A stretch of 64,000 nt of DNA from Theionarchaea archaeon. Lineage in GTDB: Archaea > Methanobacteriota_B > Thermococci > Methanofastidiosales > SZ-28-30. The position numbers were made by a program, and so were the translations under genes. Positions 1 through 64,000 of the stretch are shown here, piece after piece. The notes beneath the pieces are model-generated. The model saw nothing but the letters and a program-made list of their open reading frames with translations. It searched no databases and was not told the origin of the DNA. The stretch covers positions 89,365 through 153,364 of the forward strand of contig JACVGT010000019.1 of the NCBI GenBank assembly GCA_018992685.1, given 5' to 3'. Every line of letters starts with the position of its first letter. The stretch's first letter is position 1.

Positions 1-66
1 AAAAGCTGCAGGCAAACTCAGACTTAGCATTATCACGAGCGCTATCGTTATAGTTTTACCTTTCAT
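1..66 (-). CDS. 5' end of a secreted/surface protein (runs off window)
   Basis: Reverse strand reads MKGKTITIALVIMLSLSLPAAF (signal-peptide-like); GGAGGTG Shine-Dalgarno just upstream; TTTATAAA TATA-like box near 115-123. Confidence 0.75.
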   Translation of the reverse strand, partial: MKGKTITIALVIMLSLSLPAAF

Positions 67-466
67 GTATCTTTCACCTCCTATGAGATGTGTGTGTACT
101 TTATCCCCTTTGTCTTTATAAACTTTTCGGTTTTAATTACGTGTGTGAATAAATCTCTCCGATTCTGCATACCAAAATCTAAACATATACATGTAGAGAT
201 CATCTGTTGACACAAAAGTCCGAATTTTGTTACATTAGGAAACTTCATCCTAATTCGAATAAAAGGAATTCTTTCATATTCCCTCTTTTTCTAAAGATGT
301 CTGACACTGGTTCAAAGATCAGATTTGGGCTACCGAATAGAACTTCTATTTTGAATAGAATTCCGAAATGTCTCCGTGACTCTGGAGCGAATTCTGGAAA
401 ATCCTCAAATACTCACTGTCGGACAGAGAGCAGTATGAATGTGGAGTGTCTGACTGCACGATAAGT

Positions 467-2446
467 CTACGAACTGAAGTTCTCGAGTATTTTTCCATAG
501 ATGGCCTTCTCTTTCCCCGAGCTCTTCTTGAACAATTTTTCCACAATGAGCTCCGGTGTTGACTTTCCCACCGTTCCAAACACAGGTTGTCTGTCAACCA
601 CCAATTCTAACCGTTCATCCAGCCCTGTGGCTTCAATGCCGTCGATGCGTGCTGTGGTCAATTCCGAGATCTCTTTCCCCAGGTGGGTAACCAGAGTGCA
701 CAACGCATGTTCGTTTTGAGCCAGAAATGTCAGGAAAGATGCGATGATTTTAGCCGCAGAGCCGGGTTCAGTTATCGCCTCCAGCTCATCAATGAGCACC
801 AACTTTTTGGTTATTGACAAGGCCAGGGGAATCAAGCTTCTGATGGTGCTTTCAAAGGCGCCTGCATCCTGGCTCTTGGGCTTCCTCAGATAGATGATCT
901 CTTCACAGATCGGGCAAAAACACTCCTCAGCAGGGACAAAGAACCCCATCTGAGCCAGGATCTGGATATACAGTATAGTCTCCAGCAACGTGGTCTTTCC
1001 TCCAGAATTGGCACCTGTCAGGACCACCGTGCGATCCGAGGTTGCAAATTCATGGGGAGTCTTCCCAATCTTGTAGGAAACAGGCTGCGCATTCTTAATG
1101 GTGATGCTTGTCCCGCCTGTGAAGCTCAATCCAGTCTCCACAAAAGAGGGAGCAGTCATCTTATATTCAGAAAAGAACCTCCCGACAGCTAGCTTGAAGT
1201 CCAGTTCGTGCATGTCCCTCTCTTTTTCTAGGAGGTATTCCCAGTTCTTGCCAACGCGGGCAGCATTTCGTGATGCTTTGAACTCCTTCAAGGCCTGACC
1301 TTTTCTGATGTCATCTTTCAGTTCCTCAATTCCATCCCTGTCAGCTTCAACAGGGTACGTCAGTTCGAGAGAGAATGGTTCTGCACGTATGCCAACCTTC
1401 TCAGTAACCTCCCTGTTGGCTTCACCTACCAGTCGACCATACAGTGAAACAACAGAATCCGGGATGGATTTCCTCAGAGCCAGCACAGGGTCTGTCCGCA
1501 TCTGCTGCATCATGGACAGGATCTCTTTTCCCTTGAGCTCAATCTGCTCCTGCTGCATAGCCTCATCAAATTGCCTGTTTATTCTGTCTTCCAGTTCAGC
1601 CACCAGAGCTTCAATATCGTACTCTTTGAATGAAGTTTTCTCCTTCAATGTTTCCAGAGCGGATCGAACCTCCTTTAATCGAAGATCCTCCTGGTGAAGG
1701 ATCTCACTGATTTCACACATCAAAGAGATTGTTCTCTCATTCTCAGCGAATTTTTCAACCTCAAGTTCGGGAATAACTTCTTCAAGTGCAAAGTCGTCAT
1801 ACAGAAACTGCACATCAGAGCATTCCAGCAAGTGTTCATACAGGGCTGATTCTGCAGTATAAACATAAAACACCAGAGGGTACTGCTCTACGGCAGAAAT
1901 ATCTGCAGGGTCTTCCACAAGCAGTACATCACAATATTCATTTTTCAGGTCTGCGTATACCTCAACCGAATCAACGACAATGACCCGATCCCTGTACTTC
2001 TTCTTTCTGGGTACTGTAAGAGGACTGAGGCGACGCAGGTTCTCCAGTAGCTGAGACACAGCTTCATCGGTGAGAAGCCTGACAAACTCAGCTGCCTCTT
2101 TCGAGTATTGAAGTCTCTTCTTAATGATATCTTCACTGGTAACGGGGTAGTAGACCAGGATCCTGTTTTTTCCGTTCTGCGTACAGGGGTATTCCTGCAG
2201 TCTCTCCAGAAGATCCTCATAGACGTCTGAGGCATCGCCACACAGAATGTCCTGGAATTTCTCCCCTGTCTGTACCTCGTAGGCCTGACGCAGTATGCTG
2301 AGAGCTGTCTTCCTGCCCAGCCCGGGAACCTCCATCAACTTTTCGATCTCCAGATTCTCAACAATCTGTTCAGCAGAAGAGCCGTAGTACTCTCTGATCT
2401 TTCTGGCTATTCCGGGAGTAGTTACCTTGTCCAGCATAATCATCAA
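467..2446 (-). CDS. MutS-family ATPase (archaeal MutS5-like) with N-terminal helix-hairpin-helix
   Basis: HhH-like VPGLGRKTA; Walker A TGANSGGKTT, AQMG, DAGAFE, Walker B LIDELE, VTH; no mismatch-binding domain I. Confidence 0.85.
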   Translation of the reverse strand: MMIMLDKVTTPGIARKIREYYGSSAEQIVENLEIEKLMEVPGLGRKTALSILRQAYEVQTGEKFQDILCGDASDVYEDLLERLQEYPCTQNGKNRILVYYPVTSEDIIKKRLQYSKEAAEFVRLLTDEAVSQLLENLRRLSPLTVPRKKKYRDRVIVVDSVEVYADLKNEYCDVLLVEDPADISAVEQYPLVFYVYTAESALYEHLLECSDVQFLYDDFALEEVIPELEVEKFAENERTISLMCEISEILHQEDLRLKEVRSALETLKEKTSFKEYDIEALVAELEDRINRQFDEAMQQEQIELKGKEILSMMQQMRTDPVLALRKSIPDSVVSLYGRLVGEANREVTEKVGIRAEPFSLELTYPVEADRDGIEELKDDIRKGQALKEFKASRNAARVGKNWEYLLEKERDMHELDFKLAVGRFFSEYKMTAPSFVETGLSFTGGTSITIKNAQPVSYKIGKTPHEFATSDRTVVLTGANSGGKTTLLETILYIQILAQMGFFVPAEECFCPICEEIIYLRKPKSQDAGAFESTIRSLIPLALSITKKLVLIDELEAITEPGSAAKIIASFLTFLAQNEHALCTLVTHLGKEISELTTARIDGIEATGLDERLELVVDRQPVFGTVGKSTPELIVEKLFKKSSGKEKAIYGKILENFSS

Positions 2447-2757
2447 ACCGGTCTCAAGTCGATAATGGTGGAGTCTATCCGGGCTTTCAGCCCATGAACA
2501 ATCAGGAGATTGCCTTCCACCGTGGCAAGTTCTGCAATGTCAACGCCCAGGGGATTCGGTCTTCCTGTGTATTCTGTTGCAAAGACTCCTCGCTGCTCGT
2601 AGAAGGGCTTGTTCTCAGGATTCTGAACCCAGTATATGACCATGACTTTGTGATGGCTATCCAATCCAGCGAGCTGTTCTTCATATTCTTTATCTATGAG
2701 CAATTTGAAGGTATCTCCTTCGATTTCGATGATTTTTCCAATGGATTTCAGCTGCAT
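2443..2757 (-). CDS. TsaA/TrmO (YaeB)-like SAM-binding beta-barrel protein
   Basis: LKSIG, GVFAT..RPNPLG and IIDLRP motifs; 104 aa. Confidence 0.75.
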   Translation of the reverse strand: MQLKSIGKIIEIEGDTFKLLIDKEYEEQLAGLDSHHKVMVIYWVQNPENKPFYEQRGVFATEYTGRPNPLGVDIAELATVEGNLLIVHGLKARIDSTIIDLRPV

Positions 2758-2761
2758 TCTG

Positions 2762-4396
2762 TCACTCTCCTAAGATCTCATGCAGTCGGTCTATGTCATC
2801 TGCTTCTTCCGGACTCTTGTCTTCTCTCATCCTGACCACCCGCGGAAATCGAAGTGCATAGCCCGATTCATAGTTGGGTGATTTTTGGACTTCTTCATAC
2901 GCCACTTCCACCACCAGGTAGGGTATTAACTTAACGGTCTTCCCCTTCTGTTCTATGATGTACGGGGTGAGCTTATCGGTCAATTCCTTGAACAGTTCAT
3001 CAGTGATGCCTGTACCCACCTTGCCAATTTCCATGAAGGTGCCCTGCTCATCCCTGATCCCCAGGAGGAAAGAGGCCAGCCAGTGGGCCCTCCGTCCTTC
3101 TCCCCATTCAGCTCCAATGATGGCCAGATCCAGAGTCTCCATGGTCTCTTTAATTTTCAGCCATTTCTTCCCCCGAGCACCCGGCTGGTACACAGATTCC
3201 ACATCTTTAATCATCAATCCCTCATGCCCCATCTTGATTGACTGGTTGAAGAACTCCTGAGCCTCTTCAACATCCTCTGTAACCAGAACGGTAGATATCT
3301 GAGCTGATGCTCCTTCCCTGACGAGAGCCTCCAGGACTTCGCGTCTCTTTCTGAAAGGAAAATCAAGGAGGGGACCATCTTTGTACAGCACGTCAAAGAC
3401 ATACAGGCTCAACGGGATCTTCTCCATCATCTCCTGTATATCATATTTTCGTCTCAGTCTCCTCAGAACGTACTGGAAAGGACGGGGGTGATCATGTTCC
3501 ATGGCCACAATCTCTCCTTCGACAATGGCATCTTCCACAATACTCTTTCTCACGGCTCCCACCACATCGGGGAGGGCAGAGGTGATGTCCTCCAGCCTCC
3601 GGGAAAAAATTTTTATCTTCTTTCCCTTCTTGTGAATCTGTGCCCTTGATCCATCATACTTTATCTCGCAGGATAAGAGATGCATGCGCTCTTTTGCCTC
3701 CTGGAGGGTGGCTACCTGGGCAAGCATGAACTTGATGGGCCTGAAAAATGTTATGTCCAGCTTATCCAAATCTGCCACATTCTTCCTGGCTGTCTTTGCC
3801 ACCAACCCGAAATCATTGGTCAGCATGTATGCTCTCTCCACCTGAGAGGGATCGCAGCCGAACCCCCGGGCTACAGCATCCCGCACAGTCCCTTCTCCAA
3901 TGCCTGTGCGCATGGTGCCCAGAACAATCCGTACCAGGTACCGAGCTTCCTTTCCTGTAGCTGAGGAAAACAGATTAGACAAATACTTGAGCTTTTTCTC
4001 CTGAGAACGTGCTCCAGAAAACTCACTGAGCTTAGTCAATATTTCATATACATATTCAACAGATAACTCTTCTGAAAATAGAATGACCTGTTTTTTCTCA
4101 TTGATGGCTCTTTCACAGGCTTTCCCCATGTCCCCTTCTTCTCTGACATATTCTTCGATCATAGATTCAGGGACACCTGACACGGTGGAAACTACACGGA
4201 TTACCAGTTTGGTGCCTACCCCGAGTTCTGCATCCATCCAATCAGGAAACACTTTCCCCAGGAGGAAGTAAACCACAACATCTAGGACATCTTCTGGACT
4301 CTCCTTCAAGAACTGGGAGACAATGTCTGTCATTTCCAACCTCTTTGTCGTGTCCTCCAGAGATTCATATACACTGATGAGTGTGGAAAACTTCAT
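2762..4396 (-). CDS. lig: ATP-dependent DNA ligase
   Basis: EIKYDGSRAQIH (motif I), EGEIV, FDVLY, EGLMIK, KWLKIK, LRFPR..R.DK; start placed at MKFSTL. Confidence 0.97.
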   Translation of the reverse strand: MKFSTLISVYESLEDTTKRLEMTDIVSQFLKESPEDVLDVVVYFLLGKVFPDWMDAELGVGTKLVIRVVSTVSGVPESMIEEYVREEGDMGKACERAINEKKQVILFSEELSVEYVYEILTKLSEFSGARSQEKKLKYLSNLFSSATGKEARYLVRIVLGTMRTGIGEGTVRDAVARGFGCDPSQVERAYMLTNDFGLVAKTARKNVADLDKLDITFFRPIKFMLAQVATLQEAKERMHLLSCEIKYDGSRAQIHKKGKKIKIFSRRLEDITSALPDVVGAVRKSIVEDAIVEGEIVAMEHDHPRPFQYVLRRLRRKYDIQEMMEKIPLSLYVFDVLYKDGPLLDFPFRKRREVLEALVREGASAQISTVLVTEDVEEAQEFFNQSIKMGHEGLMIKDVESVYQPGARGKKWLKIKETMETLDLAIIGAEWGEGRRAHWLASFLLGIRDEQGTFMEIGKVGTGITDELFKELTDKLTPYIIEQKGKTVKLIPYLVVEVAYEEVQKSPNYESGYALRFPRVVRMREDKSPEEADDIDRLHEILGE

Positions 4397-4538
4397 GGGA
4401 AACGGTAGAAAACGATTCATATAAAGGTTATGTGCATGGGGATGGGGATTGCAGGTGGAATATTCTATATCTTCTCCTGGTGTCTTCTGTCTCGGGGTGT
4501 TTCTGAACCATGACGATCCGGCCTTGCCACTGGTTCAC

Positions 4539-4964
4539 TCATCCTGAGTAGGATTCAAGTGTTCTCCTATTCCTGAACCTGAAATAGAGAAGAAGGCACA
4601 CGGTAGTATTTCCTACCAGGAGGAGGAAAAGTCTCTGTACGTCCGACGGTGCCACAAAAATAGCAAGATACACGCAAAAAACGATGACACAAAAAATGTC
4701 TACGTAGAATTCCAAAATGGCACCGAACCACAAAGGGTATCCTCCCCCGACTTTTCTCTTCCAAAAGTCATAGGAGAGTCCAAATTTCGTTCCCGTCATC
4801 ATGAAAAATCCATTAATTATGCCGAAAATCGCCAAAGGAATCCCCGCAAGGAAAGGGCGGATTACTCTGCCCGTATAGAACTGAAGGTACAGAAAGATTA
4901 CTAGAAGGCCAAATGAGAGACAGAGCGAGGCAAACCCAAATAACTTCCTGATTTCTGGCTCCAT
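4539..4964 (-). CDS. 4-TM membrane protein of unknown function (paralogue 1)
   Basis: Four hydrophobic segments; shares MMTG.K.GLSYDF and QRLF.LL.GNT..C.LLY.RF with 5290..5715. Confidence 0.75.
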   Translation of the reverse strand: MEPEIRKLFGFASLCLSFGLLVIFLYLQFYTGRVIRPFLAGIPLAIFGIINGFFMMTGTKFGLSYDFWKRKVGGGYPLWFGAILEFYVDIFCVIVFCVYLAIFVAPSDVQRLFLLLVGNTTVCLLLYFRFRNRRTLESYSG

Positions 4965-5289
4965 GAGGTAGGTTGATGAGTGAGAATAAAAGTGTTTCTA
5001 TCCCCTCTTGTCTCCTTTTCTTGAAGAGACACATGGGGTGCTTGTTGGCTCAAGACGAGATATTCATCTCTCTCTGATTTGTGGTGGTAATGTGGCTCAA
5101 AGCCTTCAACTGAGTGAGTGTACTGAAATCCTGAACATTTAGATGGGCACCTGCCATAAAAGCACATTGAAATGTCAGACCTTTAGGTCAGACTATACGA
5201 GTTTACAGGTTTTCAGATTCGCCAAAATTCTTGAATGAATTCCATTCTCAATCTCAAAAGGAGAAATCTTGCAGCCCATCTCGTTCTTT

Positions 5290-5715
5290 TCACCGTGAGT
5301 CAATGTAGGGCCTCTCATTGTCAAACCTCAGATAAAGAAGAACACACACAATAGTATTTCCCGCCAGCAACACGAATAGTCGCTGTACGATTGAATGTGT
5401 AACAAAGACGGCAAGAAAAACACAGAAAATGATAATACTCCCTATGACAACATACGACGTAAGAAGTGGTCCCAGCCATTGAGGCCACTTCAACCGGGAC
5501 CTTGGTTTTCCGAAATCGTACGAGAGGCCCGGTTTCTTTCCAGTCATCATGTGGAGTCCCCTGATCATGACTGTGACACAAAGCAGGAGCAGGGGAGCAA
5601 GAAGTCGAAGACTCCATATCCCTGTATAGGCCTGAAGTAGCAGGACTCCTATGAGGAATGCGAAGGAAAAACACACAGCAGCAAACCCTGTTATCCTGGT
5701 GACCTGGGGTTGCAT
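5290..5715 (-). CDS. 4-TM membrane protein of unknown function (paralogue 2)
   Basis: Same length (141 aa) and same motifs as 4539..4964. Confidence 0.75.
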   Translation of the reverse strand: MQPQVTRITGFAAVCFSFAFLIGVLLLQAYTGIWSLRLLAPLLLLCVTVMIRGLHMMTGKKPGLSYDFGKPRSRLKWPQWLGPLLTSYVVIGSIIIFCVFLAVFVTHSIVQRLFVLLAGNTIVCVLLYLRFDNERPYIDSR

Positions 5716-5963
5716 GAGTCATGTTACCAAGTATTCTTAAAAGAGTTTCTATTCCTATGTTGTGAGTTTCCTCCATGAACAAAGGTATTCGTCAGTCTAT
5801 CAAGAAATTCAGAATCTCTATTGTCTGAAATTCTAGAAAAGGATTTACCTCCCAACACAAGGAGTTTACTTACATGAATATAGAATCAATAGTCACTCCA
5901 GAATATATAGAATGTATAGGCAAGCCTTTTATATAGGGTATCCCTTACCACTCAGGTGACATT

Positions 5964-7196
5964 ATGAAGGGTCCTTTAAGTATTGGAATTGGATTTAGTG
6001 ACACTGGCGATGCTGAAAAAGCAGCAAAAGACGCACAAGAGATGGCAGGAACGAAAATTGGCTTTGCTATTCTGTTCTCCTCCTCTCACTATGATCCCAC
6101 CAAGGTATATGAGGACACATCCTCAGTGTTCAAAGACGCAAACATCATTGGGTGTACGACAGCAGGCGAACTGTGCAACCTGGCAAAGAATACTACCACA
6201 GATTCTGTGGCTGTTCTGGGCATCGGTGGAGCTCGTATGCGAACAGCAGTGGGTGTGGGAACTGGTCTCTCACAACGAGGAGAGCAGGCAGGTGCAGAGG
6301 CTGCTACTTCAGCGTATCAATCTTTGAATTTTGATCCTTATACCATGTTTGTGGGAATGATGCATAAGACGCCTCTTGACCTGGTTAAGATGAAGATGTT
6401 CTTGAATGTCATCATACCAGACGGTCTTTCTGCAGGGGAAGAGAATTTTCTGAGAGGACTGGTAACAGTGACAGGACGAAATTCTCCCATAATTGGCGGT
6501 TCTGCTGGAGACGATCTCGACCTGAAGAAGACATACCAATTCGGCAATGGAGTGTACAGTGATGCAGGAGTCCTGGGAGTTATTACCGGGGGCATCAAGC
6601 TGGGAACTGCTATCGGAAACAGTTATGTCCCTGTCTCGGGGAAAGGAGCCGCAGTGACCAAGTCCAAAGGGAGAACAGTTCAGGAGTTTAACAACAGACC
6701 CGCAGGTGAGGTGATGAAAGAACTGCTGGGCGTTGACGAGCTGACCTTTGACCTCAATGCACAGAAACCCCTGGGATTCAAGAGTGTGGATGTCTCCAAT
6801 GAGTATGTGATACGCAGCATCAGCCAGGAGAACCCTGATGGGAGTCTGAATTTCTTTTCTGAGATTCCTCAGGGTGTGTACTTCAGCGTTATGGAGACTA
6901 ACAAAGAACTCCTGGAAAAGCGATTCAGTGAGACACTGAGAAAGGCTTTATCTGACGCTGGGAATCCCAAGGAAGTGGGCGCTGTGGTAGTATTCAATTG
7001 TATTTACAAGCACCTTGCCAACGTCCGGTGCGGGTGCAATGACTTTTCTGTCATACGAGAAGAACTGGGAAGGGATGTTCCAGTAATTGGGTTCAATACG
7101 TATGGTGAGCAAGGCTCAACCTCAGGAGGCGCAGTGGGACATCACAACCAGACCTCATCGCTCATGATTATTGGGAATGAGCTGGTATCACAGTGA
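5964..7196 (+). CDS. FIST N/C domain protein
   Basis: IIGCTTAGE, IIGGSAGDD, VFNC, GFNTYGEQ and HHNQT motifs; AGGTGA RBS. Confidence 0.9.
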   Translation: MKGPLSIGIGFSDTGDAEKAAKDAQEMAGTKIGFAILFSSSHYDPTKVYEDTSSVFKDANIIGCTTAGELCNLAKNTTTDSVAVLGIGGARMRTAVGVGTGLSQRGEQAGAEAATSAYQSLNFDPYTMFVGMMHKTPLDLVKMKMFLNVIIPDGLSAGEENFLRGLVTVTGRNSPIIGGSAGDDLDLKKTYQFGNGVYSDAGVLGVITGGIKLGTAIGNSYVPVSGKGAAVTKSKGRTVQEFNNRPAGEVMKELLGVDELTFDLNAQKPLGFKSVDVSNEYVIRSISQENPDGSLNFFSEIPQGVYFSVMETNKELLEKRFSETLRKALSDAGNPKEVGAVVVFNCIYKHLANVRCGCNDFSVIREELGRDVPVIGFNTYGEQGSTSGGAVGHHNQTSSLMIIGNELVSQ

Positions 7197-7568
7197 CGAT
7201 TCTCTCAGATCAAGACCAGAGTTATATCCTCCTACCTTTCCTTTTTTGCAGAAAACATCTTTGTCTTCGGTGGTTTGCTGGTAGAATGGTTCTTTGCAGT
7301 TCGATTCTTTCATTACCTCATTGATGCAGACAACTTCTCACGTGGTGCCCTCCCCATAGGTCTGTCGACCTGTGTTCTGCCACTTCTCGTCACCTTGCCA
7401 GCATACGACATGGTCTGAACGTGTTTTCTGCACTTCATGCAAGTATCTCCTGTTGTGGCTCTATCCTTGCGACCTCAGAGAGCGTGGGGGTGCACGTTTT
7501 TCCTGTGACACAAATGAAGACGCCGTGAAGAAAGGTATCTTTAAAAAGAAGGACGCAAAGGAGTAAAG

Positions 7569-7949
7569 ATGAAAGTGAAACTAGCAATACTCTTGGGCAT
7601 ACTTCTCCTATCCAGCTACCCAGTTGCTGGCCTTGCAGTCATACCGCCTCCTCCTCCCCCATCTGTTCCTCAGCCCCCGAATTCAAATAGCATGATGGCT
7701 CCTCTTGCTCAGAACAGGCTTTCAATCGTTCTTTCCTTACAGCAAGAAGCCTACGATCTTCTGGATCAGGCCAGTGAACAGGGACTGGACGTTGAGGATA
7801 TTGCGAATTCCATTTCGGAAGCGGATGCCCTTGTGGAGAAAGCCAGACAGATTGTCCTGTCAAACCCCATTTCTGCCCTCAATATGCTGAGGGAAGCTGC
7901 TAAAATCTACGAAAAGGCAATATCAGACCTCGAGACACTCCTGAGTTAG
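7569..7949 (+). CDS. Secreted proline-rich small helical protein
   Basis: Signal peptide, PPPPPPSVPQPP linker, amphipathic helical C-terminal domain. Confidence 0.75.
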   Translation: MKVKLAILLGILLLSSYPVAGLAVIPPPPPPSVPQPPNSNSMMAPLAQNRLSIVLSLQQEAYDLLDQASEQGLDVEDIANSISEADALVEKARQIVLSNPISALNMLREAAKIYEKAISDLETLLS

Positions 7950-8013
7950 GTTTTATTTCTATTTTCTTATTTTTGTTCATTTCCACAGCCTTTGCTCACT
8001 CATGTCTACGAGG

Positions 8014-8457
8014 TTATGGTTCCTCCTTCGTGGTAAAGAAGCACCCACAGGTCACTGACTTTCCCACGCCTTTTACCTCCCTCAATCTGTCAATCACCAA
8101 TTCGCCGATCTTTTCCAGGGAAGAAGATCGTACCTTGATCATAATGTCCCACTCCCCTGATATGAGATGGACCTCGCACACACCCTCCAATTCAGCAATC
8201 TTCTGTGCTACTTCCCGCTGCTTGACGTCCGCTGTGGGGAGGAATGAGACCAGAATAAAGGCAGTCACCGGGATTCCAATCTTTTTGTAATCAGGGATGA
8301 CAGTGAACTTCTTGATTATTCCGTCCTGGATCATTTTCTTGATTCTGTGATGAACAGTTGTCCTGGGAATTCCCATCTTCTTGGAAATCTCCTTCGTTTT
8401 CAGTCGTGAATTGCTCTTCAACATCTTGATGATTGTCTCATCCTTATCATCCAACAT
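8014..8457 (-). CDS. Lrp/AsnC family transcriptional regulator
   Basis: MLDDKD..II..L..NSR HTH, GIIKKFT, RAM domain with SGEWD; start placed at MLDDKD. Confidence 0.93.
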   Translation of the reverse strand: MLDDKDETIIKMLKSNSRLKTKEISKKMGIPRTTVHHRIKKMIQDGIIKKFTVIPDYKKIGIPVTAFILVSFLPTADVKQREVAQKIAELEGVCEVHLISGEWDIMIKVRSSSLEKIGELVIDRLREVKGVGKSVTCGCFFTTKEEP

Positions 8458-8556
8458 GATTATCATAATGACAATTACTATATATAAATGCTTGCATACA
8501 TCCAACAATATGACCATTTTTTTATCCAAAAGTTTAAGAAGGGTTCCCGGACTACA

Positions 8557-10386
8557 ATGAGAATGCTTGAAGTAGAGCCAGGGTACTACCTGGATGAATC
8601 CCAGGTGATGGTAGCCCCACAGGACCAGGATTTCATGTCACTGTTGAAAGACTACTATGTCATAACGAAAGATGGTCAGTACCTGTTTGCTTCCCAACAG
8701 ACAGGAAGAAGGCCTGACAGAGTCTTCTATATGGTGCCTCCGGGGTACAGGCTGGGAAAGAACCAGAAAGCTTTTGACCCGGAGACAGGACACCAGCTCT
8801 ACGCCATTGTGAAAGAGTATCTCAGAACCGTTCCTACCATCGTTCAGGATGGAATTCAGGGGGATCCGGGATATGAAACGGGGATCAGGGTGGTCATAAG
8901 CATAGAGAATCCACACAGTGCGTATCTTGGTTGGTTTGGAAAGCTGATGATTTTTCCTCCCAAAAAGTCCGTGAAGGTGAGCTGCTTCAACTACATTGTA
9001 CCAGAAAGACTTCCCACACGGTACATCACGAAGATCAGGAGCGTCTGGCCTGATTACAGCCCCGGTGAGCCCATTACGCTGTATGACTTTACTGGCATTG
9101 AAACGGATGTACGACGGGTGATCAGTCTGGGAGTGGACTACTTCGGTGGTGCCTACAAGAAGCCCAACCTGACAATGGTGTGGAACAGGGGGGAGTATGA
9201 CGGTCTCATATCATACCATGCTGGATGTACAAGGGACATGGTCATGAAAGGACTGAGTGGTACGGGGAAGACCACGCTCACGGTGGGACCAACCATTGAA
9301 CAAGATGACGCACTGCTTGGAATTCCCGAATACACCAACGGAAGAATCGCCCGTGTCCGTATCATAGGACTGGAGGCTGCAAGCTTCGCTAAATCAGAAG
9401 AACTCACCCCGGAAAGCCCCGAGTGGGAAGGGTTGATGAAATCCAGGTCCGTGGAATCAGGAACCCGCCACATTGTCCTGGCCCTGAATATTGATTGTGA
9501 GGGTGTGTTCTTTGTCACAAGGACAAGCGGCAATCACAGAGTCAGAGTCCCCCTGAAAATACCGGGACATCCCATTGGCTCACTCCTGTGCACAGACTAT
9601 ACACAGAGCAGGACCACCAATGGACGATTCATCTTCCAGTTCAACGAGCTTAATAAAGAGTGGAGCAGGGAGCCCCTGTACCTGAGATGCGAAGGTCTTG
9701 CTTTCAAGAGAGCCACCATTCTTGATCCCGTATTCCGGGTCCTTGACCCTCTCATGGCTGTCGCCCTAGACAGTGCCTGCGAGACCAAGATAACCTCAGC
9801 CATTGCTGGCCAGACAATTGGAAAAAAAGTCATGTCCTATGCCGCAACTGATTTCATGGCAGGCGAGGAATCCCGTCAGGCTCTGCTGAAGCTGACAGTA
9901 TATCAGGATCTGGGACTGGATTTCTCAGGGGGCCTGTTGTTCTTCATAGTGAATTCCGGATACTATGGAAGTACAGAGAGGAAAAAAGGAGAGAAGATAC
10001 CAGTGAAGGACACGAAGAGACTCATCGATCTAGTCATCCATAAGAGAATTAAGAAGTGGCTGCCACATCCCATTTTCAGGTATCTGATTCCGCACCCAGA
10101 AGAACTTGAATGTGAACACTGCATAAAAAACTACGCACGACGGTTTAATCCCCTGAATTACTACAGCCCTGAGAAGGTCCTGGAGCTGGCAAGAAGGGAC
10201 ATAAAAGAGAGAACAGCCTTTCTGGAGGGGCTATTCGGTAATGAAGAGGGCGGAGACGAACTATATGAGGTTATCCATGTGTGGGACTCACTTGACCTTC
10301 CCACTGTCGATGAGCTGGAGGCTTTCTATGAAGCACACTATGCTGTAACCGAGGAACCCCTGACTCAGGCTCTTTACTGGTTTTGA
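8557..10386 (+). CDS. ATP-type phosphoenolpyruvate carboxykinase-like protein (divergent)
   Basis: TGRRPDR, YFGGAYKK, SYHAGC, P-loop GLSGTGKTT, QDD and TTNGR motifs. Confidence 0.75.
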   Translation: MRMLEVEPGYYLDESQVMVAPQDQDFMSLLKDYYVITKDGQYLFASQQTGRRPDRVFYMVPPGYRLGKNQKAFDPETGHQLYAIVKEYLRTVPTIVQDGIQGDPGYETGIRVVISIENPHSAYLGWFGKLMIFPPKKSVKVSCFNYIVPERLPTRYITKIRSVWPDYSPGEPITLYDFTGIETDVRRVISLGVDYFGGAYKKPNLTMVWNRGEYDGLISYHAGCTRDMVMKGLSGTGKTTLTVGPTIEQDDALLGIPEYTNGRIARVRIIGLEAASFAKSEELTPESPEWEGLMKSRSVESGTRHIVLALNIDCEGVFFVTRTSGNHRVRVPLKIPGHPIGSLLCTDYTQSRTTNGRFIFQFNELNKEWSREPLYLRCEGLAFKRATILDPVFRVLDPLMAVALDSACETKITSAIAGQTIGKKVMSYAATDFMAGEESRQALLKLTVYQDLGLDFSGGLLFFIVNSGYYGSTERKKGEKIPVKDTKRLIDLVIHKRIKKWLPHPIFRYLIPHPEELECEHCIKNYARRFNPLNYYSPEKVLELARRDIKERTAFLEGLFGNEEGGDELYEVIHVWDSLDLPTVDELEAFYEAHYAVTEEPLTQALYWF

Positions 10387-10483
10387 CACAAAGACAATAT
10401 TTCGGTAAGGAATTGTACTTTTTTCAACATAGAGACGACATTTTTAACAAAATGTTTAATAAGGTGGGGAATATGAACACTGT

Positions 10484-11420
10484 ATGAAATCAATCGAAGA
10501 CGCTGTCAGATTCAGGTATTTGAATATACGCACTGACAGGTCACGAGCTATCCTGAAGATACAACACGTACTCATAGGCGCCCTGAGAGAGTTCCTCACA
10601 GAACATGGATTCTGCCAGATTCTGGCACCTGTGGTGGGTCCAGTTACTGATCCGGGTATCAGAGGGGCTGGCATCGTTCACTTTGATTTTTATGGAACGT
10701 CCTACGCCATTATGAGCAGTATGATTCTGTACAAGCAAATGGCTTTGGGCGCTTTTGAGAGCATTTTTTCTCTGTCACCCAATGTGCGGCTTGAGGAAGC
10801 ATCCACCATTGACACCGGAAGGCATCTGGCTGAATTCTACCAGCTTGACCTTGAGTCTGCCAGGAAGAGTTGCCAGGAGATGATGGACCTGGGAGAAGGA
10901 ATGATATGTCACTCTATGGACGCAATACGAGAATGCTCGGAGGAACTGGATACCCTGGGCAGACATCTTCCTTCTTTACACCCCCCCCTTCAAGAGGATA
11001 GCCCATAGAACACTTGAAGAACAGCTGTCCATACACGGTGAAATACCGTTTGAGAAAGAATATGATCTTTCCAGGGCTTCTTCAGAACCATTTTGGATCT
11101 ATGATTATCCTGTGGGGTCTCGAGGGTTTTACTACCTGGAAAAAGATGGGGTTCTCAAGTCCATGGATTTGATCATGCCTGAAGGGTTTGGAGAAGTCAT
11201 CTCCGGGGGAGAACGAGAGGTTAGATATGAGGAAGTGAGAAGGCTCCTCACGAAAGAGGGAATTGCTGATGAGTACTCCTGGTATCTGGATATGTTGAAG
11301 GCAGGTGTCCCGCCTTCAGCAGGATTTGGGTTGGGCATTGAACGGTTTACACGCTATGTGTGCGGGCTGGACCACATCTGGGAGAGTTCCCCCTTCCCAA
11401 AAGTTCCCGGTATTCCATAA
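10484..11420 (+). pseudogene. Archaeal asparagine synthetase A (AsnRS-like, no anticodon-binding domain), split by a +1 frameshift in a C8 run
   Basis: N-part TDPG, SMILYKQ, SPNVRLE, RHLAEFYQLDLE; C-part FGEVISGGERE, SAGFGLGIERF. Removing one C at 10981-10988 gives continuous LHPPFKRI...PFWIYDYPVGSRGFYY. Confidence 0.88.
10981..10988 (+). repeat. C8 homopolymer at the frameshift site
   Basis: ttaca-cccccccc-ttcaag seen directly. Confidence 0.9.
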
Positions 11421-11537
11421 TGGTGATGGATACGTGGTGACTCAGGGTTCCAGGAGCACAGGCAGGGGAATCTGCACTTTAATCTCCTGTAATTCGTGGA
11501 TAGAGAAGAGAGGAGTCTGTCCTCCTCCACCACATTC

Positions 11538-12629
11538 TCAGAATTCTCGAGCAACAGGCCTGTGGGCATTCCATAGTTGAGCCGGATTGAGACAGGTGAA
11601 TTCCTTTGAAAGGCAGGGAGCTATCAGTGACATAACATTCCCTCCACCACTGATCCATTTTTCCCACGCCTGTTTGGCGCGGCCGTCGGAAGCGTACAAT
11701 CCCATGCTCTTGAACGGTTCCAGACTCTCCTGGTCGTACAGGAAACTCCATATCGCCAATTCCATTTCAAGGTCCTGAGTTAGCTTGAAAAACCTTTCAA
11801 CAAATTCGGCTTGTTCTGATTCGCTGCTCTCCCAACCTGGAGGACTGGAATCTGTGTGCTAGCCAATCTCAACAAATGCGATGGGGTTTTGTGTGTGCTG
11901 TTGAATGTCTGTGTAGTAGTCTGCGGGGATTTTTGAAGGCGTCTCATATATCAATCCCGGATAGGTGGTGAAGGCTGCAATGTCTGAAGCGAATCTATCA
12001 AGGAGGAACCAGTGAGCAGTCTCTGGATCATTTGCACCGCCATATAATCCGCCGTTCAGTCCTTTCATTTTTTCCAGTTGAAAGACAGTGAAGACCACAG
12101 TGCTTGGTGACACTTCTTTCACTGCATCATACACCTCACGGTAGAGCGTGACGAATTTCTCAAAGTCAGCAGGGGACTTTTGATAGAGAACATTCACCTC
12201 AATGCCGAAGCCGAGATATTCGGGGCTATGTGTTCGGGCAAAGGTGACTGCACTGGTCACGTAAGTCTGGGTTGTCGCTTCATTCAGGGGGCGTGCTACC
12301 CTTCCAGTAGACTGTGTGAAAAATTGAGTTAATACGAGGGGAGTATAGTGGTAGGTTGAAGCCAAGTCTGTTATGACGGCTGGACCGCCCCTGTCTGTCT
12401 CAAGCTCAATCCAATCTCCAGTCCAGGATATGATTTCTCCTGCCAGGACCGCTTTCTCAAAGAACTCTGTGAAATCATCAGCCCGGAAGCTCTTTGGAGA
12501 AAGACTGACACCTTTCAGTGGAATGGATTCCCTTCTGGTTTCTGCCAGATGACTGTCTTCCTGCCCAATGCAGGTAGTCAGTAGGGCCACAATGACAAGG
12601 ATGATCATTATTCCTGCTGGGTTCTTCAT
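11538..12629 (-). pseudogene. Lipoprotein with clan GH-A-like glycoside hydrolase TIM barrel, interrupted by one in-frame TAG
   Basis: Lipobox-like LLTTC; GIEVN and FVEIG glutamate motifs; TAG at 11859-11861, then the frame continues ..SESEQAEFVERFF..WSFLYD..SMGL...GRAKQAWEKW. Confidence 0.75.
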
Positions 12630-12815
12630 GGCATCGTCTTGTTCTCACCAGTTAAGTGGTTTACCCTTGCAGGGCCAGGAGACCCAGAAGCTGAACCCAG
12701 AGATTCCAGTCCTCCCGGTGTTGCCTTCTTGTGCTGTAGCGACGGCATTCATTTCCGTGCCGGCCCCACCCTTGTGAACAAAAACCCTTTTGTAGGTCGA
12801 GGTCTGAGATAGCTC

Positions 12816-13340
12816 ATGAGGATCGCCATTACAGGGACCCCGGGTGTGGGAAAGACTTCTGTAGCAAGAGAAATATCTGAAGCATTGGGACTAACCCTTA
12901 TCGACATATCTGCAGTGGCTGAGAAAAGTGGGGCAGTAGTGGGAAAAGAAGAAGACAGTCTGGTGGTGGATGTAGAGACCGTGAAGAAATCTCTTGAATC
13001 GGTGGATAATATCGTTATCGATTCACATTTCGCAGAAATGTTCGATGTGGATTTCGTGTTTGTGCTGCGCTGTGAACCCTCGACTCTCTGTGAGAGATTG
13101 AAAGCGAGAGGATATTCACAGGAAAAGATACGGGAGAACGTTTTGGCCGAGATACTGGACTATTCTCTGCAAAATGCTCTCACATTTCACCAACCAGAGA
13201 AGATCTTTGAAATTCTTGAGAATCCTGTCCGAGAAATAGTGAGTGTCATTAACAATCCAGATACCAAGAGAAGCGCAGCCTGTGGGAGTAAAACCCAGTT
13301 CCTCACTGAAGAGAATTTAGCCTTGGTGAGAGAATGCTAA
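12816..13340 (+). CDS. Archaeal adenylate kinase (AK6/Fap7 family)
   Basis: IAITGTPGVGKT, IDSH, RLKARGYS.EKIRENV.AE. Confidence 0.92.
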   Translation: MRIAITGTPGVGKTSVAREISEALGLTLIDISAVAEKSGAVVGKEEDSLVVDVETVKKSLESVDNIVIDSHFAEMFDVDFVFVLRCEPSTLCERLKARGYSQEKIRENVLAEILDYSLQNALTFHQPEKIFEILENPVREIVSVINNPDTKRSAACGSKTQFLTEENLALVREC

Positions 13341-13431
13341 CCTGTCTGCTGGAGGCAGGTTCATATGATGTGATGAAGACAGGATACTCACACCATGAAC
13401 CTTTTTTAGCAATGGGAACGTAGGGTTCACA

Positions 13432-14265
13432 ATGATCATTCGGGAGTTTGATCCCTGGAAGTCACGCCTGTGTACCTGTCCACCCAAATACTCTCTGAAT
13501 CCCTACACAGGATGTGATCATCGATGTGTGTACTGTTATATTACGGGGTACATTACGAATGCTTTCCACTGCAGGCCAAAATCTGATCTGTTGACCAGTT
13601 TGAAAAGGGAATTGAAGAAGATCGACAGCCATAAAATCATCTCTATGGCAAACAGTTCAGATCCCTACCCTCAGCTGGAGAGGAAGATGGAATTGACCAG
13701 GAAGGTGGTTCTCCTGTTTGCCAGGGAGAACTTCATGTTCCACATTGTCACCAAGTCTGATCTCGTAACCCGGGACATTGATGTGTTGAAAGATGCAGCC
13801 TGCGCTGTTGCAATCACGATTACCACCATGGACGAGGTCCTTGCCAGGAGGCTGGAACCAGGGGCGCCTCCTCCTGAAAAGAGAGTTGAAGCACTGAGAC
13901 GACTGAAAGAGAGCGGAATTCCAGTCTCTGTGAGAATTGATCCCATTATCCCTGGGGTTACAGCCCCTGAAGAAGTGCTTCAACAGGTCCCCTTTGTCGA
14001 CCATGTGACAGCTTCCACACTGAAACTGCGACCTGATGCAATCAGGAGAATGATGGCAGCAGTTCCAGAGGTAATGGCAACTCTGAAACCCCTCTATACC
14101 GAAAGGATTGGAAATGCCCTGTACTTACCTGAAAGAGTCCGGTTTCATACGTTGAACTCACTTGAAAAAGCGTGCAGAGAGAACAACGTGTCATTTGGCA
14201 CCTGCAGAGAAGGGTTGAACAGTGGAAGTAGCTGTGATGGGAGTCATCTTATACGTGACAGGTGA
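13432..14265 (+). CDS. Radical SAM protein (spore photoproduct lyase-like family)
   Basis: NPYTGCDHRCVYCY (CxxxCxxC), SSDPY, TKS, RIDPIIPG. Confidence 0.9.
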   Translation: MIIREFDPWKSRLCTCPPKYSLNPYTGCDHRCVYCYITGYITNAFHCRPKSDLLTSLKRELKKIDSHKIISMANSSDPYPQLERKMELTRKVVLLFARENFMFHIVTKSDLVTRDIDVLKDAACAVAITITTMDEVLARRLEPGAPPPEKRVEALRRLKESGIPVSVRIDPIIPGVTAPEEVLQQVPFVDHVTASTLKLRPDAIRRMMAAVPEVMATLKPLYTERIGNALYLPERVRFHTLNSLEKACRENNVSFGTCREGLNSGSSCDGSHLIRDR

Positions 14266-14291
14266 GAGAGTTCCCACCGGGTGTAGTGCAA

Positions 14292-14804
14292 TCAGATAGG
14301 CTGAGAAGCCTCAATAGCCTCTCGGGCAAATTGGTCCTTCTTGCATGATATACAGTAAGATTCAATGTTGTTCCTGTCCTTATCAAGGAGTCCGACCTTT
14401 TCTATCTTCTTTCTGATCTCTTCCATGTGTCTCCTGGTAGTAATCACTTTCCCACATCCCTGACACAGGATAAGGTCATGTTCAATCTCATCATAGGACT
14501 CTGCCCTGTTTAAGGTGGCCATTTCAAACTTCTGGGTAAGGTTGATCCCCTCCCAGGGGCAGATATCCTGGCAGCTCCGGCAAAAAATGCACAACCCATG
14601 GTCGATTCTCATGGTCCTGGTCTTTTTCTCATCTACAATGGTGATGGCCTTTGGGGGGCACACCGCAGCGCAGGCGCCGCACCCAACGCACTCATCGGTG
14701 AACTCTGTCCTCCCTCTGAATCCTTCAGGGGCTGGAGAAGGCTCAAACGGATATTTTACTGTAAAAGGTTTCTTAAACAAGGAAAATAGTGCTTCAAGTT
14801 CCAT
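14292..14804 (-). CDS. mbhN: Membrane-bound hydrogenase 2x[4Fe-4S] subunit (MbhN/NuoI-like) with extra C-terminal CxxC pairs
   Basis: TVKYPF, GFRG, CVGCGACAAVCP, CIFCRSCQDICP. Confidence 0.88.
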   Translation of the reverse strand: MELEALFSLFKKPFTVKYPFEPSPAPEGFRGRTEFTDECVGCGACAAVCPPKAITIVDEKKTRTMRIDHGLCIFCRSCQDICPWEGINLTQKFEMATLNRAESYDEIEHDLILCQGCGKVITTRRHMEEIRKKIEKVGLLDKDRNNIESYCISCKKDQFAREAIEASQPI

Positions 14805-15688
14805 TAAATCACCACCCTTACGAGATCAATGACTGCCAGAACCGCCATGTATTTCCAGAAGAAAACAAAACTCTGTTCTGTCTTCACCCTGGCTGAAATG
14901 ACCTTGATAAAAATGAACAGGAGCCACAACAGCCCACCAGTAATCAAGAACATCCACCAGTTCTGCCAGAAGAACAGGATAACTACCAGAGAGATCACCG
15001 TAAACACTTTGACCTGGTTGGAAAGGGTGAAAATTGCCAACCTGTACCCGGAGTACTCCACCAGAGGTCCTCCCAGAATTTCCTGTTCGGCTTCTGGTAT
15101 GTCGAAGGGTTGCAACCCGATCTTGGCGGGTACAATGCTCAAGAAGGCAATGCAGGCAAAGGGAAGCTGGTAGAACAACATGCCGTGAACTTCCTGGGCC
15201 TCAGCTATTCCTGTCAAGGAAAAACTGCCTGCCCTCACTGCCACCGCCACAATGGAAATTGCCAGGGGCAGTTCATAGGCAAAGAGCTGGGTTACTTCTC
15301 TCGATCCTCCCACAGCGCCAAAGGGGCTGGCTGAAGAAAATCCTCCAACTGCCAGCATGATTGACGACATGTTCAGCACATAAATGACCACAATCACATC
15401 GCCAGCAAAGGACAGTCCCCACACCGGGAACAGCATGGGCACCACCAGGATAGAAGCCAGAGCAATGATGGGAGCCCAGGTGAACAGAGCGCCCGCTTTC
15501 TCAGGCCTAACACTGTCTTTGGACAGTAACTTCACGAAATCATAGAAGGGCTGCAAAAATGGTGGGCCACGTCTGTTCTGCATGCGTGCTCTCACCTTTC
15601 GGTACATCCCTGCATACAGGAACGTCATCACCGAGGTGAATAACAGCCCCGGAATGATGAAAATCGAAATCAATGGATTGAGACTCAT
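14804..15688 (-). CDS. mbhM: Membrane-bound hydrogenase NuoH-like membrane subunit
   Basis: RKVRARMQNRRGPP..QPFYD..KLLSK, PFDIPEAEQEILGGPLVEYSG; start at MSLNP after an AGGTGA RBS. Confidence 0.92.
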   Translation of the reverse strand: MSLNPLISIFIIPGLLFTSVMTFLYAGMYRKVRARMQNRRGPPFLQPFYDFVKLLSKDSVRPEKAGALFTWAPIIALASILVVPMLFPVWGLSFAGDVIVVIYVLNMSSIMLAVGGFSSASPFGAVGGSREVTQLFAYELPLAISIVAVAVRAGSFSLTGIAEAQEVHGMLFYQLPFACIAFLSIVPAKIGLQPFDIPEAEQEILGGPLVEYSGYRLAIFTLSNQVKVFTVISLVVILFFWQNWWMFLITGGLLWLLFIFIKVISARVKTEQSFVFFWKYMAVLAVIDLVRVVI

Positions 15689-15692
15689 GATA

Positions 15693-16778
15693 TCACCTAT
15701 CCGTACAGCAGAAACACGGGTCAATGCTTGCCAGCGTAATAGGAACGTCACCCAGGGTGTCCCCCTCCAGCATCACCGGGACTGCCTGTACATTGGCATA
15801 TGTGGGGGCACGTATTTTCACCCGCTCAGGATAAAAGGTGCCGTTGGACCTGACATAGTGGAACACTTCTCCGCGAGGAGCTTCGTATCTTCCAACTCCT
15901 TCGCCAGGTGGGATTTCTTTCACTGGAACTGCTATTTCCTTTCCCTTCAACCCCTTGAGAGCTGCTACTGCCTGTCTGATGATTTTCACTGATTCGAAAA
16001 CCTCAAGGAGCCTGACTTTTGCCCTGGCCATATTATCTTCTTCATCCAGGACGATTTTCTCGAAGTCCACTCTATCATATGCAAGGTGTGGATCATCCTT
16101 CCTCACATCAACAGCATAGCCTGACGCTCGGGCCAGAGGACCTACTGTACACAGCCTCCGTGCATCGTCTCTGGGCAGTGTCCCAGTTCCTACCAGTCGT
16201 GCTCTGATGGTCCTGTTTCTCAGGAAAGAATCAATGTAGTGTTCTGTCCTGCGCTCCACAACCTCGAGAGCGGTCAGCAGACCCGGGATCTGCTTTTCAG
16301 TGATGTCCTTCCTGCATCCTCCAACAGTATTCCATGCGTAATGGTTCCTGTTACCCGTTATTGTTTCAAGCTGATCCAGAACGAATTCTCTGTCTCTCCA
16401 CGTGTACATGAACAGTGTTTCAATCCCTATTATTTCAGCAGCTATTCCCGCCCACAACAAGTGGGAGTGAATCCTTTCCAGCTCAGCAATGATCATCCTC
16501 GAGTATTCAGCTCTTTCAGGCAGTGTGACACCAGCAATGTCCTCTACTGCCTGTGTGAATGCCAGAGGATGGGACATGGAACAGATGCCGCAGATTCGTT
16601 CCACCAGTAGTATGTCCTGTTCATAGGTTTTTCTTTCTGCAAGCTTCTCTACGCCTCTGTGGTTGTATCCCATGGTAATATCTACGTTGATGACTTTTTC
16701 TCCTTCTGCATACACTTTCAAGCGCTCAGGTTCTGCCAGAGCCAGGTGCTGGGGTCCAAATTGTACAACGACATCCAT
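15693..16778 (-). CDS. mbhL: Group 4 [NiFe] hydrogenase large subunit
   Basis: L1 ERICGICSMSH, EAPRGE, L2 DPCFCCTDR; all four Ni/Fe cysteines present. Confidence 0.95.
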   Translation of the reverse strand: MDVVVQFGPQHLALAEPERLKVYAEGEKVINVDITMGYNHRGVEKLAERKTYEQDILLVERICGICSMSHPLAFTQAVEDIAGVTLPERAEYSRMIIAELERIHSHLLWAGIAAEIIGIETLFMYTWRDREFVLDQLETITGNRNHYAWNTVGGCRKDITEKQIPGLLTALEVVERRTEHYIDSFLRNRTIRARLVGTGTLPRDDARRLCTVGPLARASGYAVDVRKDDPHLAYDRVDFEKIVLDEEDNMARAKVRLLEVFESVKIIRQAVAALKGLKGKEIAVPVKEIPPGEGVGRYEAPRGEVFHYVRSNGTFYPERVKIRAPTYANVQAVPVMLEGDTLGDVPITLASIDPCFCCTDR

Positions 16779-16779
16779 T

Positions 16780-17199
16780 TCAATACCTCCTCAAAGGATA
16801 TTCTGTATAGTCATCAGGAAGGAACAGGTGCCGGGGATCGGGGTGATTGACCACAATGATACCCATCATTTCCATGGCTTCCCTCTCGTACCAGGCTGCA
16901 GATGGGTAGAAATCAGATATGGTCTCAATCCTGGGATTTCCCCGTGGAGCAGACGTCTTCAGGCTCACCTGCAGGGGGGTAATCTCGAAGTGATAGACCA
17001 GTTCCAGCTCTTCGCCCAGGTCCACAGAAGAGATCACTGAGAGGTGGCCTCCCATATCCTGAAAGAGCTTGACTGCCTGTCTGTGGGATCCATTCTGCAC
17101 CTTGATAAATACTCTGTTTCTCCGCGTCGGGGTAACCTCCAGCACATTCTCCCTGAGATGAGTTCTCAACATTTCTTTCAACTCCGGAACAGTGACCAT
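16780..17199 (-). CDS. mbhK: Hydrogenase NuoC-like subunit
   Basis: LVYHF, AAWYEREAMEMMGI, HPDPRHLFLPDD..YPLRR. Confidence 0.92.
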   Translation of the reverse strand: MVTVPELKEMLRTHLRENVLEVTPTRRNRVFIKVQNGSHRQAVKLFQDMGGHLSVISSVDLGEELELVYHFEITPLQVSLKTSAPRGNPRIETISDFYPSAAWYEREAMEMMGIIVVNHPDPRHLFLPDDYTEYPLRRY

Positions 17200-17628
17200 T
17201 TACTCACCCCACAGAGCATTCAGTGCCGTGACAACCCCGTGCAGAATGGCCTGAGGCCTCGGTGGACATCCCGGAATGTATGCAGCCACCGGAATTACCT
17301 TGTCCGCAGGGCCATATGATGCATAGGTCTCATTGAAGATGCCTTTGGTGATGGCACAGGAACCAATGGCTACTGCAGCCTTTGGGTCCATGGTTTGCTC
17401 ATATAATCGTTTCAGTACATCCCTTGTCTTTAGTGTAATAATTCCAGTCACTACGATGATATCTGCATGACGAGGATTTGGCTTTAAGACTCCTCCAAAC
17501 CGTTCCACATCAAACCGGGGGGCAAGAGCGGCCAGAACTTCGATATCGCAGTTATTGCATGACCCGCAGCTCACGTGAAGCAGCCAGGGGGATTTCTTCC
17601 TGCAGTAATTCACCATTTTATCCAGCAT
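17200..17628 (-). CDS. mbhJ: Group 4 hydrogenase small subunit (NuoB-like)
   Basis: GSCNNCDIE, PRHAD, GSCA, IPGCPPRP. Confidence 0.95.
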   Translation of the reverse strand: MLDKMVNYCRKKSPWLLHVSCGSCNNCDIEVLAALAPRFDVERFGGVLKPNPRHADIIVVTGIITLKTRDVLKRLYEQTMDPKAAVAIGSCAITKGIFNETYASYGPADKVIPVAAYIPGCPPRPQAILHGVVTALNALWGE

Positions 17629-19445
17629 TAAACCACCCTCCACAAATACACGATCACCACAACAAGAGTGAATACTACCCAGAACACGTAGTTCTGCAGC
17701 AGTCCGCTGTGTTCAGATTTCAGGTACCGGTAGAATCGGCCAAGCGGAGCCATGATACCATAGTACAGGTTTGAACCACCTATATTGACATAGTAGTCTT
17801 CTTCCCCACAGATATATACGTCGTCTCTGGCATCAGGCTTCTTGTCTGATTTGTCTGATTCTGGCGCCAACGCTTTCCCTGTCCTTAGGGTCAAGAACAC
17901 AAAGGCCATGAGAAACAGCAGTACCAGCGAGATCATGACAGGACTCCAGTACGCATATTCAAGGTTCAACCCCAGGTTGTAGGCACCCACGTCCACCGGG
18001 ACACCCAGGAGGGAAGAGGACGCTTTCCCTACCAGCGTCAGAGGCAGCCTGGGGTAGACGCCAAATATGATGCATGTTACCGCAAGGATACCCATGGGGA
18101 CCTTCATCAGGAAGGGAACATCTTTCACCTCTCTGAATTCCTCTTTGAGCTGGCCCAGGAATGCAGAGTCCAGAGCCTTCAAGAACGAGCTCAAGGTGCC
18201 AACACTGGCCAGGATCAGGACTACGGTGAAAAAGTAGTACTCCTTCTGGTAGGTACCCACGTAAAGCATCCACTTGCTGACGAACCCATTGAAGGGAGGG
18301 ACTCCTGAAATTGCCAGCGCCCCTATGAAAAAGCAGAACGTGGTAAAAGGCATCTTCTTGGAAAGTCCACCCATCCTGTCAAGGTCCCACGTGCCAATCC
18401 GGTAGAAAACAGCCCCTGCACACAGGAAGAGGAGCCCTTTGTATACGGCATTGTTCATGAGATGGAACAGCCCTCCTGAGACTCCCAGAGGTGTCGCCAG
18501 TCCGATACCTGCTATAATATAGCCGAGCTGGGAGACAGCGTGATAGGACAGCAGCCGTTTGAAGTCGTGCTGCACCAGAGCCATCATGACACCCACGAAG
18601 GCTGTAATCACGCCGAAGGTTGCAATCATAGGGCTCGTGGCATCCATGGCATCAAACACCACGTACAGGACACGGGCAAGAAGATAGACACCAGCCACCT
18701 TGAAGGTACCTGCCAGGAGCATGCCCGTGGGAGTGGGAGCTGCAGGGTAACTGTCAGCAGCCCAGAAATGGAGCGGTACAATCCCTGCCTTGAATCCGAA
18801 TCCCACAACAAAGAATGCCAGAGCAACAATGTCCACAGATGACATGACGATCTTTGACGTGAGGTCCACCATGTTCAGAGTCTGGTACTGGGCATACAGC
18901 AGTGCCACTCCAAACAGGATAAACGTGGATACGACACCACCCAACGTCAACAACTTGAAAGCAGCTTCCGCTGAATCCCATTTTCTGTGATATGACACCA
19001 GAGCATAGGTGGAAACTGACATGATCTCAAAGAAGACGTACAGGTTAAACATGTCCCCTGTGAGGACGACACCTGAAATTCCTGCAATCTGGAGACAGAA
19101 CAGCGTGTAAAACTTTCCTCTGCGGGGATCTTTCCTCATATAGGGGACAGCATACAGTGCAGAGAAAGAAGCCATTCCTGCTGCCACGCACGCTGCAAAG
19201 AGGGATAGTGCGTCAACATACAAGGTAATACCATAGGGGGGGCTCCTGTTACCCAGTGCATAGACAATCACATCACCAGAGAGAACCTGCGATATCATGG
19301 TCAGTCCGCATACCAGGCTCCCTACAAACGCCAGGAAGGGAATGTAATCCCGCAGCCGGCCTGACCCCAGTCCTACAAGGGGAGTTATGAACGCTGCAGA
19401 CAGAGGCAGCAAAACCATGAAAATGGGTGCATGTTCAGTAATCAT
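17628..19445 (-). CDS. mbhH: MrpD-like antiporter subunit MbhH, apparently fused to an MbhI-like C-terminal domain
   Basis: GDMFNLYVFFEIMS, KAGIVPLHFW, KRLLSYH, GVPPFNGFVSKW; extension contains YICGEE and HSGLLQNYVFW. Confidence 0.9.
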   Translation of the reverse strand: MITEHAPIFMVLLPLSAAFITPLVGLGSGRLRDYIPFLAFVGSLVCGLTMISQVLSGDVIVYALGNRSPPYGITLYVDALSLFAACVAAGMASFSALYAVPYMRKDPRRGKFYTLFCLQIAGISGVVLTGDMFNLYVFFEIMSVSTYALVSYHRKWDSAEAAFKLLTLGGVVSTFILFGVALLYAQYQTLNMVDLTSKIVMSSVDIVALAFFVVGFGFKAGIVPLHFWAADSYPAAPTPTGMLLAGTFKVAGVYLLARVLYVVFDAMDATSPMIATFGVITAFVGVMMALVQHDFKRLLSYHAVSQLGYIIAGIGLATPLGVSGGLFHLMNNAVYKGLLFLCAGAVFYRIGTWDLDRMGGLSKKMPFTTFCFFIGALAISGVPPFNGFVSKWMLYVGTYQKEYYFFTVVLILASVGTLSSFLKALDSAFLGQLKEEFREVKDVPFLMKVPMGILAVTCIIFGVYPRLPLTLVGKASSSLLGVPVDVGAYNLGLNLEYAYWSPVMISLVLLFLMAFVFLTLRTGKALAPESDKSDKKPDARDDVYICGEEDYYVNIGGSNLYYGIMAPLGRFYRYLKSEHSGLLQNYVFWVVFTLVVVIVYLWRVV

Positions 19446-19792
19446 TCTTTCAACCCCCTGATTTCTGTAATGTCCAGGGTGCCATAATGTCGGTAGAGGA
19501 CAATAGCTATACTCAAGGCAAGAGCAGTGACACTGAGCCCGATGACAATGCTGGTCAGCACCAGTGCCTGGGGCAAGGGATCTACCATGACAGCAGTTTC
19601 AGAGGTTACGTCAGGCAGGACCACAATGGGAGGTGACCCGCCCTGAACGTACCCTGTGGCAATAAGGAAATATTGAACCGCATAGTCCATCAGACTGAGT
19701 CCCACCACGATTTTGATGAGATTCTTCTTTACCATGACAGCATACAATCCAATGACAAATACAATAGTGCAGACGATATAGTCGATATTCAT
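19442..19792 (-). CDS. mbhG: MrpC-like subunit
   Basis: NLIKIVVGL, DPLPQALVLTSIVIG, YRHYGTLD. Confidence 0.92.
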   Translation of the reverse strand: MNIDYIVCTIVFVIGLYAVMVKKNLIKIVVGLSLMDYAVQYFLIATGYVQGGSPPIVVLPDVTSETAVMVDPLPQALVLTSIVIGLSVTALALSIAIVLYRHYGTLDITEIRGLKE

Positions 19793-20217
19793 GGGGGACT
19801 CCTCCTCATGTTGTTGAAAATGGCTGTCAGCTCTGTCCCCACTTTAACACCAATTGCAATGTAGATCGGACCCAGAATCCCTGCGCTGAGCAACGTTCCT
19901 GGTTGTCCCAGTCCAACAGCATTCCACAGGAAATTTCCTCCTTTCAGTATGCCAATACACCCGAGGCCAATGAAACACAAGGCTGCTACACTTTCGAGAG
20001 CAGTCATCACTGATTCGGGAATTCTCAGTGTGCCAAATCCCAGGTAGAGCAGGATGATGCTTGAAGCAATGATGGTACCTCCCTGAAACCCACCTCCAGG
20101 TGTCAGATGGCCATGAACAAAGATATAGACCCCATACACAAAAGCCAGGGGGAAAACCACGCGGGTTATGCTCTTCACAATGACACTGGGTTCGCGGGGG
20201 TCCTCATTCTTTTTCAT
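19789..20217 (-). CDS. mbhF: MrpB-like subunit
   Basis: HGHLTPGGGFQGG, GTLLSAG, GVKV; start placed at MKKNED. Confidence 0.9.
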   Translation of the reverse strand: MKKNEDPREPSVIVKSITRVVFPLAFVYGVYIFVHGHLTPGGGFQGGTIIASSIILLYLGFGTLRIPESVMTALESVAALCFIGLGCIGILKGGNFLWNAVGLGQPGTLLSAGILGPIYIAIGVKVGTELTAIFNNMRRSPP

Positions 20218-20485
20218 TGTCTTCCCTCCGCTTCCTCCAGAATAGTGCAGCCACTCCTGTCGTCGCAGTGAACAGGACAGTGACTTCTCCCAGCGTGTCA
20301 TATCCTCTATAGTCCAGCACAATATTCGTCACCAGGTTGGTGGCTCCGGCTTCTTCAAGTCCGTCTTCCAGGTAGTGCTCTCCGACCCCGATAGAATGGT
20401 CTCCAAACCTGTTGACACCAGTAACTGTGTAGATCAGAACTGACATCAGTAATCCCAGCAAGAGATAGCTCAGTGCACGCTTCAT
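20204..20485 (-). CDS. mbhE: MbhE-like subunit
   Basis: GATNLVTNIVLDYRGYDTLGEVTVLF. Confidence 0.9.
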   Translation of the reverse strand: MKRALSYLLLGLLMSVLIYTVTGVNRFGDHSIGVGEHYLEDGLEEAGATNLVTNIVLDYRGYDTLGEVTVLFTATTGVAALFWRKRREDNEKE

Positions 20486-20718
20486 TCTTCTGACCTCCGG
20501 GTATGGCTAATGGCTAAAAGCAGGATAAATGTGGACAGAGCAGCCCCAATAGCAACTTCTGTCATGGCTACATCTGGAGCCTGCAGCTGATAGAAGAGTA
20601 AAGCCAGGCACAGGCTGCACATCCCCAGAGACACGGCTGTATATATCAGATCTTTGAACTCTACGGCCACCAGCGCACTGGCAGCAAAGAGCACCAGCAA
20701 GATGAGATGTGAGATCAT
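20482..20718 (-). CDS. mbhD: MbhD-like subunit (DUF4040)
   Basis: QAPDVAMTEVAIGAAL. Confidence 0.9.
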   Translation of the reverse strand: MISHLILLVLFAASALVAVEFKDLIYTAVSLGMCSLCLALLFYQLQAPDVAMTEVAIGAALSTFILLLAISHTRRSEE

Positions 20719-21041
20719 TCAAACTCCTCCTTGAACGCGTCATAACTCCCGATTTTCATGCGGGTTCCTGATCTGTATGCAGCCCGGGCTATTGCATGGG
20801 CAGATGTTGGATTTCCCAGGACAATGAAGACGATGATAATGACAGCTTTGATGGCCACTTCTCCCTGCATGAGGAGTGCCACACCCAGAAGCGTGCACAT
20901 GGCACCCAGCGTGGTGCATTTGGTGGCTGCATGCATCCGGGTGAACATGTCGGGAAGTCGAAGCAATCCAATAGCACCCACCAGGAGAAAGAAGGTGCCT
21001 ATTGCGATGAGAATATCTGCGATGAGAGTTCCTGCCATCAT
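20715..21041 (-). CDS. mbhC: MrpG-like subunit
   Basis: GLLRLPDMFTRMHAATKCTTLG, NPTSAHAIARAAY. Confidence 0.92.
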   Translation of the reverse strand: MMAGTLIADILIAIGTFFLLVGAIGLLRLPDMFTRMHAATKCTTLGAMCTLLGVALLMQGEVAIKAVIIIVFIVLGNPTSAHAIARAAYRSGTRMKIGSYDAFKEEFE

Positions 21042-21301
21042 AATCCTCCCTCCAAGTAACGTGCAATGGCAATAACAGCAATAAAACTCAGCAGCGCGTA
21101 GATAATTGCCACATCTATCAACCACGTTCTATTATAGACAACGCCAAGAACAACCAGGAGAGCAGTAGTAATGGTGGTAGCAGCATCCAGAGCAATGACC
21201 CGGTCCCCTGCTGTAGGACCTTTCACGGCTCTCAAGAATGAAAGCAGAAATGCGAAAGAAATGACAAATACTGCACCCTGCAGAAAAGAGAGTTCCATCA
21301 T
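21038..21301 (-). CDS. mbhB: MrpF-like subunit
   Basis: GPTAGDRVIALD, DVAIIYALLSFIAVIAIARYL. Confidence 0.92.
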   Translation of the reverse strand: MMELSFLQGAVFVISFAFLLSFLRAVKGPTAGDRVIALDAATTITTALLVVLGVVYNRTWLIDVAIIYALLSFIAVIAIARYLEGGL

Positions 21302-21789
21302 GAAAACACCTTGTTCAAGAATCTCATGAATCGGCCAGTAATCATCTCTGCAGCTTCCTGTGGGTTATACGTTTGAATGTTCAGCCAGTGCACATAGAAA
21401 TTAGTGCCCACAACGTCCAGCGTAAGGGTCCCGGGAGTCAGAGTAATTGAATTTGCCAGAAGAGTCCTTCCGTAGTCTGACTGCAGGGATACAGGTACCC
21501 GGACGATTCCTGGGTTTATGGGCATTCTCGGATGGAGCACTCGATAGGCCACATCAAGGTTGGATTTGATGATCTCCCAGAGCAGGGCAGGGATATACAC
21601 GAGGAAGAAGACCACTCTCCTGGGATGAAGGCTCACAGCAGGGAACAGGTTCCTGGACAGGACTGCCACGATGAAAGCTGCAAGCAACCCCACTGCAAGA
21701 GGAGGATACCCCTGTTCCTGGATTTCAGACCAGGTCAGAAGAACCCACAGGATCAACGTTGCGATGAATGCAGAGATACATTGCTTCAT
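21298..21789 (-). CDS. mbhA: MrpE-like subunit
   Basis: SNLDVAYRVLHP, PGIV, LANSITLTPGTLT, VHW. Confidence 0.92.
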   Translation of the reverse strand: MKQCISAFIATLILWVLLTWSEIQEQGYPPLAVGLLAAFIVAVLSRNLFPAVSLHPRRVVFFLVYIPALLWEIIKSNLDVAYRVLHPRMPINPGIVRVPVSLQSDYGRTLLANSITLTPGTLTLDVVGTNFYVHWLNIQTYNPQEAAEMITGRFMRFLNKVFS

Positions 21790-21793
21790 AGGT

Positions 21794-22972
21794 TCACCTC
21801 AGAACTTCCACCACTTTGGTAGAGTCCATTTCCACTCTAATACCCGCGTCAGCCAGTTGATTCCGTACTGAAGGGGTTATAAACGGCATTGTTCCCATGA
21901 TCACAGGGATCTTTTGTGACGCCAGTGCAAGAGCAGCTGTCAACATCCTGGGGTCTCTCCACCTGGGCATGAGGACCGTGAGGGCTCGTATCCCCAGGAG
22001 TTTTGCCGGCTCGCAGCATCCCGCATTGATCACACAGGGGACCTGGAATTCGTTCATGAGAGCACATTGATGATCAGGATGTTCCAGCAGGCCACATGTC
22101 AAGTTCAGAACCATGAATTTCTGGCTGATCAACTGGTGAACGATGGCATCGAGGTTCCAGGTGCTCTTTCCAGACGCACAGCCCATGATTGCCACCACTC
22201 CCGCAATGAGACCAGAATCCACCGCCTTGTTGAGTGTTTCAGTGTCCACAGGATAACCCACTGTTGCACGTCGAGGAGTAACCTTTCTGAACGATGCCTG
22301 GTCCCTCCTGGAGAAATTTTCAACAGCAGTCTCACAGGCAGCAGCCACATCTCCACCTTGATACACATAGTCTATCATGTCGCCCGCTTCTTCAAGAATG
22401 TCAATTCCACCCAGCAGGGGAATCCCGAAATTCGAGGCAGCTTCCGCCCCTTCACACAGGGCACCTACAAGGTTAATCCCTCTGGCAGTGCGTCCCCTGG
22501 CCAGATCCCTCATTTTCTGACTTCTGGCCTGCTTTATTATGTCAGGAGAGTATACAGTGGTCACAATGTTCACTGCGTCCTTCTGTAAGACTCCAAGGCC
22601 AGACTCAACATTCCGAGGTTTTTTCTGATCTGACTGCCACTGGCCAACCAGCGTCTGCGAAGGTTCCAGAATGGAACCACTGGCTTTCACCAGATCCTGA
22701 ATAGTAACCCCTGCCTCATGGGTGTGAATCATCCTATCTAGTGAAAGAGGCACAGAGATTCCCACTCCATAATCAGTCAATCCCTTGAGGACATGCAGTC
22801 CCAGGTTCACAACATTCATACCTTCTGCATCAATCCCACAGGCCCCCACGTGGGGTTCTTCATCAAAAGGGTTTACAATACATGGCCCTAAATCACAATA
22901 CGTACACATCATACCGGCAGAAGCCAGCTCATTCTGAGGCTTCTGAGCCTGTAATCGATCCATTGTTTTCAT
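21794..22972 (-). CDS. Truncated, degenerate CooS (Ni-CODH)/HCP-superfamily Fe-S protein
   Basis: B-cluster CTYCDLGPC-x13-CG; CooS-like blocks LGVLQKDAVNI, RGINLVGALCEG.E..GIP, IAGVVAIMGC, LTCG, VINAGCC; only 392 aa. Confidence 0.8.
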   Translation of the reverse strand: MKTMDRLQAQKPQNELASAGMMCTYCDLGPCIVNPFDEEPHVGACGIDAEGMNVVNLGLHVLKGLTDYGVGISVPLSLDRMIHTHEAGVTIQDLVKASGSILEPSQTLVGQWQSDQKKPRNVESGLGVLQKDAVNIVTTVYSPDIIKQARSQKMRDLARGRTARGINLVGALCEGAEAASNFGIPLLGGIDILEEAGDMIDYVYQGGDVAAACETAVENFSRRDQASFRKVTPRRATVGYPVDTETLNKAVDSGLIAGVVAIMGCASGKSTWNLDAIVHQLISQKFMVLNLTCGLLEHPDHQCALMNEFQVPCVINAGCCEPAKLLGIRALTVLMPRWRDPRMLTAALALASQKIPVIMGTMPFITPSVRNQLADAGIRVEMDSTKVVEVLR

Positions 22973-23433
22973 GCCTTTCCTCTCCTCTCTTTCATGATCT
23001 GTGAAAACTCACCATATACGAGAGCATTGGTGGGGCAGGCACGGACACATGCGGGTCCTCCTACATTCCTGCACAGGTCACACTTTACCATTATCTGTCC
23101 ACGGGAATCAGGTTCAATGATTCCAATGGGACAGGCCACACTGCACGATCTGCACCCGATACACAGACCATCATCGATAACCACGATGCCATCGTCTCCC
23201 TTTTCAATGGCGTCCACCGGGCAGGCTTCCATGCAGGGAGGAACCTCACAGTGACGGCAGCTGAGCACAACAGTCTGTGTATTATCACCCTTCAGGAAAA
23301 TCCGAGTCTTGGGAAGAAGAGGTGCAGTAAGAGCCTGGTATACCGTGTCTGCATGCTTCCATGCCATGGAACATGCTACTTCACAATTGCGGCAAGCCAC
23401 ACATCGCTCTGAATCATAATAAAGTGCTTTCAT
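22969..23433 (-). CDS. CooF/HydN-type 4x[4Fe-4S] electron-transfer protein
   Basis: CVACRNCEVAC, CRHC..PCMEACP, CIGCRSCSVACP, KCDLC...PACVRACP. Confidence 0.9.
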   Translation of the reverse strand: MKALYYDSERCVACRNCEVACSMAWKHADTVYQALTAPLLPKTRIFLKGDNTQTVVLSCRHCEVPPCMEACPVDAIEKGDDGIVVIDDGLCIGCRSCSVACPIGIIEPDSRGQIMVKCDLCRNVGGPACVRACPTNALVYGEFSQIMKERRGKA

Positions 23434-23987
23434 TCGGGAACCCCTTCTGGTGCTACCTTTTAAATTTTACGCATGAAAACACATGTCCTCCGTGGACCCC
23501 CATGTCTCCCCTCTCATCGGGCAATAGTATCCTAGAATCTGTATTTATCGTGTGGATGTGCCTTGTCAAATCCATGGTACCTCCTCACAGCCAGGTAGCC
23601 CACGCTGCTTCTGTATCTTGCCAGGCTATCGATTTCAGCACAGACAATGATCTGGAAAAGTGTCAACGAAAGAAGAGAAAGCATTCTCCTGGGTGTGAAA
23701 GATTACGATACGATTCCTGGGTTGAAAGGTATTGCCTGTTCCCGCCCCAGGTTCGACAGCATGCCACGGATTATCAGTATCTGTAGAACCCAACTCCTGA
23801 ACGTGGGTAGAGAATGGTTACGAGCTTCTTTCCCTCAAGAAGTATGACTACTCCTCTTTCAGTCTCAGCTGGGCGATCACTCATAGGGCAGGCCTCGCAC
23901 CCTGACCGGGGAAAAGTTTTTATGCTCACCTCCATCATGTAATAACGCTAAGAGTTATTGATTAACAACATCGGCCCGAGGCACACC

Positions 23988-24788
23988 ATGAGCAAAGAAC
24001 TGCTGATCCAGAAAGGCAAAGAAATGCTGCTCGAAACGGGAGCCAAAGCTCTGCTGTTGTATGTTGAATCAGATTCAGATTTGGGACTTGCGCCTGAGAA
24101 CACCATTTTTGTGTATGACAACAAGAAGTTCAGTGAAATTGATGACACGGGAGTTCTCATTCCACTGAACGTAAGTCCTGAAGAGAGAATGAACCTCGCT
24201 ATTGCCGGAGCCATGGAAAAAGGCCTGCTCCACAAGAATGACAAAGTGATATACGTGAATAATAACAGTATTTCATTAAAAACAGCGAAAGAACAAATGG
24301 ATAAAGGGATATACAAGATCCTGTTCACTGCCGCAAATATTGACCCTGACGTGGTCAAAGAAGTCCTGGAAATCGCTGTTGAATTGGGGAAGAAAGGGCG
24401 AGAAGGAAAGCCTGTAGGAAGCACCTTCATCATTGGAGACTCAGGAGAAGTCATGAACAGGTCAACTCAGATCACATACAATCCCTTTCAGGGGAGCATG
24501 GTCAATATTCAGGACGACGTGGTGCGCAGCATGATAAAGGAGTATTCAAGGTTGGATGGAGCTTTTATCATTAGTGGCAAAGGGAAGATCATTGCGGCAG
24601 CACGATTTCTTGAATGCGGAAAGGAAGGAATCAAGATGCCCAAAGGATTGGGTGCTCGTCACATGGCTGCAGCATGGATAACCAAGAAGACAGATAGCAT
24701 TGGTGTTGTCCTCTCAGAATCAGATAATATGATTCGTGTCTTCTGGGACGGTGAGATGATTGAAGAGCTCGATCCTGAGAAGTTGTAG
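23988..24788 (+). CDS. dacZ: Diadenylate cyclase (archaeal DacZ type)
   Basis: GREGKPVG, LDGAF (DGA) and GLGARHMAAA (RHR-type) motifs, plus N-terminal extra domain; start placed at MSKELL. Confidence 0.9.
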   Translation: MSKELLIQKGKEMLLETGAKALLLYVESDSDLGLAPENTIFVYDNKKFSEIDDTGVLIPLNVSPEERMNLAIAGAMEKGLLHKNDKVIYVNNNSISLKTAKEQMDKGIYKILFTAANIDPDVVKEVLEIAVELGKKGREGKPVGSTFIIGDSGEVMNRSTQITYNPFQGSMVNIQDDVVRSMIKEYSRLDGAFIISGKGKIIAAARFLECGKEGIKMPKGLGARHMAAAWITKKTDSIGVVLSESDNMIRVFWDGEMIEELDPEKL

Positions 24789-24791
24789 GAG

Positions 24792-25619
24792 GTGATGCTG
24801 ATTTCATTTATTGAGGAATGGTTTGGACAAGTGATCAATCAACTGGAAGAACTGATCCCTCGACTGGTTAAATTCCTGGGAATCCTCATAGTCGCCTATA
24901 TTCTGGGGAGAATTCTCGCCTGGCTGGTAGCCACAATTCTTCGCAAACTGGAGTTTGAGCGGCTGACCAAGAAATCAGAGGCAGAGAGAATTGCACGACG
25001 ATTCGGCATGTCGTTAATTGGACTGATTGGATCGGTTGTGAAGTGGACCATTTATCTGATCGGGCTGCAGGTGGCTGTTGAAGCTGCTGGTCTTGATATT
25101 CTCAATCGGTTGATGCGGGGGATTGTCAGTTACATGCCCAACCTCATTCTGGCTCTAGCTATCTTCATTGTGGGAATACTGATAGCTGAGAAAGTGGGCA
25201 ACTTTGTGCAGGGTCTGGCCGAAGATGAAAAGGTTCCTCGATTCTGGATCCTGGGAAACCTTGTGCGGTACACAATATATCTGGTCGTAATGATTATGGC
25301 CCTCTCACAACTGAAGATATCCACTGATGTCCTGATAATCGTTACCGGTTCGATCTTTGCTGCCATCGGGTTGATTGTAGTCATTAGTTTGAGAGATGTT
25401 GGACCAAACGTTGCTGCAGGGATCCATTTGCTGTACGAAAAGACATTGAACGTCGGAGATACAGTCAAAGTCGGCCGGTATGAAGGGATCATTGAAGATA
25501 TTGGCATTGTGAAATCTATCATAAAGAATGAAGAGGGAGAGTTCATTGTCATCCCCAACTCACAGTTGATGAGAAGCATCATAATAAAGAAACTGTCTCC
25601 TGAAGAAGCACTGGAGTAG
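24792..25619 (+). CDS. mscS: Small-conductance mechanosensitive channel (MscS family)
   Basis: Repeated TM-helix units (LIPRL.., YMPNLI..), VGDTV, GIIEDIG, IPNSQL. Confidence 0.88.
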   Translation: MMLISFIEEWFGQVINQLEELIPRLVKFLGILIVAYILGRILAWLVATILRKLEFERLTKKSEAERIARRFGMSLIGLIGSVVKWTIYLIGLQVAVEAAGLDILNRLMRGIVSYMPNLILALAIFIVGILIAEKVGNFVQGLAEDEKVPRFWILGNLVRYTIYLVVMIMALSQLKISTDVLIIVTGSIFAAIGLIVVISLRDVGPNVAAGIHLLYEKTLNVGDTVKVGRYEGIIEDIGIVKSIIKNEEGEFIVIPNSQLMRSIIIKKLSPEEALE

Positions 25620-25800
25620 TCAGAGGCTTCTCATTTGTTTTGGCTGAGAAGGGGACACAGTCACGAGGCTCGTGATGTCATTACAGTCCCGGACCACAGA
25701 AAGAACATGGCTCTATGGGGGTTTCCTTTTTTCTCTTGTTCCTGATTGAGAGAAGTGACTGATTGGGAAAGTATTTAAAGGAACAACAATCTTGAAGGAT

Positions 25801-26994
25801 ATGAAAGTTCTGGCTGTATTCATGACTCTTTTGCTGGTAACAATGTCAGCATATGGGGAATTTGGACACGCCTCGCAGGTCATACTTCTGGTGGTTGATG
25901 GGGGTGACCCAGAGGTACTGTCTTTGGAAGGATTTCCTGTTGAAGGTCAAGGTACTGCTGTCTTCCCCCCCATGACCAGCACTGGACATATATCTCTTCT
26001 AACTGGAGTGTATCCCTCCCACCACGGCATCCTGGCCAATGAGTACAATGATGAACAGAAAACCCGGACCTACACATCCGATATGATAGAAGCTAAGACT
26101 CTCTTTGAAATCCTGAAGGAAAACAGGAAGAAGGGAATATTCATTTCTGGCAAGAAGGGATTGGCCGCCCTTGCAGGTGCAACAGCGAATCTGACAGTAA
26201 GTCCCGACTCCTATCCAGTGTACCTGAGAGATCCACCTCAGGATCAGGAGGGACTGACCCGCTGGCTCTTTGAAGCGATTACAGAAATTGACATACGAGA
26301 GCATCCTGACTTTTTTTGTGTCAATATTCCCATTCTAGATGGTGTTGGACATACGTACGGACCTTCCTCAGAGGAGTGTGAAGAGGCTGCCAGATTGGTG
26401 GAGGATTTGATTTATTCCTTGAGAGATTCCCTGGACAGTGAGACAGCCCTGATCGTGACCAGTGACCATGGAATGAGTTCTGTGTCCAAAACTGTCCCCA
26501 TTCATGCCCTGTTGAGGGCGGCGGGCTATGCGACCTGGCCACTGCATGTGGGTCGATGTGCATTCCTCTATGACGTGGAAGAGGGTGCAAGAGAGTTTGT
26601 TTCTAACCTTGAAGGAGTAGAGAGGATTGTTGAGCCTGACGCGTATCCCACGTTACATGTTGATCATGAGAGTGCTCCTGATCTGATCCTTGTGGCAAAG
26701 AAGGGATACCTGTTCATTCCAGAACCATTGCTGCAATACTACAGAGGGATGCATGGTTCATTTGATGAACAGGATATACCTCTTTATATGACTGGAGCGG
26801 GGATTTCCTCTGGGTATGTTGAGTGTAGTCAGGTGGACATTGCTCCTCTGGTGGTGGAGCTTCTTGGTCTTGAACCTGGGGTTGCATTTGATGGTTCAGT
26901 GCCCCAGGTACAAGAGAAAAAGGTTCAAGGGTACGGAATCCTGGTGGTAGCAGGAGTCGTCCTCTACCTCATCGGAAGGAACCTGTGGAGGTAA
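25801..26994 (+). CDS. Surface-anchored nucleotide pyrophosphatase/phosphodiesterase (alkaline phosphatase superfamily)
   Basis: Signal peptide; VDG, FPPMT..GH..LLTG.YP..HGI.AN, D..GH.YGP, TSDHGM, GMHG; C-terminal TM plus basic tail. Confidence 0.88.
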   Translation: MKVLAVFMTLLLVTMSAYGEFGHASQVILLVVDGGDPEVLSLEGFPVEGQGTAVFPPMTSTGHISLLTGVYPSHHGILANEYNDEQKTRTYTSDMIEAKTLFEILKENRKKGIFISGKKGLAALAGATANLTVSPDSYPVYLRDPPQDQEGLTRWLFEAITEIDIREHPDFFCVNIPILDGVGHTYGPSSEECEEAARLVEDLIYSLRDSLDSETALIVTSDHGMSSVSKTVPIHALLRAAGYATWPLHVGRCAFLYDVEEGAREFVSNLEGVERIVEPDAYPTLHVDHESAPDLILVAKKGYLFIPEPLLQYYRGMHGSFDEQDIPLYMTGAGISSGYVECSQVDIAPLVVELLGLEPGVAFDGSVPQVQEKKVQGYGILVVAGVVLYLIGRNLWR

Positions 26995-27120
26995 GACCTC
27001 CATTCAGCGCAGATGCGGGTTGTCACAGTAAAGCTCATATACATTGAGGTCCGTGCATTGATTGATGGTTGAGCTAACTCAGGTTGGATGCTCACGAGAA
27101 GCCACCATGAGGTGCTGGCT

Positions 27121-28560
27121 ATGGATATTTTGAATGTGCAGCAACGGTTGAATTCTGATGTAGAGAAAATGATAACAGAGAGGGACATTCAGGGACTGGT
27201 AACCACATTAGAGAAGGGAAAAGACTTTGCAACCCGAATGAGAGCAGCTGAAGGCCTAGGATTTATCAGAGATGAGAGAGCCATTACACCATTAATGAAC
27301 CTATTGAAGAGGAACCGAGGTGACGTCAAAGCTCTTGCACTCGTAGCTCTGGGGAGAATTCAGGGCAGAAGGGCTACTCAACTCCTTATTGACACGTTGA
27401 AAGATGATTCTCCTTACTGCCGCGAAGTATCAGCGATGATGCTCGGAGACTCAGGGGATGAGAGAGCTGTCGCCCCACTGATAGAGGCATTGAATGACCT
27501 GGATCATATTGTCGGGGAGAAAGCACGGTGGGCTCTGGTGGAGTTTGGAACGATGGCATTGTATCCGCTGATAGATGCACTTGAACATGGAAGCTCAGGA
27601 ACTCGAGAGGCAGCAATCCGGGCTCTGGGAGAAATAGGTGATGAACAGGCTACCTCTCCTCTGATACGGGCACTTGAGGACGAAAAGGATACCATACGCG
27701 AGGCGGCAGCTCAGGCCCTGGGAAGGATGAAGGGTAAGAGAGCTGTTCAACCCTTGATTCGCCTTCTTGAGGACAGGAACCCCAGTTGCCGCGAAGAAGC
27801 TGCTCGGGCTTTAGGTCTGATCAAGGATGGAGGAGCAGTAGGTGCTCTAATCAACATCTGTGGAGACGAAAACAAGGACGTTCGAGAGTCCGCAGTTCAA
27901 GCACTGGGAGAACTGGGTGATAAACGAGCCGTTGCTTCATTAACGAATTCTCTCCAAGACACGAATAAAGAGGTTCGGAAAGCAGCAGTTCAATCCCTCG
28001 GCAAAATAGGAGAAGAACAGGTGAAAGAACTTCTTATTCGGCTGTTACAGGAGAGTGACCGTACGTTACGGGAAGGAGCAGCAATGGCCCTGGGAGAGCT
28101 TCAGGAACTCAGAGCAGTAGATCCTCTCATATACGCTCTAGAGGACCCCAGTGGAAGGGTCCGTGAAGCAGCAATCAGAGCACTGGGGATGCTCAGAGAT
28201 AGAAGAGCTCTTGAACCATTGAGACGGGCGCTCAAAGAAGAATGGATTCGATGTAGCGTCAGGATGATGGGCTTTGAAACCAGAGTTACCAATTTGCCGG
28301 TCCTTGACAATAATTGGAATCAAATGCAGATTCTGAGCGCTCTCTACGAAATTCAGGGTGATAAGACCACACAATCTTTGATTGAAGCCCTCGAGGAGGC
28401 ACAAATCAACATTGGGAGAGATCTGACGCAGACCATCCACGACTACATTGAGAGATGGGGCGAAGTATTCCCTGGAGTCACCCGTGCTCAAAACAGATTC
28501 TTGAGAGCCTGGAGAATTCTCAAAGAAGGATTGACAGACACAGAGCGGGAATCGCAGTAG
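27121..28560 (+). CDS. HEAT/PBS-lyase repeat protein
   Basis: About 11 repeats of R..AA.ALG.IGD.RAV.PLI.AL.D. Confidence 0.9.
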   Translation: MDILNVQQRLNSDVEKMITERDIQGLVTTLEKGKDFATRMRAAEGLGFIRDERAITPLMNLLKRNRGDVKALALVALGRIQGRRATQLLIDTLKDDSPYCREVSAMMLGDSGDERAVAPLIEALNDLDHIVGEKARWALVEFGTMALYPLIDALEHGSSGTREAAIRALGEIGDEQATSPLIRALEDEKDTIREAAAQALGRMKGKRAVQPLIRLLEDRNPSCREEAARALGLIKDGGAVGALINICGDENKDVRESAVQALGELGDKRAVASLTNSLQDTNKEVRKAAVQSLGKIGEEQVKELLIRLLQESDRTLREGAAMALGELQELRAVDPLIYALEDPSGRVREAAIRALGMLRDRRALEPLRRALKEEWIRCSVRMMGFETRVTNLPVLDNNWNQMQILSALYEIQGDKTTQSLIEALEEAQINIGRDLTQTIHDYIERWGEVFPGVTRAQNRFLRAWRILKEGLTDTERESQ

Positions 28561-28621
28561 TTACCTGTACAGAGCGAGGCACCACAAGAAGAAAAGGCAG
28601 AAAAAAGGTTATAAAGACTAT

Positions 28622-29128
28622 CTAGGAAACCTCGAGATCAGTGACCCACCATACCCAGGCTTCAGGAGCATACACCTCTTGAGCGTCCTCTGAAAATACA
28701 ATCTTCAATGGTCCACCTGACTTGGTGCCAATCTCCTCACCATCTGCAGTATAGGCAATGAGAATACCGAGACCCAGATCCTCTGCCTTAATCACTGCAG
28801 AATAACCATCAGTTGCCACCACTGTTACTTCTGCGAAATTCTCTGCCCCGAGGTAATCCAGGATGTCCTTCAGTAAGACACCGCCATACTCTATGGTGAC
28901 CTCCAGGTGGGGATCTGGTATGACAATTGTGGTGTAGAGCAGTGACTTCAGAGTTTCCATGTCAAATTGAAATGAGCTTCCTGCGTTGACCTTTCCAATG
29001 TTTCCAGATACGGTGAGTACCACTTCCCCCTGTGGCCCGGGGACACTCACAGATTCCGTCTGTGAATCAGGTTGTTGAGTGAGGCACCCCACCATGAACA
29101 TCAGTCCTATAACAAGCAGCCGTTTCAT
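28622..29128 (-). CDS. Lipoprotein with molybdopterin-dependent oxidoreductase-like (Oxidored_molyb) fold
   Basis: Lipobox MVGC; YGGVLLKDIL, ATDGY, GGPLKIV, WVWWV; GGAGGTG RBS. Confidence 0.72.
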   Translation of the reverse strand: MKRLLVIGLMFMVGCLTQQPDSQTESVSVPGPQGEVVLTVSGNIGKVNAGSSFQFDMETLKSLLYTTIVIPDPHLEVTIEYGGVLLKDILDYLGAENFAEVTVVATDGYSAVIKAEDLGLGILIAYTADGEEIGTKSGGPLKIVFSEDAQEVYAPEAWVWWVTDLEVS

Positions 29129-29133
29129 TGCTA

Positions 29134-30699
29134 TCACCTCCTTACAAAGTTGGTTAGTCCGAATCTTTTTAAAGGAATAATTACCCCAATCCCAAATACG
29201 GTGGCAAAAAACGCCATGAACATTCTCTCCACTGGATAAATAAATAGAAATGCCCTGAAGATTCCTGTATTTAATTCAAGAACCTGAACAGCCAGGAAAT
29301 TTCCAATCATCAAGTCAGAAAGAACTGCAAATCCAGAGATCACAAAGTATGCTACAGAGAGTTTCTCCAGAGAAATGTTCAAGAAGAAGGATATGCCCAG
29401 AATCACCAGAGCTGCGAATATCAGAAGCCATCCCAGATGATTCATATAGAGGGGCAGGACTTTTTCACCATAGTACGTGAAGGTACTGATCAGAGTAATT
29501 TCATGCCCAAGAGATTCTGTGGAGAAGGGGATTCTTTCATCCAGCCGTAACAGTTCAGTTCTCATGACCTGGGACTGCAACGAGAGCAGGAGAACCTGCT
29601 GCATCAATCCCAGAATCCCCGCAGCAAGAAATGTAAATCCGCACCATTTCCTCAGTGATTCGACAGGTTTCAGATGCACTACAGCGAACAGAAGAACTCC
29701 CAGAATGACTGCAGCATAAGCCAGAAGCCTGAACCCGGAGTACCATCCTGACTCACCCATTGAGGATGATACCTCAATTCCCAGAGTGGCAATTACTGAC
29801 ACGAGCAGTCCACAGAGAGACACCAGGAACCACACCTTGAACGTATCAGAATCAAGAGCCAGGACTCCAAGAGCACAGGTACTGCAGAAAAGTACGGTAC
29901 TCACCAACAGAAGGCTTTCACCATACGTCCCGTACGCTCCTGCAATGGCGAGTATCCCACTGACCACAGTAAGACCACCGGAGATCTTCCTTACTCTGGG
30001 CAGGTCTCTCATCACAGCAATCAGGATTCCAGCAACACCTGCTGTGCCACACACAATGCCTGTGCCCAGAATCCACAATCCACTGAGGGTCACGACTATC
30101 CACGCACCTCCTACTAAACTCACCCCTGCTAGCAGAAACCATATTCCTGCTCCTCTGAACCCTACCAGCTCACCATACTGCACGTGGATCCATTCTCCCA
30201 GGTGCTCTCTGAATAGCAGTCCCAATCCCAGAAAGAGAAGCGGCATATAGGGGTAGTAGTACAGTTCCCTCCCGATTGAAGTTGAATACCACAGCAGAAG
30301 AACCCCCACCATGACTACACAGGCTGTCTTCCATTTCTTGTGGGCCAGTAACCCTGCAGTGGCTGCTCCCACAGTGGGAGGAATGAACGTCAGCAACCCA
30401 AAAATCGCTCCTTGAGGCGCGAGAATCTGTCCCACAAAACCCCCTGCAGCAGCAGCATATGTCCCCAGGACGGGTCCCAGAAGGACACCCACCAGGGGCT
30501 CCAATGCCACCGCAGCAGAAATCACCTTGCCAACACCTGCTACCACAGTCACCGGAATGAATGCAGCTACTGCCATAACTGCTGCCATTATCCCGCTAAA
30601 AGCGATTTCCTGTGCAGTTAGCCTTTGAGGAACTATCGCACCAATTCTATCACGCAGTCGCTGACCAAGTGTCATCGATATCCATCCTGTGTAGATCAT
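29134..30699 (-). CDS. Polytopic membrane protein, ECF S-component-like termini with a large internal TM insertion
   Basis: N-terminal IAFSGIMAA..PLVGVLLGP..G and C-terminal YPVERMF..FATVFG segments resemble archaeal S components; about 270 extra hydrophobic aa in between. Confidence 0.6.
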   Translation of the reverse strand: MIYTGWISMTLGQRLRDRIGAIVPQRLTAQEIAFSGIMAAVMAVAAFIPVTVVAGVGKVISAAVALEPLVGVLLGPVLGTYAAAAGGFVGQILAPQGAIFGLLTFIPPTVGAATAGLLAHKKWKTACVVMVGVLLLWYSTSIGRELYYYPYMPLLFLGLGLLFREHLGEWIHVQYGELVGFRGAGIWFLLAGVSLVGGAWIVVTLSGLWILGTGIVCGTAGVAGILIAVMRDLPRVRKISGGLTVVSGILAIAGAYGTYGESLLLVSTVLFCSTCALGVLALDSDTFKVWFLVSLCGLLVSVIATLGIEVSSSMGESGWYSGFRLLAYAAVILGVLLFAVVHLKPVESLRKWCGFTFLAAGILGLMQQVLLLSLQSQVMRTELLRLDERIPFSTESLGHEITLISTFTYYGEKVLPLYMNHLGWLLIFAALVILGISFFLNISLEKLSVAYFVISGFAVLSDLMIGNFLAVQVLELNTGIFRAFLFIYPVERMFMAFFATVFGIGVIIPLKRFGLTNFVRR

Positions 30700-30757
30700 T
30701 ACACTGGATGATCATATTGTACAATAGGTATATAAGGTTTTTCCCCCATGGTACCAC

Positions 30758-31258
30758 ATGGAACAACCGCTGCTTTCCATAACTGATGACGTGCTGCCGT
30801 ATGTCATATTCCTTCCCTCAGACAGAGATACACAGATGAAAATGCTGTCTGCTGTTTTTGGGTCTGAAGTCAACCTGAAGATACTCACCCAGTTCTGTGG
30901 GAGTGACAGGGTATATCAAAAGGCGCTCATTGACGAGTTACCCTACTCCAACAAGACTATTATCAATCATTTGAAGGAGTTGGTATCCCTGGAGGTCTTG
31001 AAAGAAGGAATGGAAAAACAGGAGGGGGAAAAAAATGTGTGGGTCAAGTATTTTGAAGTAGAACCGTCCAGGAGATGGCTTATTTTCCTCATCTATGATC
31101 CTGAAACTATTTCTCCAGAGACCATGCAGGAGCTTATAGTGGAAGTGGTCCGGTATTATGTCAAGAGAATCATGGAGCTGGCTGCTGAGTTTGGGATAGA
31201 CGAACAGGTCATCAGAAACCTCTTTGAGGATGGAATCCATGGGCAAGAAGGTGGATAA
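30758..31258 (+). CDS. Winged-helix transcriptional regulator
   Basis: YQKALIDELPYSNKTIINHLKELVSLEVL wHTH pattern. Confidence 0.7.
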   Translation: MEQPLLSITDDVLPYVIFLPSDRDTQMKMLSAVFGSEVNLKILTQFCGSDRVYQKALIDELPYSNKTIINHLKELVSLEVLKEGMEKQEGEKNVWVKYFEVEPSRRWLIFLIYDPETISPETMQELIVEVVRYYVKRIMELAAEFGIDEQVIRNLFEDGIHGQEGG

Positions 31259-32174
31259 TTTCAGTTCCTCATCTCTGGAAAACGGGACTATCAGTGACGA
31301 CCACATCCTTAGAACCGGCACGCCAATTTTGAATGATGTAGTGTGTATTGGCCCTGCAGCTGTAGATACTGTTTTCCTGGTGAAGGAATTCCCTGTATCG
31401 GATGAGATTTCTCTTGCCTCCTGGTCAAGAGAATTCTTCGGGGGTTCATCAGCAAATGTGGCAGTGGGACTGTCACGGCTGGGGTTCTACTCAGGACTGG
31501 TCAGCAAGGTGGGGAGAGATTCAAGGGGCGTTGGCCTTCTCAGCAAGCTGATCTCAGAAGGAGTTGATATCCGAAAGATCTCTATCTGTGATAAGACTGC
31601 TCAGAGCGTAGTCCTGATCAACGAGGAGGGGGAGAAAGTAATTGTGGCAGATACGCAGTGTGCACTGAGAACAGAAGAGGATGTACCTGCAGGGTATCTT
31701 GCCAAGAGTAGAGCGTTATATCTTGGAGAGTGCTTCCTACCAGCAGCTGCGAAAGCAGTGGAACGAGCTCTGGAGGAGGGGCTACACATCTTTCTCAGGC
31801 TGAAAAATGTCCATCTCTCCTTTTTGCTGGATCTGGAAAGGATTGTCAGGAATGCTGACTTTGTCATCATGAATGAAAAGACTCATGCACAAATGAAGGA
31901 GACCCGTGAGAATTTTGTCATCACCAGGGGAAAAAGAGGGTGTTACCACCCGGCAGAAGACATTGAAGTACAGGGTATGTCTGTTCCCTGTCTAGATACG
32001 ACGGGAGCAGGAGACGCCTTCTGTGCAGGATTCATCTGTCAGGTGATGGAAGGGAAGTCTGTGCCAGAGGCCCTCAGGTTTGCCAATGCAGCGGGAGCAG
32101 CATCCACAACACGGTATGGGGCCATGGATAGCATGCCTTCACTCAGTGAAGTGGAATCACTCCTGAAGCACTGA
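31239..32174 (+). CDS. PfkB/ribokinase family carbohydrate or nucleoside kinase
   Basis: GGSSANVA..LSRLG, VGRD..G, NE, DTTGAGDAF; start uncertain. Confidence 0.92.
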   Translation: MGKKVDNFSSSSLENGTISDDHILRTGTPILNDVVCIGPAAVDTVFLVKEFPVSDEISLASWSREFFGGSSANVAVGLSRLGFYSGLVSKVGRDSRGVGLLSKLISEGVDIRKISICDKTAQSVVLINEEGEKVIVADTQCALRTEEDVPAGYLAKSRALYLGECFLPAAAKAVERALEEGLHIFLRLKNVHLSFLLDLERIVRNADFVIMNEKTHAQMKETRENFVITRGKRGCYHPAEDIEVQGMSVPCLDTTGAGDAFCAGFICQVMEGKSVPEALRFANAAGAASTTRYGAMDSMPSLSEVESLLKH

Positions 32175-32642
32175 ATGGAACTTCCTCAGGCATGCTCGGC
32201 AGAATTCAACACTCTTGTAATCGGTATCAGACAGGATGTTGGAAAAGTGCATCACACATTGGGGATTCGGACAGTGAACAAGTGATAGTACGTGGCCCAA
32301 CTCATGAACAGCTTCCTTTGTTATCCGTTCTTCCAGACGAGGTCCCTGCAGCCTGGCAGTGGAGATTATGGCATTGGCACCAGGTGCATAGCCGAAAATG
32401 TAATTGAGGCCTTGAGCATACAGGTCCACAGTGGTGATGAGGAGATGGTGACCTTTCCTGATTTCCACTATATCCATAAAGGGATACACCAGGTATTGTC
32501 CTCTTGTAGGGTCGTATGCTTTCTCTGGTATTGGCTGTTCCTCTCCAATAGAACAAGAAAAGCCCATGGACTCCAAGTGGGACTTAACTACCTCCAGCAG
32601 GGTTCTTTCAATAGTTCCAACGGACACAATGATCACTTCCAT
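32157..32642 (-). CDS. amzA: Archaemetzincin Zn metalloprotease
   Basis: KEAVHELGHVLSLVHC...CVM.FSN...D.K...FC..C. Confidence 0.92.
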   Translation of the reverse strand: MEVIIVSVGTIERTLLEVVKSHLESMGFSCSIGEEQPIPEKAYDPTRGQYLVYPFMDIVEIRKGHHLLITTVDLYAQGLNYIFGYAPGANAIISTARLQGPRLEERITKEAVHELGHVLSLVHCPNPQCVMHFSNILSDTDYKSVEFCRACLRKFHSVLQE

Positions 32643-32826
32643 GATTTCTCTTGGCTCAAGGACATAAAGAGTCTTCTTCGTTACACGGTGGATAATTCAA
32701 GAGCGTCCATAATTCCAAGAGGAATCTCCAACAGTCATGGTCGAGACCGCGACACTTCACCAACATTTCCTGACCTTCACAACCTTTTTATACCTCGACT
32801 ATTCTTCCCATGTGCTGGGTTTTACT

Positions 32827-35685
32827 ATGGCAACTGACAGAATCTTCATCAAAGGTGCATCTCAGCACAACCTGAAAAATATAGACGTAGAGATACCGCG
32901 GAACAGTCTGGTGGTGATTACTGGTGTTTCAGGTTCAGGGAAGTCCTCTTTGGCCTTTGATACCATCTATGCTGAGGGACAGAGGCGCTATGTGGAATCC
33001 TTATCGGCCTACGCCCGTCAGTTTCTGGAACAGATGGACAAGCCCGATGTGGAATACATTGAAGGGTTGTCTCCCGCCATCTCTATTGAACAGAAAGGAG
33101 TGAGCAAGAACCCCCGCTCTACCGTGGGGACGGTTACTGAAATATATGATTATTTACGATTGCTGTACGCCAGAATTGGTGTCCCTCATTGTCCCGAATG
33201 TGGGAAAGAGATCAGAAAGCAGACGCCGCAGGAGATTGTGGACCAGGTGCTGGTATTCCAGGGGAAAGAAATCTCTGTGTTGTCCCCCATTGTGAGAGGC
33301 AGAAAAGGGATCTATAAGAGAGAGCTGGAGAACCTCCTGGCCCAGGGATTTACCAGAGCACGCGTTGACGGGGTAATCAGGCACCTGGATGAGGAAGAAA
33401 TAGACCTGGAGAAGTACAAGAAACATGACATTGAGGTAGTGGTGGACACCCTTACTGTCTCTCCAGACGAGAAAGAACGAATCGCTGATTCTGTGGAAAT
33501 GGCCCTGGATCTCAGTGAGGGACTGGTGATCATATCGACCCCTGAAGACCACATGTATTCTGAACATTTCTCGTGTCCTGACTGTGGCATTTCTTTTGAA
33601 GAACTGGAACCCCGGATGTTCTCATTCAACTCACCTTTTGGGGCCTGTCCTGAATGCCACGGGCTGGGAGAGAGGATGCGCATTGACCCTGAAAAAGTGC
33701 TTGACAGCAGACGGTCCATCCGAGAAGGTGCCATTCGACCCTGGAAGTCTTCCAACCAGGACGGGTACTACATGTCAAAATTGTCCCAGCTGGCAGCGCA
33801 TCTGAAAATCCCCATGGACAAGCCACTGAAAGAGGTTCCTCAGAAGACCCTTGATATAATATTATATGGTACACGAGAGCCCATTCATTATGTATTTGAA
33901 GGTGACAGGTCCAGATGGGAATATACCGGAGGATTTGAAGGAGTCATCACCAACCTCAAGAGACGGTACAGCCAGACCAAGTCTGAGTACATCCGATCAG
34001 AAATTGAAACCTTCATGAGCAGCATAGCGTGTCCTGTTTGCAAGGGAAAGCGGCTGAAGCCAGAGAGCCTGTCAGTGACCATACAGGATATGTGCATCAC
34101 AGACATTACAGAAATGTCCATAAAGGAAGCACAAGAGTTCTTTGATACACTTGACCTGTCAGAAAAGGAACAGATAATTGCAAAGCAGATTTTGAAGGAG
34201 ATCAACGAACGGCTGGGGTTCATGGTTTCAGTCGGGCTGGAATACCTCACCCTTGATAGAAAAGCTGCTACATTATCTGGAGGAGAAGCTCAGAGGATTC
34301 GCCTGGCAACCCAGATAGGGTCATCGTTGATGGGTGTTCTGTACATACTGGATGAACCTTCCATCGGACTGCACCAGAGGGACAATGCCAGGCTGCTGGC
34401 CACCTTGCAGCAGCTGAGAGACCTGGGGAACACCGTGATTGTCATTGAGCACGACGAAGCTACCATGAGAGCTGCAGACCACATCATTGATATGGGACCA
34501 GGAGCAGGACTGCATGGAGGGTACGTCGTTGCCCATGGAACAGTCACTGATGTCTGTCAGAACCCTCGATCACTGACAGGAAAATACTTGAAGGGTGAAC
34601 TGTCCATTGAAGTGCCGGCGCAGAGGCTGGAATGGAATCGGAGTCTCACCATGAAGGGCGTGCGCCATAATAATTTGAAGAATGTTGATGTGGAAATACC
34701 ACTGGGAGTATTTGTCTGTATAACAGGTGTCTCAGGATCTGGGAAATCATCACTGGTGGATGATACACTGCACAAGGCACTAGCCCAGTACTTCTACGGT
34801 TCCTCAGAGAAACCAGGAGCATTTGATGGCATGGAAGGACTGGAAGCTGTGGATAAGGTAATTATTATTGATCAATCTCCCATTGGAAGGACTCCCCGGT
34901 CCAATCCTGCCACATATACGGGTGCCCTCTCCCCCATACGACAGCTGTTTTCTCAGATGCCTCAATCCAAGAAGCGGGGGTATAGGCCAGGACGATTCTC
35001 GTTCAATGTGAAGGGAGGGCGATGTGAGGCCTGCAAGGGACATGGACTGGTGAAAATTGAGATGCACTTTTTGCCAGATGTGTATGTACCATGCGAAGTG
35101 TGCAAGGGCAGACGGTTCAACAGAGACACACTGAGTGTCCGATACAAGGGAAAGAGCATTGCAGATGTTCTGGACATGAGCGTGGAAGAGGCTTTGGATT
35201 TCTTTGAGAACATACCCACAGTCAAGAGAAAGTTGAAAACGCTGTATGATGTGGGAATGGGATATATCAAACTGGGGCAACCTGCCACCACGTTGTCTGG
35301 AGGAGAGGCCCAGAGAGTGAAACTGTCCCGTGAACTGTCCAAGAAAGGAACTGGAAGCACCCTGTACATACTGGATGAACCCACCACTGGACTGCATTTT
35401 GATGATATCTTGAAACTGCTCAATGTGCTCAAGAAGCTGGTGAAGCGAGGAAACACTATCCTGGTCATTGAACACAACCTGGACGTGATAAAGACTGCAG
35501 ACTACATCATTGACCTGGGACCTGAGGGGGGAGAAGAGGGAGGATATGTTGTGGCCACGGGTACTCCTGAGCAGGTGGCCCAGACAGACACTCACACAGG
35601 GAGATTCCTGAGAAAGGTACTTCATGAAGAAGCACACAGCATTGAGGAGTCAAGCTCAGAAAGAGCCGGTATCTCTGCATCCTAG
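32827..35685 (+). CDS. uvrA: Excinuclease ABC subunit A
   Basis: Two ABC domains ([10 protein letters not shown] twice, LSGGEAQR twice), Zn fingers, [11 protein letters not shown]; start placed at MATDRI. Confidence 0.98.
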
Positions 35686-35878
35686 AGGCAAGCAAAGAAT
35701 ACTCCTTTTCTCCTTCATCATCTCTTCTTATGAGGGTGCACCAACCGTGTCTTGATGGGGTCTTGCTACGTGACCTCTCTCCGATATTTTTCCACTGCTC
35801 TTGCGTAACCTCTTTATGGTGTGTTCTGCTAAACACAAATGTGTTCGTAGCATACAGAAATGAACAGAGGTAGTTCAA

Positions 35879-36157
35879 ATGGAAAAGCAGGAAGAATTCA
35901 TCAAAATGCTGGGTTCTAAGGCCACTCGGAGTATACTGCAGTTTCTGGACAGGGAGGAGAAAGCGAGATACAAGCAATTTCAGGAGTTTGTGAATACACA
36001 CACCCTGAACACCCGCCTCAGAGAACTCATGGACTATGACCTCATTCAGCACCACATGGTTAGAGAAGACACCAGGAAGGAATGGTACGAACCAACTGAA
36101 CGAGGCCGAAAGGCTCTCCAACTGCTGAATGAACTGGCAGAAATGGTAGACTGTTGA
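35879..36157 (+). CDS. HxlR/MarR-like winged-helix regulator
   Basis: TLNTRLRELMDYDLI...WYEPTERG. Confidence 0.85.
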   Translation: MEKQEEFIKMLGSKATRSILQFLDREEKARYKQFQEFVNTHTLNTRLRELMDYDLIQHHMVREDTRKEWYEPTERGRKALQLLNELAEMVDC

Positions 36158-36457
36158 GATTTCCGGAGCAGTTCTGTTCCGGCGTGAGTTCGTACGGTCC
36201 AAAAAGTCATCTGCTGGGCTCGGAGGGGCGAAAAAACATTCATTTTTTTCTGCTGTTAACAGACCAGATTCACTTTTTCAGTAGTCATTCATCCGCAGAC
36301 TGAAGAATCACATTAAGACCACAAAATCACTTCATGAGAAAAAGAAGGCAATTCAGAAGATTTTCGGCCTATTTCGCATAAATTCTTTCAGCCTATCATG
36401 GGGAGATAGAGATGATCAACCACAAAAGTTAATAAGTATTTGAAGCATATAGAAATC

Positions 36458-36919
36458 ATGAAGAGAGTAGCACTCGTGGCGTTGGTGTTGATGATCCCGG
36501 TTCCCGCTATGGCACAGCAGATGTGCTGGATTTCACCTGCAGAAGGCAGTGAGAATATTGTGATACTGAGGGTTGAGCACACTGCCACGATTCCAAATGA
36601 TGAGTATGTTGTCATCTATAATACTGGTAGGACATCAGTTGATCTGTCCGGATGGGTGGTTTTTGACAGTTATTACGAAACCTACAGGCATCTCCCACCC
36701 ACAGCGCGGACAGACCCACTCATCACGATGCATATTTATCGGATACCGTATGGGGTGGTACTGAAATCCCACTGCTGGGTCAGGATTTGCTCAGGTTATG
36801 GAAAGAATAATGGACTGTACCTGTATCGAGACTTGAGAACACAGTGGCTCAAAGATGAGGGGGATACGCTCTACTTGATGGATAACTACTGTAATCTGAT
36901 CAGTCAGTTCACCTGGTGA
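36458..36919 (+). CDS. Secreted lamin-tail-domain protein
   Basis: Signal peptide; DEYVVIYNTG..VDLSGW, WLKDEGDTLYLMD. Confidence 0.82.
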   Translation: MKRVALVALVLMIPVPAMAQQMCWISPAEGSENIVILRVEHTATIPNDEYVVIYNTGRTSVDLSGWVVFDSYYETYRHLPPTARTDPLITMHIYRIPYGVVLKSHCWVRICSGYGKNNGLYLYRDLRTQWLKDEGDTLYLMDNYCNLISQFTW

Positions 36920-37200
36920 ACAAAAAAAGGAAAAAAGAGGGATTGGATCGATCTCTCTTCTTGACAACCTTCTCCTTTCTTTTTCCCGTATCCCCACTGT
37001 ACTTTGAAGATCCTTTCTTATAAATATATGGGGCTCTTGGTACTTTTTTGCATAATTCGTGATTCAGCTATGATACTCTCACTGCATGATTATTCTCGTA
37101 TATCTTGGCAGCATTCCTGAGATACTGTAGTCATTTCTCTCCAGTAGATACCGTACTGGTCAGGTACCCATTTCTTATGTTATAGAATCTCAAAAGGGTT

Positions 37201-37665
37201 ATGGATGTGCACTACAAGGTAATAGAGGACAGAAGGGAGCTTGGGGCATCTAGATTTCTGAGATACAAGGTTTTTGTAGAGGAACAGAAGGTCCCTGAAT
37301 GCCTCGAAAAGGATCGGTTGGATGATGGATCGATTCATGTCATTGCATGCAGGGGAAGAAGAGTCATCGGGACCGGTAGGATAACAGCAGCACACGGCAA
37401 TGCGAAAATATCAAGATTGGCAGTCGAAAGAAAGGAAAGAGGAAAGGGATTAGGCAGAGGAATTATGCTCGAATTGGAGAGTATCGCTAAGAGGAAGGGA
37501 GTCAAGAAAATTATATTAAGTTCGAACTTCCAGTCTATTCCGTTTTATGAAAAGCTCGGATATAGGAAGAGAGGAAGCCCCTTTGTTGAGTGTGGGGGCG
37601 AAGTCCAGGGGATGACAAAGTGTCTGAGTCTCAGCCCATCTTCTCAAGGCCGCCTCCAGGATTAG
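37201..37665 (+). CDS. GNAT acetyltransferase (ElaA/YjcF-like)
   Basis: LRYKVFVEEQ, RLAV...RGKGLG, FYEKLGY. Confidence 0.9.
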   Translation: MDVHYKVIEDRRELGASRFLRYKVFVEEQKVPECLEKDRLDDGSIHVIACRGRRVIGTGRITAAHGNAKISRLAVERKERGKGLGRGIMLELESIAKRKGVKKIILSSNFQSIPFYEKLGYRKRGSPFVECGGEVQGMTKCLSLSPSSQGRLQD

Positions 37666-37814
37666 GAGAAGGTTCTGGATGAATTGCTGGTCCGCTGGAG
37701 GATTGAGGACGAAGGGATGTGCGTACCTGGATACAAGAAAAGCCAAAAGACAGACAAAAAGCTCCACAGGACAGTAATTGTTGCACCAGGAGAATTAATC
37801 TCAAGATCGGAAGA

Positions 37815-37887
37815 CGCCGCCGCCAGGACTTGAACCTGGAACCATCCGCTTAACAGGCGGGCGCTCTGCCAATTGAGCTACGGCGGC
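37815..37887 (-). tRNA. tRNA-Asn (GTT)
   Basis: GCCGCCG acceptor stem, AGCTCAATTGGCAGAGC D-arm, CTGTTAA anticodon loop, GGTTCAAGTCC T-arm. Confidence 0.95.
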
Positions 37888-38250
37888 TGTGAGATTATCG
37901 GACTAGCTGTTTATAAGTCTTTCTTACCCTTCCAGATTTGTAATATAAGAGATTGCATCAGAAGCCTCTTTTGGGTATAATAAAGCTTACAGAGCTTGCA
38001 TATAAAAGCTTTTCGGTGTGAACTCTTTCTCAAAAAGCTCCCATATTGTTAATAATAGATTCTCATTCTTGTACATTGCTAAATCAGTTACATCATTCCT
38101 TTTCTCTTTTTGATTTTTGATGGAAGTTAGGCAAAATATTATTAATTTTCATCAAATAGCATTATATATTGAGTTTATTTTTACCATGTGAATGGTTCAT
38201 AGTCTCTTTCACAAAAAAACTATCACCTAGTATCATAGGAAATTTTCGAC

Positions 38251-38598
38251 ATGGTAAAAGTAAGTAAAATGTCAGATGAAGACGTCTTGGAGTTGTACAG
38301 GGAGGGATTAACCAATCGCCAGATAGCAGACAGGCTAGGTGTCACACTACCTGCTGTCCAGTACCGACTACAGAATCTAGAGCTGATGAACAACTTCCAC
38401 CACTACAAGCCTGCAGATCCCACAGAGGTAAAGATTCTTCACGACATGAGATTGACCACGGTAGGGATCTCGCAGTTACTCAGAACGAATGCCAAAACGA
38501 GTCTAGAAACCATGAAAGATCTGGAGCTGGAAGACAACTGCAACAGACTCGAGGAACTACTGAGGAAAGACAGTCAGGAATGTGAATGTGGTGATTGA
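38251..38598 (+). CDS. Small tandem-HTH DNA-binding protein
   Basis: LYREGLTNRQIADRLGVT..AV.YRL plus a second degenerate HTH. Confidence 0.75.
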   Translation: MVKVSKMSDEDVLELYREGLTNRQIADRLGVTLPAVQYRLQNLELMNNFHHYKPADPTEVKILHDMRLTTVGISQLLRTNAKTSLETMKDLELEDNCNRLEELLRKDSQECECGD

Positions 38599-38772
38599 TC
38601 GTATTGAGTTTAGTTCCCTCTATTCTAACACTTTCAATCTGATTCAAATCCAGTACTGATAAGTTATAATTGTACTGTACAAAAAGACGCTTGCACAATC
38701 GCATTTTTGGCTCGAAGGTGGCTCTGTGGAGGGCAAGAATAGAAAAGGAGACAATACTTCAATCTTCTTAAT

Positions 38773-39282
38773 TCAATATTCTCCTTGTAGGGATTCTATA
38801 TCCTCAGTATTCTCAGAGACTGTTTCGAAGGCAATTCCTTTGGTCTTGCACATGGTTCTGATAACCTCTATGAGCTCTTCAGTATTCTCAATATCAGAGA
38901 AGGACACGGCATGGGTTCTCCCACTCTTCTTCGATACATAAAGATTCAGGCCTTTCTCTTTTAGTTTGATCTTCTCAATTTCATCCCATTCTACGATCCT
39001 GTAACCATATTCCAGAATGAAGAAGTGTTCGCATATTCGTGCAGCTGGCCTGGTTGCGTTCCAAATGAGTTCATGGATTACTATAATAAAGAGACATCCA
39101 AAGATGAAACCCATGCTGCTGTAAAGATAGAAGTGTCTTCTTATCATATCAAAATCATAGAATAAGAGAAGAAAACCGAGAAAGGTATAGAAGCTAAGAA
39201 TCACCATTGCCTCGATTATCCTAATGTATGATACTCTTTTCTTTGCCTTATATGCTTTTTTTGACACATTCATAGTTATCAT
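38773..39282 (-). CDS. 2-TM membrane protein with PH-like soluble domain (candidate Rhs immunity protein)
   Basis: Two TM segments then IVEWDEIEKI beta-rich domain; AT-rich; directly downstream of the Rhs tip. Confidence 0.6.
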   Translation of the reverse strand: MITMNVSKKAYKAKKRVSYIRIIEAMVILSFYTFLGFLLLFYDFDMIRRHFYLYSSMGFIFGCLFIIVIHELIWNATRPAARICEHFFILEYGYRIVEWDEIEKIKLKEKGLNLYVSKKSGRTHAVSFSDIENTEELIEVIRTMCKTKGIAFETVSENTEDIESLQGEY

Positions 39283-39431
39283 CTCCTTTAATTCTCTTGG
39301 TTATTCAGGTGACTCTGAACAGTGGCAACGTGGAGTCGTTCTGTCTTCATTGCAGTTGTCCTTTTGTTCTTCTCTTATCACCTTACTTGTTCTAACGCTG
39401 GAGTTTTAAACCTATCGGACTTGAACCTTTC

Positions 39432-40307
39432 CTAATAGTATTGGTTGGGCTCCCTGGGCGCATAATCTCCTGTACCCGACCCGCCACTCGAGCTGGATGA
39501 CGAATCATTACTAGTTGGTGGAGGGTCATCGCCTGGAGTCGGAACTGGAACAAAATCATCACCCACTCTCTTGAATATCTGCTTACTGCCATTGCCGAAA
39601 GTCACAGTATATGTATCATCACCAGAATTGTATGCAACATTATATCCATCCTGTACAGCGATTCCAGCCTCTACCATATACTCTGCGATAGCATTAGCGA
39701 GGAGAACAGCGTCTTCTTCACTCGATTCTCTATCTTGATTTGTAGCAATCATGGCACTAATTACGGCGAGAATTACGGCGACAATTATGGCGGCAATTAT
39801 GCCAATGATAAGTTGGTTGGTATTGGGATGATCTATCAACCATTCACTTAGAGCAGTGGCAACTCCGCTCAGAAATCCATAGAGACCCAGACCTACAACT
39901 TCTCCAGCTGCCCACATACCAATGGGAATTGCAGCACATCCAACCCAAAACCAGAAGATAAGGGGCTCATCAGTAATCTCAACGTCTACATACGCTATAT
40001 TGTCCACATTTTGACTCCATGTCCAGGTTTTACCCAGGTTCTTTTCCCTGTCACAAAAGATGGGATCTCTTCCATCTGGATCTACGAACTTCAAAGGATT
40101 ATTGAGGCAATAGGCGTACCGGTTGAGAGTCTGAGGGGCTTTCATGTAGCCCCCAGACAAATCTCGAGTTATGAACCTCCCCAGATCAGGGTCATAGTAG
40201 CGAGCACCAAAGTAATATAGGCCAGTCTCATCTCTCTCCCTTCCAGTAAACAGGTAATCCTCTGATCCTTCCTCAATCCCAGTCTCCCCAAATGGATGAT
40301 ATGTACA
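39432..40307 (-). pseudogene. Orphan Rhs repeat-associated core plus C-terminal toxin domain (no start codon ahead of the core)
   Basis: Frame reads TYHPFGE..YLFTGRERDETGLYYFGARYYDPDLGRFITRD..PQTLNRYAYCLNNPLKFVDPDG then a hydrophobic tip; in-frame TGA at 40320-40322 upstream. Confidence 0.85.
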
Positions 40308-40471
40308 TTTCCGTGAAGCTCATGTTCAGCATCTGATATCTTTCCTGTTTTCCAAGGAAGAGCAAGGTTTCGACTGTAGGCTGCCAGGAAATTCATGGGT
40401 TGATCAGTAACCATGGCATACCCTTCAACCTGTCCCCGGAGCACGACCTTTCCTTCAACCTGCAAGGTCAA
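40308..40471 (-). pseudogene. Aconitase X swivelling (DUF126) small subunit, 3'-truncated
   Basis: EGKVVLRGQVEGYAMVT..PMNFL...TGKI.D..HELHG, then homology ends at the Rhs DNA. Confidence 0.78.
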
Positions 40472-41648
40472 AACCTCCCACAGCCTCCTCTAAACACGTG
40501 TCCAACGATCTGTAGTACACCGGTGCATAGTACCTCATCTTGCCCGAATTGGTAACAATTGACCGTCTCCTTAAGCTGGGAGTTTCAAATAGTGCGAGAG
40601 GACATAAAGACACCAGCGAAGCACCTGTTCTCTCAAGAGACTCAACATGCTCACTTTCCATAAACTGCTTTCTGACATGGTCGCTGGTATTCACCAACAG
40701 TTTTACGCCTTTTCGTATTTTGGTTCCTTCGAGAAGGCGTGATACGCGAACAAGCTCTCCATACGAAAGATGAGGACATCCAATGAAGACCATATCCGCC
40801 CGTTTTGACCCTGCACTCAGTTCCTTTTCCTGTTCAGAGAGGGTCTCATCTGTTATACTAATCGTATCTGCGTCATCACGGAGACTATCCTCACCCAAAG
40901 CCCTAGCTTCTGGAGTGACCCCTTCAACGTGAAACAGTCCCACTCCGCCAGATGCTGCCATGGCTGCGCCCATATTCTTGAAATCATCCTGAGTTCCCTG
41001 CAATCCCCGGATGTAGGGAATCCCGCTCGGGATAACCTTCCCTATGAGATACCCGAGCACTGGAAAGTCCACGTGTCCAATATCGGTCTCCACAAGAACC
41101 TCTACTGTTCCTTTCCTATTCTCGTCCAGAAGCAAGCCCATGGATGGAGTGACTCCCAGAACCGCACTGATCAAATCAAGGATCCCAGAATTACGATTTG
41201 TCCTCGCACCCAGAACTGAATTTGCATAAATAACTGCACTGGATTCTGCCCACGATATAACATCTCCTTTCCGTGGGACATTTCCGCACAAATAAGGGGT
41301 GCAGGAATAAGTCTCTATCCCTCCAAGTTGCCTGAAGTATTCCCTGAACACGTTATCGTTCTTCAAGACATACTTCTGGATCACTCCAGGGTTGTCTGTG
41401 GTAAAGTGAGGATTGATGGTCGTGGGCACTGCGAATTGGATTCCCTCTCGTACCAACTGCTCTACAATGTCAAGATACGTCTTGAATAGAATTGACCCGG
41501 AGCTCATGACAAGGTGGGCACTCCGAATGGGAACCAGGGTCTCTGCACTGAAGAACTGTCCATACTTCACAAGCGTCTTCAGACATTTCTGCAGCGTTTC
41601 TCCCTTTCGGCCTATGAGAATGGCTTCGTGTTCATCGGAAAGGTTCAT
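40455..41648 (-). CDS. Aconitase X catalytic subunit (DUF521)
   Basis: SAH, TINP, SCTPY, WAESSAVIYANSVLGARTN, GCPH, TNSGK. Confidence 0.92.
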   Translation of the reverse strand: MNLSDEHEAILIGRKGETLQKCLKTLVKYGQFFSAETLVPIRSAHLVMSSGSILFKTYLDIVEQLVREGIQFAVPTTINPHFTTDNPGVIQKYVLKNDNVFREYFRQLGGIETYSCTPYLCGNVPRKGDVISWAESSAVIYANSVLGARTNRNSGILDLISAVLGVTPSMGLLLDENRKGTVEVLVETDIGHVDFPVLGYLIGKVIPSGIPYIRGLQGTQDDFKNMGAAMAASGGVGLFHVEGVTPEARALGEDSLRDDADTISITDETLSEQEKELSAGSKRADMVFIGCPHLSYGELVRVSRLLEGTKIRKGVKLLVNTSDHVRKQFMESEHVESLERTGASLVSLCPLALFETPSLRRRSIVTNSGKMRYYAPVYYRSLDTCLEEAVGGFDLAG

Positions 41649-41823
41649 TGAGTCACCTTGGGTTCTGGTATCTTACACCGGCTTTGGTGTCCGTGTGATA
41701 ATTCTATAAAAATGTTTGCATATTACACTGTACTTTCCATGTGACGTAAAGCCCAATGTACTACCATTCTCAATCCTTCACCTCGATAATGTACAGCATA
41801 TGAAATCAAAGAGAATCAGGAGA

Positions 41824-42738
41824 TCACTTCTGCAAGGCATCCCTGACTCCTGCCACAATCAAGGGGAATCCGATGGTGGCATCACAGTAACAGGTGCACA
41901 GTCTGGAATCTTTCGACACCTTGCCCCAGGAAATCGCTTCTTCCAGTGTTGCTCCAGATAATCCACCATATTCTGGCCTGTCGGTAGTTATCTGAAGAGC
42001 ATACTCAAAGGTACGAGGGGAGAGCAGCATGGCTTGAAAAATGAAATTCTTGGGAACTCCTCCTCCCAGAAAGATTGCCCCTGCTTTTGATCCAGAACTG
42101 GTCAATTCCACCATTCGACCAATATCTTTAACATGATCAACAATCAGGTGATGATCCTGAGCATACAGGAAGGTGTGCAGCCCTAGAATACTGTCAGTGA
42201 AGGCAGGAACAAAAACAGGGACCTCCTTAAGGAAGGCCTGCCTGACAAAAGAATAAGGAGATGCTAAATGTCTGCCAATCTCCCGCATCAGGTCACTGAC
42301 AGAAATGTCCCCCTTTACGGTGGGCAGAATCTCTCCAATCTTCTTCTCAAACAATCTAAAAGACTCATCTGCAATAAAAGCATCATAGATCCTGTCAATG
42401 CCCTTCTCCCGAAGCTGAGAATCATCTTCCACTACACCCTTGTAGTGAGACCCTCCAAAGGCCTCTATTAGATCATGGGTGGCATTAGCCCCTGTGGTGA
42501 CCACCACATGTACCATGTCGTCCCGTATCAGATCAGCTACTATCTTGCCCAGCCCAGAAGGGACCAACGCCCCTGCCAGTCCTAGGAAAACAGTACAGTT
42601 CTCAGTGAGCATCCCAGCATAGGTTTCAACAGCCTCTGCCATGGTACCTGATCCAAAAGCGCCTTTTTCATATTCCCGTATGAGATCAGCTATAGTCATA
42701 CCCTTTCTTATGTCCAGGGGACATATTTTCTTAGACAC
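41824..42738 (-). CDS. dys: Deoxyhypusine synthase
   Basis: TTGANATHD, IDRIYD, GGGVPKNF, GGLSGATLEEAISWGK, DATI; GTG start after GGAGG. Confidence 0.95.
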   Translation of the reverse strand: MSKKICPLDIRKGMTIADLIREYEKGAFGSGTMAEAVETYAGMLTENCTVFLGLAGALVPSGLGKIVADLIRDDMVHVVVTTGANATHDLIEAFGGSHYKGVVEDDSQLREKGIDRIYDAFIADESFRLFEKKIGEILPTVKGDISVSDLMREIGRHLASPYSFVRQAFLKEVPVFVPAFTDSILGLHTFLYAQDHHLIVDHVKDIGRMVELTSSGSKAGAIFLGGGVPKNFIFQAMLLSPRTFEYALQITTDRPEYGGLSGATLEEAISWGKVSKDSRLCTCYCDATIGFPLIVAGVRDALQK

Positions 42739-43549
42739 GGGTCTTCCTCCAGAAGGCAAGCATCTTATACAATACGTGGGCCGCCGTGACAGCAGTTCTG
42801 TCTGCATACCGGGAACACACTTCACAGAGGTCCATACTGGTGACAGTATTATGGGTAATCACTGCTTCAAGGAGAGAGAATGCAGTATCCAACGATATCC
42901 CATTAGGGACAGGGTTGGAGACGTTTGGGGCTACACTTGGATCCAGAACATCCATGTCAAAGGATACATGAACCTTCTTGCCTTCAGGATACCACGCGTG
43001 TTTCAGCTCTGAAGGTCGATACGCAGGGAGAGACTTCTCTTTCAGGAAGGAGAATTCCTCCTGTGAACACTCTCTGTATCCATATACTGCTATGTCGCAG
43101 ATTTCCAATAACCGTCTGGACGTACATGCATGGGACAGTGGCTCTCCCAGAAACTCCTCTCTCAAGTCCAGGTGTGCATCCAGTATGACGACAATCTCCG
43201 GACGTGATACCGACACCACTGGATAAGCGACAGTATGCTCCCCTCCGAGGGCAATGAAAGGTTGTGCCAAGTCAGAACATGCTTTTCTGATTATTTCATG
43301 GGTTATGCACGGATTTCCAAATGAACAATTTATATTCCCCATATCTCTTACTCGAATGTCAGTGAGATCAAGCTCCAAATCACAGTCGAAAACCTCCAGT
43401 TGACATGATGCCTCCCTGATTGCATCAGGTCCGAACCGGGCTCCCGTATTAGCACAACAGGTAGAGTCGAAGGGCACACCGAATAGAATCCAGTCAGGTT
43501 CTTCTTCACAATGGAGTGCAATTTTCCCGGGTGAAGAAAAGAAGATCAT
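42731..43549 (-). CDS. speB: Agmatinase/ureohydrolase
   Basis: GVPFD, GARFGP..IR, GGEHT, DAHLD, SHAC, DMDVLDP. Confidence 0.93.
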
Positions 43550-43956
43550 GAGCTTTTTCCTTTTACCCTGACAATCTTGTACCGTCCCAAGGTCTCCAGA
43601 TACTCCACCTCTACACTCTCATCCAGGTCACCTTCGACGTCTTCAGGCCTGGGCAAAGGAACTTCAAAAGTCTCGTAGGACTCCATGTCCATGAGCTGCA
43701 CTCTATTACCCATGATGGCTGTAACCATGCCATTCCTCTTATCGATGATAGGTGCATCAATTTTGTCTCCGGTGGGCTTTATGATGCTCCTCTTCTTGTC
43801 GTCAAAGATTCCAATAGCCTCGATTCTGGCCTTCGCAGATCCGTGCTTTCCTGGAGATGATGTAGTGATATCCGAGATCTTGCAGGGTTCGTCTTCTACG
43901 ATGATGTAGCGTCCTCTTTTCAACGTCCTTACTTCTGCAACGGTTTTTCCTCCCAT
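43546..43956 (-). CDS. eif5a: Translation factor aIF-5A
   Basis: Hypusine-site motif [10 protein letters not shown]; [12 protein letters not shown]. Confidence 0.97.
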
Positions 43957-44030
43957 TGAAACACCTGTAGTAACTGTTGAATTGATTTTATAAAGGTTGT
44001 GTTTGCTGCAGGGCTGTAATATGTAGAGCC

Positions 44031-44390
44031 ATGGGTAGCATTTTGGCAGAAGGTGATCCCATTGGACGTGGTAACAGAACGATGGAAATTACTCCAACTG
44101 CCAGGAAGGAACATCTCACAATGATAGAAGCATGCCATCGCTGTAGCGTCTCTTGGAAGACCTACTACAGGCGGAAGAACCGGCTTAGAGAAGAAGGTAT
44201 TGATAGATTAAAGAATCGATCCCGCAGACCTGGATTATCGCCCAGAAAGACCGAAGCTCAAACTGAATTTGAAACCGTCAGGATCAAGGCTGTTCCTTCG
44301 ATTCATATTGAATGTGTGCCTGTGGCAATATCTGAAGAGCATGGAGCGTGGAAATACCTCTTGGGATGGTGCACAACCTTTTTGTGGTGA
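44031..44390 (+). mobile_element. Transposase N-terminal HTH remnant (IS481-like)
   Basis: ACHRCSVSWKTYYRRKNR...GIDRLKNRSRRP..SPRKT; no DDE domain follows. Confidence 0.65.
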
Positions 44391-44431
44391 CCTCAGAGCC
44401 CGAAAACGGTCAGCCAGATCAGTCGGGAGTC

Positions 44432-45721
44432 CTACCCCTTCCTAGAAAGTGCGCTCTTTGCATACCTGGCTGCACAGCCTGAAAGTGAAATCGCAAAGAC
44501 AGCAACGACGACCGCCTCGACACCCACATCATAGAATCTAACCCCCATTCTTTCTAGTACGCGAGAGGGGCCATCAAGAAAGAAGGGCCCTGGAAAAGGA
44601 AGAACCTCCTTCATTCCAGGAGCGTCCGCATGGCCTGGAAGGCTATTGTCGTGCAAATAGATGTTCTCTGTGAAAAATGTAGGGCCTGTAAATCCATCAA
44701 GGTGATTCGGAGCGGCATCCTCCTTCGGAATCCCTCCAAAATGCATGAGATCTCCCGCAGCATATGCTCCAGCAATGAGCAGCAGTGCAAAAGCCCAAAA
44801 AGAAACTACGTATAGCCAGATATTGCTCTTCCTGGATCCAGACAACAGCATGTCTGTTCTCGCTCTAAAATCGGATTTGACAAGCGGAGTTGATGTAATT
44901 GATAAAATAGACCTTTTCTTCTGAATGTGGAGCTCACCCAATCGGACCAGCGCATACAGGAACGTGATTTTCTCTTTTTTCTTATCGGAAACTCTGTCTG
45001 CAAGGTATTCCCTTTCACGTGCTATCTTCCTGCTCAAAATATGTACTACAGGATTCATGAACAAGAAAATCCGCATGGAAACCAGAAGCGGTTTTAGAAT
45101 ATTATCATGATGTTTAATGTGATTCATCTCGTGTCTCAAAATCAGCCTGAGCTCCCGTTCGCTGGTGTTTTTCAAGAGATCTTTCCCCACTGCCAGGCTT
45201 GCCGGGAGACCGAACACAAAGGCATTGACCCCTTCAACGAGGAATACCTCAGGAATCTTCATATTCAAGGTACAACACACGGTTTCCAGGGCAGCTGTGA
45301 GTCTGATGTCCTTACACTCTTCAGCGTGAAACTGCTTCTTGATGTAATACCTGGACAGGAATACAGTAACGAGAAAGAAGAAAAAAGACGCAATAAGCAA
45401 GATTGTGAGTATAAATCTGAAATCAAAAATGACTTCTTCTTCAATCCAATGGGAAAAACCCATTCTCAAAGTAATCTCCATCTCCTTGACAATATTCGGC
45501 ACGTACAGGAAAATACGATTCTCACGCGCCTGAATATTAAACAGGAAGGGAACATACAGAATACTGAAGAAACAAGAGACAAGAGCCACCATATACAAAT
45601 GAGATTTCTGGGAACTGCATTGTATTCGTGTCACCTTAACTATGAATTCCACCAGAAGAAACCCCAGCATAGAAGCAATCACACCTATCAAGAATCGCTC
45701 CGCAAAACCTAAATCAATCAC
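44432..45721 (-). CDS. M56/BlaR1-like membrane metallopeptidase
   Basis: TM helices, NAFVFG, LRHEMNHIKHHD (HExxH), EYLAD; no penicillin-binding domain. Confidence 0.88.
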   Translation of the reverse strand: MIDLGFAERFLIGVIASMLGFLLVEFIVKVTRIQCSSQKSHLYMVALVSCFFSILYVPFLFNIQARENRIFLYVPNIVKEMEITLRMGFSHWIEEEVIFDFRFILTILLIASFFFFLVTVFLSRYYIKKQFHAEECKDIRLTAALETVCCTLNMKIPEVFLVEGVNAFVFGLPASLAVGKDLLKNTSERELRLILRHEMNHIKHHDNILKPLLVSMRIFLFMNPVVHILSRKIAREREYLADRVSDKKKEKITFLYALVRLGELHIQKKRSILSITSTPLVKSDFRARTDMLLSGSRKSNIWLYVVSFWAFALLLIAGAYAAGDLMHFGGIPKEDAAPNHLDGFTGPTFFTENIYLHDNSLPGHADAPGMKEVLPFPGPFFLDGPSRVLERMGVRFYDVGVEAVVVAVFAISLSGCAARYAKSALSRKG

Positions 45722-46094
45722 GCTTCATCTCCTCTTCTAAGCGCTCCTTGAGTTCTCTTATCTCCTTTTCATCTTCATCAAGCGTTTCTGAAAGATAACT
45801 TATGGTTGCCCGTTCGAACTTTTCGAAAAGACCGAAAAGGGTTTCTTTCACTCTTTTTTCCTCGAATTCCTTCCTTGACTTGGTCGGATAATACACGTAC
45901 TTGAATCCACCTCTGGATTTGGTTTTCTCCCTTTCCAGCAATCCTTTCTGAAAAAGTCGTACCAGGGTTGTGTTAATAGTGGAATATGTGGTTTTTCGCT
46001 CTTTTCTTATCGCCTCATAGATTTCTCGAGCATCTGCTTTTCTTCGTGTCCACAGCATTTCCATGAGTTCTCTTTCCAGATACCCTATCTCCAT
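45714..46094 (-). CDS. BlaI/MecI/CopY family repressor
   Basis: LERELMEMLW, YSTINTTLVRLFQKGLLER, YVYYP. Confidence 0.93.
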   Translation of the reverse strand: MEIGYLERELMEMLWTRRKADAREIYEAIRKERKTTYSTINTTLVRLFQKGLLEREKTKSRGGFKYVYYPTKSRKEFEEKRVKETLFGLFEKFERATISYLSETLDEDEKEIRELKERLEEEMKRD

Positions 46095-46112
46095 GCTGCA
46101 AAGCCAGTCTTC

Positions 46113-46153
46113 TACTATTTAAATGTTGTGGTACTATTGACAATAATACTATT
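46113..46153. promoter_or_regulatory. blaI-like promoter (TTTAAA) with repeated TACTATT sites, candidate operator
   Basis: TACTATT at 46113, 46132 and 46147; imperfect palindrome TACTATTG-A-CAATAATA at 46132-46148. Confidence 0.5.
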
Positions 46154-46884
46154 TTCATCAGTGTCTCCTGGACTCTACTTGGTGCTGGACAATTGTACTC
46201 CAGAGCCTCCTCCCCTCGCAGGTCAAATATATAAAGATGAACGAGACAGTACTCACCTGAACATGAACAGGAACCCCAATCCCTCACTACTGAACGAAGA
46301 AGGGCGAATTGCCAAGGAAGAGAGTAGAGAGTCTGAGTCAGGTCTCCCTTTACTGAAGCACGATATTCAAAGATACTGTGGTGTGCCTCCTCTCCAGAAG
46401 AGGATGCACCAGTATTCGGAGACTGCACAGGGGTATGTCCTGCTATCAGGGCACAGGGAGAAAGAGGGACTGGCTACAGCAGAGCAAAACTCATCAATCC
46501 TTCCTCAAGTACGATTGTACACCACAAGGTTTTTAAATAGTATTATCGGCGATAAGAGCATGACCAGTAATCCATCGAATCCAATCCATCTTGAGGAGTG
46601 ATGATCTGAAAGAGTGATACTGACTGCAAAAGACGTTGCAGATGTGAGGGCTGGTCAATGTGGTGAGAATATGGCGATACAAGGAAGATGGATGTCTGAT
46701 TGCAGTGCACGGAAGACCGGGGTCACACGAGAACTATCGTGACCCCTGTGAGAGATTGACATGAGAACCCCAGCTTGAAAACTACAATGGCTCCGGTTCG
46801 CTTTTGCCACCACGGCATTATGAAAAGGGATGCAAGAATCTTACAAGAAGCGAAAAAATGACCTGGAAATCAGGAGGTGCAAAA

Positions 46885-47622
46885 ATGTTACAGATATTGA
46901 ATCCTTTCAAAGCAGGAAGCGAATTCCAGAAGCTGAAACTGAGGAAAAGGTGGATTCTAGCCATAACAATTGTTCTTATTCCAACAATACTGTCCACGGC
47001 CGGGAATTACCTGGTTCAACAGGAAACCCAGACTTTTTTCCAGCAACTACAGGAGCAGGAAGGTAGCCAGTCAGCGACACAATCACAGAGACAGGGGGCA
47101 GCACGCAACCGGAACCCTATGGGAATGGTCTTCCCAATGGGCCGCCCTCAAATGGAAGGCACAGTAGGCAGCTCAGGGACCCTAACCACCGGGCTTGTCT
47201 TGGGCCTCATCGCTGCACTGATATACTGGGTCCTAAAATCAGTTGTCTTCCATATTGGGTCAAAAATTCTGGGAGGGGAAGGAGTGAATGTATCCTCCAC
47301 CATTCATATGACTGCCTACACCAGCATTCCTCTCATGTTCAAGGGAATTCTTGATCTCATCAAAGGGATAACCTACGATGTACCTTCCCAGATCGGGACA
47401 TTCGTGCCGCCCACGGGAGCTGACAGTCTGTTCCTGGATTTTGTCAGGGATCATTTCACCATTTTCGTAGTGTGGGCAGTACTGCTGATGATTGTGGCGG
47501 TAAGGGAACAGTACAGTCTGAGTAACACGAGAGCGCTATGTGTCGTCCTTGTACCATATGTTGTGGTGTGGATTCTGCAACTGACACTTTTTTCTTCAGG
47601 CGGATTTCTGGGAGTGATCTGA
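46885..47622 (+). CDS. Yip1-family membrane protein
   Basis: ILNP...F..LK, five TM helices, LGG.G, YTSIP; GGAGGTG RBS. Confidence 0.8.
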   Translation: MLQILNPFKAGSEFQKLKLRKRWILAITIVLIPTILSTAGNYLVQQETQTFFQQLQEQEGSQSATQSQRQGAARNRNPMGMVFPMGRPQMEGTVGSSGTLTTGLVLGLIAALIYWVLKSVVFHIGSKILGGEGVNVSSTIHMTAYTSIPLMFKGILDLIKGITYDVPSQIGTFVPPTGADSLFLDFVRDHFTIFVVWAVLLMIVAVREQYSLSNTRALCVVLVPYVVVWILQLTLFSSGGFLGVI

Positions 47623-48308
47623 TGCTTGCATTCCATGCAGAGAACGTTGAAATGCAGTTTCATATGGGCAGTACCGTCGTCAATGCACTACGGGGCGTCT
47701 CTTTACAGGTGCACGAGGGAGAGTTCGTCTCCATCGTGGGTACCAGTGGTTCTGGCAAGTCCACACTGTTGAACCTTGTGGGGGGGCTGATGAAACCTAC
47801 ATCTGGAAAAGTCTATGTCAAGGGGCATGATTTGACAGCCATGAATGAGAACGAACTGGCCTTATTTAGGAGGCAATATGTTGGATTTGTTTTCCAGTCG
47901 TTCAACCTCACCAGCACGCTGACTGCAGTAGAAAATGTGGAACTTCCTTTAGTGTTCTCCGGGATTCGTCCAGCAGAAAGAGAAACGAGAGTGAGAACTC
48001 TTCTCGCAGGTCTCGGGTTGGACGACAGGTTGGATCACAAGCCTTCTGAGCTGTCCGGCGGTCAGCAGCAGAGAGTGTCCATCGCCAGGGCAATCATCAC
48101 TGAACCTGAGATCATTCTTGCAGACGAGCCCACGGGTAATCTGGACTCTCGCACATCTCGGGAGATAATGGAGGTCCTGTATGCCCTGAACAGGAAAGGT
48201 CAGACCTTTCTAGTGGTCACCCATGATATGGAAGTAGCCCACTATGGAAATCGTATCATCCATATGACGGATGGCAGAATTACAAAAATCGAGGAGGTGT
48301 CATCATGA
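47622..48308 (+). CDS. ABC ATPase, LolD/MacB type
   Basis: GTSGSGKSTLL, VGFVFQSFNL, LSGGQQQRV, LADEPTGNLD, VTHD. Confidence 0.95.
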   Translation: MLAFHAENVEMQFHMGSTVVNALRGVSLQVHEGEFVSIVGTSGSGKSTLLNLVGGLMKPTSGKVYVKGHDLTAMNENELALFRRQYVGFVFQSFNLTSTLTAVENVELPLVFSGIRPAERETRVRTLLAGLGLDDRLDHKPSELSGGQQQRVSIARAIITEPEIILADEPTGNLDSRTSREIMEVLYALNRKGQTFLVVTHDMEVAHYGNRIIHMTDGRITKIEEVSS

Positions 48309-49393
48309 AAAAAGGATTCATTGTAGTACTGATTATAGTGAGCACAGTATTGATCCCCTGCTTAACGCGGGCAGAAGAGAATGCAGAACTGACAGTGGTG
48401 GTGTCAAACATATATGGAGACCTCATAAATGATGCCCGTGTGTCTGTCAAGTATGTGTTCCCTCAGGATGATGATGTGGACATCCCCTATCAGTTTACCG
48501 GAAATGGGAAGGCGACATTCTCTCTGGAAGCTGACCGGGAGTACGCAGTATCTGTCACCAAGGCTGGGTTTTCCCCGCACACTGAACAAGTAGACCTCGA
48601 AGAGGATACGACACTTTCTGTCACGCTAGAGTATGTTCAGAGTGTGCCTCTTCTTCGTATGAAACGATACTCTGTATCCCCGGAGCAGGTGGGACCAGGA
48701 GAATCATTCCAGCTGTACCTGGTAATCGAGAACGAAGGAACGGGGGATGCGCTTAATGTAACAGTCAGTTTCGATCTTACAGAAAATTTCTCTCCAGCTC
48801 AGCCGGCAAGTTCAGCCTATTTCGAGCGATTGGACATAAGAGAGCTGACATCTGTCTTGCAGACATTTGTGGTCTCTGGAGAAACAGTTTCAGGCGTCTA
48901 CGACTTGACTGTGACTCTATCGTATTCTGACGCTTCAGGCTCTTCTTACACTGTACAAGAGACAGTGGGCATATCTGTCTTGAGAAAGCCTCTGATCAAA
49001 TTGCTGAACGTGGATTACCCGACCGAGGTGATGCAGGACGAGACGTTCAAATTCTCCTCTGACATTGCCAACGTTGGACGGTTTGCAGTCAATGGCGTCT
49101 ATCTGGAAGTAGAAAGTGATATGGACTGGGAATACAATTCATATTACATTGGCAGTCTTGAAGCGGGAGACTTCGATTCGTTTGAAGCCGAAGTCGTTCC
49201 AACACAACCGGGAGAGCACACCTTCATTATCAGGATTGGGTTTGTTGATGATTTCAACAAAGAACACTTCCAGGAGGAATCCTTTTCTGTGTCGGTGACA
49301 GAGAAGGTGCCAGAACAGACCTACACTCCTGAGGAGAAGGGACTGTGGCAGCGCTTCATTGACTTCCTGAAATCTTTCCTGGGGCTGGACTAG
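48305..49393 (+). CDS. Exported Ig-like protein (COG1361 S-layer-associated / CARDB-like)
   Basis: Signal peptide, carboxypeptidase-regulatory-like domain, two Ig domains (IENEGTGDA, ANVG), amphipathic C-terminus. Confidence 0.75.
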   Translation: MKKGFIVVLIIVSTVLIPCLTRAEENAELTVVVSNIYGDLINDARVSVKYVFPQDDDVDIPYQFTGNGKATFSLEADREYAVSVTKAGFSPHTEQVDLEEDTTLSVTLEYVQSVPLLRMKRYSVSPEQVGPGESFQLYLVIENEGTGDALNVTVSFDLTENFSPAQPASSAYFERLDIRELTSVLQTFVVSGETVSGVYDLTVTLSYSDASGSSYTVQETVGISVLRKPLIKLLNVDYPTEVMQDETFKFSSDIANVGRFAVNGVYLEVESDMDWEYNSYYIGSLEAGDFDSFEAEVVPTQPGEHTFIIRIGFVDDFNKEHFQEESFSVSVTEKVPEQTYTPEEKGLWQRFIDFLKSFLGLD

Positions 49394-50686
49394 ATGCGCT
49401 TCGATGATCTTATCCGGATTGTTATTCGGAACCTGAATAGAGTTCGAACCAGGACAATTCTGACTACGCTGGGCGTGATAATCGGGGTGGCAGCCATTGT
49501 CACCCTGTTGTCCGTTGCCATGGGATTTCAGCAAACCATCACAGGACAACTGGAAGAAATGAGCGACATTACTCAGATCACAGTCTCGCAGGCACGGTTC
49601 GGCCCGGGAATGATAAGGGGCGGGGGTGCGGTGGCACAGTCAGAGGAGATCAAGATACTAGACGATGATGTAGTTGAGGAAATCGAAGCATTTGACGGTG
49701 TAGAAGCAGTCATTCCAATCGTCTCTACATCCAGCACCATTGAGGTGGGCAGGTACACAACTCGAATGAGTTCAATCACAGGGATCGACCCGAGAAATGC
49801 TGACGATATGGATATCGAAATGATGGATGGACGATTTTTGCGGAATAATGACAAGAATGTCATCGTTGTTGGGTACAGTGTGAATGACGAGTTCATGGAA
49901 AAGAAAACAGAGAAAACTGTGGAAGATCTTGATATCCAAGGAAAAAATGCGGAGATTATAATTGAAAGAACTACTGATGAAGGTGAAGCGGAATCCAGGT
50001 CTATCCGGGTAAGAATAGTAGGGGTGATGGCTGAACAGGGCACAGAGAGCGACTATCGGATTTACGCGCCTCTGGATCTGGTCGTCGAAATCAAGGAATG
50101 GACAATGCAGGAATCGAATCTCTTGAAAGAAGAAGGCTATGACAGGCTAACCGTAAAGGCCACGGATTCCAGTGTGGTAGATGATCTGACTGAGAAAATC
50201 ACTGAACTGGGATTCCAGGCATTTTCCTCAAAGCAGATCATAGACAGCATGAATCAGATCTTTGTTATCCTGCAGATCTTTCTTGTGGGAATTGGCGCAA
50301 TTTCCTTATTCGTCGCTGCATTAGGAATCACGAACACCATGATGATGTCCATCATGGAGAGAACCAGAGAAATTGGCATCATGAAAGTCATAGGTGCTTC
50401 CAATTCAGATGTCACGCGAATCTTTCTTATGGAGGCTCTGTTTATCGGATTACTGGGTGGCGTGGGCGGTGTGATACTGGGATATGTGATTTCGAAAATT
50501 ATTGATCTGGTTGCTGGCAGCTACCTGACACAACAAGGAGCGACTGCACAATCCATCTCAGTAATGCCTCTGTGGCTGATTGCATTTGCCCTTGGATTTG
50601 CCATGCTGGTGGGACTAGTATCAGGAGTATATCCTGCGGGGAAGGCAGCGAGATTATCTCCTGTGGAGGCTCTACGCCATGATTAG
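49394..50686 (+). CDS. MacB/FtsX-family ABC permease
   Basis: RTILTTLGVIIGVAA, GITNTM..SIMERTREIGIMKVIGA, YPA.KAARLSPVEALR. Confidence 0.95.
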   Translation: MRFDDLIRIVIRNLNRVRTRTILTTLGVIIGVAAIVTLLSVAMGFQQTITGQLEEMSDITQITVSQARFGPGMIRGGGAVAQSEEIKILDDDVVEEIEAFDGVEAVIPIVSTSSTIEVGRYTTRMSSITGIDPRNADDMDIEMMDGRFLRNNDKNVIVVGYSVNDEFMEKKTEKTVEDLDIQGKNAEIIIERTTDEGEAESRSIRVRIVGVMAEQGTESDYRIYAPLDLVVEIKEWTMQESNLLKEEGYDRLTVKATDSSVVDDLTEKITELGFQAFSSKQIIDSMNQIFVILQIFLVGIGAISLFVAALGITNTMMMSIMERTREIGIMKVIGASNSDVTRIFLMEALFIGLLGGVGGVILGYVISKIIDLVAGSYLTQQGATAQSISVMPLWLIAFALGFAMLVGLVSGVYPAGKAARLSPVEALRHD

Positions 50687-52910
50687 AAGTGGCGAGAAAT
50701 CGTGGATTGCAGTCGGGGTTCTCGTCATAAGTCTCCTCTGTTCCCCCGCTATGGATGCATCAGGATATGAGTCGATCCCACATGCATTTTTTGTAGATCT
50801 GAATGGAAATCAAAACTGCCTCATTGTTGTGGGTGAACAGGCAGACGCAACAGACATCACGGAAGCTTCGCGACTGGCAGTCACCATTGGTGAATTGTTC
50901 AGCCCGAAACAAGAGATCCCTGTGGTCCGGGAAATTGACATCACTCATGAGAATGTACCTCCCGGCACCTGTATTGTAGAGACTCCTTTGGAGCTGAGTA
51001 CCTTGTGGTATTTCGATGATTATGATCACGGGGTGTATGGAAACGGGAATGCGAAATTCGATCCCTGGGAAACCCACGAAGAAATCCAGTTGATCATTGA
51101 CGACATTGGAGAGGTTGATCCATTCCTGGGTGTTTCTGTGGGAAACAAGTATCTGGATTTTTCTACCATTTATCGAATTGACAATGTCAGATGCCCCCCC
51201 TATGTGTGGGTGTATTCATTGGTGGAAGCCGCAAGAGGAGAACACATTACAGGACTTCAGAACCAACAGGTGAGAAGTTATGCAATCATCGACCCATATT
51301 TCGTCATAAATGGGTACCTCCCTGAAGTCTGCATATTTGGGACAACGTATACCGTAATCAACATCAATAGTTCCGCGCTCATCACAGGCGAGCCACATGT
51401 GAACTATGTATACCTGTACGGGAACCAGCCTTTTGTGACCGAAGAGTTCACCATCTCGTTACTCGATGTTGATGTAGATCACAACAAGTGCTACCTAAGT
51501 GTTCAAGGTTCTGCTGTTCGGGAAGAATTCTGGATGGTTCTGGACCCTCTGCACGGATTCTCACCTGATCTCCAGGAGAGTGGTTCACAGGACATCCTCT
51601 CGTACGACATTGACGGGGATGGAACAGTGGATTACAGCGATAAGACAGAGATTGGACTTTCAGAACTGGACGTATGGGGCCACAACACGGGCGGGGGAGC
51701 AGCTGACCTGGTCATTGACGGGATCAAAATCTTCATTGGGGAAGAGATTGGTGTATATCTGGGAATCTACTGGGTGGAAGACGCTGTGGTGTGGAATGAG
51801 TATTCCTGCTGCGATCCTTTTACAACCCACCCGCAGTACTACAGTTTTCAAATCAGGCCTGAAACTGTGGCGCTGCAGGCCGTTGAGGACGCCTATGTTG
51901 ATCAGGGACTGCCTCTGCAGAATTTTGGAGGAGAATCCTTTTTGTCTGTGAGGTCTTCTCTTGGCACAAATACGCGTTCATTTGTGAAGTTCAATCTACC
52001 CACTCTACCAGAAAAAGCCATCATCAGTCGGGCAACATTGCAGCTTATCCCATTGAATGATCCTGACGCCAGGGTGTACGAAGTTTCTCGGGTTACGTCG
52101 ACGTGGGATGAAGCAAGCATCACCTGGTCCACCCAGCCTGGCAGTTCCTTGACCGGGACTCAGACGAACAACATCATGCAGTGGGATGTGACCTCCGATG
52201 TTGCCAGCTTTTACAGCGGAACTCCCAACTATGGATGGAGAATTTCAGATCAGACGGAGAACTCGGTCATACCGCATGAAACACAATTCGGGTCCAGAGA
52301 GTCCAACCTGAAGCCCCGGCTCTTTCTCGAATACACCTTTGACTGCAATCAGGGTGTGGAGACTGTTCCTCACCTTCAAAACTGGATCAATACCTTCTAC
52401 GATGATGTCGAAAATGATGCAGTAGTAGACGCTGTCTATGAGATTGACATAAGTCTCTGCAGTCTCATCAAGACTGTATGCAGCCCCCTGTTCTTTGAAG
52501 GGCCAAATTACTACTATTTTGTCGATTTCACAGATACCTACTTCAGCACAGGAGTAGACTTCAGAGTGTACCAGACACAGAGAGTGAAAGAATACAGTGT
52601 CTATACGGTGGTGCCAGAACCCTGGAAGCTCATCAAACTGGATCATGAGATTACAGAAGAAGACGCTGAATACAACTGGATTCTTATTGGGGGAGAGAAT
52701 TCTTGGGTACAGCTGCTGGTGGACAGGAACATTAAGCCGGACGACAATTATCCTGCTGATTGGTTCATAAAAGAGGCAGGGTACAAACTGTACTCTGATC
52801 CCCTTGGATTCGGAAACAGGATACTGGTAGTGGCGGGCAAGACCTCTGCTGACACACAGAAGGCCATCCGAATGCTCATTGAAGACATGAGGACCTCCCG
52901 ATCTCCCTAG
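50679..52910 (+). CDS. S-layer-family protein with inserted DNRLRE/CBM96-like domain
   Basis: S-layer N-motif IVVGEQA..TD..A..LA and C-motif ILIGG..LVVAG..T; insert DAYV..NFG..RSFVKFNL..WDE..ITW..WDVT..NYGW..SRE..PRL. Confidence 0.72.
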   Translation: MIRSGEKSWIAVGVLVISLLCSPAMDASGYESIPHAFFVDLNGNQNCLIVVGEQADATDITEASRLAVTIGELFSPKQEIPVVREIDITHENVPPGTCIVETPLELSTLWYFDDYDHGVYGNGNAKFDPWETHEEIQLIIDDIGEVDPFLGVSVGNKYLDFSTIYRIDNVRCPPYVWVYSLVEAARGEHITGLQNQQVRSYAIIDPYFVINGYLPEVCIFGTTYTVININSSALITGEPHVNYVYLYGNQPFVTEEFTISLLDVDVDHNKCYLSVQGSAVREEFWMVLDPLHGFSPDLQESGSQDILSYDIDGDGTVDYSDKTEIGLSELDVWGHNTGGGAADLVIDGIKIFIGEEIGVYLGIYWVEDAVVWNEYSCCDPFTTHPQYYSFQIRPETVALQAVEDAYVDQGLPLQNFGGESFLSVRSSLGTNTRSFVKFNLPTLPEKAIISRATLQLIPLNDPDARVYEVSRVTSTWDEASITWSTQPGSSLTGTQTNNIMQWDVTSDVASFYSGTPNYGWRISDQTENSVIPHETQFGSRESNLKPRLFLEYTFDCNQGVETVPHLQNWINTFYDDVENDAVVDAVYEIDISLCSLIKTVCSPLFFEGPNYYYFVDFTDTYFSTGVDFRVYQTQRVKEYSVYTVVPEPWKLIKLDHEITEEDAEYNWILIGGENSWVQLLVDRNIKPDDNYPADWFIKEAGYKLYSDPLGFGNRILVVAGKTSADTQKAIRMLIEDMRTSRSP

Positions 52911-53092
52911 TCTTGAACTGAACGTCCAGGAGCATCAGGTCCCAAATCACTGTCAGATCTCCTGTGGAAGATGGATGCTTCCTGAGGGACGGTTCATGTC
53001 TCAAATTGAGGAACGGATAGTTCACCTGATTTCTGAAGGAACCACATGAAGGGGTCTCAAAACATATATAAATGGGCAGGGAAACGGGATAT

Positions 53093-54496
53093 ATGGGAAT
53101 ACTTGTCCTTGCAGACACTCACTTCGGACTTATGAAAGGCAAAATAAACATGAGCATGCCAGGATACCTGGCTGAATTCCTGGAATGGGTTGGCAGCCTG
53201 GAAAGGGAAAAAATTGCTGTGAAAGTAATCGATGGAGAAATAAAGGAAGAAAACATCCGAGTGAAAATCATTTCTCCTCCAGAAAAAATAATATTCCTGG
53301 GAGATATGCTGGAGCTGTGGGACTCCAAAAATGAAACAGTATCAGCCAGCATTCTAACGCTACTGTCCAATCTCACCAAGACAAAGGCAGAAAAGATCTA
53401 CGTTCTGGGAAACCATGATGATATCCTCAGAAGAATCGTCCTTGAAACCTCACGTGCTGGAGAATACCTGAATTACCCCCTGGGTGAGTCTATACTCAAG
53501 GTGTTTCCAGATAGATACCCTCCTGTCATTCCTGGAATGGAGAGTGCTGCCGTACTGCCTTCGGGAGAGGAAAAATACATATTTGTCCACGGCCACCAAT
53601 TTGATAGGGACTTTACCAGGTCCTTAAGCATCTACAAAGTGTATCCCCTGTTGAGAACGGTCTCCAACAGTCTGACTGTGTACGTACCCGCTCTATTTGG
53701 ACTGAGTTTTCTGGTTCGGGCTGTGAACTTGATTTTTAGGACCTCTTTCTTGTGGGGAGACCCCTTGGTTTTTTGGTTGCTGTTTGGTCTCTCTCTTCCC
53801 TGGATTGGCACCAGCATTGCCAGACCCATCTGGAGCCGTGTGGTAGGAATGAGGTACAGAGAAGAGGAAACTGTGAAGAGTTTTATTCAGTGGTGGAAAC
53901 GGGTTCTGAGTTCTGAATCGCTCCCAGAGAACGTGAATGTTGTCTACGCACACACCCACTTTCTGAACTACATACCGTCTCCCAAACATGAAAGGACCAT
54001 GGATGAACAGGAGGTGGTACATCACGGGAAGACGTCTTCACGATACAGAAAGAGGCTGTCAGATCTGGGTGTAAAGGAGAAGGATATGCCAGCTCTCATA
54101 AATATATCTGCATGGATAACTGATTTTCCATCTTTCAGCGAGAAACTGTTCATGAGAAGTGAAATTGCATACGCACGCATGGCAGAAACATCTGGTAAGG
54201 CAAAAGATTTCCTGCTCAAACAGGCAGAAGAGAAGAAAAAAGATAGATTAGATCCTGAACTGGTGACGGTGGCAACGTTCTTGTACATAGATGAGGATGG
54301 ATTCGAAGTTTTCGGGTGGAATTGGTATTCAAATGACCCAGAAAGGCAGAAGGTTTTCAGTGTCCCCAAGAGCGCAATACAGATGAGGAGGGAACAGGGA
54401 GCTATCACCGACGAAGGCGCCAGGACTGTTCTTAAGAACATCGGGTGGCCCGAAGAATTGTTGATCGTATGGACAAGAGATCCTCATCTACACTGA
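53093..54496 (+). CDS. Calcineurin-like metallophosphoesterase (LpxH-like) with internal TM hairpin
   Basis: DTHFG, GDMLELW, GNHD, HGH, AHTH. Confidence 0.82.
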   Translation: MGILVLADTHFGLMKGKINMSMPGYLAEFLEWVGSLEREKIAVKVIDGEIKEENIRVKIISPPEKIIFLGDMLELWDSKNETVSASILTLLSNLTKTKAEKIYVLGNHDDILRRIVLETSRAGEYLNYPLGESILKVFPDRYPPVIPGMESAAVLPSGEEKYIFVHGHQFDRDFTRSLSIYKVYPLLRTVSNSLTVYVPALFGLSFLVRAVNLIFRTSFLWGDPLVFWLLFGLSLPWIGTSIARPIWSRVVGMRYREEETVKSFIQWWKRVLSSESLPENVNVVYAHTHFLNYIPSPKHERTMDEQEVVHHGKTSSRYRKRLSDLGVKEKDMPALINISAWITDFPSFSEKLFMRSEIAYARMAETSGKAKDFLLKQAEEKKKDRLDPELVTVATFLYIDEDGFEVFGWNWYSNDPERQKVFSVPKSAIQMRREQGAITDEGARTVLKNIGWPEELLIVWTRDPHLH

Positions 54497-54637
54497 TTTC
54501 ACGCTGCTTTGACGACTCTTGTGCCCTCGTGTCCAGTCAGGTAACAGGAGTCCACCCTGCAATCCACACTTCTGAAATGCAACAGACTGTAGACCGGAAT
54601 GGGAGAATGGGAGAATGGCAGAACTCGTCTCCCACGT

Positions 54638-55354
54638 CTAGGAGGTCTTCTTTCTCCTCTCAATCAGCCGTGCCACCACAATACTCACCTCAAACAGAGC
54701 ATACAGGGGGACACCGACAAGGGTCTGTGATACCACAGTGGGATCAGGAGTAATAATCCCTGCCACCACAAAAATGATTACCAGCGCATATTTCCTTTTT
54801 GTCGTGAGAACCTCATGGGTAATGACTCCCAGTTGAGTCAGAACAGCAATAACCAGAGGAAACTGGAAAACTGCTCCAAAAATAAACAACATGGAAAAAA
54901 CAAAGGACAGCGTATTGTCAAGGCCGAAGAGAGGCGTCGACATCCTGTACGAAAAGGAGAAGAAGAACTTCAAAGTCACGGGCAAGATCAGAAAATAGGC
55001 AAAACACGCTCCTGCCAAGAACAGAAAAATGGTGGGTATCAGCGCAGTAATGATCATCTTGCGTTCTTTCCCCGTGAGTCCGGGGGATACAAATGCCCAT
55101 ATTTCATAGATGATAAGGGGAGATGATACCACCACACCACCATATATGGATGCCTTGAACGTGACAAATATGGCCTCCATGGGAGAAAAGGAGTGTAAGG
55201 TAACGTTAATGAGGTTTTGCCGTAGTATTTCAATGAATCGGGGCATAAAAGGGAATAGAGCAGCAGAAGAGGCAATAACAGCAAGTATTATGATAATGAC
55301 CCGCTTTCGTAATTCTTCCAGATGATCAAAAAAGGATAGTTCTTTCTCTGCCAT
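54638..55354 (-). CDS. tatC: Twin-arginine translocase TatC
   Basis: DHLEELRKR, WAFVSPGL..ER, FQFP, ITPDP. Confidence 0.96.
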   Translation of the reverse strand: MAEKELSFFDHLEELRKRVIIIILAVIASSAALFPFMPRFIEILRQNLINVTLHSFSPMEAIFVTFKASIYGGVVVSSPLIIYEIWAFVSPGLTGKERKMIITALIPTIFLFLAGACFAYFLILPVTLKFFFSFSYRMSTPLFGLDNTLSFVFSMLFIFGAVFQFPLVIAVLTQLGVITHEVLTTKRKYALVIIFVVAGIITPDPTVVSQTLVGVPLYALFEVSIVVARLIERRKKTS

Positions 55355-55358
55355 CGTC

Positions 55359-55520
55359 TCAGTCTTCATCTGCCGGTTCTTCGATTTCTTTCATAGCTTT
55401 CTTGAATTCTCGTACTGACAATCCCAGGGAACGGGCAAGTTCCGGGAGCTTGGTGGACCCAAACAGCAGTAACAGAATGATGAGAATTAGCACGATTTCT
55501 TGAGTTCCAAGTCCAAACAT
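55359..55520 (-). CDS. tatA: Twin-arginine translocase TatA
   Basis: MFGLG.QE...LLLFGSTKLPELARSLG..REFKK. Confidence 0.95.
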   Translation of the reverse strand: MFGLGTQEIVLILIILLLLFGSTKLPELARSLGLSVREFKKAMKEIEEPADED

Positions 55521-55717
55521 GTAATCACCTGCTGTGACTATTCCATGCAAACTTAAATAGTTTGTGAGAGTTGGTGTGGGAGTGAAACTGAAAGGATGGC
55601 AATACTCTCAGGAGAGTTCCACATGGCAATGCAGATAGCTGTGGAGGATGAGGGGAACGGACAGAACCGAATTAGGTGTCGAAAGGCTTAAATAGCTATC
55701 ACAGGTAAGAAAATTGA

Positions 55718-55809
55718 GGACCCGTAGCCTAGCGGATATGGCGGCAGCCTTCTATTGTAGCACAGAAGAGAGCTGCAGATCGGGGGTTCGAATCCCTCCG
55801 GGTCCGCCA
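55718..55809 (+). tRNA. tRNA-Arg (TCT) with 16-nt intron at 37/38 (55755-55770), CCA encoded
   Basis: GGACCCG/CGGGTCC acceptor stem; GCAGC-CTTCTA[TTGTAGCACAGAAGAG]A-GCTGC forms a bulge-helix-bulge (CTTC/GAAG); GTTCGAATC. Confidence 0.93.
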
Positions 55810-55810
55810 C

Positions 55811-55886
55811 AGCCGGGTAGGGTAGGGGACAATCCTGCGGGACTCTGGATCCTGCGACCGCGGTTCGAATCCGCGCCCGGCTACCA
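55811..55886 (+). tRNA. tRNA-Gln (CTG), CCA encoded
   Basis: AGCCGGG/CCCGGCT acceptor stem; CGGGA-CTCTGGA-TCCTG anticodon arm; GGTTCGAATCC. Confidence 0.93.
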
Positions 55887-56219
55887 TTTTCATTACCCAG
55901 ACTCCATCATCTAATCCTGATCAGCACGTGTCACGTGATTACTGACGAATAGTTGCCACAATAAAAAAAGGGAAGAAGAGAGTCCCGTGTTTAAGAAAAA
56001 AGAGAGGAAGGTTGTGGAATTCTTGAGGACTCCACTTCTTCCACGAACCGTTTGTCGCCAAAAAGAGCGAGCAGGAGTTTCCTCCTGCCCATGTCAGTCA
56101 CGTGCTCCAAAGCCATCACCTGACATCAGTGTCTACAAAAATCATAAAAGGTTTAGGTGTGTCAAAAATCCAGCAGACTGAGACAAAAACGCTATATACG
56201 CCATAGTATACAAGATATC

Positions 56220-57827
56220 ATGGACATCAAAGGAATTCTGGTTAATGTGTTCACAGGGGACATGTATCCTGTCCAAGTTGAATTCTCCAGTAGGATTATC
56301 TCTATCAAAAAAATCAACGAAGAGTCACCTGTGTACATTCTTCCAGGGTTCATAGACTCCCACATCCACATTGAAAGCTCCATGTTGTGTCCTTCTCGAT
56401 TCGCAGAGGCTGTGGTTCCACGAGGAACTACCTGTACTGTTTCTGATCCCCACGAAATAGCCAATGTAATGGGGATGGCAGGTGTGGCCTACATGATGGA
56501 GGACACATCGGTGCTCAAGGTGTACTATACCGCTCCCTCATGTGTCCCTGCCACTGCTTATGAGACTGCAGGAGCTGTCCTCACTGCACAGGATATCAAA
56601 GAACTGTTTACAGAATATGGGCTGATCGCCCTTGGAGAGGTCATGAATTATCCCGCAGTTGTCCAGGGAGATAAGGCTATCCTTGGAAAGATTGAGATGG
56701 CAAGACAATGCAGCAGGCCGATAGATGGTCATGCACCTGGGCTATCCGGTGAGCCCCTTCAAAAGTATCTGTACCACGGAATCTCTACAGACCATGAATG
56801 TACCACGTACCAGGAAGCGCAGGAAAAACAGAACCTGGGCATGAGAATCATGATTCGAGAAGGAACTGCCTCCAAGAATCTTACTGACTTACTGGGATTG
56901 AAGTATGAGACCTGTTTTCTGGTTTCTGACGATCTTCACCCTGAAGATCTCAAGAAGGGCCACATTGACACTCTGCTGAAGAAGGCAGTCTCTCATGGTA
57001 TTGATCCAGTGACCGCAGTGAAAATGGTCACCATTAATCCAGCCAGCCATTACAAGTTGAATGCAGGTGCCATTGCTCCGGGAAGAGAAGCTGACATCGT
57101 TATTGTTGATAACCTAAAGACGTTCTCAGTAAGAAAAGTATTCATCGATGGAGTGCTCGTGGCGCAGGATGGAAAACCTCTTTTTTCAGCAAGTCCAACC
57201 CCGGTGCAGACAACGTTCAGAGCACAGAAGAAACTCCCTGAGGATTTTGCCATCCCGAGTACGGGAGGTGACGCTGCTCTGGTCAGGGTCATCAGAATCA
57301 CAGAAGACCAGCTCTACACTGCTGAAGAGCAACATGTAGTACCCTGTTCACAGGGAAGAGTTCTCCCAGATACACCGCAGGACATACTCAAATTGGTGGT
57401 AGTTGAGCGCTACGGTCACAACAGGATAGGAAAAGGGTTTGTCAAAGGATTTGGCCTGCAAAGAGGAGCTATTGCCACCAGTGTTGCACATGATTCCCAT
57501 AATATTGTTGCAGCCGGGGTTTCTGACACTGCTCTTGCCCAGGTGGTCAACGCGATCATTGAGTGTGGTGGTGGGATTGTCGCCTGTGACAAAACGTGCA
57601 AGGTGCTGGAACTACCAGTTGCAGGACTCATGTCTCACGAACCATTGAACACAGTTGCTGAAGCTCATAGAACGGTGCAGGACTATGCCGGTGAGCTGGG
57701 CTGTGTGTTGCAGAACCCATTCATGCACCTGTCGTTCCTTGCCTTGCTGGTTATCCCTGAGCTGAAGCTCTCTGACAGAGGACTCTTCGATGTGAGAACC
57801 TTCTCTTTTGTTGATGTGATTGTATGA
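56220..57827 (+). CDS. ade: Adenine deaminase
   Basis: PGFIDSHIHIESS, DPHEIANV, LGEVMN, DGHAP, TDHE, IREG, SDD, SVAHDSHN. Confidence 0.95.
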   Translation: MDIKGILVNVFTGDMYPVQVEFSSRIISIKKINEESPVYILPGFIDSHIHIESSMLCPSRFAEAVVPRGTTCTVSDPHEIANVMGMAGVAYMMEDTSVLKVYYTAPSCVPATAYETAGAVLTAQDIKELFTEYGLIALGEVMNYPAVVQGDKAILGKIEMARQCSRPIDGHAPGLSGEPLQKYLYHGISTDHECTTYQEAQEKQNLGMRIMIREGTASKNLTDLLGLKYETCFLVSDDLHPEDLKKGHIDTLLKKAVSHGIDPVTAVKMVTINPASHYKLNAGAIAPGREADIVIVDNLKTFSVRKVFIDGVLVAQDGKPLFSASPTPVQTTFRAQKKLPEDFAIPSTGGDAALVRVIRITEDQLYTAEEQHVVPCSQGRVLPDTPQDILKLVVVERYGHNRIGKGFVKGFGLQRGAIATSVAHDSHNIVAAGVSDTALAQVVNAIIECGGGIVACDKTCKVLELPVAGLMSHEPLNTVAEAHRTVQDYAGELGCVLQNPFMHLSFLALLVIPELKLSDRGLFDVRTFSFVDVIV

Positions 57828-58876
57828 TGAAATTTACTGAAGGCAAAGCTGTTATCACGGTTCCTGAATTTGAGAAAATCACCTCTAAATCTGAAGTATT
57901 CTACAACCCTGACATGTCATATGATCGTGAGCTGTCTCTCATCATGTTCAAGGCCTCGCACAAGAGAAAGGTTTGTGATGCATTTTCTGGATCAGGAATA
58001 CGGGCCATTCTGTATGCGTTGGAAGGTGCCCACGTCACTGCCAATGACAGAAACCCCTGTGCTCTGACCTCCATCAAAGAGAATGCGGAATTGAACAACG
58101 TTTCTCTGACTGTGTGCAATGAGGATGCCAATCTCCTGCTGAGGAGAGAAACATTTGAGGTCATTGATGTGGACCCTTTTGGGTCCCCTGTTTACTATCT
58201 GGATTCTGTGGTCAACGGGTTGGACTATGATTCTTACTTATTTGTCACTGCCACGGATGTAAAAGCTCTGTGCGGCTTTGCCGGAAAAGCTGCTCTCCGG
58301 AAGTATGGCATTAAGACTGTAAAGACTCCTTTTTCCAAAGAATTAGGGGCTAGGGTATTGGTCACTGCCATTCTCAGGGAAGCAGCCAAGTACGGGATAG
58401 GATTTGAGGTGTTGCTCTCATACTGGAAAATGCACTATATCAGAGTGTTCATGCATACCCAACACAGTAAGAAAGCTGCCTTCACCTGTATGAATATGGT
58501 AAACCCTGTCTACGTGTGTGCATGCGGGTGGTTCTCTTCCCGAACGGCAGAATTCTGTCCGTATTGTGGAAGGGAAACTCAGTGCATAGCCTCTGTGTAC
58601 CTGGGACCCTTGAAGAGTGATAGATTCTTGCATGATATAGCGGGTCACGATCTTATTGATCGTGTGAAAAGAGAGCTCGATACCCCTTTCTACCACGATA
58701 CACACTATCTTGCTTCCTTTCATGGGTTTCAACCCCCACGAGTAAAAGATCTTATTGAACGTCTTGTGATGAAAGGGTACCAAGCTTCTCCTACTGTTTT
58801 TTGTTCCACTGGTGTGAAAAGCGATGCCCCTTTTGACGAGGTTGTGAAGACGTGTTTTGACCTGCAGACGTTTTGA
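57824..58876 (+). CDS. trm1: tRNA (guanine26-N2)-dimethyltransferase
   Basis: VFYNP.M..DR, DAFSGSGIRA, DVDPFGSP, TATD, HYIRVF, Zn finger. Confidence 0.93.
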   Translation: MMKFTEGKAVITVPEFEKITSKSEVFYNPDMSYDRELSLIMFKASHKRKVCDAFSGSGIRAILYALEGAHVTANDRNPCALTSIKENAELNNVSLTVCNEDANLLLRRETFEVIDVDPFGSPVYYLDSVVNGLDYDSYLFVTATDVKALCGFAGKAALRKYGIKTVKTPFSKELGARVLVTAILREAAKYGIGFEVLLSYWKMHYIRVFMHTQHSKKAAFTCMNMVNPVYVCACGWFSSRTAEFCPYCGRETQCIASVYLGPLKSDRFLHDIAGHDLIDRVKRELDTPFYHDTHYLASFHGFQPPRVKDLIERLVMKGYQASPTVFCSTGVKSDAPFDEVVKTCFDLQTF

Positions 58877-59158
58877 GCCACTCCGGACGTTCGCAGGTAC
58901 GAAGTCTTGCAGACACATCATCGCCACCTCTTCACGGCTGCCACCCAGAAACAACATTCCATTGTGGTGATCCACAGGGGATGTGAGAGAAGAGTGCACA
59001 TGTCTTTTGTGCACATACAGATATGGTTTCGAGTTTCACACGTTGAGGCTCATGAGAGCGGAGTGTCACAAGCAGTGGATATCATCCTCCATGAAGTAAA
59101 ATCCACTCTGACCGTGAGAGTCAACAAGGTTTATATTAACCCTTGGCAATTGTCATGC

Positions 59159-60739
59159 ATGGACATTTCCCAGATTCTCCAGAACGGGGAAACTTCCAAC
59201 ATCGAATTCAAATCCACGCTCACCAGTGAGCATCTGGAAAAAGACAGAATTGAGCGGCTGGTCGCCCAGATGAGATATCGCCTGGACTCTGGCAAGGGGA
59301 CTGCTTTCTACATACTGGGAGTCTACGATGATGGCACTCCCTGTGAAGCAACGCAACAGCAACTGCAGCAGACTCTGGATATCATCAGCACAGCAGCCCA
59401 AGAAGCGGATGCTCGAATAACAAGAGTGGAGACTTTCAATGAAAGAGGCCACCTCCTGAGAGTTACTATCCAGCAGGAAGGGAAAGACAGAAAAAAACAC
59501 CTGATCGTGGGAACGATCGGCCATGTGGACCACGGAAAATCAACGTTACTGGGCAGTCTGACCACAGGGTACCCTGATGACGGAAAGGGGAAAACCAGGA
59601 TGTTTTCAGACTTCCTCCCACACGAGATTGAACGCGGACTATCTGCTGAATTGTCCCATCTCATCTACGGGTTTGCTCAGAATGGTGAGGTCCTGACAAT
59701 GCGTAACCCTCTTGATAAGAAAGAAATGGCGCAGCTCATTGACCAGTGCCACAAATTCATTTCCTTTGTAGACTGCCCGGGGCATGCACCCTGGCTGAAG
59801 ACGACCATCAGAGGAGTTCTGGGGCAGAAAATAGACTACGCCCTCTTGACAGTAGCAGCCGAGGACGGCGTCACCCCCATCACCAAAGAGCATCTGGGAA
59901 TTGCTTTTGGGATGAAATACCCTGTTCTGGTGGCTATCACCATGGTGGACAAGGTACCAGAAGAGAGAGTGAAGGCAGTGGAGGAGGAATTGTTTCGTCT
60001 GGTACGAAGTGTGGGCCACATACCATACAGGATTAGAGAGAAGGAGGATGTTTCTCTGATAGCAGACAAGGTTGCAGATGGAATCCTGGTCCCCATCTTA
60101 AGAACGTCTGCTATTACCATGAAGGGACTCGACCTTCTGAGTTATCTCTTATTCAAGTTACCTTCAACAGCCACGGAAGAGGAATTCAGGAGACCCTTCC
60201 TGTTGTACATTGACAAGGTATTCTCAGTGAGAGGAGTGGGAACAGTCATTACAGGTACCGTCAGCGAAGGTCTGGTCAAGAAGGGACAGGATTTGCTCTT
60301 AGGTCCTGTGAAAGGTGAGTTTAAGAAGGTGCGGGCTCTTTCAATCATGCAGCATCACTATCTCATGAACCAGGCGACAGTGGGAGACCTCATAGGAATT
60401 GCCATTAAAGGAGTGAAATTTGATGATATAAAGAGGGGCATGGTGGCCACTGATGCCGATTCGGTGAGGTGTTCGAGGGAATTCGAAGCTGAAGTGCTAA
60501 TACTCAACCATCCTACCCGAATAAAGGAAGGATATGAACCTATCATTCATTTAAAGACTGTTTCCGAGAGTGCGAAATTCCTGGAAATCTACGATAAAGA
60601 ATTCCTGTGTACTGGGGACATGGCCAGGGTAAGAGTGAGGTTCAAATACAATTCACATTACATTAGAGAGGGAGATCAGTTTCTTTTCAGGGAGAGCAGA
60701 TCCAAAGGACTGGGGGGAATAACCAGAATATGTGACTAG
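59159..60739 (+). CDS. Archaeal GTPBP1/2-like translational GTPase
   Basis: N-terminal GE..NIEFK..Q.RYRL..G.G.A.Y.LGV.DDG; GHVDHGKSTL, DCPGH, EF-Tu-like domains II/III; start placed at MDISQ. Confidence 0.9.
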   Translation: MDISQILQNGETSNIEFKSTLTSEHLEKDRIERLVAQMRYRLDSGKGTAFYILGVYDDGTPCEATQQQLQQTLDIISTAAQEADARITRVETFNERGHLLRVTIQQEGKDRKKHLIVGTIGHVDHGKSTLLGSLTTGYPDDGKGKTRMFSDFLPHEIERGLSAELSHLIYGFAQNGEVLTMRNPLDKKEMAQLIDQCHKFISFVDCPGHAPWLKTTIRGVLGQKIDYALLTVAAEDGVTPITKEHLGIAFGMKYPVLVAITMVDKVPEERVKAVEEELFRLVRSVGHIPYRIREKEDVSLIADKVADGILVPILRTSAITMKGLDLLSYLLFKLPSTATEEEFRRPFLLYIDKVFSVRGVGTVITGTVSEGLVKKGQDLLLGPVKGEFKKVRALSIMQHHYLMNQATVGDLIGIAIKGVKFDDIKRGMVATDADSVRCSREFEAEVLILNHPTRIKEGYEPIIHLKTVSESAKFLEIYDKEFLCTGDMARVRVRFKYNSHYIREGDQFLFRESRSKGLGGITRICD

Positions 60740-61575
60740 TGGGTCTAATTATGAACAAAGGCATCATATTGGCAGGAATTGCTGGAGTCTTATGGGGGAC
60801 CATTCCCATCGCTGTGAAACAGGTGTATGCTACTGGTTCTGCCACAGCTCTCGAGATGAGTTTCTTCAGGTTTGTGGTTGCTGCAGCACTTGTTGGTGGA
60901 CTGACCAGGGCAAGAAACCAGCCTGTTCTTCTCAAGAATAGGTGGTCTGTGCTCATGGGGTTCTGGGGAATCTTTTGGATGTCATTCATCAGTTTTTATG
61001 GCATCCAGTACACGTCCGCTGTTAATGCCACCATCCTGTTCAATTCCAATCCGTTAATGGTGGCGGTGCTGGTCATGGCGCTCCGGTGGGAAACGGTAAC
61101 TGCAAAGACAATTGGGGGAGTGATACTGGGAATTGTAGGAGTGTGTGCGGTTTCAGGGATGAGGGCTGACGTGCACATCCTTGGAGACGTCCTGGTTTTG
61201 GCAGGTGCCCTCGGATGGGCAGTGTACACGATCCTGGGCTACAAATTGAAAGCATATGCCAGTTTCACAGTGACGTCAAGCAGTTTCTTGTGGGGTCTTC
61301 CGTTCTTCGTGATATTCTTCAGAGAGATGCCAGCCATTTCGAATGTTGGTTGGCTGTGGATTCTCTATATTGGGTTGATACCTACTGCTTTTGCCTTTGC
61401 CTGCTATGTGAGAGCTGTAGACCTGATAGGATCAACTCATGCAGCCGTGTTTCAATACCTGGCCCCTGTGGTGGCGGTAATCATATCCGTTGGGTGTGGA
61501 CTGGAGCAAGTGACCCTTCTTCAGGTGGCTGGCGTCGTCATGATAATTGGAGGAATAGAGCTGGTCAGGAAGTAG
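60739..61575 (+). CDS. EamA/DMT transporter
   Basis: 10 TM helices in two EamA repeats (WG, FFRF, YT.A.NA, GD, WA.Y). Confidence 0.9.
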   Translation: MGLIMNKGIILAGIAGVLWGTIPIAVKQVYATGSATALEMSFFRFVVAAALVGGLTRARNQPVLLKNRWSVLMGFWGIFWMSFISFYGIQYTSAVNATILFNSNPLMVAVLVMALRWETVTAKTIGGVILGIVGVCAVSGMRADVHILGDVLVLAGALGWAVYTILGYKLKAYASFTVTSSSFLWGLPFFVIFFREMPAISNVGWLWILYIGLIPTAFAFACYVRAVDLIGSTHAAVFQYLAPVVAVIISVGCGLEQVTLLQVAGVVMIIGGIELVRK

Positions 61576-61639
61576 GGGGGACTGAAGACAGTTCCAGGAA
61601 TCCCTATCTCAAAGTCTTCAGGAGAAGGGTTTACGCAGC

Positions 61640-63799
61640 TCAGGAAGGCTGCCACTCATCTGCTCTTTCCTCTACAGGCGAATTAAGGTTTTCCTGAGGT
61701 GTCCTGTGTATTTTGAAGACCTTGACTGTGCCAAAATCAGCTACTTCCTCAAAATAGTGCAGTCCGCCTCCATTGAAAAAGAACAATTGTACCATCATGG
61801 TATCCATGGCATCAGAGGGGATCAAGATAGCCAATGAATCTGAACCAAACCAGACAACACCCAGGGTGCCATTCACTCGTGTCAGAAAATATGTAGTTCC
61901 ATTCGCCGCATACACCGTCCCCTGGGTAGACACCAGAGACTGTCCTTCCAGGATGTAGCTATGATACTCCCCCTGAGTCTCGAATATCATAATGTTCCCG
62001 ACTGCAGTGGAATACAGGTGTTCTGTGACCTGAGGCCTCAAAACAGTTCCCACCGGAAAAGCTCCATAGAGGTAGGTAGCCTCACCTTCTCCCGTGACGT
62101 AATCCCATGTCCCAAGGTAGGAGACCACATCAAACAGCATCGCTGTCCTGGAATCCAGGACCAAATACGCATCCTGTCCCTCTACAGCGAAAGGACCCAT
62201 TTCCGCTTCTAGCAATTCCAATCCCTTCTCCCCCGGAGGATACGGCCGCACCCGTCTTGCCTCATCAACACTGTCAAACCCATACACTTCCTGGACTGCA
62301 ATCTTCTCAGTGTTCGTATTCAGGATCGTCCCGAATTTGAGCAGCCTCCAGTAGATATCATAGTGCCCGCCGTTCATCACTGACCTTCGTTCCGCAATGG
62401 ACTCTATCCAGTATCCATACTCCCAGTCCGATATCACCACACTCCCAGTGGGGGTATTCTCTCGTATCCACAGGAGCGCATCCCACCAATCATCACTCAT
62501 TTCACTTGCAGCTGTACCTGCCCCTCGAGCTGTGACGCACACCGGGACCATCAGGGCTACCATCAGGCACACGGCCACCAACTTCCTTCCTGGAGACCCC
62601 TTTGCAATGAAGTCCCATATTCCTGACAGCGCAACTCCTGAGACAATGAGCACAGGTATCATCAGGATCAAGAGGAATCTCACACCTGAAAGGGACATCA
62701 AAATCGCTCCTGCAAGATAAAGACTTATAAATAGGAACCTGTTGAGTGAATTCTTCTGCTTCAGCAGAACATACAAGCCAACAGGGGCCAGGAATAGTCC
62801 AACAGTGAAGTATTCAAGAAGATATTCCAGAGTAACAGGCTGCCTCTGGGAAATGAATGGTCCAATATTTGGATAGAGTGCACCTCTTGTTTCCGAGACA
62901 GGTTGCGAAAGGCTGAGACTACCGGCAGCCCTGGACAGAAATTCCTCCCGGTAGAGTATGATCAGAAGAACACTCAAGACCCCGAGAATCACAACACGTT
63001 GTCGACCGGGGTACTTGAACGTCGCAAGGAGTAAGAGAGCAGCTACCCCCAGGATGGCACCCTCGATAAAGAAGTGGGAATAAAGACTGTGAGGCAGTGC
63101 GAAAGAGAGAAGTAGTAGACTGACAGGGATCAGATTGACAGGTTCTTTCTTGAGGAATTTGATGAGTATTACGATGAAAGAGGCTCCTCCCAGTAGAAGC
63201 AACAGGTGCCAGTATCCCACCCAGGTCAATTCAAAGAGGAACAGGGACACCCCTGCAAGAACAGCATATGTAGACTTCCACGGATCTGAAAAAGCCTTCA
63301 CCCACAAATAGGTTGAAAGAAGAGAGAAAACAAGGATGAATCCGTCAGTATCTGCAAATCCCATCAAGGTCCTCGTGACTGAATATGCAGTTAATCCAAA
63401 TAAGAGAGCACAGAAAAGGCCCCCTTTGGTGTTGGAGAATTCCTTCCCCACGAGAAAAGCCAGAATAACAAATAAGATCACCGGAATAACTATGGAATAG
63501 CTGCACCACGACAAGAGGTTATGGTTGGTAACCCACCCAAAGAGACGGAATGAATAGGCGAGGAAGTAGGGAAATAAGGGAGGATGTTTGTTACCGGGCT
63601 GGCCAGTGGGCCAGGAGGCCATGTAGTCCCACTCTGGTCTGTGTTCCTCTTCCACAATGGTTCCTGCCATGCGATAATAGTAATAAGGATCATAGCGGAG
63701 GAGACGATTGCTGTCTTCTAGAACGTAGTCAGCTCTCACCACCACGGAAATCCCTATGATAACAATAAGCAGGATGATCGCTTTCTGATTCTCAGACAA
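61640..63799 (-). CDS. AglB/STT3-family oligosaccharyltransferase paralogue (atypical motifs)
   Basis: DPYYYYR, GFADTD, about 13 TM helices, W.DAL.WIRENT..S.V.SDWEYGYWI; TTG start after AGGTG. Confidence 0.85.
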   Translation of the reverse strand: MSENQKAIILLIVIIGISVVVRADYVLEDSNRLLRYDPYYYYRMAGTIVEEEHRPEWDYMASWPTGQPGNKHPPLFPYFLAYSFRLFGWVTNHNLLSWCSYSIVIPVILFVILAFLVGKEFSNTKGGLFCALLFGLTAYSVTRTLMGFADTDGFILVFSLLSTYLWVKAFSDPWKSTYAVLAGVSLFLFELTWVGYWHLLLLLGGASFIVILIKFLKKEPVNLIPVSLLLLSFALPHSLYSHFFIEGAILGVAALLLLATFKYPGRQRVVILGVLSVLLIILYREEFLSRAAGSLSLSQPVSETRGALYPNIGPFISQRQPVTLEYLLEYFTVGLFLAPVGLYVLLKQKNSLNRFLFISLYLAGAILMSLSGVRFLLILMIPVLIVSGVALSGIWDFIAKGSPGRKLVAVCLMVALMVPVCVTARGAGTAASEMSDDWWDALLWIRENTPTGSVVISDWEYGYWIESIAERRSVMNGGHYDIYWRLLKFGTILNTNTEKIAVQEVYGFDSVDEARRVRPYPPGEKGLELLEAEMGPFAVEGQDAYLVLDSRTAMLFDVVSYLGTWDYVTGEGEATYLYGAFPVGTVLRPQVTEHLYSTAVGNIMIFETQGEYHSYILEGQSLVSTQGTVYAANGTTYFLTRVNGTLGVVWFGSDSLAILIPSDAMDTMMVQLFFFNGGGLHYFEEVADFGTVKVFKIHRTPQENLNSPVEERADEWQPS

Positions 63800-63963
63800 G
63801 GCAACACCTGTATTGATGGTTTGATACCACTATTTAAAGATTACGGGTGGGGGGGTTTTGGGACGAAAATAGCTAAATAGCTTTTAAGCCTAAGGGAAGC
63901 AGCTTGCCTTTTCGGTTCCTTTTCTCATGCTCAGGAGAGGTCTTCACTGTTTTAGAGGAGTTT

Positions 63964-64000
63964 TCATCTCGCTTCCTCTTTGAACTGCACGTATTCTTCC
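63964..64000 (-). CDS. Possible 3' end of a gene entering from beyond the window
   Basis: Reverse strand reads EEYVQFKEEAR-TGA. Confidence 0.35.
   Translation of the reverse strand, partial: EEYVQFKEEAR

Follow-up and report, generated by a model that had tools for sequence, protein, structure and literature searches.

Introduction

The CooS-CooF-Coo hydrogenase of R. rubrum and C. hydrogenoformans is a CODH-CooF-energy-converting hydrogenase module of hydrogenogenic carboxydotrophs. In formate hydrogenlyase of the E. coli type (FdhF-HycB-Hyc), a soluble catalytic subunit, which is a molybdopterin enzyme and not a CODH-fold protein, is wired to a group 4 hydrogenase via a four-cluster ferredoxin of the HycB/CooF type. 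Thermococcales provide a precedent in locus L078, where cooF-cooS-cooC stands directly before a group 4 hydrogenase. Four published CODH surveys dropped sequences as short as the one described below; a shortened CooS homolog, the mini-CooS of Thermosinus carboxydivorans, is assigned to clade G in the accessible text of Inoue et al. 2022 (PMC8776680).

Here we describe a CooF-like protein and a 392-amino-acid CODH relative (mini-CODH) that appear to be plugged into an ion-pumping, H2-producing Mbh, a combination so far undescribed. The locus lies in a 64,000-nucleotide stretch of DNA (the window) from a Theionarchaea archaeon, an uncultured host from sediment.

Results

A CooF-like gene and mini-CODH lead a complete Mbh operon

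On the minus strand of the window, from position 23433 down to 14292, 15 ORFs are packed tightly; adjoining genes overlap by 4 nt (as do the cooF-like stop and the mini-CODH ORF) or 1 nt, or lie 0-4 nt apart (Table 1). The longer overlaps at MbhC, MbhF, MbhJ and MbhM arise because the first GTG or TTG start was picked mechanically; MbhC and MbhF probably start downstream of the listed GTG and TTG, respectively. Behind the four-cluster CooF-like ferredoxin and the CODH-fold protein, 13 genes encode a complete Mbh-type Mrp-[NiFe] hydrogenase, whose MbhL retains both NiFe Cys pairs (RICGICSMSH, DPCFCCTDR). The preliminary description of this DNA had listed CooF-like, CooS-like and mbhA-N; the 15-gene, same-strand order stands, and the mbh set comprises 13 genes, not 14. 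MbhH and MbhI look fused because the 118-amino-acid ORF at the MbhI position of the Thermococcales locus L088 gives a weak alignment to MbhH residues 527-598 (22% identity, E 5e-4). Upstream, the TATA-like element ATTTAAAAGG is unchanged in six of six aligned regions (the window, L054 and L061-L064), with unconserved DNA farther upstream. It is a putative promoter ahead of the cooF-like gene, from which the head and Mbh genes would be read as one transcript.

Table 1. Features of the mini-CODH-Mbh operon, in order of transcription.
Feature	Position	Strand	Assignment and remarks
TATA-box-like element ATTTAAAAGG	23456..23465	-	23-32 nt 5' of cooF-like start codon; putative archaeal operon promoter
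CooF-like ferredoxin, 154 aa	22969..23433	-	Pfam Fer4_11 and related families; four CxxCxxC...CP motifs, 16 Cys
mini-CODH, 392 aa	21794..22972	-	Prismane/CODH family; CODH core with B-cluster, without D-cluster, remodelled C-site
MbhA (MnhE-like)	21298..21789	-	Pfam MNHE, 1.9e-42
MbhB (MrpF-like)	21038..21301	-	Pfam MrpF_PhaF
MbhC (MnhG-like)	20715..21125	-	Pfam PhaG_MnhG_YufB on residues 39-117
MbhD	20482..20718	-	Pfam MbhD
MbhE	20204..20485	-	Pfam MbhE
MbhF (MnhB-like)	19789..20322	-	Pfam MnhB on residues 48-165
MbhG (NuoK-like)	19442..19792	-	Pfam Oxidored_q2
MbhH antiporter-like subunit, 605 aa	17628..19445	-	Pfam Proton_antipo_M; probable fusion with MbhI equivalent
MbhJ (NuoB-like hydrogenase small subunit)	17200..17643	-	Pfam Oxidored_q6
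MbhK (NuoC-like)	16780..17199	-	Pfam Complex1_30kDa
MbhL, [NiFe] large subunit, 361 aa	15693..16778	-	Pfam Complex1_49kDa and NiFeSe_Hases; both CxxC pairs
MbhM (NuoH-like)	14804..15751	-	Pfam NADHdh
MbhN (NuoI/HycF-like 2x[4Fe-4S] subunit)	14292..14804	-	Pfam Fer4_7; NCBIfam formate hydrogenlyase iron-sulfur subunit, 4e-32

Mini-CODH retains the CODH fold around a remodelled active site

We mapped the cluster ligands with HMMER against CODH-II and with an 83-row MAFFT alignment. The four B-cluster cysteines are intact (C23, C26, C31 and C45), and the D-cluster positions C39 and C47 are occupied by N14 and M22. At the C-cluster, C295, C446, C476 and C526 of CODH-II correspond to C173, C265, C293 and C320; H261 is replaced by Y141, and C333 maps to the start of a deletion after Q205/G206. 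K563 becomes R342. All of these assignments agree with the earlier by-eye reading. By contrast, the helix of the catalytic His93, previously described as replaced, is present (residues 49-67 in the model), and His93 aligns with an invariant Tyr68, a substitution that the available portion of PMC6344411 treats as usual for clades C, D and G of the CODH family. The remodelled C-site contains C173, C213, C265, C293 and C320 along with Y68, Y141 and R342, where C213 is a new invariant cysteine.

In total, two of the six C-cluster ligands, both D-cluster cysteines and both acid/base residues (H93 to Y, K563 to R) are changed, and the protein scores 90 bits against the TIGR01702 cut-off of 478, bearing out the view that it is not a normal Ni-CODH. 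Changes of this type cripple CO oxidation in canonical enzymes, as known from mutagenesis; H93A, K563A and C295D variants of CODH appear among PDB titles.

The AF2 model, computed from the 83-row alignment, is confident (pLDDT 93.3, pTM 0.91). Its best Foldseek match is D. vulgaris CODH (TMq 0.85), and VIA-align superposes 388 of 392 residues on the Thermococcus AM4 and D. vulgaris enzymes (Z 29.1, rmsd 2.1 A). Where the preliminary description named a CODH/HCP fold, the comparison clearly favours CODH (Z 27-29) over HCP (Z 18-24). Mini-CODH is a conserved, stripped-down CODH relative from which about 244 peripheral residues and the D-cluster are gone.

The small form is old and under purifying selection

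We found 24 full-length orthologs of 390-397 amino acids, 56-86% identical. In six of six other loci the gene has the same place, preceded by a cooF-like gene and followed by mbhA/B, and the three other loci of enough length contain the full set of 13 mbh genes (3/3). G030, 91% complete, is the sole same-family genome lacking mini-CODH, and it also lacks an orthologous MbhL. In the tree, mini-CODH and a stand-alone sister group from a neighbouring family form a clade apart from all other sampled CooS, including the published mini-CooS type; the clade belongs to no characterised group among those sampled and is, as far as found, confined to Theionarchaea. The relatives thus yielded neither a full-length CooS under relaxed selection at this position nor a characterised clade, and the alignment does not restore the full set of ligands.

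Could the gene simply be the remnant of a former full-length cooS, decaying before the Mbh operon with no function of its own? Its short length and missing catalytic residues fit such a history, as does a divergence beyond that of any other gene in the operon (57-63% identity versus 70-88% for its neighbours). Yet the open frame and the 390-397-residue length are kept in 25/25 sequences, 102 of 392 columns are invariant, and dN/dS against the closest relative is 0.067 (0.016-0.143 for the 14 neighbouring genes), while the model is compact and confident. The sister group, moreover, has the same deletions, so the small form is old and stable. We consider decay highly improbable, in keeping with the preliminary description.

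The same conservation pattern bears on whether mini-CODH is an enzyme. It could instead act as a non-catalytic electron adaptor, a scaffold and wire holding the B-cluster plus either an ordinary [4Fe-4S] cluster or an empty site, which together with CooF would let ferredoxin or another soluble oxidoreductase feed Mbh. We regard this as unlikely. Besides the lost ligands and acid/base residues, and the fast evolution of the gene, it would explain why residues 1-55, the B-cluster/CooF-docking part, are the best conserved (0.86-0.95 per ten-residue block) and exceed the segments around the C-site cysteines (mean majority fraction 0.78-0.88, versus 0.77 for the whole protein). The C-site tolerates change, since C265 is kept in 23/25 sequences (His in two), C293 in 24/25 (Tyr in one) and Y141 becomes Asn in two of 25, so that a single C-site cysteine is replaced in 3/25. 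The sister group has even lost the equivalents of Cys295, Cys446 and Cys476 and persists, so the scaffold can be of use even where it holds no site of the CODH type. On the other hand, a wire needs neither 392 residues nor five conserved cysteines of the old active site, and C173, C213, C320, E321, K324, W338 and R342, like the four B-cluster cysteines, are invariant in 25/25. The Thermococcales Mbh operon, with the same 14 subunit equivalents, carries no such head genes inside the operon, and Thermococcales Mbh takes ferredoxin directly, according to the accessible part of PMC9258230.

CooF is predicted to occupy the vacated D-cluster site

All 16 cysteines of the CooF-like ferredoxin are invariant in eight aligned sequences. 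Predicted together with two copies of mini-CODH, it docks on the dimer with ipSAE values, which express the confidence of the predictor itself, of 0.78, 0.77 and 0.78, against 0.00 for the best of three controls. In calibration, 58 of 80 solved complexes scored this high, as did 2 of 110 mismatched pairs; the present three-chain prediction, with alignments of its own, differs from that setting. Contact agreement between runs was at least 97%, with partner pLDDT of at least 83. In the models, CooF residues 10-22, 30-54 and 131-136 contact residues 11-19 and 32-37 of both mini-CODH copies, which ring N14, the former Cys39 position. The first cluster loop of CooF is predicted to lie on the axis of the dimer, in the place that the D-cluster has left. 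We think it very probable that CooF, mini-CODH and Mbh form a real complex.

Maturation genes and the direction of electron flow

As the preliminary description had noted for the window, the operon has no cooC, and a Thermococcales CooC query matches only contigs C8 and C23, not the window's contig C15; CooT (PF10133) was not found anywhere in the genome. A CooC-type ATPase encoded elsewhere (278 amino acids, with a GKGGVGKT P-loop and a Cys-x-Cys motif) is 38% identical to the L078 CooC (E 1e-60), and because of this gene, Ni maturation in the host is possible. The CooC-type gene tracks mini-CODH imperfectly: G054 has only a 34% match, and the CooC-like genes of G030 lie beside its CdhA. The earlier suggestion that mini-CODH may pair with a full-length CooS encoded elsewhere finds no candidate in this assembly, which contains no other Prismane-family gene; a CdhA-like gene and CdhC are held by the same-genus G046 and G054 and the same-family G030.

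These Cdh genes would suit the reverse direction, in which Mbh oxidises H2 and the ion gradient pushes low-potential electrons via CooF into mini-CODH. There a substrate would be reduced: CO2 might yield CO for the Cdh/acetyl-CoA pathway, or an N-oxide might be the acceptor, as it is for HCP and CooS-V. Theionarchaea are said, in the accessible text of PMC9635834, to keep the Wood-Ljungdahl pathway and the anaplerotic hydrogenase Ehb, and CooS-V, with its hybrid cluster on a CODH scaffold, resembles mini-CODH closely in structure (Z 27.0-27.4; 386 residues at an rmsd of 2.3-2.4 A). However, the genes are arranged as in an Mbh that evolves H2, and a second group 4 hydrogenase in the genome (large subunit 38% identical) could be the anaplerotic one. 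The assembly has neither CdhC nor CdhD to consume any CO made, and the first C-cluster position is Cys173 here but Glu in the structural group of CooS-V, as given in the available portion of PMC6344411. Taken together, we judge reverse flow improbable.

Discussion

The most likely reading, which we favour by inclination rather than with assurance, is that mini-CODH and CooF form a pared-down catalytic head through which electrons are supplied for H2 evolution. Mini-CODH would be a miniaturised dimeric CODH core. If the upstream-encoded four-cluster ferredoxin docks on its two-fold axis at the former D-cluster place, its first [4Fe-4S] cluster would take over the relay role of the D-cluster, linking the two B-clusters to the outside. 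The two proteins would be the soluble head by which electrons enter an Mrp-Mbh [NiFe] hydrogenase of 14 subunit equivalents. We lean somewhat towards mini-CODH being catalytic, with a small molecule oxidised at the remodelled cluster site held by Cys173, Cys265, Cys293 and Cys320, where the new Cys213 probably replaces the deleted Cys333 as a ligand. CO would be the default candidate, a possible if rather doubtful substrate. Electrons leaving the C-site would reach the partner subunit's B-cluster and continue via the CooF clusters and MbhN/MbhJ to the [NiFe] site. Reduction of protons there would give H2, with the Mrp part moving ions at the same time.

Among described systems, the carboxydotroph CODH-CooF-hydrogenase modules (Thermococcus-type cooF-cooS-cooC-Mch, L078) likewise place cooF-like and CODH-family genes directly before those of a group 4 [NiFe] hydrogenase that includes antiporter-like subunits. 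CooF is 36-38% identical to its counterparts beside full-length cooS in two Thermococcales loci, and MbhL 43% identical to the CODH-linked large subunit. Unlike L078, the operon described here lacks cooC and follows the Mbh order A to N, and its CODH has 392 rather than 649 residues, without the D-cluster, His261, Cys333, His93 and Lys563. The Pyrococcus/Thermococcus Mbh (14-subunit, ferredoxin-dependent, Na+-linked) is collinear from A to N in L088 (31-59% identity, NiFe motifs kept); our operon differs by its two extra head genes, the apparent MbhH-MbhI fusion and an MbhL of 361 residues versus a 430-residue ORF.

To our knowledge, CooS-V of C. hydrogenoformans has no link to a hydrogenase. 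It shares with mini-CODH a CODH fold with a non-canonical, hybrid-type active-site cluster (PDB 7b7q, 7b9a), but is full length (about 629 residues). The Thermosinus mini-CooS is also a shortened CooS homolog adjoining cooF; by contrast, the accessible text of Techtmann et al. 2012 (PMC3328121) reports 428/482 residues, among which all 11 cysteines and the histidine are retained. The database proteins P0260, P0142 and P0149 (465-492 residues), which stand in our set for the Thermosinus type as judged by length and motifs, keep HGH, C333, C446, C476 and C526, have other deletions and group with full-length CooS, a starred branch separating them from the Theionarchaeal clade. Although our operon has no formate dehydrogenase gene, E. 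coli-type formate hydrogenlyase is its working analogue, and MbhN matches the NCBIfam model of the iron-sulfur subunit of that enzyme.

The operon encodes a CooF-like ferredoxin and a short CODH-family protein ahead of an Mbh-type hydrogenase

Fifteen adjoining ORFs make up the operon, with junctions that are mostly 4-nt overlaps or gaps of 0-4 nt. Pfam and NCBIfam matches identify the first gene product as a 154-aa polyferredoxin of the CooF/HycB/HydN kind and the second as a 392-aa Prismane/CODH-family protein, here called mini-CODH. Next come MnhE-, MrpF-, MnhG-, MbhD-, MbhE-, MnhB- and NuoK-like proteins and a 605-aa antiporter-like protein, and the last five genes encode NuoB-, NuoC-, NuoD-, NuoH- and NuoI-like subunits. 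The NuoD-like protein contains both [NiFe]-site cysteine pairs (RICGICSMSH and DPCFCCTDR) and is therefore genuinely the large subunit of a group 4 hydrogenase. The canonical A to N gene order, together with these motifs, assigns the hydrogenase to the Mbh type, and the cooF-type gene beside a CODH-family gene in the same operon as a group 4 [NiFe] hydrogenase is the arrangement of CODH-linked energy-converting hydrogenase operons. The preliminary description had given the order as cooF, CooS-like and mbhA-N. Indeed, the mbh genes are collinear from A to N with a Thermococcales Mbh operon (L088; 31-59% identity), but they number thirteen: residues 527-598 of MbhH (605 aa) weakly match the separate 118-aa ORF at the MbhI position of L088 (E 5e-4), and MbhI therefore appears to be fused to MbhH here. 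MbhL is 45%, 43% and 43% identical to three Thermococcales paralogs, one of them CODH-linked, values that do not single out a closest one.

Downstream, the operon meets a convergent radical-SAM gene; upstream, it is bordered by a divergent DacZ-type gene. The radical-SAM gene and the AAA_18 kinase-like gene next to it appear unrelated to the operon, and the DacZ-type and MscS-like genes on the other side may constitute a c-di-AMP/osmoregulation pair. Ten bases, ATTTAAAAGG, lie 23-32 nt ahead of the cooF-like start codon and are invariant in all six upstream regions compared, the remainder of which is unconserved; we read them as the putative archaeal TATA box of the operon. A 245-nt metatranscriptome contig, for which DNA carry-over is possible, is identical to window positions 22802-23046 and spans the cooF-like/mini-CODH junction, a weak hint of co-transcription. 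The remainder of the operon had no cover in that same run, a single one available as contigs.

Coordinates of the operon, its flanking genes and related features elsewhere (L, loci; P, proteins; G000, the genome that contains the window; C8 and C15, its contigs)
Feature	Location	Strand	Remarks
Operon, fifteen ORFs	window 23433 down to 14292	-	
Mini-CODH gene	window 21794-22972	-	second gene of the operon
AAA_18 kinase-like gene	window 12816-13340	+	convergent to operon 3' end
Radical-SAM gene	window 13432-14265	+	weak DUF1848 and SPL matches; convergent to operon 3' end
DacZ-type diadenylate cyclase gene	window 23958-24788	+	DacZ_T and DAC domains; divergent from operon
MscS-like mechanosensitive channel gene	window 24792-25619	+	directly after diadenylate cyclase gene
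Sister protein, neighbouring family	L053:14486-15670	-	
Sister protein, neighbouring family	L056:14050-15228	-	
Sister protein, neighbouring family	L057:4765-5949	-	
Sister protein, neighbouring family	L058:7786-8949	-	
Sister protein, neighbouring family	L059:2380-3552	+	
Sister protein, neighbouring family	L060:2351-3514	+	
Further sister-clade protein	P0125		
Further sister-clade protein	P0126		
CooC-type P-loop ATPase, 278 aa	G000:C8:82209-83042 (= L081:8210-9046)	+	outside window
Second group 4 [NiFe] hydrogenase large subunit	G000:C15:1646-2719	-	same contig, about 100 kb away; outside window

Mini-CODH is a trimmed CODH core with altered cluster sites

We mapped mini-CODH onto CODH-II of C. 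hydrogenoformans with HMMER against PDB sequences, which aligned the two in three stretches, and with an 83-row MAFFT alignment that includes full-length CooS; the two maps agree. The HMMER alignment confirms CODH-II numbering for residues 39-70, 93, 261, 295, 446 and 476, and the remaining aligned sites we take to be C333, C526 and K563. The four B-cluster cysteines (Cys48/51/56/70) correspond to C23, C26, C31 and C45 and are invariant in 25 of 25 sequences, and the D-cluster cysteines Cys39 and Cys47 are replaced by N14 and M22 (N14 and M/L22 in all Theionarchaeal rows), just as had been proposed from the sequence by eye. Four of the six C-cluster ligands are retained, with Cys295, Cys446, Cys476 and Cys526 corresponding to C173, C265, C293 and C320. 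His261 has become Y141, and a deletion that follows Q205/G206 begins at the position of Cys333. Both maps thus reproduce the earlier assignment of lost and kept C-cluster ligands, as well as the change of Lys563 to arginine (R342). His93 is replaced by Y68, which, like R342, is invariant; tyrosine at this position is common in CODH clades C, D and G, according to excerpts of PMC6344411.

Compared with the 636-aa CODH-II, mini-CODH has about 25 fewer residues at the N-terminus, 95 fewer between Cys70 and His261, 59 fewer between Cys295 and Cys446, 23 fewer between Cys476 and Cys526, and 38 fewer at the C-terminus (all approximate). It passes the Pfam Prismane model PF03063 (80 bits versus 27) and scores 90 bits against TIGR01702, below the equivalog cut-off of 478.

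The AlphaFold2 model built from the 83-row alignment (pLDDT 93.3, pTM 0.91) supersedes one from the 25-row family alignment alone (pLDDT 65.3). It superposes on the CODHs of Thermococcus AM4 and D. vulgaris over 388 of its 392 residues (Z 29.1, rmsd 2.1 Å) and on CooS-V with Z 27.0-27.4, and Foldseek concurs on the CODH fold (TMq 0.85). HCPs superpose less well: class III HCP with Z 23.8 (336 residues, rmsd 3.4), E. coli HCP with Z 18.8, and HCPs other than class III with Z of about 18. This near residue-for-residue superposition on CODH, with lower Z for HCP, shows a trimmed CODH core and rules out HCP as the nearest fold; of the 'CODH/HCP-fold' suggested previously, only the CODH half holds.

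The family is small, conserved and under purifying constraint similar to that of its neighbours

A word-indexed search of 5.8 billion proteins returned 24 full-length relatives (390-397 aa, 56-86% identity) and two fragments, of which all that carry a name are from Theionarchaea; the next match was a 630-aa CooS (E 3.6e-17). When 1.84 billion cluster representatives were searched with a profile, four matches fell below 1e-30 (the family representative, two further proteins with 396 and 389 aa, and a fragment of 173 aa), followed by a 67-aa fragment (9e-26) and then CooS (1e-17). Among 121 genomes of the class (Thermococci, where GTDB places Theionarchaea), the gene itself occurs in this genome and in both same-genus genomes. 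G030, a 91% complete genome of the same family but a different genus, had no match, six of the seven genomes of the neighbouring family encode a homolog that measures 387-394 aa when counted from the likely start and is 27-30% identical over its whole length, and Thermococcaceae yielded weak matches only, mostly within 636-671-aa open frames, that is, full-length CooS.

No variation occurs at 102 of the 392 columns of the 25-row family alignment. Among these are the four B-cluster cysteines, C173, C320, a new cysteine (C213), and E321, K324, W338 and R342; C265 is replaced by histidine in two rows, C293 by tyrosine in one and Y141 by asparagine in two. Residues 1-55 are the best conserved, with a majority fraction of 0.86-0.95 per ten residues versus 0.77 overall. 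Against the closest relative, dN/dS of mini-CODH is 0.067 (dN 0.074, dS 1.11), a value bracketed by those of its 14 neighbour genes (0.016-0.143, the CooF value coming from 41 codons only). With 24 full-length relatives and a dN/dS within the neighbours' range, it is less likely that mini-CODH is a decaying remnant, in line with the preliminary description, which had argued against simple decay.

We placed the family in a 46-row maximum-likelihood tree (quick search with SH-aLRT support; rows without CdhA/HCP outgroup or named clade references). The Theionarchaeal group is supported at 99, the group from the neighbouring family at 100, and the 17-row clade of both together at 100. Mini-CooS-type proteins of 443-504 aa lie on the other side of the tree and group with full-length CooS, there being no named clade G reference among the rows. 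Mini-CODH and the neighbouring family's clade thus stand apart from both mini-CooS-type and full-length proteins in this tree.

The sister proteins of the neighbouring family are mini-CODH-fold proteins of 387-396 aa that share the deletions of the Theionarchaeal form. They keep the B-cluster, the Cys526 equivalent and Lys563, are without equivalents of Cys295, Cys446 and Cys476, and have new cysteines in the motifs NICA, GIPC and SPTC. Their genes stand alone and are followed by an 84-85-aa ORF and an amino-acid-kinase-family gene at the two loci examined (L053 and L060). Two short CooS-like proteins, P0168 (443 aa, Clostridiaceae bacterium) and P0226 (467 aa), keep the B-cluster cysteines, have lost nearly all C-cluster ligands and cluster with the mini-CooS-type rows in the tree; theirs is a separate instance of a reduced CODH scaffold.

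The operon behaves as one unit

At all six other Theionarchaeal loci with the operon, mini-CODH has the cooF-like gene immediately before it and mbhA/B immediately after it, and all 13 mbh genes are present at the three loci of sufficient length. The form of about 390 aa and its mbh synteny, which the preliminary description had proposed to look for in relatives, therefore recur together. Mini-CODH is the most diverged gene of the operon (57-63% identity versus 70-88% for the others; 86% versus 85-97% in the closest relative). G030, which has no mini-CODH, also has no orthologous MbhL, and contains only a second hydrogenase, 36-38% identical. This joint presence and absence, together with the synteny, shows that the operon behaves as one unit in a sample of four related genomes.

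The second group 4 hydrogenase large subunit of the present genome shares 38% identity with MbhL; each of the other three genomes of the family has an ortholog, and the protein may be the Ehb reported for Theionarchaea in an excerpt of PMC9635834. The assembly itself (3.03 Mb, 45 contigs, 91% complete) contains no other Prismane-family gene, CdhC, CdhD or CooT, and no CdhA match. A CdhA-like gene and CdhC, next to which CooC-like genes lie, occur in both same-genus genomes and in G030, with CdhA-like frames of 777-782 aa in G046 (same genus) and G030 and a contig-end fragment only in G054 (same genus), so the lineage usually holds canonical CODH/ACS as well. That Cdh is absent here may stem from a gap in the assembly or from recent loss of the carbonyl branch of the acetyl-CoA pathway.

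CooC-type matches fall only on contigs C8 and C23 and none on the contig of the window, so the operon has no cooC, and neither cooC nor cooT is found in the window, as first noticed. The CooC-type protein on C8, which carries a GKGGVGKT P-loop as well as a Cys-x-Cys motif, shares 38% identity (E 1e-60) with the CooC beside cooS in a Thermococcales CODH-hydrogenase cluster. Its gene stands alone among unrelated neighbours (malic enzyme, CDP-alcohol phosphatidyltransferase). When co-occurrence was surveyed across 34 genomes of the order, an 82% identical ortholog appeared in one same-genus genome and only a 34% match in the other (84% complete); in G030, CooC-like genes flank the Cdh cluster. 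This distribution does not tie the CooC-type gene to mini-CODH.

A docked ferredoxin is predicted at the site of the lost D-cluster

The CooF-like protein has 16 invariant cysteines in four ferredoxin motifs and is 36-38% identical to the CooF beside full-length cooS in two Thermococcales loci. We predicted a complex of two mini-CODH copies with CooF as the scored partner and obtained docking scores, the model's own confidence, of 0.78, 0.77 and 0.78, whereas the best of three controls scored 0.00. Among solved complexes 58 of 80 attain the docking mark, as do 2 of 110 mismatched pairs, counts that hold only roughly here because the job had three chains and used our own alignments. The runs share at least 97% of contacts, with partner pLDDT of at least 83.

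In the predicted complex, CooF residues 10-22, 30-54 and 131-136 contact residues 11-19 and 32-37 of both mini-CODH copies. The first of these segments includes Cys11, Cys14, Cys17 and Cys21 of the first ferredoxin motif, and the interface is placed on the two-fold axis around N14, where a D-cluster ligand formerly stood, beside the B-cluster loop (C31-IVNPFD). From this model, we infer that the first cluster of the docked ferredoxin may take over the function of the lost D-cluster. Canonical CODHs send electrons from the C-cluster of one subunit to the B-cluster of the other and from there to the D-cluster, so the dimer remains necessary.

The best-supported reading is that (mini-CODH)2 and CooF would sit as a soluble head on the Mrp-Mbh hydrogenase, as FdhF-HycB does on formate hydrogenlyase and CooS-CooF on CO-linked hydrogenases. 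Electrons would then leave the C-site for the B-cluster of the partner subunit, cross the CooF clusters to reach MbhN/MbhJ, and end at the [NiFe] site. Operation in reverse, as an H2-driven reduction, is less likely.

Whether the head is itself a catalyst turns on the C-site. C213 occurs only in the subgroup that retains the Cys295, Cys446 and Cys476 equivalents and, in the model, lies at the start of helix 209-222, after strand 202-204; the canonical strand ends in Cys333, and a replacement of Cys333 by C213 is plausible. Five cysteines are conserved at the old active site, and because E321, K324, W338 and R342 are invariant as well, we think a catalytic role more likely than that of a pure wire. 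The wire reading, in which mini-CODH would serve as an adaptor, is nevertheless alive since the C-site is less conserved than the docking surface. Canonical CO oxidation is disfavoured because His261 and Cys333 are missing and neither acid/base residue is the usual one. A fuller proposal, tentative and in its entirety rather improbable, combines a minimal CODH scaffold, a five-cysteine site that differs from the canonical [Ni-4Fe-4S] C-cluster (Ni-free or differently built), oxidation of a substrate other than CO, and a ferredoxin cluster in place of the D-cluster, in what would be a new substrate-coupled, ion-pumping 'hydrogenlyase'. Throughout, the statements on substrate, metal content, dimerisation and docking are model-based or inferred, and the relatives are few and closely related.

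Relation to known CODHs and hydrogenases

Excerpts of four CODH surveys state that sequences under 550 aa (PMC6344411) or under 400 aa (PMC8776680, PMC13056359 and PMC13240472) were dropped, and a family of 390-397 aa could therefore not appear in them. The excerpted texts of PMC9635834, PMC10116835, PMC12806544 and PMC9258230 do not describe the module; entries of this kind might be found in the surveys' supplementary tables.

Mini-CODH would rank as the smallest CODH-type core found so far whose functional context is conserved. It is about 60% as long as usual, and almost all of its residues have structural counterparts in the full enzyme, so that the protein is a natural experiment on what the CODH scaffold needs, relevant to engineering CODHs for CO2 reduction. 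It also suggests a route by which an internal relay cluster may be lost, through a partner's cluster docked at the same place, and it bears on how Theionarchaea, abundant sediment archaea, dispose of or gain electrons.

As a catalytic subunit, mini-CODH fits no described group. Published mini-CooS (clade G) is longer and conserves all cluster ligands, as reported in the excerpted part of PMC3328121, whereas the Theionarchaeal mini-CODH does not. CooS-V has the full length, and its group carries glutamate in place of the first C-cluster cysteine, according to the quoted sections of PMC6344411. The operon arrangement, by contrast, is a variation on the known CODH-CooF-hydrogenase theme, and its head would be a third kind of soluble head on Mrp-linked group 4 hydrogenases, besides formate dehydrogenase and full-length CODH.
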